From IMG/VR virus record IMGVR_UViG_3300016486_001578: DNA of 64,000 nucleotides; one strand, given 5' to 3'. Numbering within the stretch: position 1 is the first letter of the stretch; each line of letters begins with the position of its first letter. The notes beneath the pieces are model-generated. The model saw only the letters and a list, made by a program, of their open reading frames with translations. It was not told where the DNA came from and searched no databases. Positions 1 to 64,000 of this stretch are shown here, in pieces. The translations under genes and the position numbers were made by a program. The DNA is from a virus. Its lineage: Duplodnaviria > Caudoviricetes.

Positions 1-2
1 CA

Positions 3-1226
3 TTAGTTAAAGCAACATTAACAACAAACGCTGGTGTTCAAACACAAGGTGGTTTGGTTAATACTTACTTCACAAACGTTTATGGTACTGCCGTGAACAC
101 TATTACTGAGCCTGCTGGTTCTAAAGCTGGAGTTGTTGAATTCTTAGGATTCTCTCGTATTGATGGATTACCAATGTTTAGAGCTTACAGACAGTTCAAC
201 ACAGCACACACTGGAGTTACAACTGCTACTGACCTTTGGACGTTTGATACAACAAGAAATACATTCAACCCAACTCAATCAATGATTGAGCAAATTACAA
301 CAGTTGGTACTGCTTCTGTTACTTCTGGTATAGATGGACTTACTATTGAATTAGTATCTGCTCTTGAAGATCACATCCCAGGTTTCTCTGCAAACTGGAA
401 CGATGGTGGTAAATACCCAATGGATAGAGATATGGATGATTCAAGATACCCAGGTATCATTGGTCCAAAAATCTCTTCTAAAACTGTTGCAGTTGGTACT
501 ATCGAAGTAACTTCTGCTCTTAGAAGAACAGAAATTGAAGATATCAAAGCTAATACAGGTATGGATATCGTTCAAAAAATGGAATCAATTCTTGTTAATG
601 AACTTTCACAAACAATCTCTAAGCAAATTGTTGCTAAGATTTTTGAAATGGGTGAATTAAATAGAGAGTCTGCTCCATTATTCGGTGGTACTTCTACTAT
701 CACAGGTCAAACTATTTTCGATTTAGATACTGATTATGTATCTGCTGTCGGTGGTGAGACAACACACGCGGTTCAAAGAAAGCTTATCACTAAGATAATG
801 CATGCTTCTAACTTTATCGCAACAGAGGGTCGTGTAGGTCCTGCTCAATTCTTAGTTACAAATGGTGGTCTTGCTGCTGCTTTAGCTGATATTAGTGGAT
901 ATACATTAAACCCAACTAAATCTAAAATGAATGGCGCTGGTCAATTATACCCAGTAGGTTCAATTGGAGATATCTCTATATATGTTGATCCATATATGAA
1001 GTATAACGACAATAGAGTTGTTCTTGGTAGAAAAAACAATCCTGATCAACCAGGTATCATTTTCGTACCATACTTGATGGCTCAATCAATCTCTATCATC
1101 TCAGAAGCGACTTTCGCTCCTAGAATGCTATTACGTTCAAGATATGCCGTAACAGAAGTTGGATGGTTCCCACAAAAGCAATTCATGACTATTAAGGTTG
1201 CGGATGCTAAGTCATTATTAAACTAA
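3..1226 (+). CDS. Major capsid protein, T4 gp23-like (5' part outside window)
   Basis: The frame is open from position 3. gp23-like motifs: ELSQTISKQIV, IYVDPY, PGIIFVPY, TFAPRMLLRSRYAV. A strong terminator follows. Confidence 0.9.
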   Translation, partial: LVKATLTTNAGVQTQGGLVNTYFTNVYGTAVNTITEPAGSKAGVVEFLGFSRIDGLPMFRAYRQFNTAHTGVTTATDLWTFDTTRNTFNPTQSMIEQITTVGTASVTSGIDGLTIELVSALEDHIPGFSANWNDGGKYPMDRDMDDSRYPGIIGPKISSKTVAVGTIEVTSALRRTEIEDIKANTGMDIVQKMESILVNELSQTISKQIVAKIFEMGELNRESAPLFGGTSTITGQTIFDLDTDYVSAVGGETTHAVQRKLITKIMHASNFIATEGRVGPAQFLVTNGGLAAALADISGYTLNPTKSKMNGAGQLYPVGSIGDISIYVDPYMKYNDNRVVLGRKNNPDQPGIIFVPYLMAQSISIISEATFAPRMLLRSRYAVTEVGWFPQKQFMTIKVADAKSLLN

Positions 1227-1243
1227 TACTTTAATTATAAAAT

Positions 1244-1279
1244 AAAAAATACCTTCTCCAAAAGAGAAGGTATTTTTTT
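1244..1279 (+). terminator. Intrinsic terminator after the capsid gene
   Basis: AAAAAATACCTTCTC-CAAAA-GAGAAGGTATTTTTTT hairpin with a T tract. Confidence 0.85.
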
Positions 1280-1328
1280 GCCTATTAATTAAAACATTTT
1301 ATTTATTTTATATATATAAGATATATAT

Positions 1329-1397
1329 GCAGGAGTAGCATAAGTTAATGTGCTAGACTTCCAGTCTAGAGATTCTGTTCAAATCAGACTCCTTGCT
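1329..1397 (+). tRNA. tRNA-Gly(TCC), somewhat degenerate
   Basis: Anticodon arm CTAGA-CTTCCAG-TCTAG and T-loop TTCAAAT. Acceptor stem GCAGGAG/TCCTTGC has one mismatch. Terminator hairpin at 1400-1427. Confidence 0.75.
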
Positions 1398-1473
1398 CTA
1401 AAACCCTCTAATCAAGAGGGTTTTTTTATACTCTATAAACAAGGAGCAACTCTTTCTTTTAATATATAACCCT

Positions 1474-3098
1474 ATGAAAAAAGATATAATAGACAAAATA
1501 TTAGATAATAAAAGGAATCGACTCAGGGAGTCATACTTTATTAAAAATCATACTGATATATATCTCGATATAAAAAATACACAGAAAACCTAGAAATACC
1601 ATTCAAACAAAAAGTTTGGCATTGGGTAAATAATAAAGAATCATATATAGTATGTAGGTGTGGTAAGAAAACAACCTTTAATAAAAACTGGCTAGATGGA
1701 TATAGAAAGCATTGTAGTCAGATATGCGTTGGACTAGATAATGATATTAAAAAAAAGAGAGAAATTACTAATTTAAAAAAATATGGTGTTACTAATGTGG
1801 CAAAAAATATAGATATAAAGAAAAAACAAGAGTCTACTAATCTAAAGAGATATGGATATAAATCCAGTTTTCAAAATAAGGATGTTAGAAAAAAATGGAC
1901 TAATAATATGATGATAAAACACGGTATCAGTCACTATTTTAAGACCGATGAGTTTAAAGAGAAGTCTATTAATACAAACCAGAGTAAATATGGGGTTGAC
2001 TATTATGTACAATCTACTAATTATAAAAATGACTTAGATAATATGTTATTTGGTGATTTATTAAGAGATAATAATATAACCAAACACATATCCAAATATG
2101 AAAGCTTGGGTTATAAATTCATATCACTAGAAAATAGAAATTTAAAGCTAGAAAATAAAGAAGGATGTAAACACAAATTTGATATATCATATGATGTTTT
2201 TATGAGTAGATCTAAAAATGACTATGAGGTATGTACAATATGTAATAATATAAAGAGTGGTCAATCCAATAAAGAAAAGAAGATAATTGAATGGTTACAC
2301 ACCATCGTTTATAATGTAATAGAGAGAGATAGAGAGTTTGGTGTGGAGGTTGATATATACCTACCAGAATATAATTTAGCAATAGAGTTTAATGGGCTAT
2401 ATTGGCACTCAGAGGAATATAAGGATAAAAAATATCATTTAAATAAAACAAACATTCTTAAAAAGGCAAACATTAGCCTTATTCATATCTGGGAAGATGA
2501 TTGGGACTATAAACAAGATATAGTAAAGTCTATAATATTGAATAAACTATACCTCATAAATAATAAGGTATATGCTAGAAATTGTAAGGTTTCATTGGTT
2601 AATAAGGTAGATTCTAATGATTTTCTTGATTCTAATCATATACAAGGAAAAACAAGATCTCTATATAATATTGGATTATATCATAGAGAAAAATTGGTTA
2701 GTATTATGTGTTTTAATTATAAAAATGGATCTAGTAAAAATGATATTGAATTAGTTAGATTCTGTAGTAAAATAGATACGGTTGTTATTGGTGGTTCTAG
2801 TAAATTGTTTAATTTTTTCATAAAGAAGTATAAATTTAATAAAATTATATCATTCTCTGATATTAGCCTATTTGATGGTGGTCTATACGAAAAGTTAGGG
2901 TTCACAAATACCGAAAATACACCACCCAACTTTTGGTGGATAGTCGATAAAAAAAGAATTAATAGGTTTAGATATAATAAATCTAGGTTAGTAAAAGATG
3001 GATATGACAAAAATAAAACAGAATACCAAATAATGTCAGATATTGGTAACAGTAGAATATGGGGATGTGGTTTGAAAAAGTGGATTTGGTACGAATAA
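1474..3098 (+). CDS. Free-standing putative homing endonuclease with Zn-finger, KYGV repeats and a C-terminal PD-(D/E)XK-like domain; frameshift in the A-run near 1572-1577
   Basis: ATG at 1474 follows a TTAATATATA motif. The frame of ORF 1797-3098 extends back to about 1575 (CRCG..HCSQIC). Motifs EVDIYLPEYNLAIEFNGLYWHS and IHIWEDDW. Paralog of 52991-54964. Confidence 0.7.
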
Positions 3099-3247
3099 AA
3101 TTATTATTAAATTTTTAGGAGATTAGAAGATAATAGATGAACCACCAAATAAAACAAGGCCTAATAATGTGTCAATTTCACAAATTAGAAACAATAAGAT
3201 AGTTGATACTTAAAATAAATTCATATTCATTTTTAATATATACTATT

Positions 3248-3637
3248 ATGATTAAGAGTTATGAATATTTCCTTGAAGGTAAAAATAAAAAGTTTCCTGA
3301 CACAAAAGTATCTGAGTTTAATGGCTTTGATATATATGTTGGTAGAGATGCAAAATCCAATGATCATTTAACATTCAATATGGCTGGTGATGATGATATA
3401 TGGTTACACACTAAGGGTGTACCAGGTAGCCATGTTGTTATTATGGTCAAAAATGAGTTACCTAGTAAAGAAACAATAAAATATGCCGCTGAATTAGCCA
3501 AAAAGAATAGTAAATCTAAGAATTTAAATTTAGCTGATGTGGTTTATTGCAAAAGAAAGTTCGTTAAAAAAGAGAAAAGTATGAATGATGGTCAAGTAAA
3601 AGTTGATTATAAAAACTCCGAAATAATCAAAGTATAA
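3248..3637 (+). CDS. Stand-alone NFACT-R (DUF814) RNA-binding domain protein
   Basis: IYVGRDAKSND, DIWLHTKGVPGSHVVI and AAELA..S are typical of the RqcH/FbpA NFACT-R domain. The start at 3248 follows a TTAATATATA motif. Confidence 0.85.
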   Translation: MIKSYEYFLEGKNKKFPDTKVSEFNGFDIYVGRDAKSNDHLTFNMAGDDDIWLHTKGVPGSHVVIMVKNELPSKETIKYAAELAKKNSKSKNLNLADVVYCKRKFVKKEKSMNDGQVKVDYKNSEIIKV

Positions 3638-3652
3638 ATAAAAATATAAACT

Positions 3653-5014
3653 ATGGCAGCAGTAGATAGATCCGATGGAATAAAAATAGAATTTTCTGAT
3701 AAATTAATTGATATATTAAAAGAATTGGAAGCTAATAACTATTATATAGCTTTTGAGTTATTATATATGAGTGATAAGGATGCAAAATATTTAAATGGCT
3801 TAAAAATAACAGATATTGATGTTGGTAAAGATTTTACATTTAAAGTGAAAATAGATGGAAAGTCTTATTATATGAAAGTAGGTAGATTTCTTAGATATTT
3901 TTATCAAGGAATATTCAAAAATGATGAAATAGCTAAATTTTCCAAAGCTTATAATAAACTAAAAGATGGTGATAGTATAAAATCTGATGCAAAAAGGATA
4001 AATGTTTCTAAATTTGAATATAAACCAAAGGACCCAAGGGAAACGTTTTTATCATTAACAACAAAAACATACCCATACGGAAATGAAGATGAACTTCTTT
4101 ATTTTTTACCAGACTTAGAAAAAGACAAACATGGTAATTATTATAAGATAATTGGAGAAAATAAAGAACCTAGTGTTATGTTTTCATCACACTTAGATAC
4201 CGCAGATAGAAAACAAGAACCAACAGAGTTATATTCAAAAGAAGAAGATGGTGACGAGATAATATTTACGAATGGTATGACTATATTAGGAGCAGATGAT
4301 AAAGCTGGTGTAACTATTATGTTGTATATGATGGAACATAATGTACCTGGATTATATTATTTCTTTATAGGTGAAGAAAGAGGTGGTATTGGTTCCAATA
4401 AGTTATCTTTTGATTTCTATAACACAGAGTATTTAAAAAATGTAGATATGTGTGTTTCTTTTGATAGAAGAAAAACAGAATCTGTTATAACACAACAAAT
4501 GGGTAGAGTTTGTTGCTCAGACCAATTTGGTGTTGCTTTGTGTAAAGAGTATAATAAGAGTGGTTTAAACTTATCACTAGATCCAGGTGGAATATATACC
4601 GATTCTGCCTCATTTATTGATGAAATACCCGAATGTACTAACGTATCTGTTGGGTATGATAATGAACATACTGGTAGAGAATTACAAAATATGACATTTT
4701 TAATAAAGATGTGTGAGGCTTCTGTTGATGTCGATTGGCAAAATTTACCAATTGCTAGAAAAGTTGGTCTAAATAACGAACTTATAGCCAAACATAAAGC
4801 ACTAATAGATGATATAAAGAGTGGTTCTTTTAACCAAGAAGTTAAAATGGTCGGAATGGATGATGATATATATGTTAGAATAGATATGGATGGCAGCGAG
4901 GTTGATACCGCATTTGATACATTAACAATTATGCAGTTCTTATTAGATAAATATAAAGTAGATGATGCTGATGTTTTAATAGAAGATTCCTACATAAAAA
5001 TACAATTAACATAA
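3653..5014 (+). CDS. M28/M20-type zinc peptidase
   Basis: SSHLDT, GADDKAG, GEERGGIGS, SFDRR, YTDSASF, NEHT. Paralog of 36876-37967. Confidence 0.8.
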   Translation: MAAVDRSDGIKIEFSDKLIDILKELEANNYYIAFELLYMSDKDAKYLNGLKITDIDVGKDFTFKVKIDGKSYYMKVGRFLRYFYQGIFKNDEIAKFSKAYNKLKDGDSIKSDAKRINVSKFEYKPKDPRETFLSLTTKTYPYGNEDELLYFLPDLEKDKHGNYYKIIGENKEPSVMFSSHLDTADRKQEPTELYSKEEDGDEIIFTNGMTILGADDKAGVTIMLYMMEHNVPGLYYFFIGEERGGIGSNKLSFDFYNTEYLKNVDMCVSFDRRKTESVITQQMGRVCCSDQFGVALCKEYNKSGLNLSLDPGGIYTDSASFIDEIPECTNVSVGYDNEHTGRELQNMTFLIKMCEASVDVDWQNLPIARKVGLNNELIAKHKALIDDIKSGSFNQEVKMVGMDDDIYVRIDMDGSEVDTAFDTLTIMQFLLDKYKVDDADVLIEDSYIKIQLT

Positions 5015-5015
5015 A

Positions 5016-5477
5016 ATGGAAATTAGAAAATATAAAAAATTTTTAAAAGAAGATGTTGGTGGAGATGATGCTTACCAAGACGAATTTAATAGATTAAGCG
5101 ATGGTTATGATGATTATGATGATGATTATGATGGAAATAGATTTCCTGATGATGATTATTATAATAAAGAAAATGAAGGTCCCGAAGTTGAAGGAAATAT
5201 GGAGGAGCTAATTGATTTATTTAAACAAATGTTTTATCGTTCAAAAATAGAAGAACTTGAAATTGAAGGAGACCTTAATAAAATAAAAATGTACTTTGAA
5301 CTTAACCAAAAGGAGAAATTAAAGGATATATTGAGTATCTTTGAAACTCTAAATAAAATAAGAAAGGATATATTACCACAATATGATTGTGATATGGATT
5401 TATGGAAATATAAGGACGGTACTCCATTACTTAGTATAATATTCACCTACGCAGAGGATGATATAACACCATTTTAA
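5016..5477 (+). CDS. Acidic hypothetical protein with capsid-targeting-like N-terminus
   Basis: ORF starting MEIRKYKKFLKE with an Asp-rich segment. Confidence 0.6.
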   Translation: MEIRKYKKFLKEDVGGDDAYQDEFNRLSDGYDDYDDDYDGNRFPDDDYYNKENEGPEVEGNMEELIDLFKQMFYRSKIEELEIEGDLNKIKMYFELNQKEKLKDILSIFETLNKIRKDILPQYDCDMDLWKYKDGTPLLSIIFTYAEDDITPF

Positions 5478-5505
5478 TAATATTTAAAAATAAATATTAA
5501 ACTTT

Positions 5506-5536
5506 TTTGATTTTACAAATATTATATATACATTTG
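5506..5536 (+). promoter_or_regulatory. Bacteroidota-type housekeeping promoter upstream of tmRNA
   Basis: TTTG (5506-5509), 19 nt, TACATTTG (5529-5536) matches the -33/-7 TTTG..TAnnTTTG consensus. Confidence 0.7.
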
Positions 5537-5561
5537 TAGTATAATACAAAACAACAACTAT

Positions 5562-5936
5562 GGGGGTGTAATTAGGATAGATTTACAGAATTAGTGGTTA
5601 TTATGCAGGTATCGGTTGGTTACATACTCCGATTAATAAATTAAGTGGCAATTTTTTTAAACGGAAACGTTAATGAAGTAGGAACAAGTGAAGATTTAGT
5701 AGCTATTCTACAAAACAATAAACTCTCTGTAGCAGAGTTAGCGACTGTCTAGTACAATCTCTGAATTAGTTACAATGTATCACACATCAAATGTGAAACT
5801 GTTTTTTTTCTACTTTTAAGAGTTTGTCAAAAAAAGTAAATATTTTGTGTTTTTAGAAAAATTCACTAAGCCTGTAAATGATTAATTATCATTGACTGTG
5901 GAAGACACGATGGGCAGTGCATCGTCACCTCCACCA
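5562..5936 (+). ncRNA. ssrA: tmRNA
   Basis: 5' GGGGGTG pairs with 3' CACCTCC-A-CCA, with a G3:U alanine identity pair. T-arm ACGATG-GGCAGTG-CATCGT. Internal tag frame 5663-5752 follows TAAAC. Terminator at 5937-5966. Confidence 0.88.
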
Positions 5937-5986
5937 AAAAAATCCTCACATAAAGTGGGGATTTTTACTTTAAAATAATAAATGTT

Positions 5987-6481
5987 ATGATTGATAAATT
6001 TGAGGGTCGTTGGAGATTTTTATCCAACTTTTACCCATGTGAGATAGAACACCAAGGTATATTATACCCATCAGTAGAGCATTATTATATATCTATGAAA
6101 TTTACTAGCGATCAATTTATCGATGGTAAAAATTATACTTGTGGTGATTTAAGGGAGAAAATATCCAAAATACCATCTCCTGGCAGAGTAAAGAGGCTTG
6201 GAAAAAGTATAAAATTAAGAAAAGACTGGGAAGAAGTTAGATTTGATATAATGACTTGGGGAGTTAGAGAAAAGTTTAAAACACCAAGTTTATCAGAACT
6301 TATGTTAACAACCGAAGAAGAAGAATTAATAGAAGGCAACTACTGGCACGATTGTATTTGGGGTAGATGTATTTGTGATAAATGTATGGGAAAAGGAAAA
6401 AATAACCTTGGTAAAATACTAATGAAAGTTCGTGATGAAATCAAAGGCATAAAAAGAACAGGATTAGAAATCCTATTTTAA
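5987..6481 (+). CDS. NADAR (YbiA/DUF1768) family protein
   Basis: FLSNFY, YPSVEHYY, DWEEVRFDIM..KF, LIEGNYWHD..WG, GKNNLGKILMKVR. Confidence 0.9.
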   Translation: MIDKFEGRWRFLSNFYPCEIEHQGILYPSVEHYYISMKFTSDQFIDGKNYTCGDLREKISKIPSPGRVKRLGKSIKLRKDWEEVRFDIMTWGVREKFKTPSLSELMLTTEEEELIEGNYWHDCIWGRCICDKCMGKGKNNLGKILMKVRDEIKGIKRTGLEILF

Positions 6482-6720
6482 TACATTCCTATCTTAGTTA
6501 GTATTTTAAGCACCCATTTTTTTACTGGTTTTCCTTCAGCTGTTCCTGGAGCAGAACCAACCATAAGTAGAACAAATAGAATTACTAAAATACCTAGCGT
6601 GCTAAATATTATTGGTAATCCTACTGCTTCGTTAGGTTCCCCTGTCCATCCTTGTGTTATCCACAATCCAGGTATGAATAACATACAAACTGGAAGCATA
6701 ATTTTTAATAAATTTCCCAT
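6478..6720 (-). CDS. Small two-TM membrane protein
   Basis: Two hydrophobic segments. Confidence 0.6.
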   Translation of the reverse strand: MGNLLKIMLPVCMLFIPGLWITQGWTGEPNEAVGLPIIFSTLGILVILFVLLMVGSAPGTAEGKPVKKWVLKILTKIGMY

Positions 6721-6944
6721 ATTTTTTTTAATTTTTTAATCTTCTCTTAGTCCAAACTTCTTTCATTTAAACTATTTTTATTTATATATTAAATATTTAT
6801 ATATTCGTGACTAAAAAAATGGTGTCTTGTTTCTAATATGAGTTCCTTTTAAGTAAAATGAATAATTAAAAAACAGTACTAGAAGATATACTCAAATAAA
6901 TTCCTTATATTTATATAATTATTAATTAAAACAAAAAACAAATT

Positions 6945-7472
6945 ATGAAGAAAATTTTATTATTTATCACCATTTTATTCACTAGTTTATCATATTCACA
7001 ATCCGAACCTATCAGTTATGATAGTATTATAGAATTTGATAGTATTCAAAAGGATTTATTATTTTCAAAGGCACAGGAATATATTGCTATTAAATTTAAT
7101 TCCGCACAAGATGTTATTCAAATGGTTGATAAAGAAGAAGGCACTTTAGTTATTAAGGGTCTTTTTGTTTTTGATAATCATCCTATGAAATATAGTAATT
7201 TAGATGGTGTTGTTAATTTTACAATTAAAATATATACAAAAGATAATAAATATAAAGTGAATATACTTGATTTTATTCATGAAGCTAGAAAATTCCCTCA
7301 ATTTTCATCACACAAAATATACACAGATACTCCAGAATACAAAGGGGCCTCCTCCAAAGTTAACACTGTCGCATATAATCTTTTATTAGAAGAGTGTGTA
7401 GATTTCAAAGATAGATTCTTATCCGAATTGGAAGATTATGTTAATAACGGAAGTGAATCAACTGATTGGTAA
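6945..7472 (+). CDS. Secreted DUF4468-like protein (Bacteroidota type)
   Basis: Signal peptide MKKILLFITILFTSLSYSQ; FNSAQDVIQMVDKEEGTLVIKG; IYTKDNKYKV. Confidence 0.65.
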   Translation: MKKILLFITILFTSLSYSQSEPISYDSIIEFDSIQKDLLFSKAQEYIAIKFNSAQDVIQMVDKEEGTLVIKGLFVFDNHPMKYSNLDGVVNFTIKIYTKDNKYKVNILDFIHEARKFPQFSSHKIYTDTPEYKGASSKVNTVAYNLLLEECVDFKDRFLSELEDYVNNGSESTDW

Positions 7473-7570
7473 AAAACTATAAAAAAAAGAGGATAAATTA
7501 TATCCTCTTTTTTTTTATGTCAATTTTTTCACCACTTCGGAGGAAACTTCTATATTTTTATATATAGATT

Positions 7571-8395
7571 ATGAGAAAATTAAAGAATTTAACAACAGAA
7601 GAGGAACTAGAAGTTTTCAATGAGAGAAAATCCGGTCACAAAAGAAAAGATATATTATTAAAATGGGGTATATCCGAAAGACATTATAAAAATATTATAT
7701 TAGGTAACGGAGGAAAATTGAAACCGGTTAAATATAATTTCAATGAAGATTATTTTGAAAAAATAGACACAGAGGATAAAGCATATTTCTTAGGATTCAT
7801 AGTAGCAGATGGTTGTATTGATGGTAATTCTAATGCTATTAGCATCATACAGAAAGAAACCGATGTGTTATATGATTTTAAAAAATATATAGAATTTGAG
7901 GGAGTTATTTATACAAGATCGGATAAAACCGCATCTTCTATAAAAATTTCATCACATAAAACCAAGATGGATTTAGAAAATTTAGGAATACATTCTAACA
8001 AAACAATGGATGTCAAATATCCTAAAATACCAAACCATTTAGAAAACCATTTCATAAGAGGTGTGTTTGATGGTGATGGGTGTATTTCACTAAGAACAGA
8101 CAATCGCGATGGTAGCCAAAGGGGACAGGTTAATATATGCTCTGGTAGTAAAGACTTTATAAATGAATACTACGATAAATTAGTAAAATATGCTAATCTA
8201 TCAGGTAAAAATAAAGTAAGATGTCCTAAGGGCAGTAATTACTATGTTGTGGATTGGGGTGGATTATTAGATGTTGAGAAAATATACGAATTTTTATATA
8301 AGGATGCTAATGTGTATTTAGAAAGGAAAAAGAAAACTTTTGATAAAGTTGTTTCTATAACTAAAGATAGAAAAAAATATCGAAAAATAGTATAA
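7571..8395 (+). CDS. Free-standing LAGLIDADG homing endonuclease
   Basis: Two motifs AYFLGFIVADGCI and FIRGVFDGDGCI; C-terminal YLERK. Confidence 0.9.
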   Translation: MRKLKNLTTEEELEVFNERKSGHKRKDILLKWGISERHYKNIILGNGGKLKPVKYNFNEDYFEKIDTEDKAYFLGFIVADGCIDGNSNAISIIQKETDVLYDFKKYIEFEGVIYTRSDKTASSIKISSHKTKMDLENLGIHSNKTMDVKYPKIPNHLENHFIRGVFDGDGCISLRTDNRDGSQRGQVNICSGSKDFINEYYDKLVKYANLSGKNKVRCPKGSNYYVVDWGGLLDVEKIYEFLYKDANVYLERKKKTFDKVVSITKDRKKYRKIV

Positions 8396-8428
8396 TCTTA
8401 TACATAAAACATTGAAAATCAAACACAT

Positions 8429-9394
8429 ATGTCAATTATTTCATATTTTGGAGGCAAGAGCTCCAAAAAATTCAGAGACTTTATTAATGTTAGAATACCA
8501 AAAGACGGTATAACTACATACGTAGAACCATTCAGTGGGGCTATGGGGACCTATATGGACGACCCAACACTAGTCTTTGATGAAGTTGTTTATAATGATA
8601 GAAATAGACACCAGGTCAACTTATATAAGTGTTGCCAAAATCCAAAAGAGTTTTTAAAATATCTACAAAGAATAAAAGAAACTCTACTTCATACAGAAGA
8701 AACAGACCCAATTAAAAAATGGGAATTTTATAAAGCAATTTATAAAAAATACCAAAGTAATGATTTCCTAGATAATATGGACTTTGAGATAGGTGATTTT
8801 AAAAAAGCTACTATTTATGCTTTTTTAATAACATCATCATTTAGTGCTGTTTATCCAAGAGGTGGTGGATTTTCTGGATATGATAGAAAGAAAGATAGAT
8901 TGAAATTAGAGATTCTAATAAATAAATTAGAAAAAAATAAGTATACAGAAAAATTAAATTCTATTTCAGAATTTCTAAATGAGGATTTTGGTGATATAAT
9001 AGATAGATATGATTCTGATGATACATTTTTATATTTAGACCCACCATATGCTAGATTCGATGAATCTAAAGGCGAGGATGATGCTAGGAGACTCTTTTGG
9101 TATGGATCTGATGATGAGGGTGTTTTCGGACCAGCTTCTCATAGGAGACTATTAGATCAACTAAAAAAGACAAAATCCAGATGGTCTTTATCTTATTACT
9201 ATTTCCCATTACTAGAAGAACTTTTACCAAGAGATGAATATTTTTGGGTAGAAAAGGAAGTTTTTAGAAGCTCTGCACAAGGTGGTAATAATCATGGTGC
9301 TAAAAAGGACTCTGATAAAGTTAGTGCTAAGGGTGTTGAGATGTTAATAATGAATTATAATCCAGAAACTGGAGAAAAGATTAAATGGAAATAA
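8429..9394 (+). CDS. DNA adenine methyltransferase (Dam/D12 class)
   Basis: YFGGK, YVEPFSG, VYND, YLDPPY. Confidence 0.85.
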   Translation: MSIISYFGGKSSKKFRDFINVRIPKDGITTYVEPFSGAMGTYMDDPTLVFDEVVYNDRNRHQVNLYKCCQNPKEFLKYLQRIKETLLHTEETDPIKKWEFYKAIYKKYQSNDFLDNMDFEIGDFKKATIYAFLITSSFSAVYPRGGGFSGYDRKKDRLKLEILINKLEKNKYTEKLNSISEFLNEDFGDIIDRYDSDDTFLYLDPPYARFDESKGEDDARRLFWYGSDDEGVFGPASHRRLLDQLKKTKSRWSLSYYYFPLLEELLPRDEYFWVEKEVFRSSAQGGNNHGAKKDSDKVSAKGVEMLIMNYNPETGEKIKWK

Positions 9395-9705
9395 AATACT
9401 TATATTTTGAGATACACGAAGAAAGGGCAATAGATTTCGAAAATAGATTATCAGTAATTAACTCAAAGATGGAGAATGAAAATGTTTTATTACTAGAACC
9501 ACATACTAATTCAAAGGGGGTTTGGTCTTTTAGGACAATAACAGATAGGTATAAAGGGAAAGGGAAGAAAACTGGATCATTATTAATAGATCAATATTGG
9601 ATAGATTTTAGTAAATTTGAAGATTATAGAAATCTAGATAAATACATAAAAGAAGCCACTAAGAATATAAATAGGAAAATAAATATAAAATCATTAGGTA
9701 TATGA
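9385..9705 (+). CDS. Hypothetical protein
   Basis: ORF in operon with overlapping start/stop codons. Confidence 0.6.
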   Translation: MEIKYLYFEIHEERAIDFENRLSVINSKMENENVLLLEPHTNSKGVWSFRTITDRYKGKGKKTGSLLIDQYWIDFSKFEDYRNLDKYIKEATKNINRKINIKSLGI

Positions 9706-9956
9706 AAAATCCATACACAAAAAAAGAGATAGATGAAATGGATAATCCGTTTTGGAAACAATATTATACAGATTTTGGTGATCCAGAAATATGTGGTGAA
9801 TGGTCTAAGGGACAAAGAGGTAAATTCTATAAACAATATTATTTTATAAGCAAAGACGGAACACCAAATATAGAAAATTGGGATGATATAGAAGAAAAAA
9901 CAGAAGAACAAATCTCATTATTTCAATACTCTAAGAAAAAATTAGGTAGAGCCTAA
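9702..9956 (+). CDS. Hypothetical protein
   Basis: ORF with ATGA overlap. Confidence 0.6.
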   Translation: MKNPYTKKEIDEMDNPFWKQYYTDFGDPEICGEWSKGQRGKFYKQYYFISKDGTPNIENWDDIEEKTEEQISLFQYSKKKLGRA

Positions 9957-10147
9957 AAAATACCAAGATATGAAACATGATATAATAAGAAAATTATACG
10001 AAATGGATACTGATATTTTTGAACCAAAGCCATTCATTAAATATAACGATAATTTTGATAATATAAAAAAAAATAGAATTTTCTGTTAATTTATCCGATT
10101 CACTAAATATTAATTCACCTAATGCTTTAAATATTGATACAGAATCA

Positions 10148-10717
10148 ATGATAATATCTCAATTAAAAAACGAAGTAAATAAAAAAATATATTCTGATAT
10201 CATAAAGTCTATATCCAAAACAACCAATATACATTATTTGGACCTTACTGGACTTGGAAAAAATGAATTTAATTTCCCGGACTTAATTTTAGAAAAATTA
10301 AATCAAATTGGTGCTTTTGGTAAGAATTATAATGCTATAACCAATTCAAGGATTTCTTCTTATTTAACACCCTATATTGAATATGAGGCCGCACATCCTG
10401 GAGCCGGACCCATAGCTCAAGTTAATGCCTTATTATCAAATCTTGGTAAATTAAAAGATATAAATCTTTTGGTTGATCCCTATATGAAATTTTCTGATGA
10501 TAGGATTATCTTATTTGGTGATGTTAATTTTAGATTATTTGACGTTAAACACCAAATATCAGATAGTATTAGAAAATCATTAGAAAGTAAATTAGAGTAT
10601 AATTTTAATATAATTGAGTGTGTTGTCCTTTATATAGTACATAGTACTGATTGCGATTCATACAAAAAGTATAAATCTATATCAAGAAATATCAAGATAG
10701 ATTCTATAATAGACTAG
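10148..10717 (+). CDS. Divergent paralog of the major capsid protein C-terminal region (may start at about 9970 across a poly-A frameshift)
   Basis: GKLKDINLLVDPYMKFSDDRIILF aligns with capsid GSIGDISIYVDPYMKYNDNRVVLG. Confidence 0.6.
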   Translation: MIISQLKNEVNKKIYSDIIKSISKTTNIHYLDLTGLGKNEFNFPDLILEKLNQIGAFGKNYNAITNSRISSYLTPYIEYEAAHPGAGPIAQVNALLSNLGKLKDINLLVDPYMKFSDDRIILFGDVNFRLFDVKHQISDSIRKSLESKLEYNFNIIECVVLYIVHSTDCDSYKKYKSISRNIKIDSIID

Positions 10718-10941
10718 TATAAACAAGGTCTACTAGAAATCGAATCTCCATAAATAATCATAACTAATTTTCCATTATTATATATCTCATGACTAAAATT
10801 ATCAGTATATGAGCTGTCGCCTTGTGTGACCATTTTATTGTCTAAAAAATAACTAATATATATGTTTTCTCCACTACAAATAGGCTCATATTTCTCACAT
10901 CCTATGAAAATAATAAATAAAAAAACTAGAATATTTCTCAT
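10714..10941 (-). CDS. Small putative lipoprotein
   Basis: MRNILVFLFIIFIG-C lipobox-like signal. Confidence 0.5.
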   Translation of the reverse strand: MRNILVFLFIIFIGCEKYEPICSGENIYISYFLDNKMVTQGDSSYTDNFSHEIYNNGKLVMIIYGDSISSRPCLY

Positions 10942-11012
10942 AATTTATATATAAAATTATACTACAAAAATATACATATTTTATGTTATTTTTTATAAAT
11001 AATATATAATAA

Positions 11013-11432
11013 ATGAAACATTTAAAACACAGAAAAATATTCGAATCTAATATAGATGATATAAATTATATTTTTATGGAAATAAGAGATGATGGTTATA
11101 ATGTTGATATAAATAAAACAAGAAAAGACAACACTCAGCGAATAACAATAAACAGAACTTATAAAAATTATGGACGTGATAGTGATGGAATATTTAACTT
11201 TGAGAAACCTTTCATGATATCAGAAATAATAGATGTAGTTGAAAGGATAATAAGGATCAATAACCAAGTAAGTTTATATGATATAAAACTATATAATAAA
11301 TATGCGAATAATAAATTCAACAGATTATCAAAAGATAAAAAAATGACATGGAAAAATTTTTTATCAATAATTAATAGAGAGTTTGATTTAAAAACACAAA
11401 TAAAAGAAATTGTTTTGTTGGTTGAATTATAA
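11013..11432 (+). CDS. Hypothetical protein with capsid-targeting-like N-terminus
   Basis: MKHLKHRKIFES. Confidence 0.6.
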   Translation: MKHLKHRKIFESNIDDINYIFMEIRDDGYNVDINKTRKDNTQRITINRTYKNYGRDSDGIFNFEKPFMISEIIDVVERIIRINNQVSLYDIKLYNKYANNKFNRLSKDKKMTWKNFLSIINREFDLKTQIKEIVLLVEL

Positions 11433-11515
11433 AATTTATTTCCTTTTTTGATTCTATATTAAAAATTATACTAAGAATTATAAAATTAATATATAAACAA
11501 AACCTAAAATATTAG

Positions 11516-14500
11516 ATGTCTAATCACAAAAGCCTTGCATTCTTCAATAAAGAAGGAGATTACTTAAATTTTAATTATAATGATTCATCTGATAGATTTG
11601 AGGGAGATATATTATTTCATGAAAACTCAAATGATACTTATAAAACATATGGTATTTATATGTTGGAAAAAGTACCATCTTTTGAATTCGAATTCCCAGG
11701 TGTATTGACTACTAAAAAGTTTCAATTATTTAATGAGTATGGTATAAATTTTTATGGCGCTAAATATTCTAACCAAAAAATAGATTATATAGAACCCACA
11801 AATAATTATGGTACCTTCTATTCTAAGTGGATATATGGAGTAGAATTTGATACTAAGTTTCCAATAGGAACATTAATAACATTTGATTCTCTATTTTTGG
11901 AGTTTTCTAATTTAGACAAACCTTATGTTGTTGTTTCATCCAAAAAAGGAGCAATAATGGTTATTGGTCAAATAGATAATGACACTTTTGAAAGTACATT
12001 TAAGCCTATTTATGAAGATTTATCTTCTTATGATAATAAATCAATATCTGGTTTAAATTCTTTAGGTGTTTATGATTATGTTGATACTCAAAATTATGAT
12101 GACAATTTATCTAGTTGGAACGAACCATCTTTTTATAGTAATTATTTTACTGGTAAAAAATTAAATGTAGTTAATTCTGATAAAAATGATGGTATAATAA
12201 CAGTTGAAAATGTTGATATTGTTGATGTTAACCACTTTGAATATATCCTTAGTGATTCTGATTTACCAATAAATAATGATTTAATAATTGAAGTTATAAC
12301 CAAAACTGATTTACCTAAAATATACGAGGGTCAAATAAACATAAGTAATGATTCCGCAATAGAGATAAATTCTTTTGATTATCCTTCAATATTAAAACCA
12401 GGTACTGAGTTTAAAATAGTTGGCTCAACTTTAAATGATATTTTTTTAACGGTTGATTCTATTCCAAATTGGAGTGGTATATCTAATTTAACTTATTTTG
12501 CTACACAATCACAAGTAATATATGATAATAAGATATATGAGTGTATATCATCTTATACTCAAAGTTTTGGATCAATGACATCATCATTTATAACACCAGA
12601 CACAGACACAAATCATTGGTCTTATCCTAGTTTTATAAAAGTATCACAACCAACAAACCTAGAATCTATATTCAATGGTAAGATATACCTAACAACCGAT
12701 AGATATTATTTTACATATGGCTATACACACTCATCAGCAGTTACATTAGCATCTGCCGCAGAAAAATACAAAGAAGATATTGGTATATTTAATATAGATA
12801 TACACTATAATAATGATACAAATATTTTAAATTCAGATTTAATATACCCATCTAAATATGCTGAGGTTAATTATTATTATGATGAGTTAGATTCGGCTAA
12901 TATAATAGGAGAATCGATTAATAAAATAGAGAATCTAATTAGTGTTGAGGAAAATTTAAATTATGAATTAAATTATGATATATCCGAAAACTTTAATTAT
13001 AATATAGTATTTACAGATCTAGATGAATATGGATTTAAGATGAGAATAAATGGTATGATATACGAAGAAGAGATATCATGGGTATATACCGGAATATTAG
13101 TTGATATGGATAGAACCATAGATAGAACACTCAGAAACTGGTTAAGTAGAAATTATATAAGGTTATATACACTCGGTATAATATCAGAACTTAAGTATAT
13201 AGGAAATTATACATCAGTTTATTATAATTCAATAAATATAACTACTCAATATCCAAATGTCCCTATAAATGTAGAAGAAATTTTAGTAGGAACAACCGCT
13301 GATTTTTATATAGAACACTCAAATATTTTATTCACAGAAATAGGCCCATATCTTAATATAAATATAAATGATATAGATTATGGCGTTACTTCTAGTTATT
13401 TATCCGGAACAAACAACACCGACATTTCTAACACATTATCAAAATGGGTTTCACAACACTCGGATAGATTATCTGATTTTGAAATAATTATTAATAATAC
13501 AAATAGTCTATTAAAATTAGATTTTAAAGACCTAGACAGAAGATTAGATTATATAATAACAACAAACTTGTTAAATAAACCAGGATTGGATGGATATTCT
13601 ATTGATAAAAAATTATCCGGAAATAATGGCCTATTAATAGCATCAAATGAGGTTTTATTACCTGGTCTTGGTAGCTCACCCACAAATATAAATACCGGAT
13701 CAACCATATCAACTGATTTTATTGATCAAGGATTTTCGACTGGTATGGTATTCTCTATAAATAATACTATGTGGCCTTGGGTCAATCAAGAGTTTAATAT
13801 ACTAAATATGGATAATGGTTCCTTAGGATTGAGTTATCAGGGTCCTTTTTGGGGATTAATGGATGGAATATGTAATTCATCAGCTTTCACTACAATAGCT
13901 TTTAGTAATGGATTTAGTGCTACTGGGTGTAGTTCACCTATTAGTCCAACTGGCTCCGGTGGACCATTTAATGATTATGAATTTAATACGGCCTTTAGTA
14001 TATCCTATAACCCAAACGAATACATATTAAATGACTATGATATAAGTACATTTGATGGTACTGATAATTTGGTTGATATAAAATATATTCAATTATCAGA
14101 TAGCTTATATGCCTTAGGTGATGGTTTAGTGGTTGTTGATGCATTCACTACTGATGTAATAGAAACTGTTGATTTACCTGGCCTTAGCCAAAGTATTAAA
14201 ATGGAATTTAATGAATTTAATAATTACTTATATTGTTTAACAAATACAAATATTTATGTGGTTGATCCATTAACAAACAATTTGATTGTAACAATACCTG
14301 TCTCTGGTGGTACAGGTTTCGATTTGTGTATAAACCAATTTAATGGTGATGTTTATTTTACATCAGCCGGTGATACTATTAATATAATAGCATATAATTT
14401 TTTAATACCATCTGCGTCATACACTGATGTAATAGATTCTTCTTCTGTAAATTGGCCATCATCTAATCCAAGTTTTTACAAAATGGTATTTGATCCAATA

Positions 14501-17500
14501 AACAATGATATAATAGTCACTTCTGATGGAGATGAGTTAATTAGAATAAATCCTGATAGAAATATACAAGTTGCCTATTCTATAACAGACTTATATGTTT
14601 TATTTATATCTTATGAGCCGGTTAATGGTGATGTGATTATATATAATGGTGTTGATATAATTAGGATAGATGAGGGTGGTAATACAACAAATATTTCTCT
14701 TCCTGGTGTTCCATTTGATATAATATTTAATAATCTAACCAATAGTTTAAATATATCAGATACATCAAATAGTTTTTCAATAATTAATTTAGATACAAAT
14801 GATATAACATCAATTGATATAAGTGATTATGGTTATTTGGCTATAAACCAATATGATGGTGATGTTTATTTATCATCACAAAACTTAGGATCAATATTAG
14901 TAATTGATTCAACAAGTGGTAATGTTAAACATAATGAATCTATATCACCACAAGGAACAAAAATAATACATAACCCACAAAGAGATTCTATTTGGGGAAT
15001 ACAACCTACTGGCAATTCATTATTTGAGTTACTTGTTATAATAAATGGAGTCATAACACCAATTGATACACCATCTGATATAGTTGGAGAGAACTTATAT
15101 GGTACATTAGATTCAAATTATATACCAAGAGAGGGTATTTGGTTAAAAACCATGGATTATATTAGAACACCAAGAGAAAATTTAGAAGGTGATGTACAAG
15201 TTCAATATTATTGGAAATGGTTAATGGATGATGTCCCTGAATTTTTTATGTACGATTTTAGTGGCGATCAATTAGTTATAGGCACTCCATATTCATATAC
15301 CGGGGAAAAACCATTACCAGAGATTGTTTTAAATAGAAAACCCAATCGTGATATAAATAGAACTAACCAATCACAATATCAACAAACTATATTTGATGTG
15401 ATTGAATATGATTTACCGTATGTTGATGATAGTGAATTCAATTCTACATCAGTATCACCATTTGAATTATTTTTAGGATTCAAATCAGAATACGAGGGAG
15501 CACTAGAATCTACTCTTCAGCTTTATAAAAAAGAATCTATTCTTTTTAGTATCGACTCGGATGATTCAACAACAATAGAAATGAAGATGTTTGAGGATGA
15601 AAGAATTGGTAAGATAACAATAAACGAATCATCTACCGAGTATTTTACAAATAGAGGATTAAAATCTGGCCAAATAATAGTTATTTATTTGACCGACATA
15701 ACAAACGATGAAGACCAATATGTATCTGATAATACAGCTTCTATGTTTAGAATAAAAAATGTTTATACTAATCAAATAATAATAGAGTTCTTAACAGATA
15801 CGGATTTCATAATAGATGAATCAACAAAAGTGGATGATTATCCAAAAACCGGTGATACTACATATTTAAGATTAACTATAAAAGTTTCTGATAGAGAAAT
15901 AGGTAGGTTTAATGTATATGGACAAACAGAAGACGAAGATGAGAGATTTAAAATAGAGCTAGGAAATATAGGCAAATTAGTAGACCCAGATGAGGTATTT
16001 ATATTCAAAGAGTATGACATATTAGAAGGTGGTATTGATTGGAAAATATTAAATAGAAAAAGGAAAGAGATGCTTATGATGAAACATCTTATATACCCAT
16101 ATATAGGTGCATATAAATCAATAATAAATGCTATAAACTATTTTGGATATAATGATTTACAATTAAATGAGTATTATAAAAATATAAACCCATCATCTAA
16201 AGAATTTTCTAGACTAACAAAAGTAGAAATACCTGATATCTTCGATAATTCTGTTGAGGGTTGGGTCGAAAATGATTTTATAAAGAATACTTATCCAAAT
16301 AAAAATTATGAAGAAACTAATTTATTCAACCTAACTTATTTTATAACAGACAAAGATGGTAATAATGTTTTGAACTATAGTTTAGATGAGATTATAATAA
16401 AATTACAAGGATTAAAATATTGGTTAAAAAGAAATATTATACCATTAACACATAAAATATTAGACATAACTGGAGTAGCATATGTTAAAAGTGGTAACTA
16501 TATACAACATAGATTACATGATGTTAGAATATTCAATATAAGAGAGAATATGACACCAATAAGTTTTAAAATGAATGAGGTTTATCTAATGCCTATAAAC
16601 TCCGGATCTACTGTTTATAATTGTGCTTTGGATTTCTATACTATAATACCAGGTGTTGGCAAAGATGATTATCTAGTGGATAAACCACTAGCATTTAATG
16701 GTGTGGATATATCTTTACCAGAATACTTTGATATAAAAATAAGAACATACAAAACTTATAAAGAATGGGAGCCATTTAAAATATATTCAAGTGGTGATAA
16801 AGTAAAGTATTATGATAAGTTATACGAATCTATCTCTGATGGAAATAGAACGAATAATCCTAGAAAATATGATAGTATAAAATCATGGTCACCAAATGTT
16901 GAATATACCGTTTCTACAATTTCAGAATATGATAGAGACTATTATGTATTTAGTGGGCTTGGTTCTACTTCATCAACTTCTAGCCCAAATTTAGATACAC
17001 AAAATTGGCTAAAAGTAACTGAGTGGAAAAATATAGATTTTAAGCCAGTTCAAACAATTAAGGAATTCAGGACAAGTGATAACTTAAATACATATAATTT
17101 TACTATTGACTCTAATATAGATCCATTTGTTACAATAGAAGTAACTTCTGATAATGGGTATGGTGAAATATATTCAGATAGAAAGAATTATGAAATAAGA
17201 GGATTAAGTGATTTAGGCAATTCTTCTGTTTATCAAGTAGGTGATTTACCTAAGTTATCAACAGATTTGGTTGATGTTCCGGTATTTGTTCCAACTACCA
17301 CTACAAGCACGACAAGCACTACAAGTACGACACTTCTGCCTATTTCTACTACTACAACATCTACTACAACAATAGATCCTTGTTTATTCACAGCTTCTGC
17401 TGTTTATGATTCAACTGATCTTGATTCAAATGATTATTATTTAGTAACTATGTTGCCTACTACAAACACTGGTCCTTTTAATATTTATTATGACTTAGTA

Positions 17501-17653
17501 AACATATTAGAATATAATGTTAATAAATCATTATTTATATCAGGCTATCTTGTTAAGACACCACCTGGATCCACAACACTATCTCTAGTTTCCACTGATT
17601 CTAGTGGGTGTGAAGGAACAAATATAGTAATACCATTATATAAATTTGGATAA
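11516..17653 (+). CDS. Large virion structural protein (baseplate/tail-associated), with a beta-propeller-like region, CBM5/12-like modules and a Thr/Ser-rich linker
   Basis: 2045 aa. YVVDPLTN-type repeats; WEPFKIYSSGDKVKYYDKLYES; baseplate-like IGAYKSIINAINYFGY; PTTTTSTTSTTSTT. Confidence 0.6.
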   Translation: MSNHKSLAFFNKEGDYLNFNYNDSSDRFEGDILFHENSNDTYKTYGIYMLEKVPSFEFEFPGVLTTKKFQLFNEYGINFYGAKYSNQKIDYIEPTNNYGTFYSKWIYGVEFDTKFPIGTLITFDSLFLEFSNLDKPYVVVSSKKGAIMVIGQIDNDTFESTFKPIYEDLSSYDNKSISGLNSLGVYDYVDTQNYDDNLSSWNEPSFYSNYFTGKKLNVVNSDKNDGIITVENVDIVDVNHFEYILSDSDLPINNDLIIEVITKTDLPKIYEGQINISNDSAIEINSFDYPSILKPGTEFKIVGSTLNDIFLTVDSIPNWSGISNLTYFATQSQVIYDNKIYECISSYTQSFGSMTSSFITPDTDTNHWSYPSFIKVSQPTNLESIFNGKIYLTTDRYYFTYGYTHSSAVTLASAAEKYKEDIGIFNIDIHYNNDTNILNSDLIYPSKYAEVNYYYDELDSANIIGESINKIENLISVEENLNYELNYDISENFNYNIVFTDLDEYGFKMRINGMIYEEEISWVYTGILVDMDRTIDRTLRNWLSRNYIRLYTLGIISELKYIGNYTSVYYNSINITTQYPNVPINVEEILVGTTADFYIEHSNILFTEIGPYLNININDIDYGVTSSYLSGTNNTDISNTLSKWVSQHSDRLSDFEIIINNTNSLLKLDFKDLDRRLDYIITTNLLNKPGLDGYSIDKKLSGNNGLLIASNEVLLPGLGSSPTNINTGSTISTDFIDQGFSTGMVFSINNTMWPWVNQEFNILNMDNGSLGLSYQGPFWGLMDGICNSSAFTTIAFSNGFSATGCSSPISPTGSGGPFNDYEFNTAFSISYNPNEYILNDYDISTFDGTDNLVDIKYIQLSDSLYALGDGLVVVDAFTTDVIETVDLPGLSQSIKMEFNEFNNYLYCLTNTNIYVVDPLTNNLIVTIPVSGGTGFDLCINQFNGDVYFTSAGDTINIIAYNFLIPSASYTDVIDSSSVNWPSSNPSFYKMVFDPINNDIIVTSDGDELIRINPDRNIQVAYSITDLYVLFISYEPVNGDVIIYNGVDIIRIDEGGNTTNISLPGVPFDIIFNNLTNSLNISDTSNSFSIINLDTNDITSIDISDYGYLAINQYDGDVYLSSQNLGSILVIDSTSGNVKHNESISPQGTKIIHNPQRDSIWGIQPTGNSLFELLVIINGVITPIDTPSDIVGENLYGTLDSNYIPREGIWLKTMDYIRTPRENLEGDVQVQYYWKWLMDDVPEFFMYDFSGDQLVIGTPYSYTGEKPLPEIVLNRKPNRDINRTNQSQYQQTIFDVIEYDLPYVDDSEFNSTSVSPFELFLGFKSEYEGALESTLQLYKKESILFSIDSDDSTTIEMKMFEDERIGKITINESSTEYFTNRGLKSGQIIVIYLTDITNDEDQYVSDNTASMFRIKNVYTNQIIIEFLTDTDFIIDESTKVDDYPKTGDTTYLRLTIKVSDREIGRFNVYGQTEDEDERFKIELGNIGKLVDPDEVFIFKEYDILEGGIDWKILNRKRKEMLMMKHLIYPYIGAYKSIINAINYFGYNDLQLNEYYKNINPSSKEFSRLTKVEIPDIFDNSVEGWVENDFIKNTYPNKNYEETNLFNLTYFITDKDGNNVLNYSLDEIIIKLQGLKYWLKRNIIPLTHKILDITGVAYVKSGNYIQHRLHDVRIFNIRENMTPISFKMNEVYLMPINSGSTVYNCALDFYTIIPGVGKDDYLVDKPLAFNGVDISLPEYFDIKIRTYKTYKEWEPFKIYSSGDKVKYYDKLYESISDGNRTNNPRKYDSIKSWSPNVEYTVSTISEYDRDYYVFSGLGSTSSTSSPNLDTQNWLKVTEWKNIDFKPVQTIKEFRTSDNLNTYNFTIDSNIDPFVTIEVTSDNGYGEIYSDRKNYEIRGLSDLGNSSVYQVGDLPKLSTDLVDVPVFVPTTTTSTTSTTSTTLLPISTTTTSTTTIDPCLFTASAVYDSTDLDSNDYYLVTMLPTTNTGPFNIYYDLVNILEYNVNKSLFISGYLVKTPPGSTTLSLVSTDSSGCEGTNIVIPLYKFG

Positions 17654-18614
17654 AATAATATTCATAAGTGCTCAACCGGATATTACTTACTTCCATTGGC
17701 AAGTTGAAGTATTCATAAACAACGCAATAAGTGTTGGTCTAAATCCTAATTGGATTGAAATTTTATTTTCATATGATAATGAAATTTCCGATTATGGAAA
17801 AGGACTAATTGATAAATACCCATATGTTAATTTCTTTTTTTATAAAAGATCAATAGATTTCAATAACTATATACCATCAATAAGACCAGATATAATATCA
17901 CAACATTTCAAAATATTTAAACATTTAGAAAAAAAGACAATATTTTATCATGATAGTGATATAATATTCAGAGAGCTACCAAATTTTAAATCCTTAACAA
18001 ATGATGATACCTGGTATTTTAGTAATACTAATTCCTATATTAGTTCAGATTATATAAAGAGTAAGTCTATTAATCTTTTTTCTAAAATGTGTGAGATTGC
18101 TAATATCGATCAGAATTTAGTAGAATACAATAATGAAAATTCAGGCGGAGCTCAATATCTAATAAAGGGTGTTGATTATAAATATTGGCAAGATGTTACT
18201 AAAGTATCTATTGATTTGTATAATTATATGGATAGTGTAGAAAAGAAAGAAAGATCAGAAATGGGCGAAGAAGAACTAAAATTATATAACCCAATACAAA
18301 AGTGGTGTGCTGATATGTGGGCAGTTTTTTGGTGTGGTTTGAAAATAAACAAAAGTATAGAAATATCAAAGGAATTAGACTTTAGTTGGGCGTCCTCTAA
18401 CATCGAGGATTGGTATAATAATAAAATTTACCATAATGCCGGAATAACTGATAATAAAGATTATTCTGTTTTTTGTAAAAGTGATTATATAAATGTATTT
18501 CCCTGGGATGTAGATTTTTCAAAAATAGATAAAAAAAGTAATACAATAAATTATATTAATAATATTTTATTAACAAAGGAAATAAAGGGTTATAATGAAC
18601 TACACATTAGCTAA
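17646..18614 (+). CDS. GT-A glycosyltransferase resembling plant protein O-glycosyltransferases (GT95/GT96-like); 3' end hit by IS605
   Basis: YFHWQ, YIPSIRP, YHDSDIIFR (DxD), GGAQY, WCADMWA. Confidence 0.6.
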   Translation: MDKIIFISAQPDITYFHWQVEVFINNAISVGLNPNWIEILFSYDNEISDYGKGLIDKYPYVNFFFYKRSIDFNNYIPSIRPDIISQHFKIFKHLEKKTIFYHDSDIIFRELPNFKSLTNDDTWYFSNTNSYISSDYIKSKSINLFSKMCEIANIDQNLVEYNNENSGGAQYLIKGVDYKYWQDVTKVSIDLYNYMDSVEKKERSEMGEEELKLYNPIQKWCADMWAVFWCGLKINKSIEISKELDFSWASSNIEDWYNNKIYHNAGITDNKDYSVFCKSDYINVFPWDVDFSKIDKKSNTINYINNILLTKEIKGYNELHIS

Positions 18615-18617
18615 AGA

Positions 18618-19793
18618 CTAATGTGTTTCGGGTTTCATAGAGTGTGCTTTATCACTAAAGTCTGATTTACTCTCCACCTTTGTAATGGTAAGTCCCTTAC
18701 CATATATTTTTAAACCTTCTTTTAAAATATTTTTACTTGCGTTTATATCTCTATCATGCGTTTCACCACATTTACAAGTCCATTTTCTATCAGAAAGTTT
18801 TAATCCTTGATTTATCCAACCACAACAATTACAAGTCTTAGTTGATGGATAGAACCTACCTACTTTTATAAGTTCTTTTCCATACCAATCACACTTATAT
18901 TGAAGTAAATTAACAAAATTACCCCAACTAGCATCAGCGATGTGTTTAGATAATTTATGATTTTTAATCATACCTTTAACATTCAAATCTTCAATACTTA
19001 TTAAATCATAATCTTCAACAAGTTCTTTACTAACTTTATGTAAAGTATCTAATCTACAACTTGATATTTTCTCATGAATTTTAGAAACTTTGAGTTTTTG
19101 TTTTTCAAACCCATTACTACCCTTTTCTTTACGAGAAAGATGTTGTTGTGCTTTCTTTAATTCTCTTGAATATTTTTTAGTATATCTATTATTTTTGTAT
19201 TTAATTTCATCAGAAGTAATTACAAAATCTTTTAATCCTAAATCTATACCACATTGTTTATTTGTTTTAGGTAATTGTTCTATTGCTTGTTCAGTAAAAA
19301 TTGATACATAATATTTATTTGTTGGAGTTTTAGTAATATTCATTTTACCAATTTTACCATTGACTTTTCTTTTATCTAATTTAACTTTGATGCCCCCTTT
19401 AAATTTAGGTATAATTATTTTATTTTCTTCTAATCTACCAAATTGTGGTATAGTAAAAGTATTTTTATGTTTTCTTGATTTGAAATTAGGAAACTGAGCA
19501 TTACCTCTAAAGAAATTAACATAAGCAGTATCTAAATTTCTTAAAGCAAATTGAATTGTTTGACTATTCACTTCTTTCAACCAATTATAATCTTCTGTTT
19601 TCTTTAATTCAGTTAAAGATTTTGCTTGAACATAATAATTATCTGATTTCTTATCTTTTTGGTATTGCTCTTTTCTTTCATTTAGAAAGTGATTATATAC
19701 AAATCTTGAACACCCAAAATGCTTAGATAACAAGATTTCTTGCTCTTTGTTTGGATATATTCTAAATTTATATGTTTTATTAACGACTTTCAT
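18618..19793 (-). CDS. tnpB: TnpB RNA-guided endonuclease
   Basis: YKFRIYPN..FGCSRFVYN, GIDLG, IEDLNV, PSTKTCNCCG, HDRDINASKNI; RuvC D/E/D intact. Confidence 0.95.
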   Translation of the reverse strand: MKVVNKTYKFRIYPNKEQEILLSKHFGCSRFVYNHFLNERKEQYQKDKKSDNYYVQAKSLTELKKTEDYNWLKEVNSQTIQFALRNLDTAYVNFFRGNAQFPNFKSRKHKNTFTIPQFGRLEENKIIIPKFKGGIKVKLDKRKVNGKIGKMNITKTPTNKYYVSIFTEQAIEQLPKTNKQCGIDLGLKDFVITSDEIKYKNNRYTKKYSRELKKAQQHLSRKEKGSNGFEKQKLKVSKIHEKISSCRLDTLHKVSKELVEDYDLISIEDLNVKGMIKNHKLSKHIADASWGNFVNLLQYKCDWYGKELIKVGRFYPSTKTCNCCGWINQGLKLSDRKWTCKCGETHDRDINASKNILKEGLKIYGKGLTITKVESKSDFSDKAHSMKPETH

Positions 19794-19897
19794 ATAATGT
19801 ATATATTAAACTTTAAAAGTCATTTTTTACGAAATCGTAAATTATTTTGTAAAAGTTTCCGTCTGGAGTAAAAAACTTTCACAAAAATAATTTACTT

Positions 19898-20311
19898 ATG
19901 TCTAAAAATTCTAATTACAATTCAACAAATCGTTCAAAACACTACTTAAAAGTTCATTTAATCTTTGTATGTAAATACAGAAAGAAATTACTGGTTACTC
20001 AGTTAAAAGATGATATGAAACAATTATTACTAAATATTGCTTCTAAAAGTGATTTTGAAATAGAAGTCTTTGAGAGTGATATAGATCATATACATTTCTT
20101 AATTCGTTATATACCAAGATTGTCCATAACATCAATTGTTAGAAAGTTGAAACAGGAATCTACCTACCATATATGGCGTTCTCAGCATAGAAATTATTTA
20201 TTTGGTCATTTCTGGAAAGAAAGAACATTTTGGTCAGATGGTTATTTTGTTTGTTCAATTGGAGAAGCCAATCCAAATACCATTAAACAATACATTTTAA
20301 GTCAAGGTTAA
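19898..20311 (+). CDS. tnpA: IS200/IS605 Y1 (HUH) transposase
   Basis: HLIFVCKYR, DHIHFL, FWSDGYF, IKQYILSQ. Confidence 0.95.
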   Translation: MSKNSNYNSTNRSKHYLKVHLIFVCKYRKKLLVTQLKDDMKQLLLNIASKSDFEIEVFESDIDHIHFLIRYIPRLSITSIVRKLKQESTYHIWRSQHRNYLFGHFWKERTFWSDGYFVCSIGEANPNTIKQYILSQG

Positions 20312-20428
20312 ATGTTTTTGTTCGCCTACATCACACAAGCTAAAGACTTGTGTGTTTTACGCTCAGATATAAATAAAGCCTATCAGAGATGATAGGCTTT
20401 ATTTATTATAATATTAGTTAGGTTTTAA

Positions 20429-21085
20429 TTATTCAACTATCTCACTAGCTATAACTTCTTCTTCTGATGATTCAGCATCAACACCATTCTCGAATGTCAT
20501 TACCCAATTTTGTATTTCAGTAGATAAGTTTTTACCAGCAGTATCATAATAATTAAATACTTTACTTATGTCTCCAATTTTCAAAAGAACTTCTGAGAAC
20601 AAATAAGCAGATTTTGACAATCCTTTAACTTTATGTTTTGAGATTAAGTGATAAATGTATGTAATTTCCGTAGCGTTAACTTGAAATGATAAATACTCCT
20701 CATCGTTTTTAAAATTTTTGTTTTGCATCTCATTTAATAAATTTGTTAATTCAATAGCAAAGAATACTGTATTAACATCATATTCCATTTTTCTCTTAAT
20801 AAGATCCATAAGAAATTGATATTGAGGTCTATTTAAGAAGAAATTATATTTTGCATCTGTTAAAATACCAATATATTCTTTCCAAAGTAATTGTGCATTT
20901 TTATATAAATCATCTTTTATACTCTCTTCTTGGTCTTTGCCATTATTACTAGACATATAAGTTTCTACTTCTGATATTTTCCCATCTAATGGTGCTTCCC
21001 ATTCTGTGTCAAAAATAACGTATTCTTTTTCCCCGTCTAGGAATTTAATCGGTGGTTTAACCACATTTGTTTCTATTTTACTCAT
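20429..21085 (-). CDS. Hypothetical protein
   Basis: ORF only. Confidence 0.6.
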   Translation of the reverse strand: MSKIETNVVKPPIKFLDGEKEYVIFDTEWEAPLDGKISEVETYMSSNNGKDQEESIKDDLYKNAQLLWKEYIGILTDAKYNFFLNRPQYQFLMDLIKRKMEYDVNTVFFAIELTNLLNEMQNKNFKNDEEYLSFQVNATEITYIYHLISKHKVKGLSKSAYLFSEVLLKIGDISKVFNYYDTAGKNLSTEIQNWVMTFENGVDAESSEEEVIASEIVE

Positions 21086-21108
21086 TTTTATTTTTATTTT
21101 TATTTTTT

Positions 21109-21537
21109 TTAAACTAAGAATTCATCGGTTGTTCCGTCTGCTTTTTGTTGTTGGTATAACTCTTCCACTTTGTTTGCTCTAGCTACTTTTTCCATTCCAT
21201 ATTTATTAACCAATGATGAAAATGTGTTTAAGTCTGTTCTGATTAATTTTATTTTACCAGTATCTAAATTGTGATTTATTTTATCAATTTCTTGCTCAAA
21301 TAAAATCGTTACTGATTCTTCATCATAAGCATCTAATAGATCCTCATTTATTAATACTTTTAGCTCCTTTCCTAGAACAAAAGAAATATCATCAGGAATT
21401 TTTGATATCTTTATTACATTCTTTAATTTAGAATCCCCTATAAATTGAAATTTAATTGGAAGGGGAAATGATTTCCTATTAAAAATGTCCATGAAATCTT
21501 TTATCGAGTCATCCGATAAGTCTGTAAATCTATCCAT
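21109..21537 (-). CDS. Hypothetical protein (possibly a degenerate phage metallopeptidase fold)
   Basis: LINEDLLDAYDEESVTILFEQEIDKI resembles the HExxH helix without the His residues. Confidence 0.4.
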   Translation of the reverse strand: MDRFTDLSDDSIKDFMDIFNRKSFPLPIKFQFIGDSKLKNVIKISKIPDDISFVLGKELKVLINEDLLDAYDEESVTILFEQEIDKINHNLDTGKIKLIRTDLNTFSSLVNKYGMEKVARANKVEELYQQQKADGTTDEFLV

Positions 21538-21584
21538 ATTTTTTATCTTGTTTTTATTAATTATAAAGTTAAATTAATAAAAGT

Positions 21585-22094
21585 TTAGAAAAATATAGAC
21601 TTAATAGCCAATATTGAAGAAGGAATTAATACAATAGATGCACCTATCAACCCATATATCACATTATAGTAAGTATCACTCCTAAATTGTGAGAATCCAA
21701 ATACAACTAAATAAGAAAACTTATTACCCTTTTGTAAATTTTGAACATTTTGTATACGCTCAATTTTATAAAATTGAAACAATTCACTTAATCCATTTGA
21801 GTTTAGAAATTCCGATAACTCACTTGTGTATTGTCTTATATAAGATTCGGATATTTTATCTACATCTGATTTTTTTATAGAATAAGATTCGCCTATTAAC
21901 TCTTCGGGTATATTTATAACTGTATACATCCTATATGCCCTATCCAACCTTATATTGAATTTAAGGCCTAGTTCTGTGCTTATCTCTTTTAGTCTTTTTT
22001 TAAAAACCCTAAAAAGTTTTATTTTCTTAAATATTGATATGTCTCTCATCTTATTTATAGATATAATGATCCTATTTGTTTTGTTTGTTCCCAT
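21585..22094 (-). CDS. Hypothetical protein with a C-terminal TM helix
   Basis: Hydrophobic C-terminus. Confidence 0.6.
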   Translation of the reverse strand: MGTNKTNRIIISINKMRDISIFKKIKLFRVFKKRLKEISTELGLKFNIRLDRAYRMYTVINIPEELIGESYSIKKSDVDKISESYIRQYTSELSEFLNSNGLSELFQFYKIERIQNVQNLQKGNKFSYLVVFGFSQFRSDTYYNVIYGLIGASIVLIPSSILAIKSIFF

Positions 22095-22130
22095 AATTAA
22101 AACATAAAAGCAATTGCTTTAATATTGTCT

Positions 22131-25100
22131 CTATTCATACCAAGATTTACCAGACTTAGCTTCTTCGCTGCCTATTGCATCGGATACTGATCCATCTAAT
22201 GATTGTGATGATTTATCTATGTTCTTTAATAATTCTATTACTTGTTCTAGTTGTCCCTTTATAACAGAATTATCCACTGATGTTCCGGTTGCTTTTTTGT
22301 TTATATTTGGTAAGTTATTAACTGTTCGCCTAAACCTATTATTTCCTTCGCCAGAACTAACATCATTCTTCTGATTATATAAACGCCTGGCAATCGAAGA
22401 TTCATTAGTATCAACAAACCCACTTAGTGATCTAACATCAGAAACATTTAATGTTTCCATAGCTACACCTAATTTAGTTAACGAGTTTGCTAATTTATCA
22501 TATCCTTTGGCCAGTATTGTCATTCGTTTAGCTATTTGTGTTATTGGATCTTTTCCAAATACATCACCTGATATTAGAGAATCATCAGATTCGACTAATT
22601 GTTTAATTACCCAATTAAAATCTAATATATTTTTACCAATATCTTTCATGTAATTTTTGTTTATATCAGTTGAGAAATATTCTTTATTTAAAGAAAACAT
22701 TTTAGCAACCGAAATAAGACTTTGAGATACTTTAGAAACTATATCCACATCACTTATTATTTGATCAACAGATTTGAATATACTGGAGTCTACGCTTAAT
22801 GATTTGAATATTTTAAAGAAAGAATTTATAGTTGAACTTAATCCATTTCCCCAATTTTCTGATGGATAACTATCTTCATCAAATGTCACTTTATTTATAG
22901 CAAAAAGCTTAGCAACATCAACTATACCTTCTGATATTGTCAATATAGCGCTTTTCATATCATCAACAGAAACACCGGATGAAAACCATCCAGAATTCTC
23001 AGCCAATACTTTATAAACCGGTGAAAAAGCACCAATTGCTAGACCAACTCCTTTTGACCAAGCTTCTGATGGATAACTACCTTCATCAAATGTCACTTTA
23101 TTTATAGCAAAAAACTTAGCAACATCAACTATACCTTCTGATATTGTCAATATAGCGCTTTTCATATCATCAACAGAAACACCGGATGAAAACCATCCAG
23201 AATTCTCAGCCAATACTTTATAAACCGGTGAAAAAGCACCAATTGCTAGACCAACTCCTTTTGACCAAGCTTCTGATGGATAACTACCTTCATCAAATGC
23301 CACTTTATTTATAGCAAAAAACTTAGCAACATCAACTATACCTTCTGATATTGTCAATATAGCGCTTTTCATATCATCAACAGAAACACCGGATGAAAAC
23401 CATCCAGAATTCTCAGCCAATACTTTATAAACCGGTGAAAAAGCACCAATTGCTAGACCAACTCCTTTTGCCCAAGCTTCTGATGGTCCTTGTTTATAAT
23501 CACCCTCTTGTAGCTTATGTGATATCTCAACTATTGTTGCGGCCACACCAACCATTGCCGCCAATCCAGCCCCAAATATTAATGCTTGTGGTCCAAATAC
23601 CATTAACCCTAAAGCGAGAGCACCCATACCAAAAGTCGCATACATAATAGCTGATGATTTTGCCCATTCTAACATTCCTGGATTACTATAATCACCCTTT
23701 TTAAGTACCTTAGAGACCGCTACTATTGTTGCAGCCACAACAACTATTGCCGCCAATCCAGCCGCAAATACTAATGCTTGTGGTCCAAATACCTCTAACC
23801 CTAAAGCCAGAGCACCCACACCAAATGCGGTAATAGAAACCCCGACTCCTAATATCCAACTAAGATCTGGATAATTTGAATAATCACCAAATTTTAATAT
23901 CTGAGATGATGCGGTTATAATAGCGGATATGGCTACAATTGCCAATCCACCCTTTAATAAGTTCCCTGGACTTAATTCTCCTAATATCATAATAGCTGGT
24001 GACATAACTAATGCAATTATTGATAATATACCACCTAATATGGCCGATTGTATCATTTGCTTAACTGATAATTCTTTCATTTCATTTAATATGTGAGATG
24101 ATGCCATTATGGCAATTGACATAGTAGTAAATAATAGAGGCAACGTAACAAGAGCGCTTAGGTCCATCTCACTAACTGCTTTAACTATTGGTGATATAGC
24201 ATATGCCAATATTACAAAGGTAAATGATATAGCTATTGAGGTCAAGAATTGATCAAATCCAATAGGCATTACACCAGATAGGAAACCAGAAGATTTCATT
24301 ATAGCAAATGACATCGCAGTGAATAAAATAGGTATCGTAAGCGATGCTACTAATGCTTCTGCTGGGTTTATATCCTTAAAGGCTCCTATTATATTACCCA
24401 TACCATATGACAAAACCACAAAGGCGGCTCCTATCATCAAGGATGTGAAAAATTGACCTAGGCTTATTGGTTTAACTAATTGTAGCGCATACGAAGCCCC
24501 AGCTATACCCAACGCAATTGCTGGTAGTATTAATGGAAGAAATATAGCCGCAGTTATTATCTCTTTTTCATTCAATCCCTCAAAGGCGGATATCATCTTA
24601 CCCATTGATATACCAATCAAAGCAAACATACCACCTATTAAAACTCCGGTGATTAACTGAGCTGGTGATATTGGCTTTATAAAAGAAAGAACTAATGAAG
24701 AAATTGCTATAGCAATAGACATAATAACCAAAGATCCCGCAGTTATTGCTGTTTGCTCCATTGTTAGTTTTAATTTTCCTATCTTTTCAAAAGCAATGGA
24801 TACTAACGTCATTGCTAATGATAGTGAAATCACTGATAAAAAATCCACTTTACCTACTAATTTAAAAGCCATACCGATGGCCAAAACTGCTCCGGCTATT
24901 AATAAAATTGTTCCTATTCCTTTTTTCAAGGAACCACTAGCTCCAACATCTTCTATTGGTTTTGTTTTTTCGCCTTCCTTTTCCCTTGATAATGATATTA
25001 TTGTTTCTTGGTTCTTTAATATTTGGCTAGTATCTGATTTTATTGATTTTAACTCAACAGATATGTTACTTAAATTCTTACCAAAATCACCACTTTTTAG

Positions 25101-25208
25101 TGCATTTGTTACATCACTATTCGATTCTTTATCAGACTCAATAGCATCAACTAAAGATTCTAATGCAAAACTAACATTACCTAGTGCGTCTAATAACTTC
25201 TTATCCAT
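22131..25208 (-). CDS. Tape-measure-like protein
   Basis: 1025 aa, with Ala/Gly/Ile-rich hydrophobic helical repeats and periodic aromatic residues. Confidence 0.6.
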   Translation of the reverse strand: MDKKLLDALGNVSFALESLVDAIESDKESNSDVTNALKSGDFGKNLSNISVELKSIKSDTSQILKNQETIISLSREKEGEKTKPIEDVGASGSLKKGIGTILLIAGAVLAIGMAFKLVGKVDFLSVISLSLAMTLVSIAFEKIGKLKLTMEQTAITAGSLVIMSIAIAISSLVLSFIKPISPAQLITGVLIGGMFALIGISMGKMISAFEGLNEKEIITAAIFLPLILPAIALGIAGASYALQLVKPISLGQFFTSLMIGAAFVVLSYGMGNIIGAFKDINPAEALVASLTIPILFTAMSFAIMKSSGFLSGVMPIGFDQFLTSIAISFTFVILAYAISPIVKAVSEMDLSALVTLPLLFTTMSIAIMASSHILNEMKELSVKQMIQSAILGGILSIIALVMSPAIMILGELSPGNLLKGGLAIVAISAIITASSQILKFGDYSNYPDLSWILGVGVSITAFGVGALALGLEVFGPQALVFAAGLAAIVVVAATIVAVSKVLKKGDYSNPGMLEWAKSSAIMYATFGMGALALGLMVFGPQALIFGAGLAAMVGVAATIVEISHKLQEGDYKQGPSEAWAKGVGLAIGAFSPVYKVLAENSGWFSSGVSVDDMKSAILTISEGIVDVAKFFAINKVAFDEGSYPSEAWSKGVGLAIGAFSPVYKVLAENSGWFSSGVSVDDMKSAILTISEGIVDVAKFFAINKVTFDEGSYPSEAWSKGVGLAIGAFSPVYKVLAENSGWFSSGVSVDDMKSAILTISEGIVDVAKLFAINKVTFDEDSYPSENWGNGLSSTINSFFKIFKSLSVDSSIFKSVDQIISDVDIVSKVSQSLISVAKMFSLNKEYFSTDINKNYMKDIGKNILDFNWVIKQLVESDDSLISGDVFGKDPITQIAKRMTILAKGYDKLANSLTKLGVAMETLNVSDVRSLSGFVDTNESSIARRLYNQKNDVSSGEGNNRFRRTVNNLPNINKKATGTSVDNSVIKGQLEQVIELLKNIDKSSQSLDGSVSDAIGSEEAKSGKSWYE
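22858..23486. repeat. Three near-identical 207-bp (69-aa) tandem repeats in the tape-measure-like gene
   Basis: TGATGG anchor recurs at 22860, 23067, 23274 and 23481. Confidence 0.9.
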
Positions 25209-25284
25209 AGAAAACTTTTATTTCATAGGTATATATAAAAAATGAGAATTCTTATTAAATATATACATTAAATTAAAGTATATC

Positions 25285-25677
25285 ATGGGCATAGGAGATT
25301 ATTTTTTAGATAAATCAAAGAAAAGCATTAAAATGATTAGCGAAATTTCAAATAGAGTAAATTTTTTAAATAGAAATATTGATAAAGATTTTATGATGAT
25401 GTCTAAAAATTTCACTTATAGAAAGGTATCTGGGTTATTGAGCAAAAATAGAATAGTTATTTGTAATTTAACCGACAGAGAAGGAAAAATAGGTGATAGA
25501 ATAATCAGCATTAATAATAACTTTGAGTTAGATTTTTGTGAATTAACAACCAATAGGGGACAAAAATGCATATTACAAGATAGGTTTTTATATAACTTAA
25601 TCTATAATAATAGGAAAAATAGATATTCATTAGAGGAGCACGATGAATATTTTGAAAAAATAGAAAACTTAAGATGA
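25285..25677 (+). CDS. Hypothetical protein
   Basis: ORF only. Confidence 0.55.
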   Translation: MGIGDYFLDKSKKSIKMISEISNRVNFLNRNIDKDFMMMSKNFTYRKVSGLLSKNRIVICNLTDREGKIGDRIISINNNFELDFCELTTNRGQKCILQDRFLYNLIYNNRKNRYSLEEHDEYFEKIENLR

Positions 25678-25940
25678 TATTAAATTTTATAGAATTTATA
25701 AACGAAATATCTGGAACAGAATTAGTAGGCCCAGTAGGCCCTGGTTATGGAGAAACCGGATTACAAAATAAAACTTTAAATTATCATGATACTAATGTTA
25801 TCTACTCTGATCTAGATGGTAATTTTTACACAATTGATGAGTATGATGCCTTATATAACCAATACCTAAAATCAGGAGGCGAGGTATTACAAGGCGGTTT
25901 TAGTAAATCTAATATTGATATAATCTTATCACAATCATAA
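25674..25940 (+). CDS. Hypothetical protein with capsid-targeting-like N-terminus
   Basis: MILNFIEFINE. Confidence 0.6.
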   Translation: MILNFIEFINEISGTELVGPVGPGYGETGLQNKTLNYHDTNVIYSDLDGNFYTIDEYDALYNQYLKSGGEVLQGGFSKSNIDIILSQS

Positions 25941-26014
25941 AAAAGAGTCTAAGTTTTTTAATAGATACTAATATTGGATATATATCCAAAAATTGATAAA
26001 AACATAAATCAAAA

Positions 26015-27349
26015 ATGAGTAAATTAATAACACTAACCGGAATAAACGAAGAAGAGATTCTTAGTGATATTCTAACAAAAGAAATAATTGTATATGAAGA
26101 TATACAAGGTAGTAAAATATGGGTTAATTGGAATGGAAAAGAGTTTAAAATAAAGTCTAAATCACTATCTAATGAGCCTATAAATATAATAGACCTTGCT
26201 ATGCAGAACTATTATAACCCAGCTATTAATTATCTAAGTTCCTTAGATGATAGAGTTAAATCACTTTTAAATAAAAAATGGTGGTTCTGTTTTGAATATT
26301 TCCCAGACGAACAACCGGCTAATATAGAATATGATAGAATTCCAAAGAATAAACTAGTTCTAACTTTCATAAACAAAAAAGGTAAGTATAAATTTGACAT
26401 AGAAGAAATGAGCGAATATGCTAGATTACTTGATGTTGATATGATACCAGTTATTTTCCAAGGAAAATTAACCGAAACAATGAAAGAAGCTATTAAATAT
26501 TTCATAAACACATCAGAAAAAGACCTCCAATTAATATTTGGGGAAAAGTCATTTGCTTATTTCTTTTATAAGATATTAAATCCTGGTGTTGATAGTTCTT
26601 TCCTAATGAATACTGATGATTTTCAATCAAATGTTGAGAAATTGATAATAAGAACTGATGATGATGATATATCATTTGAGTTATTAAATCCATTATATAC
26701 TAGAATAAGCGAAACAAATAATACTGATTTTGTTGAAATATACACTTTGTTACTTGTTAATTTCTTAAACTTCTCACAATCAGTTAATATCGAAACTATA
26801 AAAATAAAAGGAGAAACCAAAGAAGAAGCTTATATATACCTATTCACCAAATTATTTAATATGTATATAGCCGAAGTTAGGGAGGATATAACAAATTTTG
26901 ATTTCACCGTTCCGGAATTTTTCGATAGAGAGAAGTTTAAAATAAACAAAGAATTAATACCAAATAAATTAACAAGAGAATTAATAGAAGATAATAATAA
27001 ATTTGAGTATATATTCAAAATTATATTAGGATCATTCAATAAGAAGAGAAAAAAGAAAATTGGTGTCTTTACTGATAATACAGTTAAGATATTTAATAAT
27101 TTTGTTGAATCTGTTGATGTTGTTCTAGGTAATTATATAGGAAAAATGCATGAAATAGAGCTAAACAAACAAGGATTGGTTGATTTTGGGGAGTTCTTAG
27201 ATATAGAATATGATGTTGATGGGAATAATGAAGTTTATCCGGATATTTATTCTGAGTTTACTAATAATAAAAGTAATAATAAAAAGAAAAAAGGCAAAGG
27301 TAAATTCCCTATGTTCTCTGATGATATAATAAAAAATAAAAAATATTAA
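26015..27349 (+). CDS. RNA-ligase-fold protein lacking the motif I lysine
   Basis: IVYEDIQGSKIWV (compare EKxDGSN), CFEYF, IPVIFQG, VEKLIIR. Confidence 0.5.
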   Translation: MSKLITLTGINEEEILSDILTKEIIVYEDIQGSKIWVNWNGKEFKIKSKSLSNEPINIIDLAMQNYYNPAINYLSSLDDRVKSLLNKKWWFCFEYFPDEQPANIEYDRIPKNKLVLTFINKKGKYKFDIEEMSEYARLLDVDMIPVIFQGKLTETMKEAIKYFINTSEKDLQLIFGEKSFAYFFYKILNPGVDSSFLMNTDDFQSNVEKLIIRTDDDDISFELLNPLYTRISETNNTDFVEIYTLLLVNFLNFSQSVNIETIKIKGETKEEAYIYLFTKLFNMYIAEVREDITNFDFTVPEFFDREKFKINKELIPNKLTRELIEDNNKFEYIFKIILGSFNKKRKKKIGVFTDNTVKIFNNFVESVDVVLGNYIGKMHEIELNKQGLVDFGEFLDIEYDVDGNNEVYPDIYSEFTNNKSNNKKKKGKGKFPMFSDDIIKNKKY

Positions 27350-27377
27350 CTTATAAATTTCTTTTAATATATACCAT

Positions 27378-28433
27378 ATGAATTACTTAAAAACATTCAA
27401 GGGTTATTTAAAAAAACATAAACTATTCGAATCTAATATAGAGTCTTATATAGATATGGGAGTTATTGAGAATGTCAAAGATTTATCTTTAGATTATTTA
27501 GATGATGGTCTTGAATTGGAATTCATAATTGATTATCATATTAACGGAGACCCATCAAAATCAATAAATCTTTTAACCGGAAAATATTCACATAATTCAG
27601 ATATTCTAGAATGGTTGCACAAATCTATTGAACAATCACTAATAGAAGAAGTAAGTAACATAAATAAGAATTATTTATATTATTGTTTTTATCTAAATAG
27701 AAATGGCGAATATGATTGTGTTGATTCTATTGAAGATTTAAATAAATCGATAAGTGATTTTTACCCAGATTTAAATATATTCTATGATAGGTTTGAGAAT
27801 TCTAAAGATGTTCAAGCACTTAGAAATCATTTAATATCAGAAGAAGGTATGAGCGAAAATGATTTTTATAGTATAAAAAGAAAAGGGTATAAATATTATG
27901 GAATATGTTATGTCTATGATCACACTAGCATAACAGGTGAGGAAATGGAGTTTATTTCTTGTACTGAAGAAGAAGCATTTAAAATAGCGGAAGAAAATAT
28001 AAGTAATTTAATTGATGATGATCTTAGTGGTTCAGAAATATTTAAACCTAAATTATATTTTGATTTTGATGCAGTAAATAAAGATAATATAGTTGAATAT
28101 ATTATCGATGAACCATATTATAGAGAGTGTTGGAAAGATTATGATATAAAATCAGATGAAGATGGTGATATGGATGAAGAAGATTTTGATAATTTTATTA
28201 AAATGATGAAAGATGATATAAATTATGATATAAGAGATTATATAGAGACAAATTTTGGCGAAGAATCCCTTAAAAGAATTATAAAAGATAACTTAAAAGA
28301 TGATTATGTGAAAATAATGACTGATAGTATAGTTTTATCAGATGGATTAGGTCATGTAATATCTTCATATGATGGTCAAGAGAATATAGAATATTATAAA
28401 GGCGTTGAATATTCTATATTTAGATTAAATTAA
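27378..28433 (+). CDS. Acidic hypothetical protein with capsid-targeting-like N-terminus
   Basis: MNYLKTFKGYLKKHKLFES. Confidence 0.6.
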   Translation: MNYLKTFKGYLKKHKLFESNIESYIDMGVIENVKDLSLDYLDDGLELEFIIDYHINGDPSKSINLLTGKYSHNSDILEWLHKSIEQSLIEEVSNINKNYLYYCFYLNRNGEYDCVDSIEDLNKSISDFYPDLNIFYDRFENSKDVQALRNHLISEEGMSENDFYSIKRKGYKYYGICYVYDHTSITGEEMEFISCTEEEAFKIAEENISNLIDDDLSGSEIFKPKLYFDFDAVNKDNIVEYIIDEPYYRECWKDYDIKSDEDGDMDEEDFDNFIKMMKDDINYDIRDYIETNFGEESLKRIIKDNLKDDYVKIMTDSIVLSDGLGHVISSYDGQENIEYYKGVEYSIFRLN

Positions 28434-28442
28434 ACACAAGAT

Positions 28443-28886
28443 ATGAAACATATAAAATTATTTAAAGAATCTAATGATTATTCTGGTATATCAGAATATT
28501 CTAAAATGGTGTTTGCTGATTTTTTGGATGGTGATTTTGAATTAGAAGGAAGTGACGAGGCTGGATGTCTTTATATTTATATTAATATACCAACTTTATA
28601 TGATAAATCAAAGATAGAGGACATAACACCAACAGGAACAGTTACCATCGAAAAGGAAGAAGTTGGTAATCTTTCTGATTTTATAAAAAAGTCAGAAACA
28701 ATATTAAATATTTATAAAGATTTAGAAGTTTGTCAAAAAAGACTAAACGATGAATACAAAGGAATAGTTATTGAAATTGCCAGTTTTCAACCAGAAATTC
28801 ATAAAGGTAATATTCTTTGTTATTTGGAAGTTTGTATTGGTTGGGGAGGATATTTTGAGCCTAGAGCGAATACCCTAGGCCATTAA
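28443..28886 (+). CDS. Hypothetical protein with capsid-targeting-like N-terminus
   Basis: MKHIKLFKES. Confidence 0.6.
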   Translation: MKHIKLFKESNDYSGISEYSKMVFADFLDGDFELEGSDEAGCLYIYINIPTLYDKSKIEDITPTGTVTIEKEEVGNLSDFIKKSETILNIYKDLEVCQKRLNDEYKGIVIEIASFQPEIHKGNILCYLEVCIGWGGYFEPRANTLGH

Positions 28887-28965
28887 GATATATATTTTAT
28901 GTGGTTAAATTAATTGTTATTAACATAAAAATAAGGATAACTTACCACATAACCAAATTTTCTGA

Positions 28966-31059
28966 TTATTTAATTTTTAAACTATAGGTTTTATTATTAT
29001 TAACATCTATAATACACTCAAAATATAAACCTTGTGTTGGTTTTATGTTTAATTTCTCACCAACTACCGTGTAGTATTCAGTGCCTTTTATTGAATTTGA
29101 ACCAATAGAAGATGATACTATGGTTGTTAATTCAAATTGACCATCATTATCAATTTGTTTTAGTCTATAATAATAAGTGATTCCATTATCTACGAAATAA
29201 TCATCATATCTATATTCTTGTATCTGAATAGAATTGTTATTACCATCTACCCATCCAATATATTCAAAATCAACACCATCAATACTACGTTGAACTTCAA
29301 ATCTATTATTGTTTATTTCTGTTACGGTTACCCAATCTAATTGTATAAATTTATTATTTACTGATTTCGCTTCAAATGATAATAATTCAACTGGTAGAAT
29401 GGTCGAACAATTTATATTAGATGTACTACTAATTAAATCAGAATAGCTAACTGTTCCATCCTTAATAGCATTTATTAGATCACCATTATTATCATTATTT
29501 TTTATACCTGGTGTTTGTGTTGATGAAGAAGCATCTGATGTTGTATAAGCATTTGGATCATACATAGCACTACAAGTAAAAGAATAAACCTTTCCTGTTC
29601 CACTTAGACTATCTGTAAATACTCCATTAGTTACTATACTATCATTATCACCATAGGATAGTCCATGGAATAATACAAAATCAGGAGAAACCACTATTGC
29701 GGCATCACCACCATTTCTATATGATATTCTACTCTCCCAGGTACCTCCATAATCACCTGGCGCATATATATTACCACTATATGTTGATACTATATCATTT
29801 GGAGTACCTCCGATTGATGATTCCAATGTAGAATCATTTGCTGGTATAACATAAACACCATCTGGATTCAATAAATCCAATGGGTCATCCAATGGTATTA
29901 ATGATGCATCATAATCGGCATTATTATATATCAATATTATAGAACCCGGTGGTACTGAATTAAATGAGGATGTTAATCTAATATGACCTGGTGCTATTCC
30001 AGAACCGGAACCGGCTTTAAAATCTCCATTATTATCATCAATAATCCACCCAGTTAAATCAACATTATTTGTTGGATCACTAGGATCGCCCAAAACAATC
30101 AATTCTATATATTCCTCCCTTCCAGATCCACTAACACCATTAGAAAATTCATTTACCAAAAGAGCACCATTCGTATTAGATGGTATATTAACTATGATAT
30201 TACCAGTCGAATCATTAGTTAATGTTCCACTTGATGTATAAAATGATAGAGTGTCTCCAACAGAATTTGGAGTTATAGTAAAAGTAGCACACCCACTAGT
30301 TGGTGATGCCGATGTTGGAGTTATAGTAGCTGATGTTCCCAAAATTTGTGATAAATAAATACTATCCATATGTGTTGTTTGTGTTGATGTCCCGTTTGTA
30401 GCACAGACCTCTAAAGTGAATGGTGTTCCATTATCTGCGTTTGTTGGAATTGAAGTAAATTCTAATTGATCAGATATTATTATACTAGAATTCACATTAC
30501 CTTCTAATTGTATTCCTGGGTCAGTTAAATTTATACTAGTAAATCCTTCTATATCAAATGTTCCAGTCTCACCACTAGCATTAAAAGCATATAATCTAAA
30601 AGTAACTGTTCCTGTTAGAGCGGTAAATCCAACCGGGAATGTGAATGTATTGGTTTCACTAGAACTACTAACAGTTCCATCTGTAAAAATATCAGTTGAA
30701 TAAGAATCCAAACTCGCTCTTATAACCATTTTAGTAGGCCCTGATGGACTCCTATCATATCGGATTATTAAAGTTGATAAATCTAAAGTTTTACCAGAGG
30801 ACACACTAATCGACCATTCTAAATAATCATTCATATCAATTAATGTATTTGTTGTCCAGCCTTTTGAATTATAATCATCACCCGAATTATAAATTATTCC
30901 AGTGCTCCTACATATAGTCGATGATGTAATATCTGTTGTTATCCAACTTGGTGTATTTACACACCCCGGATTATTTTCTCTATCATATTCAACAAGAAGA
31001 GCACCATCTACATTGGATAATATAAAAAGTGATATAATAAATAATAGTGTTTTTTTCAT
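28966..31059 (-). CDS. Secreted Bacteroidota T9SS-cargo-like protein with a lamin-tail domain
   Basis: Signal peptide MKKTLLFIISLFILSNVDG. LTD motif LLVNEF..EYIELIV..DLTGWIIDDN. LPVELLSFEA..W.T.TEINN..FEVQRS.DG..YYRLKQID.DG module, then a short CTD-like tail. Confidence 0.7.
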   Translation of the reverse strand: MKKTLLFIISLFILSNVDGALLVEYDRENNPGCVNTPSWITTDITSSTICRSTGIIYNSGDDYNSKGWTTNTLIDMNDYLEWSISVSSGKTLDLSTLIIRYDRSPSGPTKMVIRASLDSYSTDIFTDGTVSSSSETNTFTFPVGFTALTGTVTFRLYAFNASGETGTFDIEGFTSINLTDPGIQLEGNVNSSIIISDQLEFTSIPTNADNGTPFTLEVCATNGTSTQTTHMDSIYLSQILGTSATITPTSASPTSGCATFTITPNSVGDTLSFYTSSGTLTNDSTGNIIVNIPSNTNGALLVNEFSNGVSGSGREEYIELIVLGDPSDPTNNVDLTGWIIDDNNGDFKAGSGSGIAPGHIRLTSSFNSVPPGSIILIYNNADYDASLIPLDDPLDLLNPDGVYVIPANDSTLESSIGGTPNDIVSTYSGNIYAPGDYGGTWESRISYRNGGDAAIVVSPDFVLFHGLSYGDNDSIVTNGVFTDSLSGTGKVYSFTCSAMYDPNAYTTSDASSSTQTPGIKNNDNNGDLINAIKDGTVSYSDLISSTSNINCSTILPVELLSFEAKSVNNKFIQLDWVTVTEINNNRFEVQRSIDGVDFEYIGWVDGNNNSIQIQEYRYDDYFVDNGITYYYRLKQIDNDGQFELTTIVSSSIGSNSIKGTEYYTVVGEKLNIKPTQGLYFECIIDVNNNKTYSLKIK

Positions 31060-31360
31060 GTTTGATTTCTTTTTAGTTTTTGGTGATGGCTTATATATAA
31101 ACATATTTTATGTACATAAACCCGATTATATGTTTTAATTATTTAAAAGTTTTTTGTTGTCTATTTCTCTAGAATTTTGTCTATTTTTTCTTCTCTTGTT
31201 TTGACTTTAACGGACGGCCGCCAAAAAAATGACCACACATTTCATTAAAATGTTTAGAGCCTATTTTTATATCATATTCTTTCTTAAGACTATCTATATC
31301 AATTATTTCTTTCATAGATGTAAATATAAGGAATGAATATATAATATACAACTATTTATT

Positions 31361-31855
31361 ATGAAAACATTAATTACATTATTATTACTTATATCAACAT
31401 CTTTATATTCAAAAGAGTCTGATTTATGTAAATATGTATTTGAATATGAAGATTATTGTAATAATTATCAAGTTGATTACCCAGATAGTATACAATTTTT
31501 AAATATATCATATTATAACCTAGATTCATTATTTGGAATTAGTGAAGATAGTTTTGTAATAAAAGGAATAACAGTTATTTCTAAATTAGATGGTGTTTTT
31601 TATTCAAATGTTTATATAAATAATAATCTAACCGATACTAATGAAATTAGATTAGTAGTTTATCACGAAATGTCTCATGCGGTTTTTTTAGAAGAACATA
31701 GCCCTAGTTTAGTTCCATTGGAGTGGTTTTTAATACCCAATAATGATCAAATACGATTAATGGGTGTTGTTTATGATAAAAAATATGTAGATGATTGTTA
31801 TGTGGAAGAAGTTATACATGAATATTTTAGATATAAATCCAATTTATATAAATAA
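31361..31855 (+). CDS. Secreted zincin-like metalloprotease
   Basis: Signal peptide; VVYHEMSHAVF (HExxH); Met-turn-like RLMG. Confidence 0.55.
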   Translation: MKTLITLLLLISTSLYSKESDLCKYVFEYEDYCNNYQVDYPDSIQFLNISYYNLDSLFGISEDSFVIKGITVISKLDGVFYSNVYINNNLTDTNEIRLVVYHEMSHAVFLEEHSPSLVPLEWFLIPNNDQIRLMGVVYDKKYVDDCYVEEVIHEYFRYKSNLYK

Positions 31856-31916
31856 TGGAAAAATTACTATAATATACGGAAACAATATATAATATACAAC
31901 TATAATATCTAATAAT

Positions 31917-33149
31917 ATGATATTAAGAAAAGCCACAATCGAAGATAAAATTTTTATGTCCAAAGAATTAATTAGGAAAGTATCAGATAAAAAATATTCC
32001 TTACAATTCTTACCCGAAGTTTTCGAAAAACTAGTAGATAAAAAACACATAACTTATAATAATAAGAAATTAAAAGTCGATTACATTATCGATATAATTA
32101 ATTCACTAATATTGAAGTATTATTTCAAAAAAGAAAATGCCTTTTTATTAAACGCCACTATTCTAAGAGATAGATATGGATATTTGTATAATTATTATAT
32201 AAATTATCTAAAAGATACAGGCACTATAATTTTAAAAGCAAATTATAGAAAAGGTATAAATTCAAGGATATATGCCTTAAATAACAATATTTTAAAAGAT
32301 AAAATTACTAAATATAAAAACTACGATAAAATACTTTTACGGAAATATAAAAGTAGAACCTTTAAAACAATAGAAAATTCTGGTGAAATAGAGGGAATTG
32401 ATTCAAAGATTAAAGAAAGACTTATAGTTAGCCTATTTAATATAGATATCGATTTCGATAGGTCACTATTCTTTCTAAACACATTAAAGGATAAAGACAT
32501 TGACATATATAACAGAAATTTATATTCTGTTGATAGCATACGAAATAAACATATATTTTATCATTTTGATAAATATGGGCGAATGCACACAAACTATACT
32601 ATATTAAGATCCTTCATAAGAAAAAATTGTCTATTAATAGATGGTGAGAAAACATTCGAGATTGATGTATCAAACTCACAACCCTTATTTCTAAGTAAAT
32701 TAATATTAGAAACTCAAACAAATTGGGTAAAGGCGGATGAGTTTTCTATATTTAGGGATTTAACAAAGAATGGTAAATATTATCAGTATTTAGTTGATGT
32801 CCTTGGACTAAAGGATAAAAAAGAAGCCAAGAAGCTAACATATAAAGTTCTCTTTGGTAAGAACTATAAAAACAGCAAACCAGATAGCCTATTTAAAAAG
32901 GCTTTTCCTGGTATACATAATTTCATATGTCTATATAAAAAAGAACATGGTGGGTATAAGATTCTATCACACCATTTACAAAAAATGGAATCTAATCTAA
33001 TCTATAACAAAATAATCGGAAGGATATTATCAAGATATCCAGAAATGGATATAATAACTATACATGATAGTATAATCGTTAAAGAGAAATATAAAGATGA
33101 TGTATCTTCTATATTTAATTCGGAGTTATTATCAGAATTTGATTTTTAA
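31917..33149 (+). CDS. Family A-related polymerase domain protein (TV-Pol-like), no exonuclease domains
   Basis: GRMHT, EIDVSNSQP (motif A), AKKLTYKVLFG (motif B), LQKMES, TIHDSII (motif C). Confidence 0.65.
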   Translation: MILRKATIEDKIFMSKELIRKVSDKKYSLQFLPEVFEKLVDKKHITYNNKKLKVDYIIDIINSLILKYYFKKENAFLLNATILRDRYGYLYNYYINYLKDTGTIILKANYRKGINSRIYALNNNILKDKITKYKNYDKILLRKYKSRTFKTIENSGEIEGIDSKIKERLIVSLFNIDIDFDRSLFFLNTLKDKDIDIYNRNLYSVDSIRNKHIFYHFDKYGRMHTNYTILRSFIRKNCLLIDGEKTFEIDVSNSQPLFLSKLILETQTNWVKADEFSIFRDLTKNGKYYQYLVDVLGLKDKKEAKKLTYKVLFGKNYKNSKPDSLFKKAFPGIHNFICLYKKEHGGYKILSHHLQKMESNLIYNKIIGRILSRYPEMDIITIHDSIIVKEKYKDDVSSIFNSELLSEFDF

Positions 33150-33160
33150 TATATATTTAC

Positions 33161-34495
33161 ATGAACTTAATTGATAAATCATCTTCTTATATGTTAATAT
33201 CATCAGATAAGATAGATGATATAACTTCTGTACTTTGGTCTAGGAATTTTAGCATCATAGATATTAAATCACACAAAAATGGATTAAAAGAAGATTGTAT
33301 TATAGCATATCCAAATAAAATAGATAATAATTCTATAAGAGAGGATAGTATATTTCTTATGGATAGATTTTTCGAAAAGGATATAATAGTTAAATATTCT
33401 GGTGAGGATCACTTTACGAAAATATCAACAGATGGTTCTGAAGATTTATTAGAAATGATATTATATGATACTGATTATGAGAATAGAACTTCATATTTAT
33501 ATGAGGGCCTATCCTTTTCTTTTAAAGAAAAAATTAGATACTCTAAACCCAAATCAAAAGATGATTTAAAGATTGGGATGATAGTTGAATATCAGAACAA
33601 AGGAAAATGGGTTGGTTACGAAATAAAAAACCCACAAGAAGACTACGATAAGTTATTTAAGTTATTGATAAAATATGACAAAGTTAGGATCAATGAAAAT
33701 GAATACACTAAATTAGCTACTCATTTTATGGATGATATGGATAAGGAGTTTAAATTCTTTAGCCCAAATGATGATATAAGGTTAATTTATTGTAATATAA
33801 CCTTTCCTGATGGTGTTAAGATGAGATTTAGTTGTCGTGAAAATCTTCACTCTGATACCGAAACATTCACTTTATCTAAAATATCAGGCAATGAGAGAAA
33901 TGATTATAACACCTATCTTACTCAACAAAAGTATTTAAACTTATATGGAGATAAAATACAATTTGATAATTTTAATACCTATAGAAGAATAAGACTATAT
34001 ATGAATAGACAAGATTTATTCGGAACTAATTTTGATGGCTATATATATGATTCTAATAAACTAGGAAATATACCGGTTGTAATTGAATTTGATAAATCAA
34101 ACCAAACTGGTTTGATTCCTAGAGCTTTTTTAAAAAGAGGAATTTTCAAACAAGCGAATGATTCATTTATAGCTTATATTTTAGACCAGGCTTCTTTATT
34201 TTTTAAAAATGATGAATATCTAACTAAATTTAGAGATATAAAAGAATCACTGGTTCATGATTTTTTAGAAGCTTTAGAAAACGAACAACAAGATAGATTT
34301 CTAATATGTGATGTTAGATTAAATGAACCAAATAAAAACATAGATAGACAACTTAGATTAATAAGCTATTTGTATCTTTATTGTATATTTTATAAAACAA
34401 ATGATGATGTATTGGAAATTATTACAAACCCAGGATCATCATTTGATAGGGAGTCTCTAATAGTTCTTTTATATGGTTTAGATTACCTTAAATAA
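33161..34495 (+). CDS. Hypothetical protein
   Basis: ORF only. Confidence 0.6.
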   Translation: MNLIDKSSSYMLISSDKIDDITSVLWSRNFSIIDIKSHKNGLKEDCIIAYPNKIDNNSIREDSIFLMDRFFEKDIIVKYSGEDHFTKISTDGSEDLLEMILYDTDYENRTSYLYEGLSFSFKEKIRYSKPKSKDDLKIGMIVEYQNKGKWVGYEIKNPQEDYDKLFKLLIKYDKVRINENEYTKLATHFMDDMDKEFKFFSPNDDIRLIYCNITFPDGVKMRFSCRENLHSDTETFTLSKISGNERNDYNTYLTQQKYLNLYGDKIQFDNFNTYRRIRLYMNRQDLFGTNFDGYIYDSNKLGNIPVVIEFDKSNQTGLIPRAFLKRGIFKQANDSFIAYILDQASLFFKNDEYLTKFRDIKESLVHDFLEALENEQQDRFLICDVRLNEPNKNIDRQLRLISYLYLYCIFYKTNDDVLEIITNPGSSFDRESLIVLLYGLDYLK

Positions 34496-34499
34496 AATT

Positions 34500-34976
34500 T
34501 TAATTGGTTTTATACAATCCAATTTCTAGAGAATCTGGTTTATATTCTCCATTATAATATACTAACTCAATATCATCTATACTATTTAAATCTATTTCCT
34601 GAGACCTAGTTTTATATGATCGATGAGATACGCTCTTCATCACTAATTTATGATTATCACTTCCTTCAATAAAATCAAATATTCTTTTTATATATCCTAT
34701 TAATATAGGATTCAATTTAAAGCTTTTACTATACTCATTATTAGGTAATATTTCGGAAGTTTTAATTTCATCATCTATTGATATATAGATTATCATAATT
34801 AAACCATCTTGATCCCATCGACTTCCTGATGAATCCTGATATACATATAAATATTCTGTATTGGTCTCTAATACCATAGGAGATATGTTAATATCATTAA
34901 CATCTAATAGTATATCTTTTATCTCTTCTATAACAGAATTATTCTTATTTTCATTGAATAGTTTTAAGTATCTCAT
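34500..34976 (-). CDS. Hypothetical protein with capsid-targeting-like N-terminus
   Basis: MRYLKLFNEN. Confidence 0.6.
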   Translation of the reverse strand: MRYLKLFNENKNNSVIEEIKDILLDVNDINISPMVLETNTEYLYVYQDSSGSRWDQDGLIMIIYISIDDEIKTSEILPNNEYSKSFKLNPILIGYIKRIFDFIEGSDNHKLVMKSVSHRSYKTRSQEIDLNSIDDIELVYYNGEYKPDSLEIGLYKTN

Positions 34977-34992
34977 GTTATTAAATTAATTA

Positions 34993-35610
34993 TTAGATTA
35001 ATTTTAAATAAAATTGATTATAATTTTTTTCACAATCCTTTGATTTGTTTAGATAAAATCTTTTATTTTTAGAATCTACTATTAAGTTTATTCCTGGTTG
35101 ACTAAATTCATCAACTAAGCATATTATTACCTTATTAATATCAATTAATCTATCATATATAATATTTATATTAATTGATAGTTTATCGAGCTCTCTTTTA
35201 AGATAGATATTATCTACCGGGTTAGTAGACGGGCCAAATATTATTGTGGTTGTTTCATATATTGATGCAATTCTCATATATAATATATTTTTTATTAACT
35301 TATCGATATACTCTCTATCATTACTAACTTTAATTACTTTTTTACACTCGAAATTAGTTATTATTTCCATCACACTTTCATAAATAGTATTTTCGTTTAT
35401 GAACCTATTACCACTAACTGTGTGTGAGGTAATTTCTCTCTTAACTTCCGATATAATTGGTTCTGGTTCATCTAATATTTTACAAATATTAGTATGTCTA
35501 TCGATTTGCTTATTTGATTTGTTCTCTATAACATATATCTGTATTATGGGCATATCAACTTCGCGCTCTTCGTAATTACATATAGATTTTACTTTATCTA
35601 TGATCTGCAT
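34993..35610 (-). CDS. Possible second degenerate capsid-protein paralog
   Basis: IIYDRLIDINKVIICLVDEFSQPGINLI aligns with capsid IYVDPYMKYNDNRVVLGRKNNPDQPGIIFV. Confidence 0.4.
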   Translation of the reverse strand: MQIIDKVKSICNYEEREVDMPIIQIYVIENKSNKQIDRHTNICKILDEPEPIISEVKREITSHTVSGNRFINENTIYESVMEIITNFECKKVIKVSNDREYIDKLIKNILYMRIASIYETTTIIFGPSTNPVDNIYLKRELDKLSININIIYDRLIDINKVIICLVDEFSQPGINLIVDSKNKRFYLNKSKDCEKNYNQFYLKLI

Positions 35611-36358
35611 ATTTATTTAGCCTACCTATTTTATTTATCGATCTTTTTATCGATTTCATTAAATCATCCTTACTCATCTTAGATGTTTTATTTAATATAT
35701 CCAAGCTTCTTTGATAGAACCTTTCGTCTGGGGCTGATTTCCTGTGCCATAAATGAAAACATTTTGATTTTAATTCTGCCCATTTTAAAAAATTCTTAAC
35801 TTTCATAGTTTGGAAATCATCTTCTCCGCCCCATCCTATAAAATCTTCAGACCAACCACCTATTTTTAATATTGCGTCTCTTCTAAATATAGATATACCA
35901 CCAGATATGTTAATTTTTTGATTATCATTTTCTCCTCTTCCGGGTCTATTTATATTAATCATAGATTGTAGTGCAAAATCAGACTCTTGTGGTGTTAAAT
36001 CCACAACTGAGTTGTAGGGGCTAACCATTTCATACTCATTCATAGACCTTAAAGCATCTATAAAGTGGTTTGGATCCATTATTAGATCAGAATCACCAAA
36101 TACTATAATATCAGATTTAGCATACTTTAATCCAACATTAAAGGCCCAAGACCTATTATATGGTAGGTCACTTTTTATGAAAATATGCTGACAATTTAGA
36201 TTTATATTTGATATTTTAGAATGTGAATCTTGTTCGACTAAAATAATTTGTGAATTAGAGAAAGCATTTACCCAATCTATTGTTTTTTTAAGATTTTTTA
36301 TTCTATCTAACTTGTGTCTGTACCCAATAATAAATGTGAATGAGTGTTTATGGTTCAT
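35594..36358 (-). CDS. Glycosyltransferase (GT2/GT7C galactosyltransferase-like)
   Basis: IILVEQ, YNRSWAFNVG, FGDSDL, GGWSEDFIGWGGEDDF. Confidence 0.85.
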   Translation of the reverse strand: MNHKHSFTFIIGYRHKLDRIKNLKKTIDWVNAFSNSQIILVEQDSHSKISNINLNCQHIFIKSDLPYNRSWAFNVGLKYAKSDIIVFGDSDLIMDPNHFIDALRSMNEYEMVSPYNSVVDLTPQESDFALQSMININRPGRGENDNQKINISGGISIFRRDAILKIGGWSEDFIGWGGEDDFQTMKVKNFLKWAELKSKCFHLWHRKSAPDERFYQRSLDILNKTSKMSKDDLMKSIKRSINKIGRLNKYADHR

Positions 36359-36447
36359 GTTTTTAATTAATTTTTATAATTATTATATGATTTTTAATAT
36401 TTATGTTTAACTTTACAAACATTGATATTTATTTAAATATAATATAG

Positions 36448-36831
36448 ATGAGTAATAAACTAAAAATAGTTGGTAGATTAAAAAAAATAACAATTTCTAA
36501 TTTAAAATTAGAAATCAATGCTAAAATAGACACTGGCGCTTGGAGTAACTCATTACATGTTGATTATGTTTATATTAAAGATGGTATACTTTATATAAAA
36601 ATAGAAAATGATGAATTTGAATTTAAAAAATTCAAAGAAGTTATAATAAGAAGTTCCTTCGGAGAAGATCAAAAAAGATTTATAATAAAGATGAAAGTTA
36701 TTATAGATGATTTAAAATACAAAACATCATTTTCTTTAACAAATAGAGATAAAATGAAATATCCTTGTCTATTGGGAAGAAAATTCTTATCTAGATATAA
36801 CTTTTTAGTTGATGTTAATCAAAAAAATTAA
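36448..36831 (+). CDS. Retropepsin-like aspartic protease (RimK-associated type)
   Basis: AKIDTGAWSNSLH, RSSFG, FSLTNRDKMKYPCLLGRKFL. Confidence 0.85.
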   Translation: MSNKLKIVGRLKKITISNLKLEINAKIDTGAWSNSLHVDYVYIKDGILYIKIENDEFEFKKFKEVIIRSSFGEDQKRFIIKMKVIIDDLKYKTSFSLTNRDKMKYPCLLGRKFLSRYNFLVDVNQKN

Positions 36832-36875
36832 TAAAATATTCTTTATTTAGAATTATTCTTATTATCTTTACATTC

Positions 36876-37967
36876 ATGAGAATAGCTAGAAAATTTAAAC
36901 AACTTACAAGATACACTTACCCTTACGGAACAGAACAAGGTTTATTGCCTTATTTACCAGAGGGTTATAAAGAAGACGGATTAGGAAATTATTACTTAGA
37001 GATTGGTGATAAACCATCTACTATGTTTGCTTGTCACTTAGACACTGCTTGTTCAAAGAAAGAAAGAGTAATTCATGTTCAGAAAAGTGCAAATATAATT
37101 GGAACAGATGGTACCACTATATTGGGCGCTGATGATAAAGCTGGTATGGTAGTAATCCTTTATATGATAGAAAACAAAGTCCCTGGTCTTTATTACTTTT
37201 TTGAAGGTGAGGAAGTCGGGTGTATTGGCTCGGGTAAAGTAGCCGATGCTTGGGATAGTATGTTTTTCTCTGATTATATAAAGAAAGTAGTTTCTTTTGA
37301 TAGAAGAGGTACAGATTCTATCATAACCGACCAATTCTATGGTCGTTGTTGCTCAGATGAATTCGGTAATGATTTGGCTGAAAAATTAAATTCAACTGGA
37401 TTAGGCTTTAATTTCGATTTAGACCCAACCGGTATATTTACTGATTCTGCTAAATTCATGGAATTAGTCCCAGAATGTACAAACATTTCTGTTGGTTATT
37501 ATGATGAGCATACAAAATATGAAACACAAGACATTGAATTTTTACAAAGATTGTGTAAAGGTGTTTGTATGATAGATTGGGAATCACTACCAATCAAAAG
37601 AGATCATACAGAAGATCCATATCAAGGATATTTCTCTTCTTATGGGTCCCGTAATGTTTCAGTTGAGGATTTTGTTGGTGAAGATTTATCTTGGTCAGAG
37701 TATAATTACTCTTATTTTGATAGAAAGGGAGCTTCTGTTAAATTATACATTTCCTCTAAATATATCGAATATGAAATAAATATTATAGATGCTTGGATTA
37801 GTGGGTCTGATATGTATCCTGGTGAGAAAAATATAATTTGGAATGGAAATTCACTATACATACAAGGTGATTATGTTGGTGATAGAATAGACTTGTGTGA
37901 TTTTATTTCTGAATTAAGTACCGTTCCTGAAAAGCACCTTAGTTCTTTTCATAGTGTTTATAGTTAA
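36876..37967 (+). CDS. M28/M20-type zinc peptidase (paralog of 3653-5014)
   Basis: ACHLDT, GADDKAG, GEEVGCIGS, SFDRRG, FTDSAKF, DEHT. Confidence 0.8.
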   Translation: MRIARKFKQLTRYTYPYGTEQGLLPYLPEGYKEDGLGNYYLEIGDKPSTMFACHLDTACSKKERVIHVQKSANIIGTDGTTILGADDKAGMVVILYMIENKVPGLYYFFEGEEVGCIGSGKVADAWDSMFFSDYIKKVVSFDRRGTDSIITDQFYGRCCSDEFGNDLAEKLNSTGLGFNFDLDPTGIFTDSAKFMELVPECTNISVGYYDEHTKYETQDIEFLQRLCKGVCMIDWESLPIKRDHTEDPYQGYFSSYGSRNVSVEDFVGEDLSWSEYNYSYFDRKGASVKLYISSKYIEYEINIIDAWISGSDMYPGEKNIIWNGNSLYIQGDYVGDRIDLCDFISELSTVPEKHLSSFHSVYS

Positions 37968-38156
37968 AACTTAGGATGCTTATAATCTTCTTTTTTGGAA
38001 ATTATAAGCATCTGATTAGTTGATATATTCTTATCATCCCAATTCATCTTCTTACAGAATTTTTTTATAAATTTTTCCCTTAATATTTTAATATTATTAT
38101 CCATAGATTATATATCTTTTTTTGATAATCTCGTATTTATTTTGTATCTTCGTTAA

Positions 38157-38633
38157 ATGTTTAAGATAAAAGGTAAAATACAATTCGATCCAATAGATGT
38201 AACTAAGAAGCACAAAAGTCAATCTTCTTGGAAAAAAACAGTTATTGTTAAATTTGGATGTGATTTATCTAATTATTATGCTTGGTTCTTAAAAAGGCGA
38301 TTTGGTGTTGAGTTGAATCCGCCATTAAGAGGGGCTCACTTCACAATTATAAATGATAGAATTGATGATTTAGTTTATAACGAAGCAAAAAAAATATTTA
38401 ATAACACTGATATAGAAATAATTTATGACCCAACAATAGTAAAAACTGATGCTAAAGGTCACTGGTGGATCAAAGCACACTCTCAAGATGCTCAAAACAT
38501 GAGAAATGTATTAGGACTAGATAAGCCTTATCATGGATTTCATATTACACTAGGATTAGCCACGCACTTATGGTTAGATCACTCTTTATACATTAGAGAA
38601 CAATGTAGAAGATTTAAGTTATTGGAAATATAA
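38157..38633 (+). CDS. 2H phosphoesterase superfamily protein
   Basis: Two HxT motifs (GAHFTII, GFHITLG) about 68 residues apart; 158 aa. Confidence 0.65.
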   Translation: MFKIKGKIQFDPIDVTKKHKSQSSWKKTVIVKFGCDLSNYYAWFLKRRFGVELNPPLRGAHFTIINDRIDDLVYNEAKKIFNNTDIEIIYDPTIVKTDAKGHWWIKAHSQDAQNMRNVLGLDKPYHGFHITLGLATHLWLDHSLYIREQCRRFKLLEI

Positions 38634-38935
38634 TATTATATATATCATGGTGTTGCAGATCTGCTAAAAAACACTAGTGTTTACTATAATGATTTCACTA
38701 CAATAATATATATGTTGTAACAAAAATAAAGCAACATTATGAAGAAGTCATTACTTACGACAATTTTTTTATCCTTTTTTATGATATTATTCTCACAAGA
38801 GAGTGGTAAAAATGATAGAATACAAAATTTATTACTTTCTCAGGAACATATTCATATATCTAATCAGTATGAATTGTTGAGAACGCCATATATGATAGGT
38901 AGATTCTTGTTTTAACTTTCTAACAATTGATATAA

Positions 38936-39166
38936 AATGACATTTAAAGTTTAATATATACTTTTAATGAAAACAATATTTAAGTCATGTAACACAACAC
39001 ACGATAGAGATTTTAATGCGGCTAAAAATATATTAAAACAAGGTTTAAAAATATTATCTGGTTCATGGATTGAATCGGATGTAAAACAAAAACAGGTGGA
39101 GGCGTTATCGTTAGATGAGTCTATGAAACCTGAAACACATTAGTCTTTAGCTAATGTGTAGTTCAT
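38936..39166 (+). mobile_element. Internally deleted tnpB remnant retaining the promoter, omegaRNA region and right end
   Basis: The upstream sequence matches the tnpB 5' region. ORF 38967-39143 reads MKTIFKS-CNTTHDRDFNAAKNIL...SMKPETH. The right-end hairpin and TTCAT are identical to the IS605. Confidence 0.85.
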
Positions 39167-39217
39167 AGAACACAACAAAGAGATTAAACTTTGTTGTAAT
39201 TTTTCATAAAACAGTTT

Positions 39218-39946
39218 ATGAATACATTAGATAAACAATACATAAATTTACTGAAAGATATACTTGATAATGGTGTTAGTAAAGGTGATAGAACCGGAAC
39301 TGGCACCATTTCAGTTTTTGGTAGACAGATAAGACATAAAATGTCCGAGGGATTCCCTCTATTAACAACTAAAAAAATGCCATTTAAAACAATAACAACA
39401 GAACTTCTGTGGTTTTTGAGAGGTGATACTAATATTAAATACTTAGTTGATAATAATTGTAATATTTGGAATGGTGATGCTTATAAGAATTATTTTAATA
39501 AAACTAAAGATTTGACCTTAGAGACATTACATGTTCCTTTTCAACAAACACATTTATTTGGCACAATAGGTGGATCTGTTAGTAAGGGTAAATTTAGACC
39601 ATATACTATAGAAGAATTTGTAAATAAAATTAAAACAGATGATGAATTTGCTAATAAATGGGGTGATTTAGGTCCTGTTTATGGTAAACAATGGAGAAAC
39701 TGGGAAGGAGTTGACCAAATAGAGAATTTGATAAATGATCTAAAATCAAATCCTGATTCTAGGAGATTAATGGTTAATGCTTGGAACGTAGCCAATATAG
39801 ACCAAATGGTTTTACCGCCTTGTCATTATGGGTTTCAAGTTTATACTAGAGAATTAAGCTTTGATGAAAGATTTGAATTGGCTGTTGATAAAGGAAATAA
39901 CCCACTAGATATGGATAAAACAATAACAAAATCTAATGATATATAA
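39218..39946 (+). pseudogene. thyA: 3'-truncated thymidylate synthase
   Basis: [32 protein letters not shown] and LPPCH are present; QRS.D.FLG and the C-terminus are missing. Confidence 0.85.
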
Positions 39947-40312
39947 CCTTTTTACTTTCATCAGTAAGTAGACATCGGTTAAAGCCTTATACTCATCGAC
40001 TACTTTACTAATAGTACTCTCAAATTTAAATATACTTTCAAATTTAAATATATCATTTTCAATTGTTTTATCCATATTACCACCAATTGAAAACGATGTC
40101 TTTTTAACCTTACTACTGAACCATCCAGTTGAGAATATAAATAGATAAAAGTTTAGCTTTTTACTAAAAATATAATCCATATCTTTACCATAATAATCAA
40201 ATTCTAACTCAGAGTTAAGATGTTTTTTATATTGTATTATTAACCACTTAACATACTTACCTGGTTTAGAAAAATCTTTCTTTCTAACACTTGTAGGGTC
40301 GATATTAACCAA
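39905..40312 (-). CDS. Hypothetical protein, probably truncated or frameshifted
   Basis: ORF converging on and overlapping the truncated thyA. Confidence 0.4.
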
Positions 40313-40485
40313 TTTATAAAATACACCCTTATCTAAATCAGAATAATATTTTAATCTTATAGCTTCACTACCTATTGTTTTTCTTCATTAAACTTTCTTA
40401 AATATCTCATAATCTATATATAAAGACATTTTTCTATAAAAGGAATTAAGTATATACTTATATATACCATAAAAATAAACAAATT

Positions 40486-40650
40486 ATGTCAGGAATTAAA
40501 GATAAGACATTCGTATTAAGGGTATCACAAAGACTATTGGAGGAATTTAGAGAATTTTGTGATGAAAACTCTATTAATATGAGTAAGAGGTTAAGAAAAT
40601 ATATGGAAAATGATATAGAGGCTTGGAAGAAAAGAAAAAGTGAAAATTAA
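40486..40650 (+). CDS. Small ribbon-helix-helix DNA-binding protein (not in ORF track)
   Basis: MSGIKDKTFVLRVSQRLLEEFREFCDENSINMSKRLRKYMENDIEAWKKRKSEN. Confidence 0.7.
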   Translation: MSGIKDKTFVLRVSQRLLEEFREFCDENSINMSKRLRKYMENDIEAWKKRKSEN

Positions 40651-40685
40651 TTTAATATATACACTATATAAAAAATACACATATA

Positions 40686-41777
40686 ATGAAGCACGTAAGG
40701 TCATATAGTAATTATAAGAAACATAAAAATACACAAGAAAAATTCAATGAGAATATCTTAATTCTTAAAGATATTGAACTAAGCTCAAGTGATGAGAATT
40801 TTTTCATGGATATTTTTGAGAAAGTCTTAAATAATTATAAGATAGATGAGAGCATAAAGTTAGAAATAAGAGAATATATATCAAATGAGAGCCTTAATGA
40901 AAACTTCTTTGATAAGCTAAAAGAAAGGTTTCCAAAAGCAGCAGAAGTATCAAAACTACTATCAGATAAAGCAGAGTCTACACTTGGTAACATTCTAAAT
41001 AAGGTTAAAGACTTAGTATCTTTTGTTAATAAAATAGCAATAGGTATCAAAGAATTATTTATAATGTTTATAGAAAGTGGTAAGAAATTCTTTATGGAGC
41101 AACTTAAAATGGGCAAACTTAAAGAAAAGCTAGAAGAACTTAAACAAAGTAAAAAAGAAGGACTTGTAAAAGAACTTAAACTTATAAAAGAGATATTAAC
41201 CTTTTATAGAAAAGGCTTCGTTGAAAAAGTAACCAATACTATACAGACCAACCTTTCATCGTTCTTTGGTAGTGAACAAGAAGCAGTTGTTGAATCACTA
41301 CTACTTGAAAAAGGAAATGTACTTTCCACATTAGTTCATAAGATAGAAGCAGTTCCACCATTCTCAATATTGCATAAAATTGCATCAGGAGCTGAAAAGG
41401 GTGCTAATGTATTAATACAAGGGGCAAGTGAATTTACTAAAAAAATGGGAGGACCAGAGTTTCAGCTACCAGTGGTTGCATTGTTAGTAGGATTATCAAT
41501 TGAGTATATGGTTAAGAGTTCATCAGGACATTGGTTGCTTGATTTAGTTGGACCAACACCTCTTGGTATGGCAATAAAGGGTGTTAAAATTACGGCAACA
41601 CTTATTGCTCTACTAAGTGCTATTGACGGTATTTTCGGAACAGAACTTATTGGTAGTGCTCATCATGGTGAAGAAGTTAAAATGAAAGATAAAGTGGATG
41701 TTAATCCTGATCAAGAAGAAGTTGATGATAAAGAAAAACCGGTTGTAAATGTTCAAGCAGAAGGTAAAGAAGAATAA
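40686..41777 (+). CDS. Hypothetical virion/internal protein with a hydrophobic C-terminal half
   Basis: MKHVRSYSNY N-terminus; several (L/I)xE sites; terminator at about 41780-41806. Confidence 0.55.
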   Translation: MKHVRSYSNYKKHKNTQEKFNENILILKDIELSSSDENFFMDIFEKVLNNYKIDESIKLEIREYISNESLNENFFDKLKERFPKAAEVSKLLSDKAESTLGNILNKVKDLVSFVNKIAIGIKELFIMFIESGKKFFMEQLKMGKLKEKLEELKQSKKEGLVKELKLIKEILTFYRKGFVEKVTNTIQTNLSSFFGSEQEAVVESLLLEKGNVLSTLVHKIEAVPPFSILHKIASGAEKGANVLIQGASEFTKKMGGPEFQLPVVALLVGLSIEYMVKSSSGHWLLDLVGPTPLGMAIKGVKITATLIALLSAIDGIFGTELIGSAHHGEEVKMKDKVDVNPDQEEVDDKEKPVVNVQAEGKEE

Positions 41778-41791
41778 TAAAAAAAGACACT

Positions 41792-42286
41792 TTAAGTGTC
41801 TTTTTTACTTTCTTTAATTCTTATTATTATTTTAAAGCTACTAATGTTAGACTTATTATCAATTTGATCAATATCAACTCTCTCATTATCTATTTTAAAT
41901 ATCAAGGAAACATCATCATAAAAGTCAGGTATTATAGTCTTAAATAATCTCACATACTCACTAATATCAGAGAATCTAAAATTTACTCTTTTTGTTATAC
42001 CAACCCTATATAAAAACTTAAAATCACCATAAGTAATTACACCGTTATTATTTATATACTCATCACTCTCTCTAAAATATAATGAAATAGTATATAAACC
42101 ATCTTCTGATTCATATATATTTTCAATATCTATTAATTTAGATATTTGATTATTATCAGCATAATTAGGTATCTCTGGTTTAGTATTCACTATAAGATTT
42201 ACTAAATCAACCACCTCAGTTTTATTCAAAATATTCACAACTTTACCATTAAACATTTCCATATAATTATATATATAAAAATACAA
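41792..42286 (-). CDS. Hypothetical protein
   Basis: ORF only. Confidence 0.5.
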   Translation of the reverse strand: MYFYIYNYMEMFNGKVVNILNKTEVVDLVNLIVNTKPEIPNYADNNQISKLIDIENIYESEDGLYTISLYFRESDEYINNNGVITYGDFKFLYRVGITKRVNFRFSDISEYVRLFKTIIPDFYDDVSLIFKIDNERVDIDQIDNKSNISSFKIIIRIKESKKDT

Positions 42287-42295
42287 TTATATGTT

Positions 42296-43046
42296 ATGAA
42301 AAGAATTAGACCAATTAATAAATTTATATTAATATTTATATTAATAACATCACTAATTCTATGTATATCATTTTCGTTTACTAGGTCATATAGAAGTATT
42401 GAGAAAATAAGTAGCGACATATCAATCTATAATGATACTATATTGAAGATTAAAGATGATTTTAATAAATATTTACTATATGATAGTAATATAGAATATG
42501 ATAAGAAGAAACACTTGGAGAATACCAAAAAATAACTAGATATATTAAATTATCAAACTAATATCAGAGAAAGAAGAATTAATAAATACATTTAATATTA
42601 AAAATAATAACATTAAAATAACTAATAAAAGTATTAATTATACTGATACTAAAGGATTCATTTTTAAAAGAAGTATTAATAAGAAAATTTATTACAAAAA
42701 AATAGAAGATGTTGATTTAATAAATTTCAAAAAAATAGAATTATATAATAATAAAGAGATTAAAAACTCCATTGAAGAAAATGATAGAATTAATAGAGAA
42801 ATCTCTTATAAAATAGAGAATATAGTTAAAGAGGTAGAAGAAAACCAAAAGATAAGTATTAAAAATAACCTTTCAGAAAGAAAAAATATATTTTATATAC
42901 TATCTATATTATCATTAACTTTCATAACTTTATCAATATATTTAACAATTGGACTTATTAATGATATATCTCTTATGATAAAGAGAAATGAAGTGAATAA
43001 AGTTACATTATCATTTTTAGTTGAATTTATTAAAAGTAAAAATTAA
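42296..43046 (+). pseudogene. Disrupted two-TM membrane protein (TM, long coiled periplasmic-like region, TM)
   Basis: In-frame TAA at 42533 and a further break near 42600; the downstream frame ends with a second TM segment. Confidence 0.4.
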
Positions 43047-43047
43047 T

Positions 43048-43341
43048 ATGGAATATAAAATATTAAATCAATCACTTTATATTTGTGATAGAATGGGTAA
43101 CCTTGGTAGAAGAATATCAGAGAATGTTGTATATGGTACATTCGATGATAAAACCTCTACATTTTTAGTTACTAAAATGGATGGTAAAGTGGAACTAAGA
43201 GATACTAATGGTAATCTTAGAAGAGTTGTATCAAGTGATACAATAGAAGCTAGATATTCAGGTATTGAAATTATTATTAGAAAGAAAGATGGTAGAACTT
43301 GTATAATAGATCAAATGGGAAATGTTAAGAGGTATATATGA
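43048..43341 (+). CDS. Hypothetical protein with three DxxGN beta repeats
   Basis: DRMGNLGR, DTNGNLRR, DQMGNVKR. Confidence 0.6.
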   Translation: MEYKILNQSLYICDRMGNLGRRISENVVYGTFDDKTSTFLVTKMDGKVELRDTNGNLRRVVSSDTIEARYSGIEIIIRKKDGRTCIIDQMGNVKRYI

Positions 43342-43510
43342 TATTAAAATATAAAAAATTCACAGAATCAGATAAATCAACTATAAAAGAAGACTTAATC
43401 GATAAATTGATATACTATTCTGAATATATGATAGATTATATGAGAGAATATAACAACTCTGGTGTTGGTCGGTATAAAATTATATTTACCATTTAAGAGA
43501 TAAAAATAAG

Positions 43511-44023
43511 ATGAGTATGAGAATTAGAAAGTTTAATGAAAATAATGATATGAATAGATCATTAAAAGATTATATAAGAGGTAAAATAGAATATACTAAG
43601 ATAATTAATCTTATGTATAAAAATATGGATATCTTTGATATATTAGGAGATTATATCTATAATGATATATTTTGTGGTAAGATACCAAAGAGTCTAGACT
43701 ACATAACCAAAAAGGATAAATTAGCAATTTTACTTATAAGTGAATCAGATTTAATTGTAGATAGATTAAAGGAGCTTTATGGTGAGCCAATCTATCATAA
43801 TGAATTTGGTGAAGGATTTGAGGGTAATTATAATCAAGAAACTGATGAGTATATCGAACCCGAAAATAAGAGTGGATTCGCATCATATTTTATAAATATT
43901 GAAGGTGTTGAATTACATGTTGGTTATGATCATAGGGGACTTTCCTTAGAGGTAGAAAAAAATATTGAAATAGAAAAAATATACAAGTCTCTGAAAATAT
44001 ATTTACTATATTTGTATTTATGA
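43511..44023 (+). CDS. Hypothetical protein with capsid-targeting-like N-terminus
   Basis: MRIRKFNEN. Confidence 0.55.
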   Translation: MSMRIRKFNENNDMNRSLKDYIRGKIEYTKIINLMYKNMDIFDILGDYIYNDIFCGKIPKSLDYITKKDKLAILLISESDLIVDRLKELYGEPIYHNEFGEGFEGNYNQETDEYIEPENKSGFASYFINIEGVELHVGYDHRGLSLEVEKNIEIEKIYKSLKIYLLYLYL

Positions 44024-44766
44024 AAATATATATACTCGCAGATAAAAATAATATACCATATACCGTAAATGCTTATTTAGCATATAATGGCTTTGAACAA
44101 TTGGGATATGAAGTTATCTTAATAAAGACAATCGATGATATTAAAGATAATAATCCAGAAAATATTGTATTTGCTGGTATAGGTAATGTTAAAAACTATA
44201 TTAATAATGTTTTAAAATTAGATATTGATATTGAGAATTTTGACTACCCAAGTGAACTAAGTGAATATTTAGGTCGTAATTTACATAAAGATAAGTTTAA
44301 TAAGTTTATTAGTGAATTTACTGGTGATAAACCTTTATTTATAAAACCAGTAAATGAACAAAAGCTATTCACAGGAGTTTTAATCAATGAGTATAAAGAC
44401 ATACCACCATTAAAAGAAGATATTGATATATGGGTATCAGAGCCTATTAAATTTATAACAGAATATAGATGCTTTATCTATCATAATAAAATAATAGGAT
44501 GTAAGAATTATAAAGGAAATCCCTTTAGAAGTATTGATGAAAATGTAGTCTTAGGAGCAGTTAAAGATTTTACCAAATCACCTATTTCATATTCAATCGA
44601 CTTTGGTCTAACTGATGATGGTAGAACTCTATTAGTAGAAGCTAATGACTCACATTCCTTAGGTGCTTATGGCTTGAACCCACACCTATATGCTAGAATA
44701 ATAGCAGCAAGATGGGCAGAGTTAACAAATACAAATGACTACTCCTATTATGAATTTAATATATAA
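44020..44766 (+). CDS. ATP-grasp protein (R2K/DUF4343-like)
   Basis: DYPSEL..YLGR, FIKPV..KLFTG, EYRCFI, IDFG...LVEAND. Confidence 0.8.
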   Translation: MKIYILADKNNIPYTVNAYLAYNGFEQLGYEVILIKTIDDIKDNNPENIVFAGIGNVKNYINNVLKLDIDIENFDYPSELSEYLGRNLHKDKFNKFISEFTGDKPLFIKPVNEQKLFTGVLINEYKDIPPLKEDIDIWVSEPIKFITEYRCFIYHNKIIGCKNYKGNPFRSIDENVVLGAVKDFTKSPISYSIDFGLTDDGRTLLVEANDSHSLGAYGLNPHLYARIIAARWAELTNTNDYSYYEFNI

Positions 44767-44769
44767 ATA

Positions 44770-45015
44770 ATGTTTAAAATTAGAATTATAGCACAAAAAG
44801 TTTTATGCTTACTAGGTATACTAACTTCTATATTATTTATACCATATGAGTATATTATTAATAATATAGAAATTTCACCAGGTGGAACTATCGGGATGTT
44901 AGTTATATCTTTTTGTATTTTTATATTATGTATGGATGGTTTGATTGAGACAAATAATAAAGAAACAAAATATAACATATTCACAATTAATAATGATTGG
45001 AAATATAAAAGATAA
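44770..45015 (+). CDS. Small two-TM membrane protein
   Basis: Two hydrophobic segments. Confidence 0.5.
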   Translation: MFKIRIIAQKVLCLLGILTSILFIPYEYIINNIEISPGGTIGMLVISFCIFILCMDGLIETNNKETKYNIFTINNDWKYKR

Positions 45016-45018
45016 AAT

Positions 45019-45285
45019 ATGATTAAGAAGTTTGAAAATTTTGGAGAATCTAAGCTAAGTAAAGTGTGGTATTTAGAATTATATGATTTACAATATTCTC
45101 TAGTAGAGAATGATCCACTATTTATAGAGATAGAAGAATGGGTAAGTGATAATGATCATAATAATGGTTATGCATACTCTTGGAAAGTAGGAGAAGATGA
45201 TACTGCATATCCACTACTAGATAAGTATTTCATAAATAATGGGCTTATAAAAGATGATATAGTCATAGTGCATTGTCTTTGGTAA
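45019..45285 (+). CDS. Hypothetical protein with capsid-targeting-like N-terminus
   Basis: MIKKFENFGES. Confidence 0.6.
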   Translation: MIKKFENFGESKLSKVWYLELYDLQYSLVENDPLFIEIEEWVSDNDHNNGYAYSWKVGEDDTAYPLLDKYFINNGLIKDDIVIVHCLW

Positions 45286-45510
45286 GATAAAGAATTTAAT
45301 TATTAGTATAAACGAATTTAAAACAAAAACTATGGGATATTTTATTATAACACTAATCTTTTTATTTATATGTGTGTTATTTTACAAACTTACGAATGTG
45401 AATTGGTATCATCAATTTTTAACACAAGATTTTAAAGATAAAGATTGGTTCACGAAACTTGTTAAATGGTTGGTGAATTGATTTTTTATTAAAATAAAAT
45501 AGAAAATAAA

Positions 45511-45542
45511 TTTGCAGGTATAAAAACTTTGTTATATATTTG
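45511..45542 (+). promoter_or_regulatory. Bacteroidota-type promoter upstream of the tRNA operon leader
   Basis: TTTG (45511-14), 20 nt, TATATTTG (45535-42). Confidence 0.7.
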
Positions 45543-45596
45543 TAGTATAATTAAAGAAAAACAAAAAGGAACAATAATAAATTAATATATAAAATT

Positions 45597-45753
45597 ATGA
45601 ACACAACAACTTTAAATACAAACTTATCACTGAGATCTCTTTTATTAAGAGAAGGGTCGGGATTTGTCTTATTTGAACGTTGTGATAGTAAATAATTACT
45701 ATAATAATATATCTAATACAAACCCGATACTCATAAAAGTATCGGGTTTTTTT
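45597..45753 (+). promoter_or_regulatory. Leader-peptide attenuator of the tRNA cluster (leader ORF 45597-45695)
   Basis: Leader MNTTTLNTNLSLRSLLLREGSGFVLFERCDSK. Antiterminator TCGGGATTTGT (45657-67) pairs with ACAAACCCGA (45718-27). Terminator AAACCCGATACT/AGTATCGGGTTT plus T tract ends 2 nt before the first tRNA. Confidence 0.75.
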
Positions 45754-45755
45754 AT

Positions 45756-45839
45756 GCACTTGTGGTGGAATTGGTAGACACCCTGGTCTTAGAAGCCAGT
45801 GCTCGGAAGAGCGTGAGAGTTCGATTCTCTCCAAGTGTA
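45756..45839 (+). tRNA. tRNA-Leu(TAG), long variable arm
   Basis: CTGGT-CTTAGAA-GCCAG; canonical D and T loops. Confidence 0.95.
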
Positions 45840-45846
45840 CTATAAT

Positions 45847-45933
45847 GCGGCTATGATGAAATTGGTAGCACATGCTAGACTTAAAATCTAGTGGATAGTA
45901 ATGTCCGTGCGGGTTCGACTCCCGCTAGCCGTA
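45847..45933 (+). tRNA. tRNA-Leu(TAA), long variable arm
   Basis: CTAGA-CTTAAAA-TCTAG; GTTCGACTC T-arm. Confidence 0.95.
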
Positions 45934-45940
45934 CAAAAAT

Positions 45941-46013
45941 GGCCCTATGGTGTAACTGAATAACACACACGCCTTCTAAGCGTATATTCCAAGTTTGAAT
46001 CTTGGTAGGGTCA
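45941..46013 (+). tRNA. tRNA-Arg(TCT)
   Basis: ACGC-CTTCTAA-GCGT; acceptor GGCCCTA/TAGGGTC. Confidence 0.85.
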
Positions 46014-46026
46014 CAAAAAATTAAAT

Positions 46027-46101
46027 GCTCTGGTAGCCCAATTGGAAGAGGCAATAGTTTTAGAAACTATACAGGTGTGGGTTCAAATCCCACTCGGAGT
46101 A
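46027..46101 (+). tRNA. tRNA with TAG (Leu) anticodon but a short variable loop
   Basis: ATAGT-TTTAGAA-ACTAT; variable region of only about 5-6 nt; discriminator A. Confidence 0.8.
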
Positions 46102-46105
46102 CAAT

Positions 46106-46186
46106 GTCTCAGTAGTCCCAGTTGTCTTCTAAACAACTACGGGTAATTGGATGCTGAAAATATAGGTTCGAATCCTATCTGAGACA
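46106..46186 (+). ncRNA. Non-canonical tRNA-like RNA (TCT anticodon hairpin, no D-arm at the normal position)
   Basis: Perfect acceptor GTCTCAG/CTGAGAC-A and T-arm ATAGG-TTCGAAT-CCTAT. AGTTGT-CTTCTAA-ACAACT lies only 7 nt after the acceptor stem. Confidence 0.65.
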
Positions 46187-46191
46187 CAAAT

Positions 46192-46242
46192 ATCTTGGTG
46201 GTGAAACCGTGTACGCTGCGGGTTCGACTCCCGTCCAAGATA
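46192..46242 (+). ncRNA. Mini tRNA-like RNA (acceptor stem plus T-arm, no anticodon arm)
   Basis: ATCTTGG/CCAAGAT-A; GCGGG-TTCGACT-CCCGT; 51 nt. Confidence 0.6.
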
Positions 46243-46257
46243 CAAAATGAAAGTAAA

Positions 46258-46431
46258 ATGATAATAGAGATAGATAATAAGACATATTTGGTAGAACCTT
46301 GTAAGCATTGTAAAAGAGATGATATCATTTATATAGAGAGTGATTTACCATGGAGTGATAGTAAATTTATATGTGATTTCTGTTGCTCTACCTATTCAAT
46401 ATTTGATACTAATATAGCAAATAAGATATAA
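46258..46431 (+). CDS. Small Zn-ribbon-like protein inside the tRNA cluster
   Basis: MIIEIDNK...CKHC...CDFCC. Confidence 0.5.
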   Translation: MIIEIDNKTYLVEPCKHCKRDDIIYIESDLPWSDSKFICDFCCSTYSIFDTNIANKI

Positions 46432-46450
46432 ATTTGAATAAGAAAAATAA

Positions 46451-46524
46451 GGCTTTGTATCATAATCGCATAATGAAATAGTTTCCTAAACTATCCTATG
46501 TGGGTTGGAATCCCTCCGAAGTCA
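46451..46524 (+). tRNA. tRNA-Arg(CCT), degenerate T-loop
   Basis: ATAGT-TTCCTAA-ACTAT; acceptor GGCTTTG/CGAAGTC; T-loop TTGGAAT. Confidence 0.7.
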
Positions 46525-46542
46525 CAAATAAAAAAATAAAAT

Positions 46543-46647
46543 ATGAAAACTAAAAATACATTACTACTACTACTCAAAGAATGATTCTTCTTTAGTATAG
46601 TAATACCTTATACTCAAGTCTTATCATTAATTTGATAAGACTTTTTT
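46543..46647 (+). promoter_or_regulatory. Leucine leader-peptide attenuator of leuS (leader ORF 46543-46584)
   Basis: ATG AAA ACT AAA AAT ACA TTA CTA CTA CTA CTC AAA GAA TGA = MKTKNTLLLLLKE. Terminator AAGTCTTATCA-TTAATT-TGATAAGACTT-TTTT (46616-47) ends 26 nt before the leuS ATG. Confidence 0.85.
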
Positions 46648-46673
46648 GTTAAAAAAAATTAAAAATATAAATC

Positions 46674-48299
46674 ATGAATATAAAAGAAATAGAAAAAAAG
46701 TGGCAAAATAAATGGATAGAAGATAATTCATTTAAATTTGATGTAAACTCTAATAAAGAGAAGAAGATTATCATACCTATGTTTCCTTACCCCTCTGGTA
46801 ATATACATATGGGTCATATGAGAAATTATACAATATCGGATGTGATTGCTAGATATTGGCGAAATAAAGGATTTAACGTTTGTCATCCAATGGGTTGGGA
46901 CTCATATGGTTCACCAGCAGAAAGTGCTGCTATAAATAATAATGTACATCCAAAAGAATGGACTGATATCAATATTAAGAATATGAAAGAGCAAATGATT
47001 AGAATGGGTATGTCATTTGATTGGAGTAGAGAAATATCAACATGCGAGGTAGACTATTGGAAAAATGAACAGAAGTTCTTTATTGATATGTGGAAAAAAG
47101 GATATATTGATAAGAAGATTGGTTATGTAAACTGGGATCCAATAGATGAGAGTGTGGTTTCAAATGAACAAGTTATAGATGGTAAAGGGTGGAGAACAGG
47201 TGCTATAATAGAACAAAAAGAAATGATACAATATTACTTTAAAACAACTATGTTTAAAGATGATATGATGAATGTATCCTCTTGTGAAGAATGGCCTGAT
47301 AATATTACTAAGCAACAAGTAAACTTCATGAGTAAGGGTATAAGAAATGGTGATGATATAAACCCATTCTCAGATTGGTGTGTATCAAGACAGAAATATT
47401 GGGGAACACCAATACCTATGATCAATTGTGACAAATGTGGAACTATTCCAAATGAGAATATCCCAGTAGTAGCACCAATTGATGTTGACTTTAATGGAAA
47501 GGGTAATCCTATAAGAAATCATGCAACATGGGCGAATATAAAATGCCCAAATTGTGGTGGTGATGCTGAGAAAGAAACAGATACAATGGATACATTTGTT
47601 CAATCATCTTGGTACTTTATAAGATATATCTCAGATTTTTTTAATGGTGAGTTCGATCATGATGTTATTAAAAAAATGTTCCCAATTGATTACTATATTG
47701 GTGGCTCAGAACATGCTAATAGTCATATGATTTATTCTAGATTTTTTTGGAGAGTTTTTAAAGAAATGAATTATATACCTAAAAATACCTCAATAGAACC
47801 ATTTAAAAAAGTAATAACACAAGGTATGGTGAAAAATGGTGGGAAAAAGATGAGTAAATCAGCAGGTAATGGTATATCACCAATTGATGTAGTTGATAAA
47901 TATGGTTGTGATGTTGTAAGAATGTATATGATGTTCAGTGGACCAGTTGAACAAGATATTGATTGGAATGAAGATGGTATAAAAGGTGTGTCTAGATTTA
48001 TAACTAAAATTATAAATGCTATAACTAAAATAAAAGATAAAGATTTCATATATATTAAAAATGTAAAAAATGAACAAATATCTAAAACTAAAATAGAAGA
48101 ATTGAATAAAAGAATTGAAAATGTATATGAAGATAATATGAAATTTAATACAATAATAGCATTTTCAATGGAAACATATAATGCAATATCAAAAACAACT
48201 GATATAAATATATGGAAAGAGGGAATAGATACCATAATGCGTGGTATAGGTCCAATAATTCCACATATTTATAGTGAAAATTATGAAAATTATGAATAG
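46674..48299 (+). CDS. leuS: Minimal leucyl-tRNA synthetase (no CP1 editing domain, no C-terminal domain)
   Basis: MFPYPSGNIHMGH, GWDSYG.PAE, DWCVSRQKYWGTPIP, ETDTMDTFVQSSWY, YIGGSEHA, KMSKS; 541 aa. Confidence 0.92.
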   Translation: MNIKEIEKKWQNKWIEDNSFKFDVNSNKEKKIIIPMFPYPSGNIHMGHMRNYTISDVIARYWRNKGFNVCHPMGWDSYGSPAESAAINNNVHPKEWTDINIKNMKEQMIRMGMSFDWSREISTCEVDYWKNEQKFFIDMWKKGYIDKKIGYVNWDPIDESVVSNEQVIDGKGWRTGAIIEQKEMIQYYFKTTMFKDDMMNVSSCEEWPDNITKQQVNFMSKGIRNGDDINPFSDWCVSRQKYWGTPIPMINCDKCGTIPNENIPVVAPIDVDFNGKGNPIRNHATWANIKCPNCGGDAEKETDTMDTFVQSSWYFIRYISDFFNGEFDHDVIKKMFPIDYYIGGSEHANSHMIYSRFFWRVFKEMNYIPKNTSIEPFKKVITQGMVKNGGKKMSKSAGNGISPIDVVDKYGCDVVRMYMMFSGPVEQDIDWNEDGIKGVSRFITKIINAITKIKDKDFIYIKNVKNEQISKTKIEELNKRIENVYEDNMKFNTIIAFSMETYNAISKTTDINIWKEGIDTIMRGIGPIIPHIYSENYENYE

Positions 48300-48309
48300 A
48301 AAACTAAAA

Positions 48310-49359
48310 ATGAATAAAGTAGATAAAAAATATTTAAAACTTCTTAAAAAAATTTTAAAAAAAGGAATAGTTAAAAAAGATAGAACCAGAACTGGGACAA
48401 TATCCTTATTTGGTCATTCGATGCGTTTTAACATGAGTGATGGCTTTCCACTATTAACGTCTAAAAAAATGTTTACAAAAGCAATAATAATTGAATTAAT
48501 ATGGTTTATAAATGGAGATACTAATATTAAATATTTAGTTGACAATGGATGTAATATCTGGAATGGAGACGCTTATAAAAATTATTGTAATAAGTATTGG
48601 ACATTAGATGAATTATGTAAAATTGAATATGGTAGCTCATATTATGATCATGAGTTAAATGAATATAATTTTGAAGTTTGGACAATTGAAAAATTTATTG
48701 AGAAAATAAAAACAGATGATGTCTTCTGTAAAAAATGGGGTGAGTTGGGACCAGTATATGGGAGACAATGGCGTGATTTTAATGGCGTTGATCAATTTAA
48801 AGATTTGTTAGAAACTCTTAAAAAAAATCCGGACTCTAGAAGAATGATGGTTAGTGCATGGGATCCATCAAAACTTAATGAAATGGTTCTACCACCTTGC
48901 CACTTTAACTTCCAATGTTATACAACAGAAATGACTTACAATGAAAGAATTAAAAGGTGGTTAAAATCTATCAATAAAGATGAATCATATTCAAAAGAAA
49001 TGACAATGGAAAAATTAGATTTACAAGGATTTCCAAAAAGAAAATTGGATATAAAATGGAGTCAACGCAGTTGCGATTTTTTCCTAGGAATTCCGTTCAA
49101 TATAGCATCCTATGGTCTCCTACTACATTTATTAGCAAAAGAAGTTAATATGATTCCTAATGATTTAATATTTTCCGGTGGAGATTGTCACATCTACCTA
49201 AATCATATAGATGTTGTTAAAGAACAATTAAAAAGTGAAACATTTAAATTATGTAATTTGGAGTTATTGAATAACTCAATATTTAATTTAAAATATGAGG
49301 ATTTTAAGATTCTAAATTATAAATCTTCCCCTGTATTAAAAGGAAAATTATCAAATTAA
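48310..49359 (+). CDS. thyA: Thymidylate synthase
   Basis: DRT.TGT, LGPVYG, DSRRM, LPPCH, QRSCDFFLGIPFNIASY, GDCHIYLNH. Confidence 0.95.
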   Translation: MNKVDKKYLKLLKKILKKGIVKKDRTRTGTISLFGHSMRFNMSDGFPLLTSKKMFTKAIIIELIWFINGDTNIKYLVDNGCNIWNGDAYKNYCNKYWTLDELCKIEYGSSYYDHELNEYNFEVWTIEKFIEKIKTDDVFCKKWGELGPVYGRQWRDFNGVDQFKDLLETLKKNPDSRRMMVSAWDPSKLNEMVLPPCHFNFQCYTTEMTYNERIKRWLKSINKDESYSKEMTMEKLDLQGFPKRKLDIKWSQRSCDFFLGIPFNIASYGLLLHLLAKEVNMIPNDLIFSGGDCHIYLNHIDVVKEQLKSETFKLCNLELLNNSIFNLKYEDFKILNYKSSPVLKGKLSN

Positions 49360-50160
49360 AATATAATTAATAAACCTAGGATTATCTGACAAACATCTCC
49401 ATCTAATTGTCACCACAGGTAATCCTATATCTTTTGATGCATCATGATAGGATTCATAAATTATTCCATCAACTGATAATTTAATTCTATTTATGGGCTT
49501 TTTACCAATTCTTTTTTGTCTAATTTTATCCTTGCTTTCCTCACTATGTTTTTTCCCATAAAAGTGATTTTTATCACCTATTCTTTCAGATGCACTTTTT
49601 GATAATTTATCACTTATAATATTTGCTCTTTCTAAACCATATAATTCAATATTAGTCTTTCCCTTATTAATTGGCTCTATTCCAATTCTTCTCAAAGATG
49701 CAATTTCTCTCATCTCATCATTCCACCTTTTACCATAATTTGGATTTGACTCACCAGATTTACCCCATTTTTCTACCCTTTCTTCCTTTGACATATTAGA
49801 TATTTTATTATTTAAAGTCTCTGTAATTCGTTTAATTATATCTTCTCTATTTGGATTATTAGTCAAATTATCACCACCTGATGCGTTTTTACCTATATTG
49901 AAACCATTATTATTAAATGGTTGAAACTCATCAATAAAATATTAATCTCTTATAAGTAGTTGATCTATTTCACATAATTCTAAAATTTCAAACTTAAAAT
50001 TGTTTATACCATATTTATCAAATGCTCTTTGTAAATGTATATTTATGTGTTTATTCCCATTTAGGTCATTTATATGCCTCCTCCATCTTTTTCTAATATT
50101 ATTTGATGAGCCTATGTAAAGTTTATCATTACAAGTTATTTTATATATTCCTATTTCCAT
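49351..50160 (-). CDS. GIY-YIG/NUMOD3 homing endonuclease (frameshift near 49940)
   Basis: GIYKIT..YIGSS..R..H; FYGKKHSEE. The two ORF-track pieces together align with 50407-51228. Confidence 0.85.
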
Positions 50161-50184
50161 AACTTATATATTAATAGTTGGGTC

Positions 50185-50415
50185 TTATTAGCAAGGGAAG
50201 CTAACATGATACCAGATGAATTAATAGGAAATTTAGGAGATTGTCATATATATTTAAATCAAATAGATCCTATTCAAGAACAACTTAATAATAAATCATA
50301 TAAATTACCAGAATTAAAATTATCAAATAATTCAATCTTTGATATAAAAATAGAAGAAATTTCTATTATAGGTTATAAATCATCTAAAAGAGTTAATTAT
50401 AAATTATCAAATTAA
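50185..50415 (+). pseudogene. thyA: Orphan thyA C-terminal fragment
   Basis: LLAREANMIPDELIGNLGDCHIYLNQ...YKS...KLSN parallels the end of 48310-49359. Confidence 0.85.
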
Positions 50416-51228
50416 AATATAATTATCAAATTTTTTATTTTTTGATAAACATCGCCACCTAATTGTAACAACTGGTATTTCTTTATCTTTTGAAGCATCA
50501 CCATAGGAATCATATATTTTTCCATCTATTGAGAGTTTAACTCTATTTGACGGCTTTATACCCATTCTTTTTTTACTAATTTTATTTTTAGTTTCATCAC
50601 TATGTTTTTTACCATAGAATCCATTTTTTTCACCTATTCTTTGTGAAGCTAAAAAAGATAGCTTCTCACTTATTCTTTTTGATATTTCTTCGCCATATAA
50701 TTCAGTGTTTGTTTTTCCAAACCTATTTCTTAGTCCATTTTTCAAATTAGATTTTTGATAATTTGAAAAATCTAATTTCATTTTATCAGACCATCTATTG
50801 CCATAATTTGGATTTAATTTACCTATTTTGCCCCATTTTTCTTTTTTTCCTTTTGTTGTCATATTTGATATGTTATAATTAACAGACTCTTTAATTCTAT
50901 TTATTATATCTATTCTTTTTGGATTATTTGTTAGGTTATCTCCACCAGAAGCACCAGTGCTTATATTTAATACATTTTCATTAAATGGTAAAATACTTTT
51001 CAAATATTTTTGCTCTGTTATTAATAATTCTTTTACTTTACATAATTCTATAACCTCAAATTTAAAATTATCTAATCCATATTTATTAAAAACTCTTTGT
51101 AATTTTATATTTATGTGTTTATTTTTATTTAAATCATCTATATGTCTTTTCCACCTTTTTTCTATATTTTTTGATGATCCTATGTAGAATTTTTCACCAC
51201 AACTAATTTTATATATTCCTGAACTCAT
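50407..51228 (-). CDS. GIY-YIG/NUMOD3 homing endonuclease
   Basis: GIYKIS..FYIGSS..RWKRH; FYGKKHSDETK. Confidence 0.9.
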   Translation of the reverse strand: MSSGIYKISCGEKFYIGSSKNIEKRWKRHIDDLNKNKHINIKLQRVFNKYGLDNFKFEVIELCKVKELLITEQKYLKSILPFNENVLNISTGASGGDNLTNNPKRIDIINRIKESVNYNISNMTTKGKKEKWGKIGKLNPNYGNRWSDKMKLDFSNYQKSNLKNGLRNRFGKTNTELYGEEISKRISEKLSFLASQRIGEKNGFYGKKHSDETKNKISKKRMGIKPSNRVKLSIDGKIYDSYGDASKDKEIPVVTIRWRCLSKNKKFDNYILI

Positions 51229-51311
51229 ATATTATTTATTAAATAGTTAGATGTCCCCTTTAGTAAACTAATGAAATTTATTTTTATATAAAAATAAATA
51301 ATTAAAAACAA

Positions 51312-51803
51312 ATGAACAACGAAACTAATTACCGAGAAAAAATATTAGAGAGCATAAGAGAGATTAAAAACGATGATATTAAAAAAATGAATTTTGATCA
51401 AAAATCTGGACCAATAACTAATATAATTGAAGAACAAAAAGTATATTTCTGGATAAGATTATATTTAAATGAAGAAAATGCCATTAATATTGGTGAAAAA
51501 ATAATAATTAAGTGGAAACAAAGTGGTGAAGAGTTAGAAACACAATTCATGGCTTATGGCAAAGAAGGACTTAATAGAGACAGGGCCGAAGATTTAGTAA
51601 ATTATGTTCTAGAAGATGATAAAAAAGTATTAACACTAATGGTTGATACCAAAGAAGTAGATATGAGTGATGATATTCCTTTTATAAGAACCCTATTCAA
51701 AACTAGCCGCCATTATGAATATAGATTAGTAAAAAGAATAGACTTAGTTTTTATAAATAAAGAAACCGGTGAAGAATTGGATTATTATGATTGTGATTTT
51801 TAA
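51312..51803 (+). CDS. Hypothetical protein
   Basis: ORF only. Confidence 0.6.
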   Translation: MNNETNYREKILESIREIKNDDIKKMNFDQKSGPITNIIEEQKVYFWIRLYLNEENAINIGEKIIIKWKQSGEELETQFMAYGKEGLNRDRAEDLVNYVLEDDKKVLTLMVDTKEVDMSDDIPFIRTLFKTSRHYEYRLVKRIDLVFINKETGEELDYYDCDF

Positions 51804-51848
51804 CTAAATTGTGTTAACTTTACTAAATATATAAAAATAAAAAATAAA

Positions 51849-52445
51849 ATGACAAGAACTATACACCCAACGATTATACAAAAGGTAGTAGAAAAAGAAG
51901 ACCATTGGTTAGTTTCCATTAAAGAGGGGGATATAAAATTACTAAAATCAACACACATAAAAGCACCAATCGTTAGATATGTTTACTCATTTGAGTGCAA
52001 GGGTGATGTAATCACAAAAATAATGATGCTAACTGCTGATATTTGTGTTTTCTCTGGTGATTATGTTTTGTTAATAACAAGAAAATCAAACCCATTTAGA
52101 GGAATGAAAGCCTTACCGGGCGGAATAATAGATCCAGGAGAGACCCCTATCATAGCCGCTAAAAGAGAATTGAAAGAAGAAACTAATTTAGATTGTGATA
52201 TCAAAGATCTAATAGGAATTGGTATTTTTGATGATCCAAATAGAGACCCAAGAAACAGACATGTTATATCTTATGTATTCTCATTTATTGCTCCAGATTC
52301 ACAAGAATTTAGAGATATAGCAGAGGGATTAGATGATGCTGAAGAGGCTCATTGGGAAAAAATAGAAGAGGCTAGGGAATTTGAATTAGCATTCGACCAT
52401 AGTAATATCCTTAAAGAAGCAATATCTAAAAATTATTTTAAATAG
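51849..52445 (+). CDS. Nudix hydrolase (ADP-ribose pyrophosphatase/NrtR-like)
   Basis: ALPGG..GET..AAKRELKEET, RDPR, DDA, LAFDH. Confidence 0.88.
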   Translation: MTRTIHPTIIQKVVEKEDHWLVSIKEGDIKLLKSTHIKAPIVRYVYSFECKGDVITKIMMLTADICVFSGDYVLLITRKSNPFRGMKALPGGIIDPGETPIIAAKRELKEETNLDCDIKDLIGIGIFDDPNRDPRNRHVISYVFSFIAPDSQEFRDIAEGLDDAEEAHWEKIEEAREFELAFDHSNILKEAISKNYFK

Positions 52446-52612
52446 TCTTATAACCCGATACCCAGGCTATTTCTCTTTTTCCTATATCTGATAAAAAAGA
52501 ATTAAACCTATCTAGTATAATTGCTGGCTCTCCATCCACATATCTGATAATATCACTAACCCATTTTCTATTGTATAATCTTCTATACGATGTTTTTTAC
52601 ACATTCTATGTA
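52439..52612 (-). pseudogene. Remnant of the LRR-like gene family with all repeats deleted
   Basis: IHRMCKKHRIEDYTIENG (N-cap) joined out of frame to DIIRYVDGEPAIILDRFNSFLSDIGK..VSGYKTI (C-cap). Confidence 0.7.
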
Positions 52613-52653
52613 TATTAAAAACAGTAGAAATACTTTGTATATTTTTAGTATAT

Positions 52654-52983
52654 TTGTATATGTTTAATAAGATAAAAGGAAAAGGAAATCATATGGGTTA
52701 TTCAAGATATAAGGGACAAACTAAATCTGAATTTAATAAGAATTATAAAAGAGTTAATGATATAATTGATAAATCACTTGGTGATGTTGACAAAGAAACT
52801 TCTTTGGCCCGTAGACAAGCCAATCTAATTAAAGACGAACACAAAGCTATAAACAGAGCAATGGCCGCAAAAGAAATTGGGAACATTCCTATATTTGAGG
52901 TTTTCTTTAAAAGAGCACACGAACTCGGTAGTGTATCCACACAAGATTATAGAAGTTATAGATTACAAAAATTAGGAATCTAA
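52654..52983 (+). CDS. Hypothetical protein
   Basis: ORF only. Confidence 0.55.
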   Translation: MYMFNKIKGKGNHMGYSRYKGQTKSEFNKNYKRVNDIIDKSLGDVDKETSLARRQANLIKDEHKAINRAMAAKEIGNIPIFEVFFKRAHELGSVSTQDYRSYRLQKLGI

Positions 52984-52990
52984 TAGCTAA

Positions 52991-54964
52991 CTAAGTATAT
53001 AAGAATAGTTCATACTTTATTTTACCACAATCCCATATTCTATATAAACCAATGGATCTCATATAAGTGCTCTCAGTTATTTTCGACCCTTTTATCCCTA
53101 GTTTACTTTTTTTAAACCTAGATTTATGGACCCTTTTGTTTTCTGTGATGTATTTATAATCAGGATTAGACATACTCACTAATTTAAATTTTAAATTCAG
53201 ATAAAGATTACCAAGTGACCAATCTCTATCTGCATAACTAATTACCCTAGTTGGGTTGTAATTTTTGATAAAGAAATTTAATAATTTACTAGCCCCACCA
53301 ACAACAGACATATTTAATTTATTGCAAAATCTTGATAAATTCCAACCACTTTCTTCCATCTTCTTCCGACCTTCATTTTTATCAAAGGTCATAATAGATA
53401 TTAGTTCTTTTTTGTAGAATAAACCAATTGATACTTTGTTATTTGAAGAACCTCCTTGTATGTGATTATCATTTAAAAATTCATTAATGGTTTTATAATC
53501 CTTTATTTCTTTAACAACACAATTTCTGGCATATATCCTTTCGTTGGTTAATCCCAACCAATTTATAATTTGACTTTCTAGTATATTTCTTTTGAATGTC
53601 CAATCATCTTCCCAGATATGAATAATCCTTATTCCTTTTTCTTCAAAGTGTCTACTCTTATTTAAATGATAGTTTTTATCTTTAAATTCTTCTGAGTGCC
53701 AATATAACCCATTTAATTCAAATCCTATTTTTAATTCCGGTAAATAAATATCAATTTCTAAACCATCACGATATGATTGAATTATTTTACCATCATATAT
53801 TGAATCTATAAAATTAAATAGTTCTTTTTCTTTTATTGAAACTGAATCACCAATTGGATTACAAACGGTACATAGAGGGATATTTGATTTTTTTCTCTTT
53901 GTGTAATTATCAATATCTATATCAAACTCATGTGGAAGGTCATAATCACAAGAAAATAAAGAAATTCCATTATTTTTGTACTCTATATAATACATGTCAT
54001 TGGTTATTCTATATTTTAGCCTATATTCTATATTTTTACTTATATGCTCCTCATTATATTTTTCAATATTTGTCTTTTTGATTTTATCTGATATCTCTTT
54101 TATTGAATTCAAGTTGAGCGTTCCGTATTTTTTTATTATTGAACTTCTTATCTTATTCTTTACCCTATCTGATTTTGATGGATTATCAACTCCATATCTG
54201 TCTATATTTGTTGATTTTATTTTATTTTTTATATCAATATTCTGTATTGGAAATTCTACTCCCAATTTTTTAAAATTAGTTTTTTTTAGTTTAGTTATAA
54301 AATCTTTGTTCTGTAAAGCATACTCAACTCCATATCTTTCTAACATAGTTTCTTTTGTCTTTTTCTTAAACTCGTCCAATTTTAGTGGATTATCAACCCC
54401 ATATTTTTCTAAGAAGTAGGATCTTAATTTGCTCTTTATTTCCTCTGAATGCATAGCATACTCAACTCCATATCTTTCTAACATAGTTTCTTTTGCCTTT
54501 TTCCTTATACTATCAACCCTTGATGGATTATCAACCCCATATTTATTGATGTTAGTTTTCTTTGTCTTTTTGATGATAGATATATTTTGTGTTGCCCAAT
54601 CATGTCCAAATTTTTTGTTATTTGTGGCTTTTACTCTATCCTTTATACCTTTTGACTTTGATGGATTATCAACCCCATACCTTTTTAAGTTAGTTTCTCT
54701 TCTCTTTGATTTAATAGACTTGCTATTATACATACACTTTCTAGAACAAAAATTTCTAAACCCATTTATCATATCAATGAACTTAACCTTATTTCCACAA
54801 TAACAAATAGGTAGCACCTTCATATCATTTTCATATAGATAGAATTTTTCTTTAAATGTTGTATAGTCTATTTTTTTATCACTTATTGATAGCCACAAAT
54901 CATAATTTTTTTTCTTAATACCATTTTCTGATAATCTATATAACTCTGTGTTCTTTGTTTCCAT
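52991..54964 (-). CDS. Free-standing putative homing endonuclease with about nine KYGV-type repeats (paralog of 1474-3098)
   Basis: CYCG..FCSRKC; repeated T.(L/I).(K/R)YGV(D/E); EIDIYLPELKIGFELNGLYWHS; IHIWEDDW. Confidence 0.75.
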   Translation of the reverse strand: METKNTELYRLSENGIKKKNYDLWLSISDKKIDYTTFKEKFYLYENDMKVLPICYCGNKVKFIDMINGFRNFCSRKCMYNSKSIKSKRRETNLKRYGVDNPSKSKGIKDRVKATNNKKFGHDWATQNISIIKKTKKTNINKYGVDNPSRVDSIRKKAKETMLERYGVEYAMHSEEIKSKLRSYFLEKYGVDNPLKLDEFKKKTKETMLERYGVEYALQNKDFITKLKKTNFKKLGVEFPIQNIDIKNKIKSTNIDRYGVDNPSKSDRVKNKIRSSIIKKYGTLNLNSIKEISDKIKKTNIEKYNEEHISKNIEYRLKYRITNDMYYIEYKNNGISLFSCDYDLPHEFDIDIDNYTKRKKSNIPLCTVCNPIGDSVSIKEKELFNFIDSIYDGKIIQSYRDGLEIDIYLPELKIGFELNGLYWHSEEFKDKNYHLNKSRHFEEKGIRIIHIWEDDWTFKRNILESQIINWLGLTNERIYARNCVVKEIKDYKTINEFLNDNHIQGGSSNNKVSIGLFYKKELISIMTFDKNEGRKKMEESGWNLSRFCNKLNMSVVGGASKLLNFFIKNYNPTRVISYADRDWSLGNLYLNLKFKLVSMSNPDYKYITENKRVHKSRFKKSKLGIKGSKITESTYMRSIGLYRIWDCGKIKYELFLYT

Positions 54965-55039
54965 ATCTAGTAATTATTTAATTTATATATTAAACTATCT
55001 ATGTTATGTTTTGTATAAATATCAAATAAAATATAAAAT

Positions 55040-56743
55040 TTGTTAGTAGACACTCAATATAAAAATGGTAAGTTAATAGTCAGTTACGTGGATAAAACTG
55101 GTGGAATAAAATTAAAATATTATAATTGGGACAATCCAATGAAATATATAACTTGTGATGATGATGATAATGGTAAACATCCTAATTATAAATCATGGGA
55201 TGGTAAATCAGTAAAACAAGTAGAAGTAAATTACCCTGATAGATACGCAGTTTATGAGTTTCTGGATTCTCTCCCAGAGGAAGAAAGATTGGAGATATTT
55301 GAATTTAATACTCCTAAAATATATTTCATAGATATTGAAACAGAAATTGTTGATGGGTTTCCCGAGGCTGAAGACATCTTAGATAAAGAGGGTAATGTCA
55401 AAAAAGAAGGAGCCTGTACTAGTGTGTTATCTATATCAGTTGTTTATGATGATAAAATCATATTACTTGGTCTTAGGGATATGCCACAAGACATGCAAGA
55501 CAGAATAAAGAACAATACAAACAAATACTTCAAGAAGATAAATAATGACATAGATTATAAATTTAAATACGTTAAGTATGATGATGAATTTGATATGCTT
55601 TATAACTTTTTCTATAAGATGGTTCCTAAAATGCCTTTATTGACTGGGTGGAACTTCCTTAATTATGATTGGTTGTATTTAGTGAATAGAGCAAAGAAAT
55701 TAAAAAAATACACAAATGGTAAAGAATATGTTATAAACCCAGCAGTTTCATCTCTCACAAAGAGGTTGAATAAAAAATGGGGTTCTAATTGTGAGCTACC
55801 AGCTCATAGAATGATTTTTGATTATATGCAATTATATGAAATAGCCGATTCTTCTATTAAAGTTAAAGAAAGTTCTTCATTGGATTTTGTTTCTGGTAAA
55901 TTAGTTGGGGTTGATAAGATTAAATTCATAAATTCTATATTCAAATTAAACCAAGATTGCTCTATGAAAGGATATGATTTTAAACAAGATGAAATTTGCC
56001 GAAAAGATGGTGATGGTTATTATATGTATGTTGGTACTGATAGAATCGAATTTAGTCTATCGGAGTTTTCATCTTATAAAGACTTATTTAGAGAAGTAAA
56101 TGTTTCTAACTTACAAACATTATACAATGAGGATTTTGAGATTTATATGTACTACAATGCGGTGGATTCGGTTCTTGTTCAAAAAATACACGAATCTCGT
56201 AATTATATATCAATAATATTTGCGATATCTTCCTTAGCACAAATTAAGATAGTTGATGTAGTTTCATCAATGAATAATGCTTTGGGATCATTGGCTATTA
56301 CAGAGGGAGTTTTAAGAAATAGATTTAGAAATCAAGATAATATTGTCTTATTTAAAGAAGAAAAACATGATGCTGAATCTACCATTGCTGGTGGGTGGGT
56401 AAAAGACCCTGTTATGGGTATGAATCAGTGGGTTGTTTGTTATGATTTTGCGAGCTTGTATCCTCGCACCCAGGCGCAGTTCTTTATATCACCAGAGAAC
56501 TTTATAGGGGTTCAATCATCTTCTGATAAGACACTATGTACCAATGGTGAGTCAATACATCCAACAAATCATGTTGTTTGTGTCAATGGTGTGGTTTTTA
56601 ATAAGAGGATGTCCCCAACACTATTGATGTTAGAGGATGTCTATTCTGATAGAAAGAAAAATAAGAAGATAATGATGGATAAGAAAGAGGAACTAAATGA
56701 CGTACTTTTGGAGATAGCTAAGTTGGAATCCGATTTGGTATAA
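55040..56743 (+). CDS. Family B DNA polymerase, N-terminal subunit (exonuclease plus motif A) of a split enzyme
   Basis: FIDIETE, TGWN...YDW, YNAVD, GGWVKDP, YDFASLYP; ends before motif B (KxxxNSxYG) and motif C (DTDS). Confidence 0.85.
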   Translation: MLVDTQYKNGKLIVSYVDKTGGIKLKYYNWDNPMKYITCDDDDNGKHPNYKSWDGKSVKQVEVNYPDRYAVYEFLDSLPEEERLEIFEFNTPKIYFIDIETEIVDGFPEAEDILDKEGNVKKEGACTSVLSISVVYDDKIILLGLRDMPQDMQDRIKNNTNKYFKKINNDIDYKFKYVKYDDEFDMLYNFFYKMVPKMPLLTGWNFLNYDWLYLVNRAKKLKKYTNGKEYVINPAVSSLTKRLNKKWGSNCELPAHRMIFDYMQLYEIADSSIKVKESSSLDFVSGKLVGVDKIKFINSIFKLNQDCSMKGYDFKQDEICRKDGDGYYMYVGTDRIEFSLSEFSSYKDLFREVNVSNLQTLYNEDFEIYMYYNAVDSVLVQKIHESRNYISIIFAISSLAQIKIVDVVSSMNNALGSLAITEGVLRNRFRNQDNIVLFKEEKHDAESTIAGGWVKDPVMGMNQWVVCYDFASLYPRTQAQFFISPENFIGVQSSSDKTLCTNGESIHPTNHVVCVNGVVFNKRMSPTLLMLEDVYSDRKKNKKIMMDKKEELNDVLLEIAKLESDLV

Positions 56744-56905
56744 GGAAGCAAAGTATTTTAATATGTAGAAATCATTCCTTTCTTTGGTTCCGTTTCCAAA
56801 ATAAGAATAAGGAATTTCGAATATTTCAATTTCATCCATTATCATGCCTATTGTATCCTTTATATCATCGGACTTACTTTCAAATAATTTATTATATTGC
56901 TTCAT
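56693..56905 (-). CDS. Small protein with capsid-targeting-like N-terminus
   Basis: MKQYNKLFES. Confidence 0.5.
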   Translation of the reverse strand: MKQYNKLFESKSDDIKDTIGMIMDEIEIFEIPYSYFGNGTKERNDFYILKYFASLYQIGFQLSYLQKYVI

Positions 56906-57537
56906 ATTACTTTTATTGTTTCGAAGTTTAAATTAGGTATCTCTCCATTAACTACTTTTTTTGCGCTTTTTATTATCTTTTTATTATCCTCATAAAATAT
57001 AGCTTTCTTGAAATTATCTTTTCTTACTATCTCTACTATTTTTTTGCCCTTCCATTGTCCAGCATTTTTTTGATACTTAGGTCTCATGTGAATCCCATAC
57101 TTAGGTTTCTCTAGTCCTAGATTATTCATCACTTCTAGTAATTTATCTCTTAAATCATCTGGTCTAGCCGTAACGATACATTTATTTTCGGTGGAGTTAT
57201 AAAATTCTGACAACTCTTTAACAGATTTTGGTGTGCTATCATCAGTATAGATAAACAAATCAGGACAAGTTATATAAACACGAGCCTTCTTTCTTACCCA
57301 GTTTCCTAATACCTTTATTTCTGAATTTGGATCTGGTATAAATATCCTACCATTATCTATTTTTAAATCTTTTATACCTTTATTGATATTAATTAATGAT
57401 TTATCTAATAAATTTTTTGCGGATAAATTTTCGTTGATATACTTAGATATAACTTCTTCAAATTTTGGCGTTTTAACTAATGTATCGTCAAAATCAAAGA
57501 TGTGTATAGTATTAAAGTCTAGATATTTTTTTACCAT
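56902..57537 (-). CDS. HAD-superfamily phosphatase (RNA-repair HAD-like)
   Basis: IFDFDDTLVKTP, VTAR, K, FYEDN. Confidence 0.75.
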   Translation of the reverse strand: MVKKYLDFNTIHIFDFDDTLVKTPKFEEVISKYINENLSAKNLLDKSLININKGIKDLKIDNGRIFIPDPNSEIKVLGNWVRKKARVYITCPDLFIYTDDSTPKSVKELSEFYNSTENKCIVTARPDDLRDKLLEVMNNLGLEKPKYGIHMRPKYQKNAGQWKGKKIVEIVRKDNFKKAIFYEDNKKIIKSAKKVVNGEIPNLNFETIKVI

Positions 57538-57559
57538 ATTTTATATATTAATATATAGG

Positions 57560-58324
57560 ATGATGAAATACCTAAAAATATTTGAAAACTTTAATTCTGA
57601 TGAGAAAATTCATGAAATTTGTAAAAAATATAATATCAAAAATTATACTATAAATCCGGATGGATCAATAGATGTTGATGGTGATGTTTATTTATATAGA
57701 AAAGGATTAACTAAAATTCCACTGAAGTTTAGAAAAGTTAGTGGATATTTTGATTGCCATGATAACCAATTAACTTCACTAGAGTTTGCTCCAACTTCAG
57801 TCGGTGGATATTTTAATTGTTCTAGTAATAAATTAACTTCATTAGAAGGTGCTCCAACTTCAGTCGGTGGCGGTTTTTATTGCCATTATAATCAAATAAC
57901 TTCACTAGAGTTTGCTCCAACTTCAGTCGGTGGTAATTTTTATTGTAATAATAATAAATTAACTTCATTAGAAGGTGCTCCAACTTCAGTCGGTGGATAT
58001 TTTTATTGCCATGATAACCGATTAACTTCATTAGAAGGTGCTCCAACTTCAGTCGGTGGAGATTTTAATTGCAATTATAATCAAATAACTTCATTAGAGG
58101 GTGCTCCTCTTTCAGTCGGTGGTAATTTTTATTGTAAAAATAATCCAGTCTATGAAGTCTGGAAATTATTTAAAGATTTGGATAAAATAGAAATTCTAAG
58201 TGATTCTGACATCTTTAGGGAGGTTGATGGAAAGCCCGGTATTATTTTAGATAGGCTAAATTCATTCTTAGAAGACATAGGAAAAGGATCGGTTAATAAA
58301 GTTGAAGGATATATTAATATATAG
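57560..58324 (+). CDS. LRR-like 22-aa repeat protein 1
   Basis: MKYLKIFENF N-terminus; six LTSLE(G/F)APTSVGGxFxCxxN-type units. Confidence 0.85.
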   Translation: MMKYLKIFENFNSDEKIHEICKKYNIKNYTINPDGSIDVDGDVYLYRKGLTKIPLKFRKVSGYFDCHDNQLTSLEFAPTSVGGYFNCSSNKLTSLEGAPTSVGGGFYCHYNQITSLEFAPTSVGGNFYCNNNKLTSLEGAPTSVGGYFYCHDNRLTSLEGAPTSVGGDFNCNYNQITSLEGAPLSVGGNFYCKNNPVYEVWKLFKDLDKIEILSDSDIFREVDGKPGIILDRLNSFLEDIGKGSVNKVEGYINI

Positions 58325-59870
58325 TTTAATGAAGCACCTAAAAATATTTGAAAACTTTAATTCTGATGAGAAAATTCATGAAATTTGTAGAAAATATAAT
58401 ATCGAAAATTATACTATAAATCCGGATGGATCAATAGATGTTGATGGTGATGTTTATTTATATAGAAAAGGATTAACTAAAATTCCACTGAAGTTTAGAA
58501 AAGTTAGTGGTCATTTTTATTGCCATAATAACAAATTAACTTCATTAGAGGGCTCTCCAACTTCAGTCGGTGGTGATTTTAGTTGTGATGATAATAAATT
58601 AACTTCATTAGAAGGTGCTCCAAAGTCGATCGGTGGAGATTTTAATTGCAATTATAACCAATTAACTTCATTAGAAGGTGCTCCAACTTCAGTTGGTGGT
58701 AAATTTAATTGCGGTGGTAACCAATTAACTTCATTAGAAGGTTCTCCAACTTCAGTCGGTGGATATTTTTATTGCCATGATAACCGATTAACTTCATTAG
58801 AGTTTGCTCCAACTTCAGTCGGTGGTAATTTTGATTGTCATAATAACAAATTAACTTCACTAGAGTTTGCTCCAACTTCAGTCGGTGGAGGTTTTTATTG
58901 TCATAATAGCAAATTAACTTCATTAGAAGGTGCTCCAACTTCAGTCGGTGGTGATTTTTATTGCCATTATAACCGATTAACTTCATTAGAGGGCTCTCCA
59001 ACTTCAGTCGGTGGTGATTTTTATTGTGATAATAATCAATTAACTTCATTAGAAGGTGCTCCAACTTCAGTTGGTGGTAAATTTAATTGCCATGATAATC
59101 AAATAACTTCATTAGAAGGTTCTCCTCTTTCAGTCGGTGGCCATTTTTATTGTTATAATAATCCAGTCTATGAGGTATACAATCTATTCAATGATAAAGA
59201 CAAAATAGAACTTCTAAACGACTATGACATCTTTAGAAAGGTTAATGGAAACCCAGCTATTATTTTAGATAGGCTAAATTCATTCCTAGAAGACATAGGA
59301 AAAGAATCGGTTACTGAAGTTAAAGGATATATTAATATATAGTTTAATGAAACACCTAAAAATATTTGAAAACTTTAATTCTGATGAGAAAATTCATGAA
59401 ATTTGTAAAAAATATAATATCGAAAATTATACTATAAATCCGGATGGATCAATAGATGTTGATGGTGATGTTTATTTAGATGAAGAATCATTAACTAAAA
59501 TTCCACTGAAGTTTAGAAAAGTTAGTGGTCATTTTTATTGCAATTATAACCGATTAACTTCATTAGAAGGTTCTCCAACTTCAGTCGGTGGAGGTTTTTA
59601 TTGCCATGATAACCAATTAACTTCATTAGAAGGTGCTCCAACTTCAGTTGGTGGAGGTTTTTATTGCCATAATAATCAAATAACTTCATTAGAAGGTGCT
59701 CCAACTTCAGTCGGTGGTGATTTTTATTGCCATAATAACCAATTAACTTCATTAGAAGGTGCTCCTCTTTCAGTCGGTGGCCATTTTCATTGCCATTATA
59801 ATCAAATAACTTCATTAGAGGGTGCTCCTCTTTCAGTCGGTGGTAATTTTTATTGTAAAAATAATCCAGT
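57730..59870 (+). repeat. 66-bp coding repeat arrays (TTAACTTCATTAGAAGGTGCTCCAACTTCAGTCGGTGG...) in three tandem paralogs
   Basis: Direct inspection shows about 21 units. Confidence 0.9.
58329..59342 (+). CDS. LRR-like 22-aa repeat protein 2
   Basis: MKHLKIFENF; ten units. Confidence 0.85.
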   Translation: MKHLKIFENFNSDEKIHEICRKYNIENYTINPDGSIDVDGDVYLYRKGLTKIPLKFRKVSGHFYCHNNKLTSLEGSPTSVGGDFSCDDNKLTSLEGAPKSIGGDFNCNYNQLTSLEGAPTSVGGKFNCGGNQLTSLEGSPTSVGGYFYCHDNRLTSLEFAPTSVGGNFDCHNNKLTSLEFAPTSVGGGFYCHNSKLTSLEGAPTSVGGDFYCHYNRLTSLEGSPTSVGGDFYCDNNQLTSLEGAPTSVGGKFNCHDNQITSLEGSPLSVGGHFYCYNNPVYEVYNLFNDKDKIELLNDYDIFRKVNGNPAIILDRLNSFLEDIGKESVTEVKGYINI

Positions 59871-60045
59871 CTATGAAGTCTGGAAATTATTTAAAGATTT
59901 GGATAAAATAGAAATTCTAAGTGATTCTGACATCTTTAGGGAGGTTGATGGAAAGCCCGGTATTATTTTAGATAGGCTAAATTCATTCCTAGAAGACATA
60001 GGAAAAGAATCGGTTAATAAAGTTGAAGGATATATTAATATTTAG
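59347..60045 (+). CDS. LRR-like 22-aa repeat protein 3
   Basis: MKHLKIFENF; five units. Confidence 0.85.
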   Translation: MKHLKIFENFNSDEKIHEICKKYNIENYTINPDGSIDVDGDVYLDEESLTKIPLKFRKVSGHFYCNYNRLTSLEGSPTSVGGGFYCHDNQLTSLEGAPTSVGGGFYCHNNQITSLEGAPTSVGGDFYCHNNQLTSLEGAPLSVGGHFHCHYNQITSLEGAPLSVGGNFYCKNNPVYEVWKLFKDLDKIEILSDSDIFREVDGKPGIILDRLNSFLEDIGKESVNKVEGYINI

Positions 60046-60103
60046 ATTATTAATTAAACTATATTCCTTATATTCTGTATAACTCATAAATAATAATACC
60101 TAT

Positions 60104-60937
60104 ATGTCATTTAAGAAAGATTTGTTAAAATTTAAACCGAGGAAAACTCAAAGAGATACAATGGAGTTTATAGATCAAAGGTATAAAGAAAATCCATTGA
60201 GTAAGTTTTTCTTACTAAATTTGCCCGTTGGTAGTGGCAAATCACACTTGGCTATAATGATTACTGATTGGTATAGAAAGAATGTGAATAGAACAGCCAA
60301 AATAGATGTTATCACAAACAGCAAATTATTACAAGATCAATACTCCGACACATATGATTCTATTTCTGATTTGAAAGGAAAGGATAACTATGATTGTAAG
60401 AACTATTCTTGTTCTTGCGCACAAGGTTCTGAATTCAATAGACTCAATAAAACCAAATGTGATGATTGTCCTTATACGTATGCCAGGGAGGGATTTATGA
60501 GTGGTGGTATATCACTTACTAATTTTTATTTGTATATTTTATATTCGATGTATAATCAAAAATTAATGGAGAGTAGGGGAGCCAAAGTACTTATTGTTGA
60601 TGAATGTCTACACCCATCAACTTTGATAACAATGAGTGATGGCACCAAAAAGAGAATAGATTGTGTATCTATTGGTGATAGCCTATTGACTATTAATGAA
60701 TCTACAAAAAAAATAGAAGAAAAAAAAGTCAAAAAATTACACAAAAATTTAAATAAAGGGACACAAATGTATGAGGTTGTTATGGAAAATGGTGATCTTT
60801 TAAAGATAACAGGCAATCATAAAGTAAAATTAATAAATGGCGATTGGAAAAAGGTAGAGGATCTAAATAGAAGTGATGAAATTTTATATATAAAAGAAAC
60901 CGAATCCCATGACTTTGACAACAACGGAGATAGATGA
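60104..60937 (+). CDS. DinG/XPD-like helicase N-terminal half fused to an intein N-fragment (60605-60937)
   Basis: Q motif PRKTQ; LPVGSGKS; Cys cluster; LIVDE|CLHPSTLITMSDG...ITGNHKV...WKKVEDL. Confidence 0.85.
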   Translation: MSFKKDLLKFKPRKTQRDTMEFIDQRYKENPLSKFFLLNLPVGSGKSHLAIMITDWYRKNVNRTAKIDVITNSKLLQDQYSDTYDSISDLKGKDNYDCKNYSCSCAQGSEFNRLNKTKCDDCPYTYAREGFMSGGISLTNFYLYILYSMYNQKLMESRGAKVLIVDECLHPSTLITMSDGTKKRIDCVSIGDSLLTINESTKKIEEKKVKKLHKNLNKGTQMYEVVMENGDLLKITGNHKVKLINGDWKKVEDLNRSDEILYIKETESHDFDNNGDR

Positions 60938-61786
60938 TATATATGATTTTATAGTATCTAATAAAAGTAAATTTATTTATAAAAAATTTAATAAATTAAA
61001 AGCCTTGAATAATTTGGTGGCCGATTTTGGTATATCATTTAAATCAATAGATCATTGCTTTGATTATCTAACTAACCACTGGGATAAAAAGTGTAAATAT
61101 CATAAATGTAACATAGATAGAAAAATAATTGGTTTCGTAGATAGAAAAGAGTTCAATGATTGTGTTATAAAATATGGTATTTATAAACATTGTGGGATGG
61201 GTTGTAGTAGAAAAAATATGTCAGAATCACAGATGGGTTTGGGTAATACATCACATAGGATGTCCAAGGAGACTAGATTAATATCTCATAAAAAACAATC
61301 TATTAAGATGAAAGAAAATATAAGGACGGGTAAATTTATTCCAAGTATAACTAATAGTTGGTCTAATTCAAGATGTAGTATATCCTTTATTAGAAAAGGT
61401 ATAAAAATAAATATAAAAACAAGATCGAGTTTGGAAGCATATTTCCAATTAATTAATACTGATTTTTTATACGAGAAATTAGTAATACAATATAAACTCA
61501 ATGGTATAAAATATAATTATATTATTGATTTTGTCGACCATATAAATAAAAATATTTATGAAATAAAACCAGATTCTGAAATAAGTACAAAAAAAATAAA
61601 GCAAAATTTAGATGGGCCAGAAAATGGGCCAAAACCAATGGTTATAATTTTACTATAATAGGTAATAAATGGTTTTATGATAATTATAGACAAGATATAG
61701 TTATTGATCAACCATGTGAAGATAAGTTAATTAAAAATTTAAAACAATTTAATGAAAATAAGAAGTATAAAAAAGATAGATTATAA
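60909..61786 (+). CDS. TnsA-like PD-(D/E)XK endonuclease between the intein halves (poly-A frameshift near 61590)
   Basis: RSSLEAYF, YEKLVIQY, YIIDF, IYEIKP; the shifted frame continues KAKFRWARKWAKTNGYNFTII. Confidence 0.7.
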
Positions 61787-63016
61787 TGAAGATGTTTATA
61801 ATCTACATGTAGAGGATAATCATAATTATTTTGCAAATAACCATTGTGTTAGTAATTGTCACACCTTTGATGATGTTATGTCTAGTTTTATATCAATAAA
61901 TATTTCAAAGAACTTAATAAAGAAGTTTAAATTTTCTAATGAATATGATATTCTGAAGGGTTTGTCCGCAATAAATAATATAACAGATGCTTCTAATTTT
62001 TTGAAATATTTAAATAGTGAGATATTACAAACTATGGATGATATGGAAAATGGATTACATAGTGTTAAGAGAATGTGGCAGAAACCAAAAGAGATTTAAA
62101 AATATCAAATTTAATAAAATCTAAAAACTCTGATGTAAAAGATTATGCAATTAATAACTGATCTTAAGCAATTTCACTTAAAAATAGAAGTCTTCTTAAA
62201 AGAATTTAAAGATAATCCAAATAATTGGGTTGTTGAGAAATCATATAATAATAAAACAAGACAGAGTGAATTTTCAATTGAACCAATTTGGGCTTATGAT
62301 TATTTAGATAAATATGTATTTAGTAACTATGATATGGTATTTTTGATGTCTGGTACTATCCTTGATAAAAATCTTTTTTGTCAATTAAATGGATTGGATG
62401 CTTCTAAGTCTGTATACTATTCTATACCATCACCATTTAATGTAAAACATAGGCCAATTTTTTATATGCCATTAGGTAAGATGTCCTATAAGAAAAAGGA
62501 AGATACATTTAAAACATATATTCCTTATATAAAAAATTATTATCAAAATATAAAGGTAAAAAGGGAATAATACACACAAACTCATTTGAGTTATCTAATT
62601 GGATAGAAAAGAGTATAAAAGACCCAAGGTTAGTATTTCATGATTCGTCTAATAAAGATGAAATTTTAAAAATGCACAAAGAATCAGACGAAGATACCGT
62701 TATAGTTTCTCCCTCTATGAATACTGGTGTGTCTTTTGATGATGATACTGCTAGGTTCCAAATTATTGCTAAGGTTCCTTATCCATCATTAGCTTCACAA
62801 AAGAATAAATTGAGACAAAAGAATAATCCAGAGTGGTATTCTTGGAAAACATCCTCTGTACTACAACAATCTTGTGGAAGAATAGTTAGGTCCGGTTTAG
62901 ATTATGGTGATACTATAATTATAGATGAATCTTTTGGTGATGTTATCAGATATAGCTCACATTTTTTACCTGAATGGTTCCAAGAATCTATTAAGTCTGT
63001 AAAGGTTAAGAAATAA
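61752..63016 (+). CDS. Intein C-fragment (61752-61856) plus helicase C-terminal half (frameshifts near 62070, 62140 and 62535)
   Basis: MKIRSIKKIDYNEDVYNLHVEDNHNYFANNHCVSN|CHTFDD; LMSGTI, SPF, GIIHT, SPSMNTGVSF, KVPYP, QSCGRIVRS..DYG. Confidence 0.8.
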
Positions 63017-63481
63017 TTATTTTTTAACCTCAAAGGTTAAATCAATTGAAGACATCCAACTAATCGATTCTTTGGATAGTGTCTTTATATAACTACTCAT
63101 AACATCAACATTTTTTAACCAGACCCCATTATTTTTGTGTATATAAATATTAGATAGTAAACATTTATTTCTATTTTCAAAATGATTAATTGCGAATTCT
63201 AATTCTTCATAAAAATCATCACCAAAGTTAAATTCTGTGTTTTTGGTCGGCTCCCTTCTAATTTCTAGACTTATTTTTATACCATTATATGGTTTTCTAG
63301 GGTCAGTTTGTGTTTTCTGTAGATACTTTGGATCTTTTATTATATTTTTATCACCCATGGATAAAGCATTTATCAAGTTTATGTTATGAAACATCAAACC
63401 AAAATCTTGTATAGTTAAAAATATATCTTTAACATCATCAAAGTTCATATTAAAATTTTCAAATAATTTAATATATTTCAT
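63017..63481 (-). CDS. Hypothetical protein with capsid-targeting-like N-terminus
   Basis: MKYIKLFENF. Confidence 0.6.
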   Translation of the reverse strand: MKYIKLFENFNMNFDDVKDIFLTIQDFGLMFHNINLINALSMGDKNIIKDPKYLQKTQTDPRKPYNGIKISLEIRREPTKNTEFNFGDDFYEELEFAINHFENRNKCLLSNIYIHKNNGVWLKNVDVMSSYIKTLSKESISWMSSIDLTFEVKK

Positions 63482-63681
63482 TATTCAACTAAATCATCGC
63501 CCCAGATTTTCTTTTTCATTTCTGTGTCGTTTCCCTCTTCATCTGTTGAATCATCTTCGATCTCCTCATCTGAATTTTCGATATCCTCTATGTGATTAAA
63601 ATCATCTATACCTTCCTCATTTTCATCATCTTCGGAAAAATTTCCTAAGTCAAATTTTTCAAATCTTTTAAGGTATCGCAT
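63481..63681 (-). CDS. Small highly acidic protein with capsid-targeting-like N-terminus
   Basis: MRYLKRFEKF followed by a D/E-rich body. Confidence 0.6.
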   Translation of the reverse strand: MRYLKRFEKFDLGNFSEDDENEEGIDDFNHIEDIENSDEEIEDDSTDEEGNDTEMKKKIWGDDLVE

Positions 63682-63755
63682 GGTCTTTTTGGGCTTTTTT
63701 ATTATATATTAAATAAAAAAAGATTTTTTCAAGTTTTGTGATAAATATATAGTAT

Positions 63756-64000
63756 ATGGATAATAAAATTTACAAAACAGAAGATTATTTTAGATATAAT
63801 AAAATATCTCAAGAATTTATAGAATCATTAGACTCTTATATAATAAAAGAATCCAAAGAAAATGTTAGTAAGTCTGTAATAGAAAAAGTTATTAGTGATT
63901 TAAAACTTAATCTAAATTTGGTTGGTGTCTTTGGTAGTGGCATTGGTGCTTTTTATCCAATTGTTGATGCTTTAATAAAAGGTATTAATATAGATGCGAA
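63756..64000 (+). CDS. Hypothetical protein (runs out of window)
   Basis: Open frame MDNKIYKTEDYF... to the window end. Confidence 0.55.
   Translation, partial: MDNKIYKTEDYFRYNKISQEFIESLDSYIIKESKENVSKSVIEKVISDLKLNLNLVGVFGSGIGAFYPIVDALIKGINIDA

What the first reader, a model, noticed from the sequence alone, without database searches (positions are those of the whole stretch)
45511..48299. Phage translation-sensing backup operon: two leader-peptide attenuators gate Leu/Arg tRNAs and a minimal LeuRS
Seen: a host-type promoter, a Leu/Arg-codon leader ORF with terminator and antiterminator, seven tRNA or tRNA-like genes whose anticodons (where present) are only Leu (TAG, TAA, TAG) and Arg (TCT, TCT, CCT), a second leader with five consecutive Leu codons plus a terminator, and then leuS. 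The sensed codons (TTA, CTA/CTG, AGA) are largely the ones the downstream tRNAs decode, so the loop is closed. Established: ribosome-mediated attenuation controls bacterial leu, trp, his and pheST operons, and host defences such as PrrC, PARIS and some retrons and VapC toxins destroy specific tRNAs, which phage tRNAs can offset. Inference: the phage monitors charged tRNA-Leu/Arg and expresses replacement tRNAs and a synthetase only when they run short, through starvation or tRNA-targeting immunity. I do not know of attenuation-controlled tRNA operons in phages.
Basis: partly seen in the sequence, partly recalled or inferred. Interest (0 to 1): 0.93.

Follow-up and report, generated by a model that had tools for sequence, protein, structure and literature searches.

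The report
Leader-peptide attenuators gating phage tRNAs and LeuRS
A giant uncultured phage places a tiny translated "test" gene and a switchable transcription stop in front of its Leu/Arg tRNA genes, and a second such unit in front of a stripped-down leucyl-tRNA synthetase, so it probably makes them only when ribosomes read those codons slowly; I found no published account of this control for tRNA genes.

Summary
These are a Bacteroidota-type promoter, a 32-codon Leu/Arg-rich leader ORF, a terminator ending 2-7 nt before the first tRNA, and six tRNAs with only Leu or Arg anticodons plus one anticodon-less tRNA-like element. A 13-codon leader with five consecutive Leu codons, a second terminator and a 541-aa leuS follow.

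The attenuator reading holds up in relatives. A Leu-run leader plus terminator precedes the short leuS, or the tRNA-Leu array ahead of it, in 13 of 16 related huge-phage loci, against 0 of 62 bacterial-type leuS loci. The three mutually exclusive helices (1:2, 2:3, 3:4) are each supported in register, with compensatory changes. In 16 leader/tRNA-array pairs, leader amino acids track the downstream tRNA identities (0 of 50,000 permutations reach the observed match). Of the matching codons, 87% are readable by a downstream anticodon.

The LeuRS lacks the CP1 editing domain and the C-terminal domain.

No expression data exist. The trigger (starvation or tRNA-targeting defence) is inference. The antiterminator of leader 2 is weak.

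Earlier notes from this scan describe the same device on other DNA and elsewhere in this genome. I found no paper describing it.

The parts
45511..45542 (+). Promoter-like site of Bacteroidota sigma-A type: -33 TTTG (45511-45514) and -7 TATATTTG (45535-45542). The predicted start is near 45547.
   Evidence: Read. Consensus is from PMC9723704. An exact TAnnTTTG lies within 100 nt upstream of 15 of 26 leaders, against 1.2 expected.
45597..45695 (+). Leader ORF 1: 32 codons with 7 Leu (TTA x5, CTG, CTT) and 3 Arg (AGA x2, CGT). The control run LSLRSLLLR spans 45624-45650.
   Evidence: Enrichment for Leu+Arg is 10 of 31 residues against a background of 0.111, binomial p = 1.4e-3.
45652..45672 (+). 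Region 2 of attenuator 1 (contains UCGGGAUUUGU). It pairs either with the control-codon region (1:2) or with 45710-45730, the 5' arm of the terminator (antiterminator 2:3).
   Evidence: RNAduplex dG -10.9, z -2.6, 2% of shuffles as good. With a ribosome stalled at codons 45612-45642, 8-12 of the 13 nt of the 5' arm are sequestered.
45720..45753 (+). Intrinsic terminator 1: 12-13 bp stem with 5 G-C pairs, then a T-run. It ends 2 nt before tRNA-Leu, so there is no room for a separate promoter.
45756..45840 (+). tRNA-Leu (UAG), long variable arm.
   Evidence: ARAGORN; Rfam tRNA 54.2 bits.
45847..45934 (+). tRNA-Leu (UAA), long variable arm.
   Evidence: Rfam 55.7 bits.
45941..46014 (+). tRNA-Arg (UCU).
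   Evidence: Rfam 54.2 bits.
46027..46102 (+). 76-nt tRNA with UAG (Leu) anticodon but a short variable arm, and A as discriminator base.
   Evidence: Rfam 52.9 bits with alignment.
46105..46186 (+). Aberrant tRNA-like element: acceptor stem, long anticodon-type stem with loop CUUCUAA (UCU), and a T-arm, with no clear D-arm.
   Evidence: ARAGORN calls it Arg-UCU at 46092-46185, overlapping the previous tRNA. Rfam gives only tRNA-Sec at 24.8 bits against a cut-off of 47. Fold z -2.1.
46191..46241 (+). Anticodon-less tRNA-like mini-element with an acceptor stem and T-arm.
   Evidence: Read; fold dG -18.9, z -2.3.
46258..46431 (+). 57-aa ORF with two CxxC pairs (zinc-ribbon-like) inside the tRNA operon; no Pfam family.
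46451..46525 (+). tRNA-Arg (CCU). It is preceded by a TAAATTTG box at 46430-46437, which could be an internal promoter.
   Evidence: Rfam 46.5 bits; box.
46543..46584 (+). Leader ORF 2: 13 codons, five consecutive Leu codons at 46561-46575, stop TGA at 46582.
   Evidence: the only LLLLL among 741 small ORFs.
46580..46599 (+). Region 2 of attenuator 2. AAUGAU (overlapping the stop codon) pairs with AUCAUU at 46623-46628, and CUU pairs with AAG at 46616-46618, around an inner hairpin. Alternatively 46594-46605 pairs with the Leu codons (1:2).
   Evidence: Truncated and ribosome-masked folds. The same AAUGAU/AUCAUU pair occurs in relative L116. As a plain duplex it is weak: dG -3.2, z -0.1.
46616..46649 (+). 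Intrinsic terminator 2: 11-12 bp stem with 3 G-C pairs, then a T-run, 25 nt before leuS.
46674..48299 (+). leuS: 541-aa class Ia LeuRS with HMGH and KMSKS motifs. It lacks the CP1 editing domain and the C-terminal domain.
   Evidence: Pfam tRNA-synt_1 at 1e-50, no PF13603. PDB alignment skips residues ~229-429 and ends at ~788 of an 877-aa LeuRS. Motifs are invariant in 35 relatives.

Best explanation
The stretch is one operon of an uncultured huge phage (own contig 548,945 bp, 27.7% G+C). Its nearest relatives are the 634-735 kb 'Mahaphage' genomes predicted to infect Bacteroidetes. Two classical ribosome-mediated attenuators control it.

Attenuator 1: host RNA polymerase starts at the TTTG/TAnnTTTG promoter and a ribosome translates leader 1.
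- If Leu (TTA, CTN) and Arg (AGA) codons are read quickly, region 1 re-pairs with region 2 behind the ribosome. The terminator at 45720-45753 then forms and the tRNA array is not made.
- If the ribosome stalls on those codons, region 2 (45652-45672) pairs with the terminator's 5' arm instead. Polymerase then reads into the Leu-UAG, Leu-UAA, Arg-UCU and Arg-CCU tRNA genes, which read the phage's dominant Leu and Arg codons.

Attenuator 2: five Leu codons, with region 2 overlapping the stop codon, applies the same test before the editing-less LeuRS.

The output (tRNA, synthetase) relieves the stall, so each unit is a negative-feedback supply loop.

Shown: the sequence anatomy, conservation, covariation of helices, and leader-to-tRNA matching.
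Inferred: translation dependence, the direction of the response in vivo, and the natural trigger.
For: Conservation around leuS:
- The short LeuRS defines about 45 metagenomic clusters on contigs up to 549 kb.
- In 16 distinct related loci, a Leu-run leader plus terminator lies directly before leuS in 10: window, L086, L092, L095, L096, L097, L100, L101, L102, L116.
- It lies before leuS with one ORF between in L111, and before the tRNA-Leu array that precedes leuS in L001 and L005.
- None of 62 bacterial-type leuS loci has such a unit.

Alternative helices, on the alignment of nine leuS leaders:
- 1:2 is 77% paired with 4 compensatory pairs.
- 2:3 is 80.6% paired with 4 compensatory pairs; 0 of 500 shuffles reach it.
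- 3:4 is 77.5% paired with 7 compensatory pairs; 1 of 500 shuffles reaches its covariation score and 0 of 500 its percentage paired.
- Slid controls give 24-60%.
- The terminator 5' arm has a better upstream partner than shuffles in most of 24 leaders, mean z -2.6.

Leader-to-tRNA matching:
- In 15 leader/array pairs, 167 of 424 leader residues carry an identity of a downstream tRNA. Permuted pairings give 62.7 +/- 12.9, and 0 of 200,000 reach the observed value.
- With ORF choice left to the same rule in the data and in the permutations (16 pairs), the values are 192 against 99.2 +/- 11.9, 0 of 50,000.
- 157 of 181 matching codons are readable by a downstream anticodon.
- Arg codon choice follows the anticodon: AGA with UCU here, CGC/CGA with ACG in L109.
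- Examples: YYEEYE before Glu/Tyr tRNAs (L092), 7 Gln of 15 residues before three tRNA-Gln (L111), SSSRSSS before Arg/Ser (L109).
- A His-rich leader precedes a HisRS-like gene in L097.

Window-specific folds: a stalled ribosome leaves an antiterminator covering 8-12 of 13 nt (leader 1) or 7-8 of 12 nt (leader 2) of the terminator arm. A ribosome at the stop codon of leader 2 leaves 0 nt covered.

Codon usage: TTA 57% and CTA 17% of Leu codons, AGA 73% and AGG 18% of Arg codons. These are the codons the array tRNAs read.
Against:
- The full-length minimum-energy fold always contains the terminator, so the switch rests on the usual kinetic assumption.
- The antiterminator of leader 2 is A+U-rich and, as a simple duplex, no better than shuffles (dG -3.2, z -0.1). 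In the truncated RNA it forms even without a ribosome.
- For leader 1, the modelled fold with a ribosome at the stop codon still pairs the 5' arm. The off state therefore depends on 1:2 re-forming behind the ribosome or on steric exclusion. It does not rest on masking of region 2 as in trp.
- Leader 1 does not sample AGG although an Arg-CCU tRNA is in the operon. Its CGT codon has no cognate tRNA in the array.
- Three related leuS loci (L003, L098, L099), several tRNA arrays (L003, L104) and the window's tRNA-Gly at 1329 have no such leader.
- Related phages share ancestry, so the 16 pairs are not independent. About 11 distinct amino-acid sets are represented.
Confidence: 0.82

Rival explanations
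1. The attenuators are real, but their natural role is ordinary supply-and-demand tuning. An A+T-rich phage uses TTA, CTA and AGA heavily, and the host decodes them slowly, so stalling occurs in every infection until phage tRNAs accumulate. On this view there is no link to tRNA-cleaving defence systems or to starvation.
For: The array tRNAs read the phage's most used Leu and Arg codons. Leaders exist for nearly all amino-acid sets in relatives, not only for known nuclease targets. Nothing in the window links the operon to a defence or counter-defence gene.
Against: This differs from the best explanation only in the trigger, and no data discriminate between them. The relatives' leaders use rare Leu codons (all six Leu codons in L001 and L005). 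That fits sensing of each isoacceptor, not only bulk demand.
Confidence: 0.5
2. The small ORFs are chance frames. The hairpins are plain terminators or insulators of upstream transcription units, and the tRNAs and leuS are made by constitutive leaky read-through or from unrecognised promoters.
For: The genome is 27.7% G+C, so TTA-rich frames and A+U hairpins arise easily. 32 of 741 small ORFs contain LLL. Some arrays lack leaders.
Against: - Only one small ORF in the window has five consecutive Leu, and it sits before leuS.
- Leader composition tracks tRNA identity (0 of 50,000 permutations).
- The helices show compensatory changes.
- There are only 2-7 nt between terminator 1 and the first tRNA.
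- Promoter boxes lie upstream of the leaders, not after the terminators.
Confidence: 0.04
3. Read-through is set by a trans-acting factor, not by the ribosome. The factor could be a phage antiterminator protein, or uncharged tRNA binding the leader RNA in a T-box-like way.
For: Huge phages encode many unknown proteins. Terminators just ahead of tRNA genes would also suit factor-dependent timing.
Against: - No T-box or other riboswitch family matches the region, even at E up to 10.
- The conserved feature across otherwise dissimilar leaders is an ORF whose codons match the cargo, with start and stop codons kept in place.
- Region 2 sits at or just before the leader stop codon in most cases, as expected for ribosome control.
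Confidence: 0.05
4. The logic is inverted: efficient translation of the leader promotes read-through, so tRNAs are made only when translation is healthy.
For: Not excluded by sequence alone. In the truncated fold of leader 2, the antiterminator forms without any ribosome.
Against: The stop codons lie 25 and 32 nt before the terminator stems, so a terminating ribosome cannot melt them. A ribosome at the stop of leader 2 masks region 2 and frees the terminator arm. The control codons lie in region 1, as in classical attenuators.
Confidence: 0.05

Closest known systems
Classical leader-peptide attenuators of aminoacyl-tRNA synthetase genes: E. coli pheST (pheM leader), and the predicted leuS and trpS attenuators of Streptomyces (PMC1262725)
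   Same: A short ORF with a run of cognate codons, antiterminator and terminator hairpins, then the synthetase gene. Window leader 2 with leuS fits this description point for point.
   Different: Here it is in a phage, with Bacteroidota-type promoters and no Shine-Dalgarno sequence, and it controls a truncated LeuRS. I found no sequence relationship to the bacterial leaders, and 0 of 62 bacterial-type leuS loci examined had such a unit.
Multivalent attenuators of amino-acid biosynthesis operons (ilvGMEDA leader with Ile/Leu/Val codons, thr leader with Thr/Ile codons; from established knowledge). Leader-peptide attenuation has also been inferred for flavobacterial amino-acid operons (PMC9723704).
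   Same: One leader samples several amino acids at once, as leader 1 does for Leu and Arg, and as the relatives' leaders do for up to seven identities.
   Different: The controlled genes are tRNA genes, not enzymes. The sensed molecule is therefore itself the product, and codon choice follows the anticodons in the cargo.
T-box riboswitches of Firmicutes aaRS genes
   Same: They couple aaRS expression to the charging state of a specific tRNA by terminator/antiterminator choice.
   Different: A T-box binds tRNA directly and needs no translation. No T-box match is present, whereas a conserved ORF is.
CP1-less LeuRS of Mycoplasma mobile (PDB 3ziu, 637 aa; organism and editing defect recalled from memory)
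   Same: It is the only solved LeuRS that aligns with the phage enzyme in one uninterrupted stretch (residues 2-537 with 10-552). Both lack the CP1 editing domain.
   Different: The phage enzyme is about 95 residues shorter still and also lacks the C-terminal domain. Whether it mischarges is unknown.
Phage tRNA arrays as codon-usage compensation or as replacement for tRNAs cut by host anticodon nucleases (general literature, from memory)
   Same: The phage carries tRNAs for its own preferred codons.
   Different: Those accounts treat the tRNA genes as simply expressed. Here expression appears conditional on slow decoding.

Membership tests
Ribosome-mediated (leader-peptide) transcription attenuator | Short ORF in the 5' leader with clustered codons cognate to what the operon supplies | tested here: met
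   Leader 1 has 10 Leu/Arg among 31 residues, with the core at 45624-45650. Leader 2 has five consecutive Leu codons. The feature is conserved in relatives.
Ribosome-mediated (leader-peptide) transcription attenuator | Intrinsic terminator between the leader ORF and the controlled genes | tested here: met
   Two terminator-like sites at 45720-45749 and 46616-46643, each followed by a T-run. The helix is supported by 7 compensatory pairs in the leuS family.
Ribosome-mediated (leader-peptide) transcription attenuator | Mutually exclusive 1:2, 2:3 (antiterminator) and 3:4 pairings, with control codons in or next to region 1 | tested here: met
   Leader 1: duplex z -2.6, and ribosome-masked folds. 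leuS family: helices in register with compensatory changes. Window leader 2 on its own is inconclusive (duplex z -0.1), but it shares the AAUGAU/AUCAUU pair with L116.
Ribosome-mediated (leader-peptide) transcription attenuator | Read-through depends on leader translation and rises when the cognate charged tRNA is scarce | not testable with these tools
   Needs reporters, Term-seq or a coupled in vitro system.
Ribosome-mediated (leader-peptide) transcription attenuator | Controlled genes are amino-acid biosynthesis, transport or aaRS genes (all described cases I know of) | tested here: not met
   leuS fits, but attenuator 1 controls tRNA genes only up to 46525. This is the departure that makes it a new variant.
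T-box riboswitch | Specifier loop and conserved T-box motif detectable by the Rfam model | tested here: not met
   No T-box hit in 44500-49000 at E up to 10.
Bacterial-type leucyl-tRNA synthetase (class Ia) | Rossmann catalytic core with HIGH and KMSKS motifs | tested here: met
   PF00133 at 1e-50. HMGH at 45-48 and KMSKS at 392-396 are invariant in 35 relatives. Best PDB matches are LeuRS, E 9e-134.
Bacterial-type leucyl-tRNA synthetase (class Ia) | CP1 editing domain (PF13603) inserted in the catalytic core | tested here: not met
   No PF13603. The alignment jumps from residue 228 to residue 430 of the 877-aa enzyme.
Bacterial-type leucyl-tRNA synthetase (class Ia) | C-terminal tRNA-binding domain | tested here: not met
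   The alignment ends at residue ~788 of 877, and the phage protein ends there. Anticodon_1 is only sub-threshold, 16.6 bits against 25.1.
Bacteroidota sigma-A promoter | -7 box TAnnTTTG with -33 TTTG about 20 nt upstream | tested here: met
   45535-45542 and 45511-45514. 15 of 26 leaders have the box within 100 nt, against 1.2 expected. The transcription start itself is not testable here.

The most novel reading that the evidence does not exclude
The two attenuators in series form a diagnostic cascade. Attenuator 1 answers slow Leu/Arg decoding with more tRNA. Attenuator 2, read on the same transcript after the tRNAs, adds the phage's own editing-less LeuRS only if Leu codons are still slow, which would mean the fault is in charging, not in tRNA amount. 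Matched leaders sit on the other tRNA blocks of this and related genomes. Together they would give the phage a genome-wide, per-amino-acid decoding-rate sensor network. That network would let it ride out host tRNA cleavage by anticodon nucleases, or host shut-off, as an inducible counter-defence.
Probability: 0.25. Interest if true: 0.92.

Novelty: new variant of a known kind. Interest (0 to 1): 0.82.

Why it matters
Transcription attenuation by leader peptides is a textbook mechanism. As far as I could find, it has been described only for amino-acid biosynthesis and a few synthetase genes of bacteria.

Here the same device gates tRNA genes, with the leader spelled in the codons that the gated tRNAs read. 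This implies three things:
- tRNA supply can be regulated by its own decoding performance.
- Huge phages run their imported translation parts on demand, not constitutively.
- Leader codons can predict the functional identity of odd phage tRNAs and tRNA-like genes.

It also gives a compact, portable sensor of codon-specific translation speed for Bacteroidota, where few regulatory parts are known. Finally, it makes a current question directly testable: whether phage tRNAs serve codon matching or defence evasion.

Tried and rejected
- The search for related loci with the single LeuRS protein found no relatives.
- The metagenome scan with the alignment returned almost only ordinary bacterial leuS. 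I used these as a negative control instead.
- My first column indices for the 2:3 and 3:4 helices were off by one. The slid controls exposed this, and the corrected runs are.
- The full-length minimum-energy folds are uninformative because the terminator always wins, so I used truncated and ribosome-masked folds.
- The closest LeuRS relative (78% identity) had no retrievable DNA.
- Rfam gave only sub-threshold chance hits on the leaders (Trp_leader at 19.3 bits against a gathering score of 41; STnc240 and others). I give these no weight.
- I looked for further leader/terminator units in the whole window and found none. The tRNA-Gly at 1329 has an upstream terminator but no Gly-rich leader.
- The window's whole genome is not held, so I could not check the other leaders of this genome that earlier notes report.

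Full report
**Observation**

ARAGORN finds six tRNAs between 45756 and 46525, with anticodons UAG, UAA, UCU, UAG, UCU and CCU, and nothing else nearby. Rfam confirms five of them at 46-56 bits. The fifth ARAGORN call gets only a sub-threshold tRNA-Sec hit at 46105-46186. A seventh, anticodon-less element with an acceptor stem and T-arm lies at about 46191-46241.

The consensus scan finds exactly two terminator-like sites in 43000-51000, at 45720-45749 and 46616-46643, both on the + strand.
- The first ends 2-7 nt before tRNA-Leu.
- The second ends 25 nt before leuS.

Upstream of each lies a small ORF:
- 45597-45695 has 32 codons, with 7 Leu and 3 Arg clustered as LSLRSLLLR.
- 46543-46584 has 13 codons, with TTA CTA CTA CTA CTC in a row.

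Of 741 small ORFs in the six frames of the window, only this second one has five consecutive Leu.

A -33 TTTG at 45511 and a -7 TATATTTG at 45535 fit the flavobacterial sigma-A consensus.

**What the DNA is**

- The window has 27.7% G+C.
- The LeuRS is recorded on a contig of 548,945 bp.
- The only similar phage records are the 634-735 kb genomes LR745206, LR756501/3 and LR756502.
- Al-Shayeb et al. place those genomes in the Mahaphage clade with predicted Bacteroidetes hosts (PMC7162821).

**Conservation around leuS**

The 541-aa LeuRS has about 45 close metagenomic clusters of 510-547 aa, at 57-78% identity. I fetched 16 distinct related loci.

| Arrangement | Loci |
|---|---|
| Small ORF with a run of 3-5 Leu plus terminator directly before leuS | window, L086, L092, L095, L096, L097, L100, L101, L102, L116 (10) |
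| Same unit before leuS with one ORF between | L111, a LeuRS only 36% identical |
| Leu-rich leader plus terminator before an all-Leu tRNA array that runs into leuS | L001, L005 |
| No leader | L003, L098, L099 |

In L001 and L005, the seven Leu codons of the leader include all six Leu codons. Among 62 bacterial-type leuS loci from the metagenome scan, none has an LLL-containing small ORF followed by a terminator.

**Structure**

I aligned nine leuS leaders (A2). The three mutually exclusive helices of a classical attenuator are each supported in register.

| Helix | Cells paired | Compensatory pairs | Shuffles reaching observed |
|---|---|---|---|
| 1:2 | 77.4% | 4 | 5 of 500 |
| 2:3 | 80.6% | 4 | 0 of 500 |
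| 3:4 | 77.5% | 7 | 0 of 500 (1 of 500 for covariation score) |

Partners slid by 1-3 columns give 24-60% paired cells.

Over 24 leaders, the 5' arm of the terminator has a better partner in the upstream leader than in shuffled sequence (mean z -2.6). The partner usually starts within 41 nt before to 5 nt after the leader stop codon.

Window leader 1:
- The partner is 45652-45662, with dG -10.9 and z -2.6.
- The RNA was folded up to the terminator loop with a 30-nt ribosome footprint. A stall at any control codon from 45612 to 45642 gives a long 2:3 helix that covers 8-12 of the 13 arm nucleotides.
- Free RNA instead pairs the control-codon region with region 2.

Window leader 2:
- A stall at the first three Leu codons leaves 7-8 of 12 arm nucleotides sequestered. 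This is AAUGAU with AUCAUU, plus CUU with AAG, around an inner hairpin.
- A ribosome at the stop codon leaves none sequestered.
- The helix is weak taken alone.
- The same AAUGAU/AUCAUU pair recurs in L116, whose terminator stem is otherwise different.

**Leader codons match the cargo**

The decisive evidence came from arrays of other identities.

In related contigs:
- YYEEYE precedes Glu, Tyr, Glu, Glu, Tyr (L092).
- A Tyr/Glu core precedes Glu, Tyr, Glu (L100).
- A Lys/His/Trp core precedes His, His, Trp, Trp, Lys, Lys (L099).

I then located all tRNAs of LR756501 and LR745206, fetched the clusters and scanned them with one rule: a small ORF ending within 110 nt of a terminator upstream of an array. 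Matches include:
- 7 Gln of 15 residues before three tRNA-Gln.
- SSSRSSS before Arg-ACG and Ser-UGA.
- A Pro/Gln/Asp core before Pro and four Asp.
- An Ile/Gly/Ala core before Ile-UAU, Gly, CAU and Gly.
- A Thr/Pro/Ala/Val/Arg/Gly leader before Arg, Thr, Val, Ala, Gly and Pro tRNAs.
- A Met/Thr/Asn/Leu/Val/Ile/Arg leader before a 19-tRNA block of exactly those identities.

Statistics:
- Over 15 pairs, 167 of 424 leader residues share an identity with a downstream tRNA. Permuted pairings give 62.7 +/- 12.9, with a maximum of 131 in 200,000 permutations.
- Every identity in every array is represented in its leader, except Met in one.
- To remove my own choice of ORF, I let both the data and the permutations take the best of all candidate ORFs. 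This gives 192 against 99.2 +/- 11.9, with 0 of 50,000 reaching the observed value. The leader I had named is the best candidate in 14 of 16 arrays.
- At codon level, 157 of 181 matching codons can be read by a downstream anticodon under strict wobble.
- Arg codons follow the anticodons: AGA with UCU in this window, and CGC/CGA with ACG in L109.
- A HisRS-like gene in L097 has a His-rich leader and terminator.
- An exact TAnnTTTG lies within 100 nt upstream of 15 of 26 leaders, against 1.2 expected.

**The synthetase**

- Pfam gives only the class I catalytic family.
- Against solved LeuRS structures, the alignment covers 6-222 with 11-228, 232-406 with 430-606, and 382-533 with 625-788 of an 877-aa enzyme. 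About 200 residues of CP1 and about 90 C-terminal residues are therefore missing.
- The one uninterrupted match is the 637-aa chain 3ziu.
- HMGH and KMSKS are invariant in 35 relatives, whose mean column identity is 76%. That argues for a working enzyme.

**Mechanism**

The phage's Leu codons are 57% TTA and 17% CTA. Its Arg codons are 73% AGA and 18% AGG. These are the codons read by the array tRNAs.

I therefore read the operon as a negative-feedback supply loop. Slow decoding of these codons stalls the ribosome in the leader, the antiterminator forms, and tRNAs are made, followed after a second Leu-only test by LeuRS. Decoding then speeds up and termination resumes.

leuS may also be fed from a possible internal promoter box at 46430-46437.

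All of this is inferred from sequence. Whether the usual trigger is codon-usage mismatch, starvation or tRNA cleavage by host defence is open.

**Known comparators and novelty**

- Classical attenuators are documented for pheST and predicted for Streptomyces leuS and trpS (PMC1262725).
- Leader-peptide attenuation is inferred for flavobacterial amino-acid operons (PMC9723704).
- Seven full-text searches found no paper describing leader-peptide control of tRNA genes, in phages or elsewhere.
- The huge-phage paper contains neither 'attenuat' nor 'leader'.

**Earlier notes of this scan**

The scan has reported the same device on other DNA and in other windows of this genome. I treat these reports as leads only. 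What I could test here agrees with them: the relatives, the matching, and the gating of a synthetase.

**Caveats**

- The phages are related, so the pairs are not independent events.
- Several arrays and three leuS loci lack leaders.
- The antiterminator of leader 2 is weak.
- For leader 1, the off state relies on 1:2 re-forming, not on masking of region 2.
- No RNA data were obtainable.

Noticed in passing
window 46027-46102; L001 3398-3550; L003 4176-4487; L005 3152-3224, 3320-3394, 4403-4476: These phages carry 73-76-nt tRNAs with Leu anticodons but a short variable arm (class-I shape), next to normal long-arm tRNA-Leu. They may be the matched substrates of the LeuRS that lacks the C-terminal domain, or they may be charged by another enzyme.
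   Followed up: partly
window 46105-46186 and 46191-46241; L001 3181-3301: Aberrant tRNA-like elements sit inside the arrays. One has an acceptor stem, a long anticodon-type stem with a UCU loop and a T-arm but no clear D-arm; its T-arm is identical to that of a 120-nt element in L001. The other has only an acceptor stem and a T-arm. Their function is unknown.
   Followed up: partly
L001 2862-3003; L003 3941-4080: A conserved element of about 140 nt lies between the attenuator (or upstream gene) and the first tRNA-Leu. It is closed by a 9-bp long-range stem and contains a tRNA-type T-arm. No Rfam family was sought for it.
   Followed up: no
window 48274-51228: Thymidylate synthase (48274-49359, Pfam 1e-90) is followed by three minus-strand ORFs that look like GIY-YIG homing endonucleases by eye. 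A 69-aa ORF at 50206-50415 repeats the C-terminal end of ThyA. This looks like a homing-endonuclease-associated duplication.
   Followed up: no
L001 3605-4375; L005 about 3565-4300; L099 minus strand about 8465-7660: Homing-endonuclease-like ORFs (GIY-YIG or HNH by eye) are inserted inside the attenuator-controlled tRNA/leuS operons of relatives. They split arrays that share a single leader.
   Followed up: no
L097 5705-5840: A 16-codon leader with four His codons, plus a terminator, precedes a HisRS-like gene. Synthetase gating by matched leaders is therefore not limited to LeuRS.
   Followed up: partly
L108 1086-1239 (LR756501.1 about 690585-690737): The 735-kb phage carries two adjacent tRNAs with anticodon CUA (amber-suppressor type, called 'Pyl' by ARAGORN).
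   Followed up: no
all leaders (e.g. window 45597-45611, L092 9160-9177, L109 2131-2148): Most leaders start alike, with Met then Asn/Lys, Thr, Ile/Thr, Thr/Asn, Asn, written in A-rich codons. This may favour initiation without a Shine-Dalgarno sequence in Bacteroidota, or it may reflect common descent.
   Followed up: no
window 1243-1396: tRNA-Gly (UCC) at 1329-1396 lies 54 nt after a two-way terminator at 1243-1279, but no Gly-rich leader precedes it. Not every tRNA of this phage is gated in this way.
   Followed up: partly
window 44020-44766; L104 minus strand about 1400-1545: An ATP-grasp protein of the R2K clade (Pfam 2e-37) lies just upstream of the operon. In LR756501, a gene ending like the C-terminal domain of ribosomal protein bL12 (by eye) lies next to a tRNA array.
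   Followed up: no

Follow-up and report, generated by a model that had tools for sequence, protein, structure and literature searches.

A probable leader-peptide attenuator upstream of a tRNA-Leu/tRNA-Arg operon in a huge phage

Introduction

Transfer RNA genes are usually regarded as being controlled at their promoters, through growth rate and the stringent response, and not by the decoding capacity that they supply. The 64,000-nucleotide stretch of viral DNA analysed here (the window) contains a tRNA array preceded by a promoter, a short reading frame rich in leucine and arginine codons, and an intrinsic terminator, an arrangement that raises the question of what a terminator in such a position would do and what part the reading frame would have in its action. 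Our analysis indicates that this element very probably works as a transcription attenuator of the ribosome-mediated, leader-peptide kind, with a phage tRNA-Leu/tRNA-Arg operon under its control, and that the phage probably makes these tRNAs only when ribosomes read Leu or Arg codons slowly.

Results

Source phage and genomic setting

The window comes from an uncultured huge phage, whose LeuRS is placed by its protein-database record on a contig of 548,945 bp; the GC content of the window is 27%, and the sequencing runs listed as containing its DNA are salt-lake metagenomes, with no RNA run among them. Four DNA runs were compared, of which contigs from X2 and X3 cover the leader; the X2 copy is identical, and no natural variants of the helices were found among these runs. 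The closest relative of the 541-residue window LeuRS shares 78% identity with it, and the LeuRS of LR756501.1, a 735-kb uncultured phage, is 64% identical. The genome of this 735-kb phage has been assigned to the 'Mahaphage' clade, with Bacteroidetes as predicted hosts (PMC7162821). In a bacterial host, which this prediction implies, translation can accompany transcription, the condition under which an attenuator could in principle operate.

Phage-type genes in the window comprise a split family-B DNA polymerase, a thymidylate synthase, an R2K ATP-grasp protein and DUF7487 proteins. The DNA polymerase B reading frame is only 567 residues long and lies beside DUF7487 proteins (window 52991-56743, 1797-3098), one of which also carries a restriction-endonuclease-like domain; this layout suggests a polymerase gene split by mobile endonuclease genes. 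Two short hairpin-forming motifs were also observed inside coding regions, one in four copies on the plus strand (58041-59656) and a second in three copies at 207-nt spacing (minus-strand positions 40594-41026), and both are probably repeat units of repetitive proteins.

Anatomy of the leader

The first-pass annotation had described a promoter, a 32-codon reading frame, an antiterminator, a terminator and a close spacing to tRNA-Leu, and when the region was checked base by base every one of these features was found where it had been placed (Table 1). We conclude that the leader-peptide attenuator extends from 45511 to 45753. The transcript probably starts near 45549, and AATATATAAAAT stands directly 5' of the leader ATG, a feature common to the related leaders; the missing Shine-Dalgarno sequence is expected for a Bacteroidota host. 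Support for the promoter comes from the association of the -7 motif with leaders: TAnnTTTG lies 13-110 nt upstream in 10 of the 14 leaders able to have their own promoter, where about 0.1 per leader would be expected. A generic sigma-70 scan is non-discriminating in this AT-rich DNA. When the entire window is considered, the complete two-box pattern shows no enrichment (six found versus four expected). Elsewhere in the group, just 5 nt separate the end of TAtaTTTG from an ATG in two relatives, that of the leuS leader in L088 (3866-3976) and that of leuS in L092 (immediately upstream of 5001), gaps which imply leaderless or nearly leaderless mRNAs.

The core of the reading frame is the L-S-L-R-S-L-L-L-R originally proposed, codons 10-18 being TTA TCA CTG AGA TCT CTT TTA TTA AGA. 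The density of Leu and Arg codons in the leader (8 in 13) is reached by 0.4% of 1436 short reading frames in these phage loci, a null set that includes the leaders themselves, and six Leu in 13 codons are reached by 2.8% of random short reading frames; two AGA codons in 14 are not significant alone.

The leader RNA folds far better than its shuffled counterparts (z = -5.65, 0/200). Its minimum-energy fold combines a long hairpin in which the control codons pair with region 2, the small hairpin across the stop codon and the terminator, a combination that the modelling identifies as the 'off' state. A shorter hairpin of TCTCTT (45636-41) with AAGAGA (45647-52), which had been likened to the pause stem of a classical attenuator, does exist over the control codons but proves to be the tip of the real 1:2 helix (45602-45684). 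The antiterminator pairing of TCGGGATTTGT (45657-67) with ACAAACCCGA (45718-27) was confirmed as 5+5 bp with one bulged A, and the extended 2:3 duplex (45652-68 with 45717-31) reaches -13.9 kcal/mol, a value reached once when the upstream segment was shuffled 500 times. In the terminator, a left arm (45720-31), loop (45732-37) and right arm (45738-49) precede a T-run that ends at 45753, and tRNA-Leu(UAG) starts at 45756, leaving the 2 nt between them that had been reported.

This tight adjacency is also what would be seen if the hairpin were a plain terminator or RNA-processing signal of the neighbouring genes, abutting the 5' end of the first tRNA, with the reading frame and the complementarity there by chance; such a reading would be in keeping with the absence of enrichment for simple terminator-like sites in the 12-kb region (4 found, 2.9 expected). 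Yet the leader is separated from the upstream gene by a promoter motif, the gap from terminator to first tRNA runs from roughly 10 to 430 nt in relatives so that adjacency is not conserved, a 2:3 pairing as stable as this one is rare among shuffles, and the permutation tests on codon assignment and covariation given below argue against chance. We consider a plain terminator or processing signal the least probable of the explanations weighed here, with only a very slight chance of being correct.

Table 1. Predicted elements of the attenuator, the genes behind it, and leaders of tRNA arrays in related phages
Feature	Position	Strand	Remarks
Promoter: TTTG (45511-14), 20-nt gap, TAtaTTTG (45535-42)	45511-45542	+	Bacteroidota -33/-7 type
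A-rich 5' untranslated region, without Shine-Dalgarno	45549-45596	+	mostly unpaired in centroid fold
Leader reading frame, 32 codons + stop	45597-45695	+	ATG 45597, TAA 45693-95
Control codons 6-18: TTA, TTA, CTG, AGA, CTT, TTA, TTA, AGA	45612-45650	+	most of the 5' strand of the 1:2 helix
1:2 helix (anti-antiterminator), long imperfect hairpin	45602-45684	+	minimum-energy fold; sequesters region 2 without a stalled ribosome
Region 2, antiterminator 5' strand, codons 19-24	45652-45668	+	mimics right arm of terminator
Small 7-bp hairpin across stop codon, between regions 2 and 3	45685-45702	+	from fold
Region 3, antiterminator 3' strand and terminator left arm	45717-45731	+	from duplex and folds
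Intrinsic terminator (3:4): 12-bp stem, 6-nt loop, seven-T run	45720-45753	+	-16.4 kcal/mol
Regulated unit (tRNA operon)	45756-46525	+	
tRNA-Leu(UAG)	45756-45840	+	
tRNA-Leu(UAA)	45847-45934	+	
tRNA-Arg(UCU)	45941-46014	+	
tRNA-Leu(UAG), short-arm	46027-46102	+	
Two tRNA-like RNAs	46105-46186 and about 46190-46240	+	
57-codon reading frame with two CxxC pairs (zinc-ribbon-like)	46258-46431	+	between tRNA-like RNAs and tRNA-Arg(CCU)
tRNA-Arg(CCU)	46451-46525	+	
Second attenuator in series: 13-codon leader, five consecutive Leu codons	46543-46649	+	terminator 46616-46643
Short leuS gene	46674-48299	+	directly behind second attenuator
Leaders of tRNA-Leu arrays in relatives	L001:2346-2414; L002:3026-3103; L004:2382-2471		22-29 codons, Leu-rich
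Leader in L088, central codons YYEEYE	L088:8160-8249		tRNAs behind: Glu, Tyr, Glu, Glu, Tyr
Leader in L091, similar Tyr/Glu run	L091:8849-8935		Glu/Tyr array
Leader in L093, codons for K, H, S, F and W	L093:9921-9826	-	His, Trp and Lys tRNAs
Leader in L094, 12/13 codons M, Q, I or E	L094:5215-5135	-	Met, Gln, Ile and Glu tRNAs
Leader in L095, YNDYCIND	L095:3506-3438	-	Ile, Cys, Asp, Asn and Tyr tRNAs
Second array leader in L002, similar to that of L095	L002:6703-6771		Ile/Cys/Asp/Asn/Tyr type
Leader in L096, 14/14 codons S, K, H, F or W	L096:5492-5397	-	Trp, His, Phe, Lys and Ser tRNAs
Leader in L098, 17/18 codons T, P, A, V, R or G	L098:9097-8969	-	Arg, Thr, Val, Ala, Gly and Pro tRNAs

Folding with a masked ribosome footprint

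Comparison of leader folds with and without a masked ribosome footprint had been put forward as a check on the attenuator reading, and on a cut transcript the fold switches as the model needs. In these simulations a footprint of 28 nt was masked at each Leu, Arg or stop codon of the leader, and the transcript was cut just before the right arm of the terminator as a co-transcriptional approximation of the moment of decision. With the A site of the footprint on codons 6-15 the 2:3 antiterminator forms, and 11 of the 12 bases of the terminator left arm are paired upstream; a leader free of ribosomes adopts the 1:2 helix, with 5 of these 12 bases paired. The leaders of the three related Leu arrays (L001, L002, L004) switch likewise. 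Under a standard footprint, codons 17-18 stand so near region 2 that they make poor stall sites; the second and last AGA (codon 18), part of the core as first described, had therefore to be given up as a productive stall position.

In full-length equilibrium folds with a masked ribosome the terminator is kept in both the window and L004, and no switch is seen. For the window, the terminator is the more stable structure (-16.4 kcal/mol, against -13.9 kcal/mol for the antiterminator) and prevails wherever the ribosome is stalled, which means that the switch has to be kinetic, as it is in classical attenuators. The position of the stop codon relative to region 2 differs among the leaders: in the window it lies 26 nt past region 2, and a ribosome parked there leaves the 2:3 pairing unblocked in the cut-transcript fold; in L001 and L002 it abuts or overlaps region 2, and a terminating ribosome does mask region 2.

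The same design in related phages

Relatives were sought through LeuRS: a search with an alignment gave three viral loci, a search with the single protein gave none in viral contigs, and a metagenome scan brought up so many bacterial LeuRS genes that only L036, a locus with no tRNAs, was taken from it. A tRNA-Leu array stands upstream of a short leuS in three related contigs (L001, L002 and L004; LeuRS 63-67% identical), and two of their three Leu leaders use all six Leu codons. Each of the three carries a copy of the right arm of its own terminator at codons 20-28 of the reading frame; from one phage to the next the stem changes, and region 2 changes accordingly. None has Arg among its control codons or an Arg tRNA in its array. 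Arg tRNAs stand beside Leu tRNAs only in the window array, and among Leu-class leaders Arg control codons occur only in that of the window.

These comparisons bear on the proposal that the leader senses both leucine and arginine. The leucine part is strongly supported. The arginine part is plausible and moderately supported, with two AGA codons of which one is well placed; its main support comes from the regularity seen across the family, in which every amino acid of an array is named by the leader in front, together with the lack of Arg control codons before Leu-only arrays.

Counting beyond the Leu class, ten more tRNA arrays in eight related phage contigs share the design of the window, which makes eleven leaders in all. 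The shared order is promoter, short reading frame, a copy of the terminator right arm in the distal part of that frame, and terminator, and region 2 starts at codons 19-23 in 10 of the 11 array leaders. For the 735-kb phage, to which L094, L095, L096 and L098 belong, all 66 tRNA matches were located and every cluster was examined; the five leaders of this phage (those four and the Leu unit L001) together name all 20 amino acids. The true assignment of leaders to arrays is the unique best of 120 possible ones in the 735-kb phage, and the unique best of 5040 for the seven different amino-acid sets. Alignment of the leaders with MAFFT followed by RNAalifold misaligned the helices, the sequences being too divergent, and we instead used anchored duplex energies with a permutation test. 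Across the eleven array leaders, regions 2 and 3 from the same leader pair with a mean of -13.7 kcal/mol versus -8.9 kcal/mol for foreign pairs, and none of 100,000 random assignments equals the true one. Computation thus shows each of the elements in the sequence, the helices that can form in alternation and the way these are conserved and covary, as well as the match of codons to tRNAs across the eleven arrays. The attenuator reading, advanced at first for the window by itself, is in this way supported: its design, the compensatory changes and the codon-to-array match recur in ten other arrays, and the footprint-masked folds switch.

The same data speak to the proposal that the reading frame encodes a real small hydrophobic peptide with an ordinary terminator behind it, the tRNAs being made by constitutive leak-through or by processing of longer transcripts and the leucine richness being that of a membrane peptide. 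The leader peptide is indeed hydrophobic, and Leu is common in short AT-rich reading frames; the peptides of the relatives, however, share nothing beyond an MN or MK start, and still their codon classes match the tRNAs behind them, in sets that include the non-hydrophobic Y/E and S/K/H. A copy of a terminator arm also lies at a like place in each frame and covaries with the terminator. Neither the codon matching nor the covarying arm copy is needed by a peptide gene, and we judge this explanation to be improbable.

Another alternative is a translation-independent RNA switch, whether a T-box-like tRNA-binding element, a protein-binding element or a thermosensor, in which the open frame would be incidental. 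Such a switch would account for the strong structure of the leader, and the sensing of uncharged tRNA would also suit translation genes. Against it, the cognate codons are in frame with the ATG and before the stop in all 19 leaders examined, stops close both other frames of the window leader, and up to 18 cognate codons for five to six amino acids cannot be a single specifier. Nor was a T-box or other Rfam family found at threshold. In an Rfam scan of 44800-46800 the tRNAs alone pass threshold, and leader-family and sRNA matches are at chance level (Thr_leader, 20.2 bits with a threshold of 55; Trp_leader, 19.3 with a threshold of 41; E about 0.9), with no Leu_leader match and no T-box match at E up to 1 in that interval. 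A switch that works independently of translation appears even less probable than a peptide gene. As judged from sequence, the window element appears to work like the curated Rfam leader families, yet is not a member of them.

The leader-peptide design does not accompany every gene of these kinds. Some related leuS genes (L092, L093) and some phage tRNAs serve as leaderless controls, and tRNA-Gly(UCC) of the window (1329-1396) has no leader ORF and is flanked by strong terminators on either side (1247-1275, 1400-1424), so that gating of this kind does not extend to all phage tRNAs. In the 735-kb phage, no leader was found at an odd tRNA group with tRNA-Pro (L097). The same genome holds two adjacent tRNAs with CUA anticodons, of the amber suppressor type and 'Pyl' according to ARAGORN (L099; LR756501.1 689500-691500), which have TAtaTTTG just upstream but no leader ORF or terminator there.

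The tRNA array, the second attenuator and leuS

In the window leader the control codons are TTA, CTN and AGA, exactly those for which the array supplies tRNAs (UAA, UAG and UCU anticodons). In the codon use of the phage, TTA makes up 56% of Leu codons and AGA 74% of Arg codons. Several products of the array are unusual. Leu-anticodon tRNAs of 73-76 nt, which lack the long variable arm of bacterial tRNA-Leu, occur in the window (46027-46102) and in L001, L002 and L004, where they adjoin normal long-arm copies; they may be the partners of the minimal LeuRS. The two tRNA-like RNAs of the window have good acceptor and T arms around an aberrant middle, with one weak tRNA-Sec-like match of 24.8 bits, and similar odd tRNA-like elements with the same T arm are found in the arrays of relatives (L001, about 2517-2640 and 2832-2950).

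Behind the array, the candidate second attenuator has a weak antiterminator (-3.3 kcal/mol, no better than shuffles). Among related phage leuS genes, seven have a similar leader with at least three consecutive Leu codons and two (L092, L093) do not. The window LeuRS has no match to the editing-domain family PF13603, which is present in full-length bacterial homologues, and it belongs to a family encoded on huge-phage contigs, with members of about 540 residues that fall into more than 40 sequence clusters.

Discussion

The features described here provide a framework for how translation of a short leader could be converted into a decision to transcribe tRNA genes. Transcription would begin from the host-type promoter near 45549, and a ribosome would translate the 32-codon leader. 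When aminoacyl-tRNA for TTA, CTN or AGA is scarce, the ribosome would stall on codons 6-16 and hold region 1 open, so that region 2 (45652-68) could pair with region 3 (45717-31) as the latter emerges. Formation of this 2:3 helix would preclude the terminator, and RNA polymerase would enter the tRNA array and continue towards the second attenuator and leuS. If the codons are decoded rapidly, or if the leader is not translated, regions 1 and 2 would pair, region 3 would be left free, and the terminator would form, ending the transcript 2 nt short of the first tRNA. Any RNA extended beyond this first gate would then encounter a second, Leu-only one ahead of leuS. Leader translation, stalling, the efficiency of termination and the direction of regulation are elements of this scheme that we infer from the arrangement of the locus.

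The tRNAs of the array read the control codons, and the product would therefore relieve the signal that induces it, a negative feedback on decoding capacity. A leader read by the tRNAs under its own control would constitute a direct homeostat of codon-specific translation capacity, and an attenuator of this kind would explain how huge phages with AT-rich codons and dozens of tRNAs meter those tRNAs in a foreign host. A more speculative extension, which we regard as possible though somewhat doubtful, is that all tRNAs of the huge phages in this group are organized into demand-driven modules, of which the window would be a two-stage version. Were this modular organization true, the second attenuator would release the minimal LeuRS only if Leu decoding is still slow with the tRNAs present, the phage could tell a shortage of tRNA from a shortage of charging, and the sensors would also respond when tRNAs are lost to host anticodon nucleases or through the shut-off that the phage imposes on its host.

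The regularity in these leaders can be stated as a sequence rule, namely that the codon set of the leader equals the tRNA set of the array. Such a rule could be used to annotate phage tRNA operons, to identify odd tRNA-like genes and to build synthetic codon-specific sensors. It would also make testable the question of why phages carry tRNAs, since the sensor reveals the decoding shortages that a phage expects. In our literature search, neither tRNA genes nor phage genes were found to have been described as targets of leader-peptide attenuation, and the paper on the 735-kb phage contains neither 'attenuat' nor 'leader' (PMC7162821). The mechanism is a known one, in the style of the trp operon; its target, tRNA genes in a virus, appears to be unpublished.

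Comparison with known systems places the window element close to the leuL (Leu_leader RF00512), trpL, hisL and pheL attenuators. In these, as predicted for the phage leader, a short reading frame is translated that contains a series of codons for the amino acid being sensed; 1:2, 2:3 and 3:4 pairings are alternatives, and the genes under control follow an intrinsic terminator. The leuL-type attenuators regulate biosynthetic enzymes, whereas the window element stands before tRNA genes and has no sequence relationship to them; it is also viral, with a Bacteroidota-type promoter and without a Shine-Dalgarno sequence.

Several attenuators of E. coli are multivalent, the thr leader containing Thr and Ile codons and the ilvGMEDA and ilvBN leaders containing Leu, Val and Ile codons. 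In these as in the phage leaders, the codons of several amino acids are combined in one leader so that shortage of any one would relieve termination; here the logic would apply to Leu and Arg in the window and to as many as six amino acids in its relatives. The grouping differs, as the thr and ilv leaders follow biosynthetic pathways and the phage leaders follow the tRNA genes in the operon, and the phage products, unlike those of the thr and ilv operons, would feed back directly on the decoding of the control codons.

Among attenuators of translation-apparatus genes, the pheM leader of E. coli pheST places an aminoacyl-tRNA synthetase under attenuation control and, of the known systems, comes nearest to the second leader of the window, the one in front of leuS, although it is bacterial, controls a synthetase and has no arrangement in series with a tRNA array. 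T-box riboswitches likewise couple the state of a specific tRNA to the expression of translation genes through a choice between terminator and antiterminator. They differ in binding uncharged tRNA directly through one specifier codon with no translation, whereas the window leader offers a reading frame with many cognate codons, which would be read by the very tRNAs that it gates.

Follow-up and report, generated by a model that had tools for sequence, protein, structure and literature searches.

The window, i.e. the whole stretch of 64,000 nucleotides of phage DNA that was analysed, contains seven tRNA genes according to ARAGORN, and six of them form one array (45756-46525) in the order Leu(UAG, 84 nt), Leu(UAA, 87 nt), Arg(UCU), the tRNA that is the target of this analysis, an odd call with a UCU hairpin, and Arg(CCU). 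The target lies 570 nt upstream of a gene for a leucyl-tRNA synthetase (LeuRS). The features of the region are the following (R1 is a covariance model built from the family alignment described below):

45720-45749, plus strand: terminator-like hairpin, directly 5' of the first tRNA of the array
45756-45839, plus strand: type II (long variable arm) tRNALeu(UAG); ARAGORN; Rfam 54.2 bits, with a 12-nt insertion in the variable region
45847-45933, plus strand: type II tRNALeu(UAA); ARAGORN; Rfam 55.7 bits
45941-46013, plus strand: tRNAArg(UCU); ARAGORN; Rfam 54.2 bits
46027-46101, plus strand: the target, a type I (short variable loop) tRNALeu with anticodon UAG; ARAGORN; Rfam tRNA 52.9 bits; R1 80.1 bits
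46106-46186, plus strand: tRNA-like RNA; weak Rfam tRNA-Sec-like match, 24.8 bits; R1 32.4 bits
46451-46524, plus strand: tRNAArg(CCU); ARAGORN; Rfam 46.5 bits
46616-46643, plus strand: terminator-like hairpin between the tRNA array and leuS
46674-48299, plus strand: minimal leucyl-tRNA synthetase, 541 aa; NCBIfam leuS_bact 588.6 bits; PDB alignments

The tRNA array and the structure of the short-arm gene

No terminator-like site was found from the first hairpin (45720-45749) to 46616, so the array looks like a single transcription unit. The target gene is well formed. ARAGORN calls it at 46027-46102 with the anticodon TAG, and the Rfam tRNA model RF00005 covers the 75 nt from 46027 to 46101 end to end with 52.9 bits (E 6e-10, gathering score 29), a score within the range of the array neighbours. 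Of the 7 bp in the acceptor stem, three are G.U (G1.U72, U5.G68 and G7.U66), position 3:70 is U-A and not G.U, the discriminator is A73 (the A at 46101) and the CCA end is not encoded. The 7-nt anticodon loop UUUAGAA includes U33 and the T arm is canonical; the D arm, with the length and the AAUUGG-N-AG loop of the long-arm Leu tRNAs of the array, has three Watson-Crick pairs, to which Rfam adds a C/A mismatch and the minimum-free-energy fold a bulged A. The variable loop, ACAGGU, is 6 nt long, the norm of the type I family being 5, and there is no long variable stem-loop of the kind that defines type II (10 nt or more). The cloverleaf is the minimum-free-energy fold of the sequence, with a folding z-score of -1.83.

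A preliminary description had presented this gene as a class I-shaped tRNA with a UAG anticodon, A73 and a short variable loop, and ARAGORN, Rfam and the sequence bear this out. It was also right in stating that the two upstream copies, tRNALeu(UAG) at 45756-45839 and tRNALeu(UAA) at 45847-45933, are long-armed, that the UAG anticodon is thereby duplicated in the cluster, and that the anticodon stem differs between the two UAG copies: AUAGU/ACUAU in the target vs CUGGU/GCCAG, with one G.U pair, in the long-arm copy. In more general terms, the canonical type II tRNALeu(UAG), the copy at 45756-45839 included, resembles the target in anticodon, A73, G1.U72 and the length and layout of the D arm, but it has a variable stem-loop of 12-17 nt, G9 where the target has A9, and another D-stem sequence. 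The anticodon stem AUAGU/ACUAU is found once more in tRNAArg(CCU) at 46451-46524, which differs from the target in the D arm and the acceptor stem. A reverse-strand amber suppressor (anticodon CUA) was rejected, since Rfam gives a match on the plus strand alone, which is also the one strand with canonical T and D loops.

There are a few other elements in the surroundings that need to be mentioned. The tRNA-like RNA at 46106-46186 (plus strand) begins 4 nt past A73 of the target; its acceptor and T arms are perfect, it carries a 6-bp UCU hairpin, and a sequence that resembles a D loop sits after this hairpin. An element of similar build is present in the 635-kb phage LR745206 (L002, 3004-3083), and the design is therefore conserved. 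It is followed at 46190-46246 (plus strand) by an element of about 56 nt, called by none of the tools, that has a 7-bp acceptor stem and A73 but no anticodon arm, and whose T arm is nearly identical to that of tRNALeu(UAA) at 45847-45933. The seventh ARAGORN call, a tRNA-Gly(UCC) at 1329-1396 (plus strand), is remote from the main array, unusually short (68 nt) and an ARAGORN call alone. Downstream, leuS is overlapped at its end by a thymidylate synthase gene (48274-49359, plus strand), and not far from leuS there is a gene for a GIY-YIG/NUMOD3 homing endonuclease (50407-51228, minus strand).

Short-arm leucine tRNAs in phages and bacteria

A BLAST search with the 75-nt target gave matches at 75-84% identity in 96 phage records, from phages of Streptomyces, Mycobacterium, Vibrio and Pseudomonas and from Ounavirinae of Shigella, Escherichia, Salmonella and Citrobacter. 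Where annotated, the matches are labelled tRNA-Leu, and the records that were opened show genes of 75-77 nt reading CUA. A pattern composed of the D arm and the UAG loop is found in at least 120 IMG/VR contigs and in at least 120 bacterial genomes, mostly Actinomycetota among the matches listed. The core of 74 nt is present in 226 of the 240 family tRNAs recovered and A73 in 230 of the 235 in the IMG/VR and genome sets; an extra nucleotide in the variable loop, as in the target, is rare. Members have a class I-shaped cloverleaf, a variable loop of 5-6 nt and a D arm of the leucine type, with three pairs in its stem. Short-arm outnumber long-arm Leu tRNAs by 198 to 26 in 118 IMG/VR loci, which were chosen for having one short-arm gene, and the type I tRNALeu of phage arrays spans all six leucine anticodon types.

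The family alignment contains 83 representatives that are at most 80% identical. Its stem cells are paired in 99.7% of cases, and compensatory changes are seen at 17 of the 20 pairs, i.e. at all 17 variable ones; the observed pairing and covariation values are far above the shuffled and slid controls and were reached by none of 500 shuffles. Note that U48 is invariant even though it lies outside the search pattern, and A15, which is opposite to it, is invariant as well. The target has every invariant column of this alignment (A1) and also keeps the universal tRNA positions; the family D arm (U8 A9 GCCC AA..GG.. GAGGC), A14, A15, G18G19 and U48 are all present. On the covariance model R1, the target scores 80.1 bits, in the upper range of the family, compared to at most 57 bits for those tRNAs of the phage loci that fall outside the family.

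In cellular genomes the R1 cut-off of 62 bits is unsafe, since the Bacteroidota matches of 63-71 bits that were opened turned out to be tRNA-Arg(UCG) in four cases out of four. At 73 bits or more, type I tRNALeu is found in 27 of 151 sampled Actinomycetota genomes (about one in six), a proportion that rests partly on two unpublished positives (G435 and G288); the count becomes 24 of 147 when these two are left out together with G335, which is unpublished and not a positive, and the centre genome. In the Bacteroidota, the suspected host phylum of the window phage, only one of 150 sampled genomes has such a tRNA, inside a phage-like array of 10 tRNAs. The tRNA-Arg(UCG/ACG) of Bacteroidota (L506-L509), with 63-71 bits on R1, have a similar D arm (GUAGCUCAAYUGGAUAGAGCA). 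Type I tRNALeu is common in phages and in some bacteria.

The general features of the family can be compared with those of Streptomyces coelicolor, which contains one type I tRNALeu(CAA), with the variable loop ACAGC, and four type II isoacceptors (PMC6614811). Both tRNALeu types are leucylated by its single LeuRS (Fan et al. 2019, Nucleic Acids Res, PMC6614811), which does not charge human mitochondrial tRNALeu. This tRNALeu(CAA) and the target both have a variable loop starting with ACAG, A14, G18G19 and A73, but the former is chromosomal and its loop has 5 nt, whereas the target is phage-borne, reads CUA through UAG and has a 6-nt loop and G1.U72. Position 48 is reported as C in the S. coelicolor tRNA, as opposed to the invariant U48 of the family alignment. 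Other counterparts are the tRNA-Leu(UAG) genes of isolate phages: those of Shigella phage Sf17 (Ounavirinae), Streptomyces phage Daubenski and Mycobacterium phage Rey are homologous to the target, with 76-83% identity, a core of 74-75 nt and A73 and G1.U72 in common, and the D arm of Sf17 is identical to that of the target. Several of these genes encode the CCA end, while the target does not. They are annotated as plain tRNA-Leu, and no comment on the missing arm was found in the papers searched. Animal mitochondrial type I tRNALeu also lacks the long arm and is served by a LeuRS with reduced accessory functions, but its sequence is unrelated to that of the target and its D/T-loop interactions are relaxed.

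It was suggested earlier that the target might be charged with another amino acid and thus mistranslate CUA. The D-arm motif occurs in 49 further tRNAs among the 1947 distinct tRNAs of the fetched loci, and all 49 have leucine anticodons (CAA 22, UAA 18, GAG 7, CAG 1 and AAG 1, respectively); it was found in none of the approximately 1500 non-Leu tRNAs of these loci. One and the same body thus extends across the UUR and CUN boxes, which points to leucine identity, leucine being the sole thing that the two boxes share. Against a profile of type I Leu tRNAs whose anticodons are other than UAG, the target with its own anticodon masked reaches 45.7 bits, compared to 24.2 bits for the next isotype (Lys) and 17.1 bits for the long-arm Leu profile; a recent anticodon mutation of a Lys, Arg, Ile or Val tRNA is ruled out by the profile scores. 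The nearest relative of the target in LR745206 is a type I tRNA with the same 5' strand of the acceptor stem and a UAA anticodon (the two-piece match that includes it has a mean identity of 84.6%), as would be expected if the charging enzyme ignores the anticodon. Type I members with CAA in Streptomyces, Corynebacterium, Mycobacterium, Nocardia and others score 72-84 bits on R1, and those of Streptomyces, at 76-81 bits, have the same D-arm motif.

A loose pattern matches no UAG tRNA other than the short type I form in five Actinomycetota genomes, and this form therefore appears to be the only reader of CUA there. These genomes (G101 and G105-G108) belong to Amycolatopsis, Kutzneria, Micromonospora and Streptomonospora. 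Which leucine isoacceptor is short-armed differs among Actinomycetota; one Nocardia genome, for example, has a long-arm UAG and a short-arm CAA tRNA. As the target's body is seen only with leucine anticodons of the CUN and UUR boxes and is free of the marks of tRNAs that reassign CUN, mischarging appears unlikely, and this part of the preliminary description is not upheld.

The phage leucyl-tRNA synthetase and its link to leucine tRNAs

The phage LeuRS is of the bacterial type and aligns to LeuRS structures of 877 aa in three blocks. The alignments skip the CP1 editing domain, at reference residues of about 229-429, as well as a stretch of about 40 residues ahead of KMSKS, which is the leucine-specific domain (LSD). 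The end of the protein falls near residue 790 of the 877-residue reference, i.e. before the C-terminal domain (CTD). A truncated, CTD-less LeuRS beside the tRNA had been described before; the PDB alignments confirm it and add the absence of CP1 and LSD. There are about 45 metagenome homologues of 510-547 aa with 57-78% identity, and the best phage record for a homologue is the 735-kb phage LR756501. In IMG/VR a single protein query found nothing, and an alignment query was required. Three relatives with 62-63% identity (P0036, P0039 and P0040; 645-647 aa) carry PF13603, the LeuRS editing-domain family, and the loss of CP1 may for this reason be recent within the clade of the window's phage. 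Another clade, which is larger, consists of still shorter LeuRS-like proteins of about 420-435 aa that have 31-36% identity to the window LeuRS, score 390-406 bits with leuS_bact and occur on phage contigs of up to 608 kb; it includes L007 1507-2775 (LR745206), L264 2932-4236 and about 50 IMG/VR loci (L262-L314).

The tRNA had been proposed as the orthogonal partner of this enzyme. The location agrees with the proposal in as much as the target does belong to a Leu/Arg array directly upstream of a CTD-less LeuRS; an exclusive pairing is not supported, since the same tRNA family is found without LeuRS and the arrays mix the two arm types. From the side of the tRNA, co-occurrence, the check put forward in the preliminary description, fails, with no LeuRS detected in the 49 IMG/VR carriers or the 96 isolate records. 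A LeuRS homologue was found in 0 of 49 IMG/VR contigs with a UAG family member, and in 0 of 25 carrier contigs that are at least 90% complete (up to 448 kb), by a query that recovered LeuRS in five of five positive controls; the LeuRS-bearing phage records of the tblastn list and the 96 isolate carriers have no record in common.

The picture from the side of LeuRS is mixed. In LR756501, three long-arm and two short-arm Leu tRNAs lie directly upstream of the orthologous leuS. Since the R1 cut-off is unsafe, the tRNAs of LeuRS-flanking arrays were classed by ARAGORN anticodon and length. Leu tRNAs within 3 kb of a mini-LeuRS were seen at 13 distinct loci among 56 IMG/VR loci. Nine of the 13 include short-arm Leu tRNAs, usually mixed with long-arm ones and often with duplicated anticodons:

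Mini-LeuRS loci with short-arm Leu tRNAs: L259, L261, L273, L274, L277/L278, L285, L287, L291, L293
Mini-LeuRS loci with long-arm Leu tRNAs only (4 of 13): L268, L269, L283, L289

No Leu tRNA was found in the 5-kb flanks of the mini-LeuRS genes of P0015, P0025, P0013 and P0035. High-scoring R1 matches occur on 12 of 50 LeuRS-bearing contigs, on none of six further ones (L309-L314) and on 3 of 20 contigs with other class I synthetases, counts that are rough because tRNA-Arg passes the 62-bit cut-off; there is no clear enrichment of type I tRNALeu on LeuRS-bearing contigs. As the arrays mix short and long arms, the linkage of LeuRS is to tRNALeu in general.

What is known about recognition by LeuRS has to be considered here. 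[quoted passage not shown] The LeuRS of E. coli and of one Streptomyces do not charge the type I tRNA of S. coelicolor, and swapping in the S. coelicolor LSD confers charging of type I tRNALeu, i.e. the LSD decides acceptance (PMC6614811). Charging in S. coelicolor needs a full-length LeuRS with a particular LSD, whereas the phage LeuRS has none. Charging of the target by an arbitrary host LeuRS can therefore not be assumed; on the other hand, there are coliphages that have type I tRNALeu but no LeuRS of their own, which argues that host enzymes are able to handle such tRNAs.

It is conceivable that host LeuRS charges type I tRNALeu poorly and that the LSD- and CTD-less phage enzyme charges it, so that the tRNA and the mini-LeuRS together would form a host-independent leucylation module. 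The type I-containing arrays within about 3 kb of a mini-LeuRS (in the window, LR756501 and the nine IMG/VR loci), the role of the LSD together with the failure of the E. coli enzyme, the contact of the CTD with the long arm, and the rarity of type I tRNALeu in the sampled Bacteroidota are all in favour of this idea. However, the family is common without LeuRS, coliphages included, long-arm Leu tRNAs equal or outnumber the short-arm ones in the LeuRS-linked arrays and are alone in some of them, no Leu tRNA lies in the 5-kb surroundings of four other mini-LeuRS genes, and LeuRS-bearing contigs are not strongly enriched (12 of 50, and 0 of 6, vs 3 of 20 contigs with other class I synthetases, with the imperfect cut-off). 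A private pairing is not required by these data nor specifically supported by them, preferential charging by the phage LeuRS is possible but unsupported, and we consider a partnership of this kind rather unlikely. An extended form of the idea, to which we give similarly little weight, is that huge phages whose hosts lack type I tRNALeu might carry a self-contained leucylation module, composed of a LeuRS stripped of the three accessory domains, among them the LSD as the part that decides between tRNA types, and a parallel series of tRNALeu with short arms, which would be poor substrates of the host enzyme. If this were true, the module would keep leucine decoding going when the type II tRNALeu or the LeuRS of the host is attacked or exhausted.

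Role of the short-arm tRNA

The reading that we prefer, with a probability of about 0.72, is that the target is a functional type I tRNALeu, a leucine-accepting decoder of CUA that does not depend on the mini-LeuRS. It draws on the structure of the gene, the family and its covariation, the body confined to leucine anticodons, the LeuRS-less carriers and the codon usage of the phage; the independence from the mini-LeuRS follows from the wide distribution of the family in LeuRS-less phages and Actinomycetota chromosomes. Expression, leucylation and the identity of the charging enzyme are what we infer from these: the target would be co-transcribed with the neighbouring Leu and Arg tRNAs, matured by RNase P (of the host or the phage) and a CCA-adding enzyme, and charged with leucine, after which it would read CUA and possibly other CUN codons. 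The minimal LeuRS of the phage may also charge it.

The role of such a tRNA would be to supply CUA decoding for the AT-rich codon usage of the phage. In the 41 ORFs of the window, UUA makes up 56.9% of the leucine codons and CUA, the second most used, 17.3%, followed by UUG (12.1%) and CUU (11.4%); among the arginine codons, AGA accounts for 72% and AGG for 18.5%. The anticodons of the array (UAA, UAG twice, UCU and CCU) fit these preferred A/U-rich Leu and Arg codons, and supply is therefore a sufficient reason for two UAG tRNAs. That both architectures are kept is not explained by a simple need for decoding, because the anticodon of the target is already present in the array, and it may also reflect pressure from tRNA-targeting defence.

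Variation of the arm is also seen in the opposite direction. A long variable region was found in 62 distinct tRNAs (82-96 nt) that have Asn, Thr, Lys, Met, Ile, Cys, Val, Gln, Trp or His anticodons (L002, L252, L258, L289, L291, L302, L343, L349 and many IMG/VR loci). They are often located beside a normal short copy with the same anticodon, they keep the acceptor ends typical of their isotypes, e.g. U1-A72 and G73 in Asn, and they are the mirror image of the short-arm Leu tRNAs.

One could speculate that the short arm makes the target invisible to a nuclease or modifier, host- or phage-encoded, that targets long-arm tRNALeu, in which case a short-arm tRNALeu would sustain CUA decoding when the type II pool is attacked. 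One anticodon is served by both architectures in this array and in several related ones, there are documented cases of phage tRNAs that neutralise defences based on tRNA cleavage (PARIS, PMC11464382), and the long-arm versions of normally short-arm tRNAs in phage arrays suggest a general pressure on tRNA shape. However, no nuclease that selects bacterial tRNALeu by its variable arm was found in the literature searched, and the chromosomal type I tRNALeu of Actinomycetota shows the same architecture outside any context of phage defence, so we regard escape from defence as an improbable explanation. Bacterial Schlafen was considered as a long-arm-specific nuclease and rejected, as the paper gives Lys, Ala and Met targets.

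There is very little to recommend the view that the target is a decaying duplicate devoid of function. The three G.U pairs of the acceptor stem and the extra nucleotide in the variable loop could make it a weaker substrate, its anticodon is redundant and its folding z-score is modest, but all its stems are intact, the invariant positions of the family and of tRNAs in general are kept, its R1 score is high for the family, and its spacing in the array is 4-7 nt, as for the neighbouring tRNAs. Least probable of all is a recoding tRNA that would carry another amino acid and insert it at CUA: recoding of CUN by class I-shaped UAG tRNAs is known from the mitochondria of yeast and Ashbya (PMC7609411), but these tRNAs have an 8-nt anticodon loop (yeast mitochondrial tRNAThr) or G3:U70 (Ashbya tRNAAla), as opposed to the 7-nt loop and U-A at 3:70 of the target, whose body occurs only with the leucine anticodons of both codon boxes, whose type I Leu score is approached by no other isotype profile, and whose relatives account for every UAG tRNA match in the five Actinomycetota genomes mentioned above.

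A long variable arm is a textbook feature of bacterial tRNALeu. In the literature that we searched, the term type I tRNALeu is used for a bacterium only in the S. coelicolor paper, where it is treated as a rare case (PMC6614811), and no description of short-arm tRNALeu in phages was found. The target belongs to a kind already described in Streptomyces, and the commonness of type I tRNALeu removes most of the mystery from the single gene. The broader pattern, i.e. the spread of short-arm Leu tRNAs among phages and the pairing of both architectures beside genes for an LSD-less LeuRS, is of more weight than the gene itself. It provides a natural contrast between coliphages that have type I tRNALeu and no LeuRS, and huge phages in which an LSD-less LeuRS adjoins such tRNAs. 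Natural LeuRS/tRNA pairs of this kind could show how LeuRS reads the shape of a tRNA, and in their compact form they could serve genetic-code engineering.

What the first reader, a model, noticed from the sequence alone, without database searches (positions are those of the whole stretch)
46543..46647. Textbook leuL-like leader (MKTKNTLLLLLKE) in front of phage leuS
Five tandem Leu codons (TTA CTA CTA CTA CTC) recall the CTA run in the enterobacterial leuL leader. Alternative helices are visible: TACT(C)AAAGAA/TTCTTTAGTA (1:2), CTTTAGTATAG/CTTATACTCAAG (2:3, taking the first bases of the terminator) and the 11-bp terminator at 46616-46647. CTA is read by the two UAG-anticodon tRNAs encoded just upstream.
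Basis: partly seen in the sequence, partly recalled or inferred. Interest (0 to 1): 0.85.

Follow-up and report, generated by a model that had tools for sequence, protein, structure and literature searches.

The report
Leucine-sensing attenuator before phage leuS
A giant phage places a 13-codon test gene with five leucine codons, wired to a switchable transcription stop, in front of its own leucyl-tRNA synthetase gene; this is the textbook trp/leu-operon control, which I found in no paper for a virus.

Summary
A 13-codon ORF (46543-46584, MKTKNTLLLLLKE) lies 31 nt before an 11-bp U-tailed terminator (46616-46643). The terminator lies 30 nt before a 541-aa LeuRS gene.

The same leader, terminator and leuS layout occurs in 12 distinct related giant-phage loci (LeuRS 62-78% identical). 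Each has an in-frame run of 3-5 Leu codons written with different synonymous codons. None of 69 other leuS loci has such an ORF.

Three mutually exclusive structures are predicted:
- a hairpin that holds the Leu codons;
- an antiterminator that uses most of the terminator's 5' arm;
- the terminator.

The hairpin and terminator covary, as does the antiterminator in the more distant relatives. The same folding procedure recovers the known logic of E. coli leuL.

This is a classical leader-peptide attenuator. It is analogous, not homologous, to leuL. pheST and predicted Streptomyces leuS attenuators are the precedents for synthetase genes. I found no published phage case. This scan's own notes describe the same class in other giant-phage genomes. 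Function is inferred; nothing here shows expression.

The parts
46451..46525 (+). tRNA-Arg(CCU) gene that ends 17 nt before the leader ATG. Transcription probably enters the leader from here (inferred).
   Evidence: ARAGORN; Rfam tRNA, 46.5 bits. No promoter-like element fits in the 17-nt gap.
46543..46584 (+). Leader ORF of 13 codons plus TGA: MKTKNTLLLLLKE.
   Evidence: In-frame homologues occur in 11 other distinct loci.
46561..46575 (+). Regulatory run of five Leu codons: TTA CTA CTA CTA CTC.
   Evidence: Differences from relatives inside the run are all synonymous, for example L085 has CTA TTA CTA TTA CTA.
46560..46581 (+). Region 1: the 5' strand of the 1:2 hairpin. It contains the Leu codons.
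   Evidence: Minimum-energy fold. Helix covariation on A3.
46588..46604 (+). Region 2: the 3' strand of the 1:2 hairpin. It also supplies inner strands of the antiterminator.
46580..46628 (+). Antiterminator. Pairs are 46580-85 (AAUGAU, overlapping the stop codon) with 46623-28 (AUCAUU); 46590-92 (CUU) with 46616-18 (AAG); and 46594-46600 with 46608-14. Predicted energy is -10.4 kcal/mol.
   Evidence: Fold of the transcript before the terminator's 3' arm exists, with region 1 masked. Shuffle control gives joint p = 0.01. The AAUGAU/AUCAUU helix is invariant in the 4 closest loci.
46616..46650 (+). Intrinsic terminator: 11-bp stem (46616-26 with 46633-43), 6-nt loop, then the U tract TTTTGTT.
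   Evidence: Terminator scan. Predicted energy is -12.8 kcal/mol. 7 of 11 pairs show compensatory changes across 11 loci.
46674..48299 (+). The regulated gene: a 541-aa LeuRS that lacks the CP1 editing domain and the C-terminal domain.
   Evidence: TIGR00396, 588.6 bits. In the alignment to LeuRS structure 7nty, query residues 222 to 232 span chain residues 228 to 430, and the match ends near residue 790 of 877.
45756..46102 (+). Phage tRNA genes that read the leader's Leu codons: Leu-UAG (45756-45840), Leu-UAA (45847-45934) and Leu-UAG (46027-46102). A tRNA-Arg(UCU) lies between them.
   Evidence: ARAGORN; Rfam tRNA hits.

Best explanation
This is a classical ribosome-mediated, leader-peptide transcription attenuator that makes expression of the phage LeuRS depend on the supply of charged tRNA-Leu.

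Proposed steps:
1. Transcription enters from the upstream tRNA-Arg gene, and a ribosome starts on the 13-codon leader.
2. If Leu-tRNA is plentiful, the ribosome runs to the UGA at 46582-84. There it covers AAUGAU (46580-85) and CUU (46590-92), so the antiterminator cannot form. The terminator (46616-43) folds and transcription stops before leuS.
3. If Leu-tRNA is scarce, the ribosome stalls on the first Leu codons (46561 onward). That holds region 1 but leaves 46580-46604 free. This stretch pairs with 46608-46628, which is most of the terminator's 5' arm, before the 3' arm is made. The polymerase then reads through into leuS.
4. If nothing translates the leader, the 1:2 hairpin (46560-81 with 46588-604) locks up region 2 and termination again occurs.

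Shown here: the ORF, the Leu run, the three predicted structures and their mutual exclusion, their conservation and covariation, and the position of the stop codon.

Inferred: that the leader is translated, that transcription and translation are coupled in the unknown host, and that read-through responds to leucine.
For: **Conservation**
- Twelve distinct loci of this short-LeuRS phage clade carry a leader with an in-frame Leu run followed by a hairpin and a U tract. The peptides are MKTNNTLLLLLRKE, MRTNNALLLLLNKTDNDLV, MKANRTSLLLLLNKQVNDLI, MKTIFVNTLLLLSLF, MKQNSLLLALLLDLAFVW, MKSQFTSLLLLSNESVFV, MKFISTYSLLLSALRKC, MKFNVVNNSLLLSVMQNR, MNINANTLLLLTLL, MNFKSTYNLLLISS and MNTKTMNDNKFSLLLGSR.
- The Leu run and the MK/MN start are nearly all that is conserved in the peptides.
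- Codons inside the run differ synonymously between loci.

**Control set**
- 0 of 69 other leuS loci, mostly bacterial, have a Leu-rich short ORF within 260 nt upstream.

**1:2 hairpin and terminator**
- On the 11-sequence alignment, 84% of cells pair, against 35-46% when partners are slid.
- 17 pairs have changes on both sides, and 0 of 500 shuffles reach the observed covariation score.

**Antiterminator**
- In all 11 leaders folded, the transcript without the terminator's 3' arm and with the Leu region masked pairs 3-11 nt of the terminator's 5' arm (6 or more in 10 of 11 leaders).
- The pairing partner is a strand that starts 14 nt before to 5 nt after the stop codon. Predicted energies are -9.5 to -13.4 kcal/mol.
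- With the ribosome placed at the stop codon this structure vanishes.
- Shuffle controls on the 8 loci tested give joint p from 0 to 0.06 per locus.
- In the 7 more distant loci the helix pairs in 82.5% of cells against 29-40% slid, with 4 compensated pairs.

**Positive control**
- The same procedure applied to E. coli leuL gives the known sequence of 1:2 hairpin, antiterminator and terminator.

**Translation signals**
- The absence of a Shine-Dalgarno motif is normal for this genome: only 1 of 26 long ORFs has one.
Against:
- At equilibrium the full-length leader keeps the terminator under every ribosome mask, so the switch must be kinetic. That is true of classical attenuators, but it is not demonstrated here.
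- In the window the antiterminator's closing helix is only 6 bp, mostly A-U. It starts 7 nt after the first base of the last Leu codon, so only stalls on roughly the first three or four Leu codons would leave it free.
- That closing helix is invariant in the four closest loci, so it has no covariation support there.
- The window's leader has no promoter or TTAATATATA motif of its own.
- Four related loci lack the leader, so it is dispensable.
Confidence: 0.85

Rival explanations
1. The hairpin with its U tract is simply the terminator of the upstream tRNA operon. On this reading the short ORF is a chance product of an AT-rich (TAC)n repeat and has no regulatory role.
For: The leader starts 17 nt after tRNA-Arg(CCU) and has no promoter of its own. 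TTACTACTACTACTC is a trinucleotide repeat that slippage could create. The terminator is stable in every equilibrium fold.
Against: Most related loci with the leader have no tRNA directly upstream, yet keep the ORF, the in-frame Leu run and the terminator at a fixed distance from leuS. In relatives the run is not a simple repeat, for example TTA CTA CTT TTA TTA. Only 0.2 such ORFs are expected per window, and 0 of 69 control leuS loci have one.
Confidence: 0.04
2. The conserved element is a structured RNA switch that is not translated, such as a protein-binding or tRNA-binding element of T-box type. On this reading the Leu codons are conserved only as one strand of a helix.
For: The Leu codons pair with region 2 in most loci, and many Leu-to-Leu changes (TTA to CTA) also preserve pairing. 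The two constraints therefore cannot be fully separated.
Against: An ATG, an open frame of 13-20 codons and a stop codon within reach of the antiterminator strand are kept in all 12 loci, although stop codons are frequent at 28% GC. Only the ATG frame gives a run of one amino acid in every locus. No T-box or other Rfam family matches at E up to 1.
Confidence: 0.05
3. The short ORF encodes a functional hydrophobic micro-peptide, or it acts as a re-initiation ORF that raises leuS translation in a host without Shine-Dalgarno sites. Either way it would not be an amino-acid sensor.
For: Leader ORFs that boost downstream translation by re-initiation have been proposed (PMC4833913, found). Genes here lack Shine-Dalgarno motifs.
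Against: The stop codon lies 81-94 nt before the leuS ATG, with a strong terminator in between, which does not suit re-initiation. The peptides are 13-20 residues, and only the Leu run and the first residues are conserved. That is too short and too variable for a membrane peptide.
Confidence: 0.04

Closest known systems
Enterobacterial leu operon leader (leuL; Rfam Leu_leader RF00512)
   Same: A short leader ORF with a run of Leu codons. E. coli K-12 has CTA x4 in MTHIVRFIGLLLLNASS.... It has a 1:2 hairpin over the Leu codons, an antiterminator that uses the terminator's 5' arm, and an intrinsic terminator. My folding procedure gives the same three states for both.
   Different: No homology: no Rfam leader family matches this stretch at E up to 1. 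leuL controls leucine biosynthesis genes, not a synthetase. Its leader has 28 codons against 13 here. It lies in a bacterial chromosome that uses Shine-Dalgarno sites, not in a phage without them.
E. coli pheST attenuator (pheM leader peptide)
   Same: An aminoacyl-tRNA synthetase gene placed behind a leader peptide rich in its own amino acid, plus a terminator. PMC1262725 cites it as the gamma-proteobacterial precedent; the details are from my own knowledge.
   Different: It senses Phe, not Leu. It is a host chromosomal operon of a full-size enzyme. No sequence relation was tested or is expected.
Predicted leuS and trpS attenuators of Streptomyces (Seliverstov et al. 2005, PMC1262725)
   Same: A classical candidate attenuator upstream of leuS, with a leader ORF holding Leu codons, an antiterminator and a terminator.
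   Different: These are GC-rich actinobacterial chromosomes and the prediction is computational only. Here the element lies in a giant phage at 28% GC, next to phage tRNA-Leu genes, and controls a LeuRS without an editing domain.
T-box leaders of Firmicute aminoacyl-tRNA synthetase genes (leuS among them)
   Same: The same regulatory aim: read through a terminator before a synthetase gene when its tRNA is uncharged.
   Different: A T-box binds the uncharged tRNA directly and needs no translation. No T-box match was found here, and here a translated ORF is conserved.
Leader-peptide attenuators before giant-phage tRNA arrays and synthetases, noted earlier by this scan (unpublished AI notes)
   Same: The same logic in the same kind of genome. 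A second such unit lies in this window at 45597-45753 before the tRNA array.
   Different: Most of those notes concern tRNA arrays. This unit controls a protein-coding synthetase gene and senses a single amino acid.

Membership tests
Classical leader-peptide transcription attenuator (trp/his/leu/pheST type) | A short translatable ORF directly upstream of the regulated gene | tested here: met
   A 13-codon ORF at 46543-46584. In-frame ORFs of 13-20 codons occur in 11 other distinct loci.
Classical leader-peptide transcription attenuator (trp/his/leu/pheST type) | A run or excess of codons for the amino acid tied to the regulated gene | tested here: met
   Five consecutive Leu codons before a LeuRS gene. 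Relatives have runs of 3-5, often with further Leu codons. None of 69 control loci has such an ORF.
Classical leader-peptide transcription attenuator (trp/his/leu/pheST type) | An intrinsic terminator between the leader and the gene | tested here: met
   An 11-bp stem plus U tract at 46616-46650. It covaries in 11 loci: 92% of cells pair and 7 pairs are compensated.
Classical leader-peptide transcription attenuator (trp/his/leu/pheST type) | An antiterminator that shares bases with the terminator | tested here: met
   Predicted in all 11 leaders folded, once the 3' arm is absent and region 1 is masked. Shuffle controls. Covariation in the distant group; the helix is invariant in the close group.
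Classical leader-peptide transcription attenuator (trp/his/leu/pheST type) | A hairpin that includes the regulatory codons and competes with the antiterminator | tested here: met
   The 1:2 hairpin pairs 11 of the 15 Leu-run bases in the window. 10 of the 14 pairs in that helix show compensatory changes.
Classical leader-peptide transcription attenuator (trp/his/leu/pheST type) | A stop codon placed so that a terminating ribosome blocks the antiterminator | tested here: met
   In 11 of 11 leaders the antiterminator's 5' strand starts between 14 nt before and 5 nt after the stop codon.
Classical leader-peptide transcription attenuator (trp/his/leu/pheST type) | Read-through rises when the cognate charged tRNA is scarce | not testable with these tools
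   This needs reporter, 3'-end or ribosome-profiling data.
Rfam Leu_leader (RF00512), i.e. homology to enterobacterial leuL | A match to the family covariance model | tested here: not met
   cmscan of 45300-47000 at E up to 1 found no Leu_leader hit. The only leader-family hits (Thr_leader, Trp_leader, E about 0.7) lie at 45652-45755, not here.
T-box riboswitch | A match to the T-box model (specifier loop plus the T-box sequence in the antiterminator) | tested here: not met
   No T-box match at E up to 1.

The most novel reading that the evidence does not exclude
The two attenuators in this window (45597-45753 before the Leu/Arg tRNA array, 46543-46650 before leuS), the phage tRNA-Leu genes and the LeuRS without editing or C-terminal domains may form one self-regulating phage module for decoding leucine. 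On this reading the leader reports the charging of the phage's own tRNA-Leu, and the phage makes its private synthetase only when that pool runs low, for example after the host translation apparatus is damaged or shut down. The element would also be indirect evidence that transcription and translation are coupled in the host, which uses no Shine-Dalgarno sites and is probably a member of the Bacteroidota.
Probability: 0.3. Interest if true: 0.8.

Novelty: new member of a known kind. Interest (0 to 1): 0.6.

Why it matters
Giant phages carry tRNAs and aminoacyl-tRNA synthetases, but how these genes are controlled is largely unknown.

This locus shows a phage using the oldest known amino-acid sensor, a stalling ribosome on a leader peptide, to decide when to make its own LeuRS. 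That gives a concrete, testable picture: the phage monitors decoding of leucine codons during infection and tops up charging capacity on demand.

The element is conserved across many uncultured giant phages. It offers a compact reporter of Leu-tRNA status in hosts that do not use Shine-Dalgarno sites.

It also implies that a ribosome can follow RNA polymerase closely enough in those hosts for attenuation to work.

The mechanism itself is textbook. The interest lies in the setting, not in a new principle.

Tried and rejected
- **Equilibrium folding with ribosome masks.** It never removed the terminator. I first suspected there was no true antiterminator. Folding the transcript before the 3' arm exists resolved this.
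I rejected it as sufficient, because it overlaps the terminator by only 3 nt.
- **Single-protein scan of viral contigs.** It found nothing. The alignment scan gave 3 loci. The metagenome scan returned mostly bacterial LeuRS, which I used as the control set.
- **TANNTTTG (Bacteroidota -7 box).** It is not enriched in the window: 101 matches against 108 expected. The bare motif is therefore not evidence. Only the longer TATATTTGTAA context before leaders in relatives is suggestive.
- **Other synthetase-like genes.** I surveyed four related phage records with PF00133, PF00587, PF00750 and PF00152. No cognate leader ORF lies upstream of the class II-like genes found.
- **Literature.** Searches for a phage leader-peptide attenuator of a synthetase gene found none.

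Full report
**1. What is there**

The window is 27.7% G+C. Its own contig is 548,945 bp. The nearest GenBank relatives are the uncultured megaphages LR756501-3 and LR745206 (called megaphages in PMC9723777). Phage-type genes are present, including homing endonucleases, DNA polymerase pieces and a peptidase.

The layout between 45500 and 49400 on the + strand is as follows.

| Coordinates | Feature |
|---|---|
| 45597-45695 | 32-codon ORF |
| 45720-45749 | terminator |
| 45756-46185 | tRNA-Leu(UAG), tRNA-Leu(UAA), tRNA-Arg(UCU), tRNA-Leu(UAG) and an odd tRNA-like gene |
| 46451-46525 | tRNA-Arg(CCU) |
| 46543-46584 | leader ORF, MKTKNTLLLLLKE |
| 46616-46643 plus U tract | 11-bp terminator |
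| 46674-48299 | LeuRS, 541 aa |
| 48274-49359 | thymidylate synthase |

The LeuRS passes the bacterial leuS model (588.6 bits against a cut-off of 548.4). It lacks about 200 residues of the CP1 editing domain and also lacks the C-terminal domain (alignment to structure 7nty).

**2. Is the observation more than chance?**

A short ATG ORF with 5 or more consecutive Leu codons is expected 0.2 times in 64 kb on both strands (second-order Markov simulations). The window has exactly one, inside the 130-nt gap before leuS. The leader region folds far better than shuffles: z = -4.66, and 0 of 200 shuffles fold as well.

**3. Comparative evidence**

A search with the LeuRS found about 45 short LeuRS proteins of roughly 540 aa on large phage-like contigs. 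I fetched 16 distinct loci.

Twelve of them have a short ORF with an in-frame Leu run, followed by a hairpin and a U tract, upstream of leuS. In 11 of these the leader ATG lies 125-146 nt before the leuS ATG. In the twelfth (L089/L090), a 75-aa ORF sits between the terminator and leuS.

The four closest leaders all have five Leu codons written differently:
- window: TTA CTA CTA CTA CTC
- L085: CTA TTA CTA TTA CTA
- L087: TTA CTA CTT TTA TTA
- L088: TTA CTA CTT TTA CTA

Outside the run and the first residues the peptides diverge, and their lengths vary from 13 to 20 residues.

Four loci lack the leader. In two of them (L086 and L001) a GIY-YIG homing endonuclease gene abuts leuS. The L086 LeuRS is 88% identical to that of L085, which does have the leader. 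In the other two (L002, L004), tRNA genes abut leuS.

As a control, none of 69 other leuS loci, mostly bacterial, has a Leu-rich short ORF within 260 nt upstream.

**4. Structures**

- **Untranslated leader.** In every leader the free RNA pairs the Leu-codon region with a segment at or just after the stop codon (the 1:2 hairpin), and it forms the terminator.
- **Covariation of 1:2 and terminator.** On the 11-sequence alignment these two helices pair in 84% of cells, against 35-46% when partners are slid by 1-3 columns. Seventeen pairs change on both sides, and 0 of 500 shuffles reach the observed covariation score. One clear case: L087 CUUUUAUUAAA/UUUAAUAAAAG against L088 UUUUACUAAAU/AUUUAGUAAAA.
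- **Equilibrium folds.** These keep the terminator whatever part is masked.
- **Antiterminator.** I folded the transcript as it exists before the terminator's 3' arm is made, with the region under a ribosome stalled at the Leu codons masked. The terminator's 5' arm then pairs with a strand at the end of the leader ORF in all 11 leaders folded, at -9.5 to -13.4 kcal/mol. With the ribosome at the stop codon, this structure cannot form.
- **Window pairs.** They are 46580-85:46623-28, 46590-92:46616-18 and 46594-600:46608-14.
- **Geometry.** The antiterminator's 5' strand starts between 14 nt before and 5 nt after the stop codon in all 11 leaders.
- **Shuffle control.** Shuffling the intervening segment gives joint p of 0 to 0.06 per locus in the 8 loci tested.
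- **Antiterminator covariation.** In the seven more distant loci the helix (GYGCUGAG with CUCRGYAC) pairs in 82.5% of cells against 29-40% slid, with four compensated pairs. In the four closest loci the closing helix is invariant, which is consistent but uninformative. The two groups use quite different sequences, each complementary to its own terminator.
- **Positive control.** The same procedure on E. coli leuL reproduces its known logic.

**5. Mechanism**

The anatomy is that of a classical attenuator.
- A stall on the early Leu codons frees the antiterminator and allows read-through into leuS.
- A ribosome that reaches the stop codon covers the antiterminator strand, so termination occurs.
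- With no translation, the 1:2 hairpin forms and termination again occurs.

The predicted energies in the window are -10.0 (1:2), -10.4 (antiterminator) and -12.8 kcal/mol (terminator). The choice must therefore be kinetic, as it is in the trp leader (my own knowledge).

All steps that involve ribosomes and polymerase are inferred.

**6. Codons and tRNAs**

In the window's long ORFs, Leu codon usage is TTA 56%, CTA 18%, TTG 12%, CTT 11%, CTC 1.6% and CTG 1%. The 11 leaders use TTA 46%, CTA 24%, CTC 11%, CTT 11% and CTG 7%.

CTN codons are thus moderately enriched, but the run is not CTA-specific. The phage's tRNA-Leu(UAG) and tRNA-Leu(UAA) can read most or all of these codons. CTC needs extended wobble by UAG, which is an inference.

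**7. Host and expression signals**

Only 1 of 26 long ORFs has a Shine-Dalgarno-like motif. Several relatives have TATATTTGTAA just before the leader, which resembles the Bacteroidota -7 box. The bare TANNTTTG motif is not enriched in the window, so the host assignment stays an inference. The window's leader follows tRNA-Arg(CCU) by 17 nt and has no promoter of its own.

**8. Comparison and novelty**

- **Synthetase precedents.** Leader-peptide attenuation of synthetase genes is established for pheST and was predicted for Streptomyces leuS and trpS (PMC1262725).
- **Flavobacteria.** Leader-peptide attenuation has been suggested there for amino-acid operons (PMC9723704).
- **Phage literature.** I found no paper that describes it for a phage gene.
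- **Rfam.** No match to this stretch.
- **Earlier scan notes.** This scan's unpublished notes describe the same class before tRNA arrays and synthetases in other giant-phage genomes, and a sister unit at 45597-45753 in this window. My procedure also shows that sister unit to switch.

I therefore class this as a new member of a known kind.

Noticed in passing
window 45511-45753: A second attenuator-like unit lies before the tRNA array. It has a promoter-like TTTG-N20-TATATTTG (45511-45542), a 32-codon ORF MNTTTLNTNLSLRSLLLREGSGFVLFERCDSK (45597-45695) with a Leu/Arg core, and a 12-bp terminator (45720-45749). With a ribosome placed on the core, GUCGGGAUUUGU pairs with the terminator's 5' arm (-20 to -22 kcal/mol). 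With the ribosome at the stop codon it does not. Weak Rfam Thr/Trp leader hits lie here.
   Followed up: partly
window 46674-48299: The LeuRS has 541 aa. It lacks the CP1 editing domain (about 200 residues missing between query residues 222 and 232) and the C-terminal domain, while the catalytic core is intact. About 45 such short LeuRS proteins occur on large phage-like contigs.
   Followed up: partly
L086:1-747 and L001:3605-4375: GIY-YIG homing endonuclease genes (with NUMOD motifs in L001) end 4 nt before, or overlap, the leuS start, in loci that lack the leader and terminator. The L086 LeuRS is 88% identical to the leader-bearing L085 copy. A mobile endonuclease gene therefore seems to have displaced the attenuator.
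   Followed up: partly
window, 19 sites, e.g. 27364-27373, 33146-33155, 45582-45591, 59332-59341: TTAATATATA occurs 19 times against 4.3 expected (0 of 100 shuffles reach 19). It lies mostly 5-30 nt before gene starts, including leader 1 here and the leuS leaders of L087, L088, L003, L091 and L093. It may be a phage promoter or a translation-start signal.
   Followed up: partly
window 46092-46185: ARAGORN calls a 94-nt tRNA-Arg(UCU) that overlaps the end of tRNA-Leu(UAG). Rfam gives only a weak tRNA-Sec-like score of 24.8 bits. It is an unusual tRNA-like gene.
   Followed up: no
window 46249-46431: A 60-residue reading frame with paired Cys motifs (CKHCK ... CDFCC) lies between the tRNA array and tRNA-Arg(CCU). 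It has no Pfam match.
   Followed up: no
L115 (LR756501 87149-90946), about 70-170 nt upstream of a 291-aa class II synthetase-like gene (minus strand): A long GC-rich imperfect hairpin (CTTGGCGAG...CTTAGGGTTCGCCAA), followed by a terminator-like GGTGGGG...CCGCCC stem, precedes the gene. No leader ORF is present. It may be a different RNA control element.
   Followed up: no
L001:2870-2990 and L002:2440-2570: A conserved structured segment (AAGATTGCTTACAGCAAA ... GGTTCGARTCCAACC) lies upstream of the tRNA-Leu arrays in two related phages. It ends in a T-arm-like sequence and may be a tRNA-like or tmRNA-like gene.
   Followed up: no
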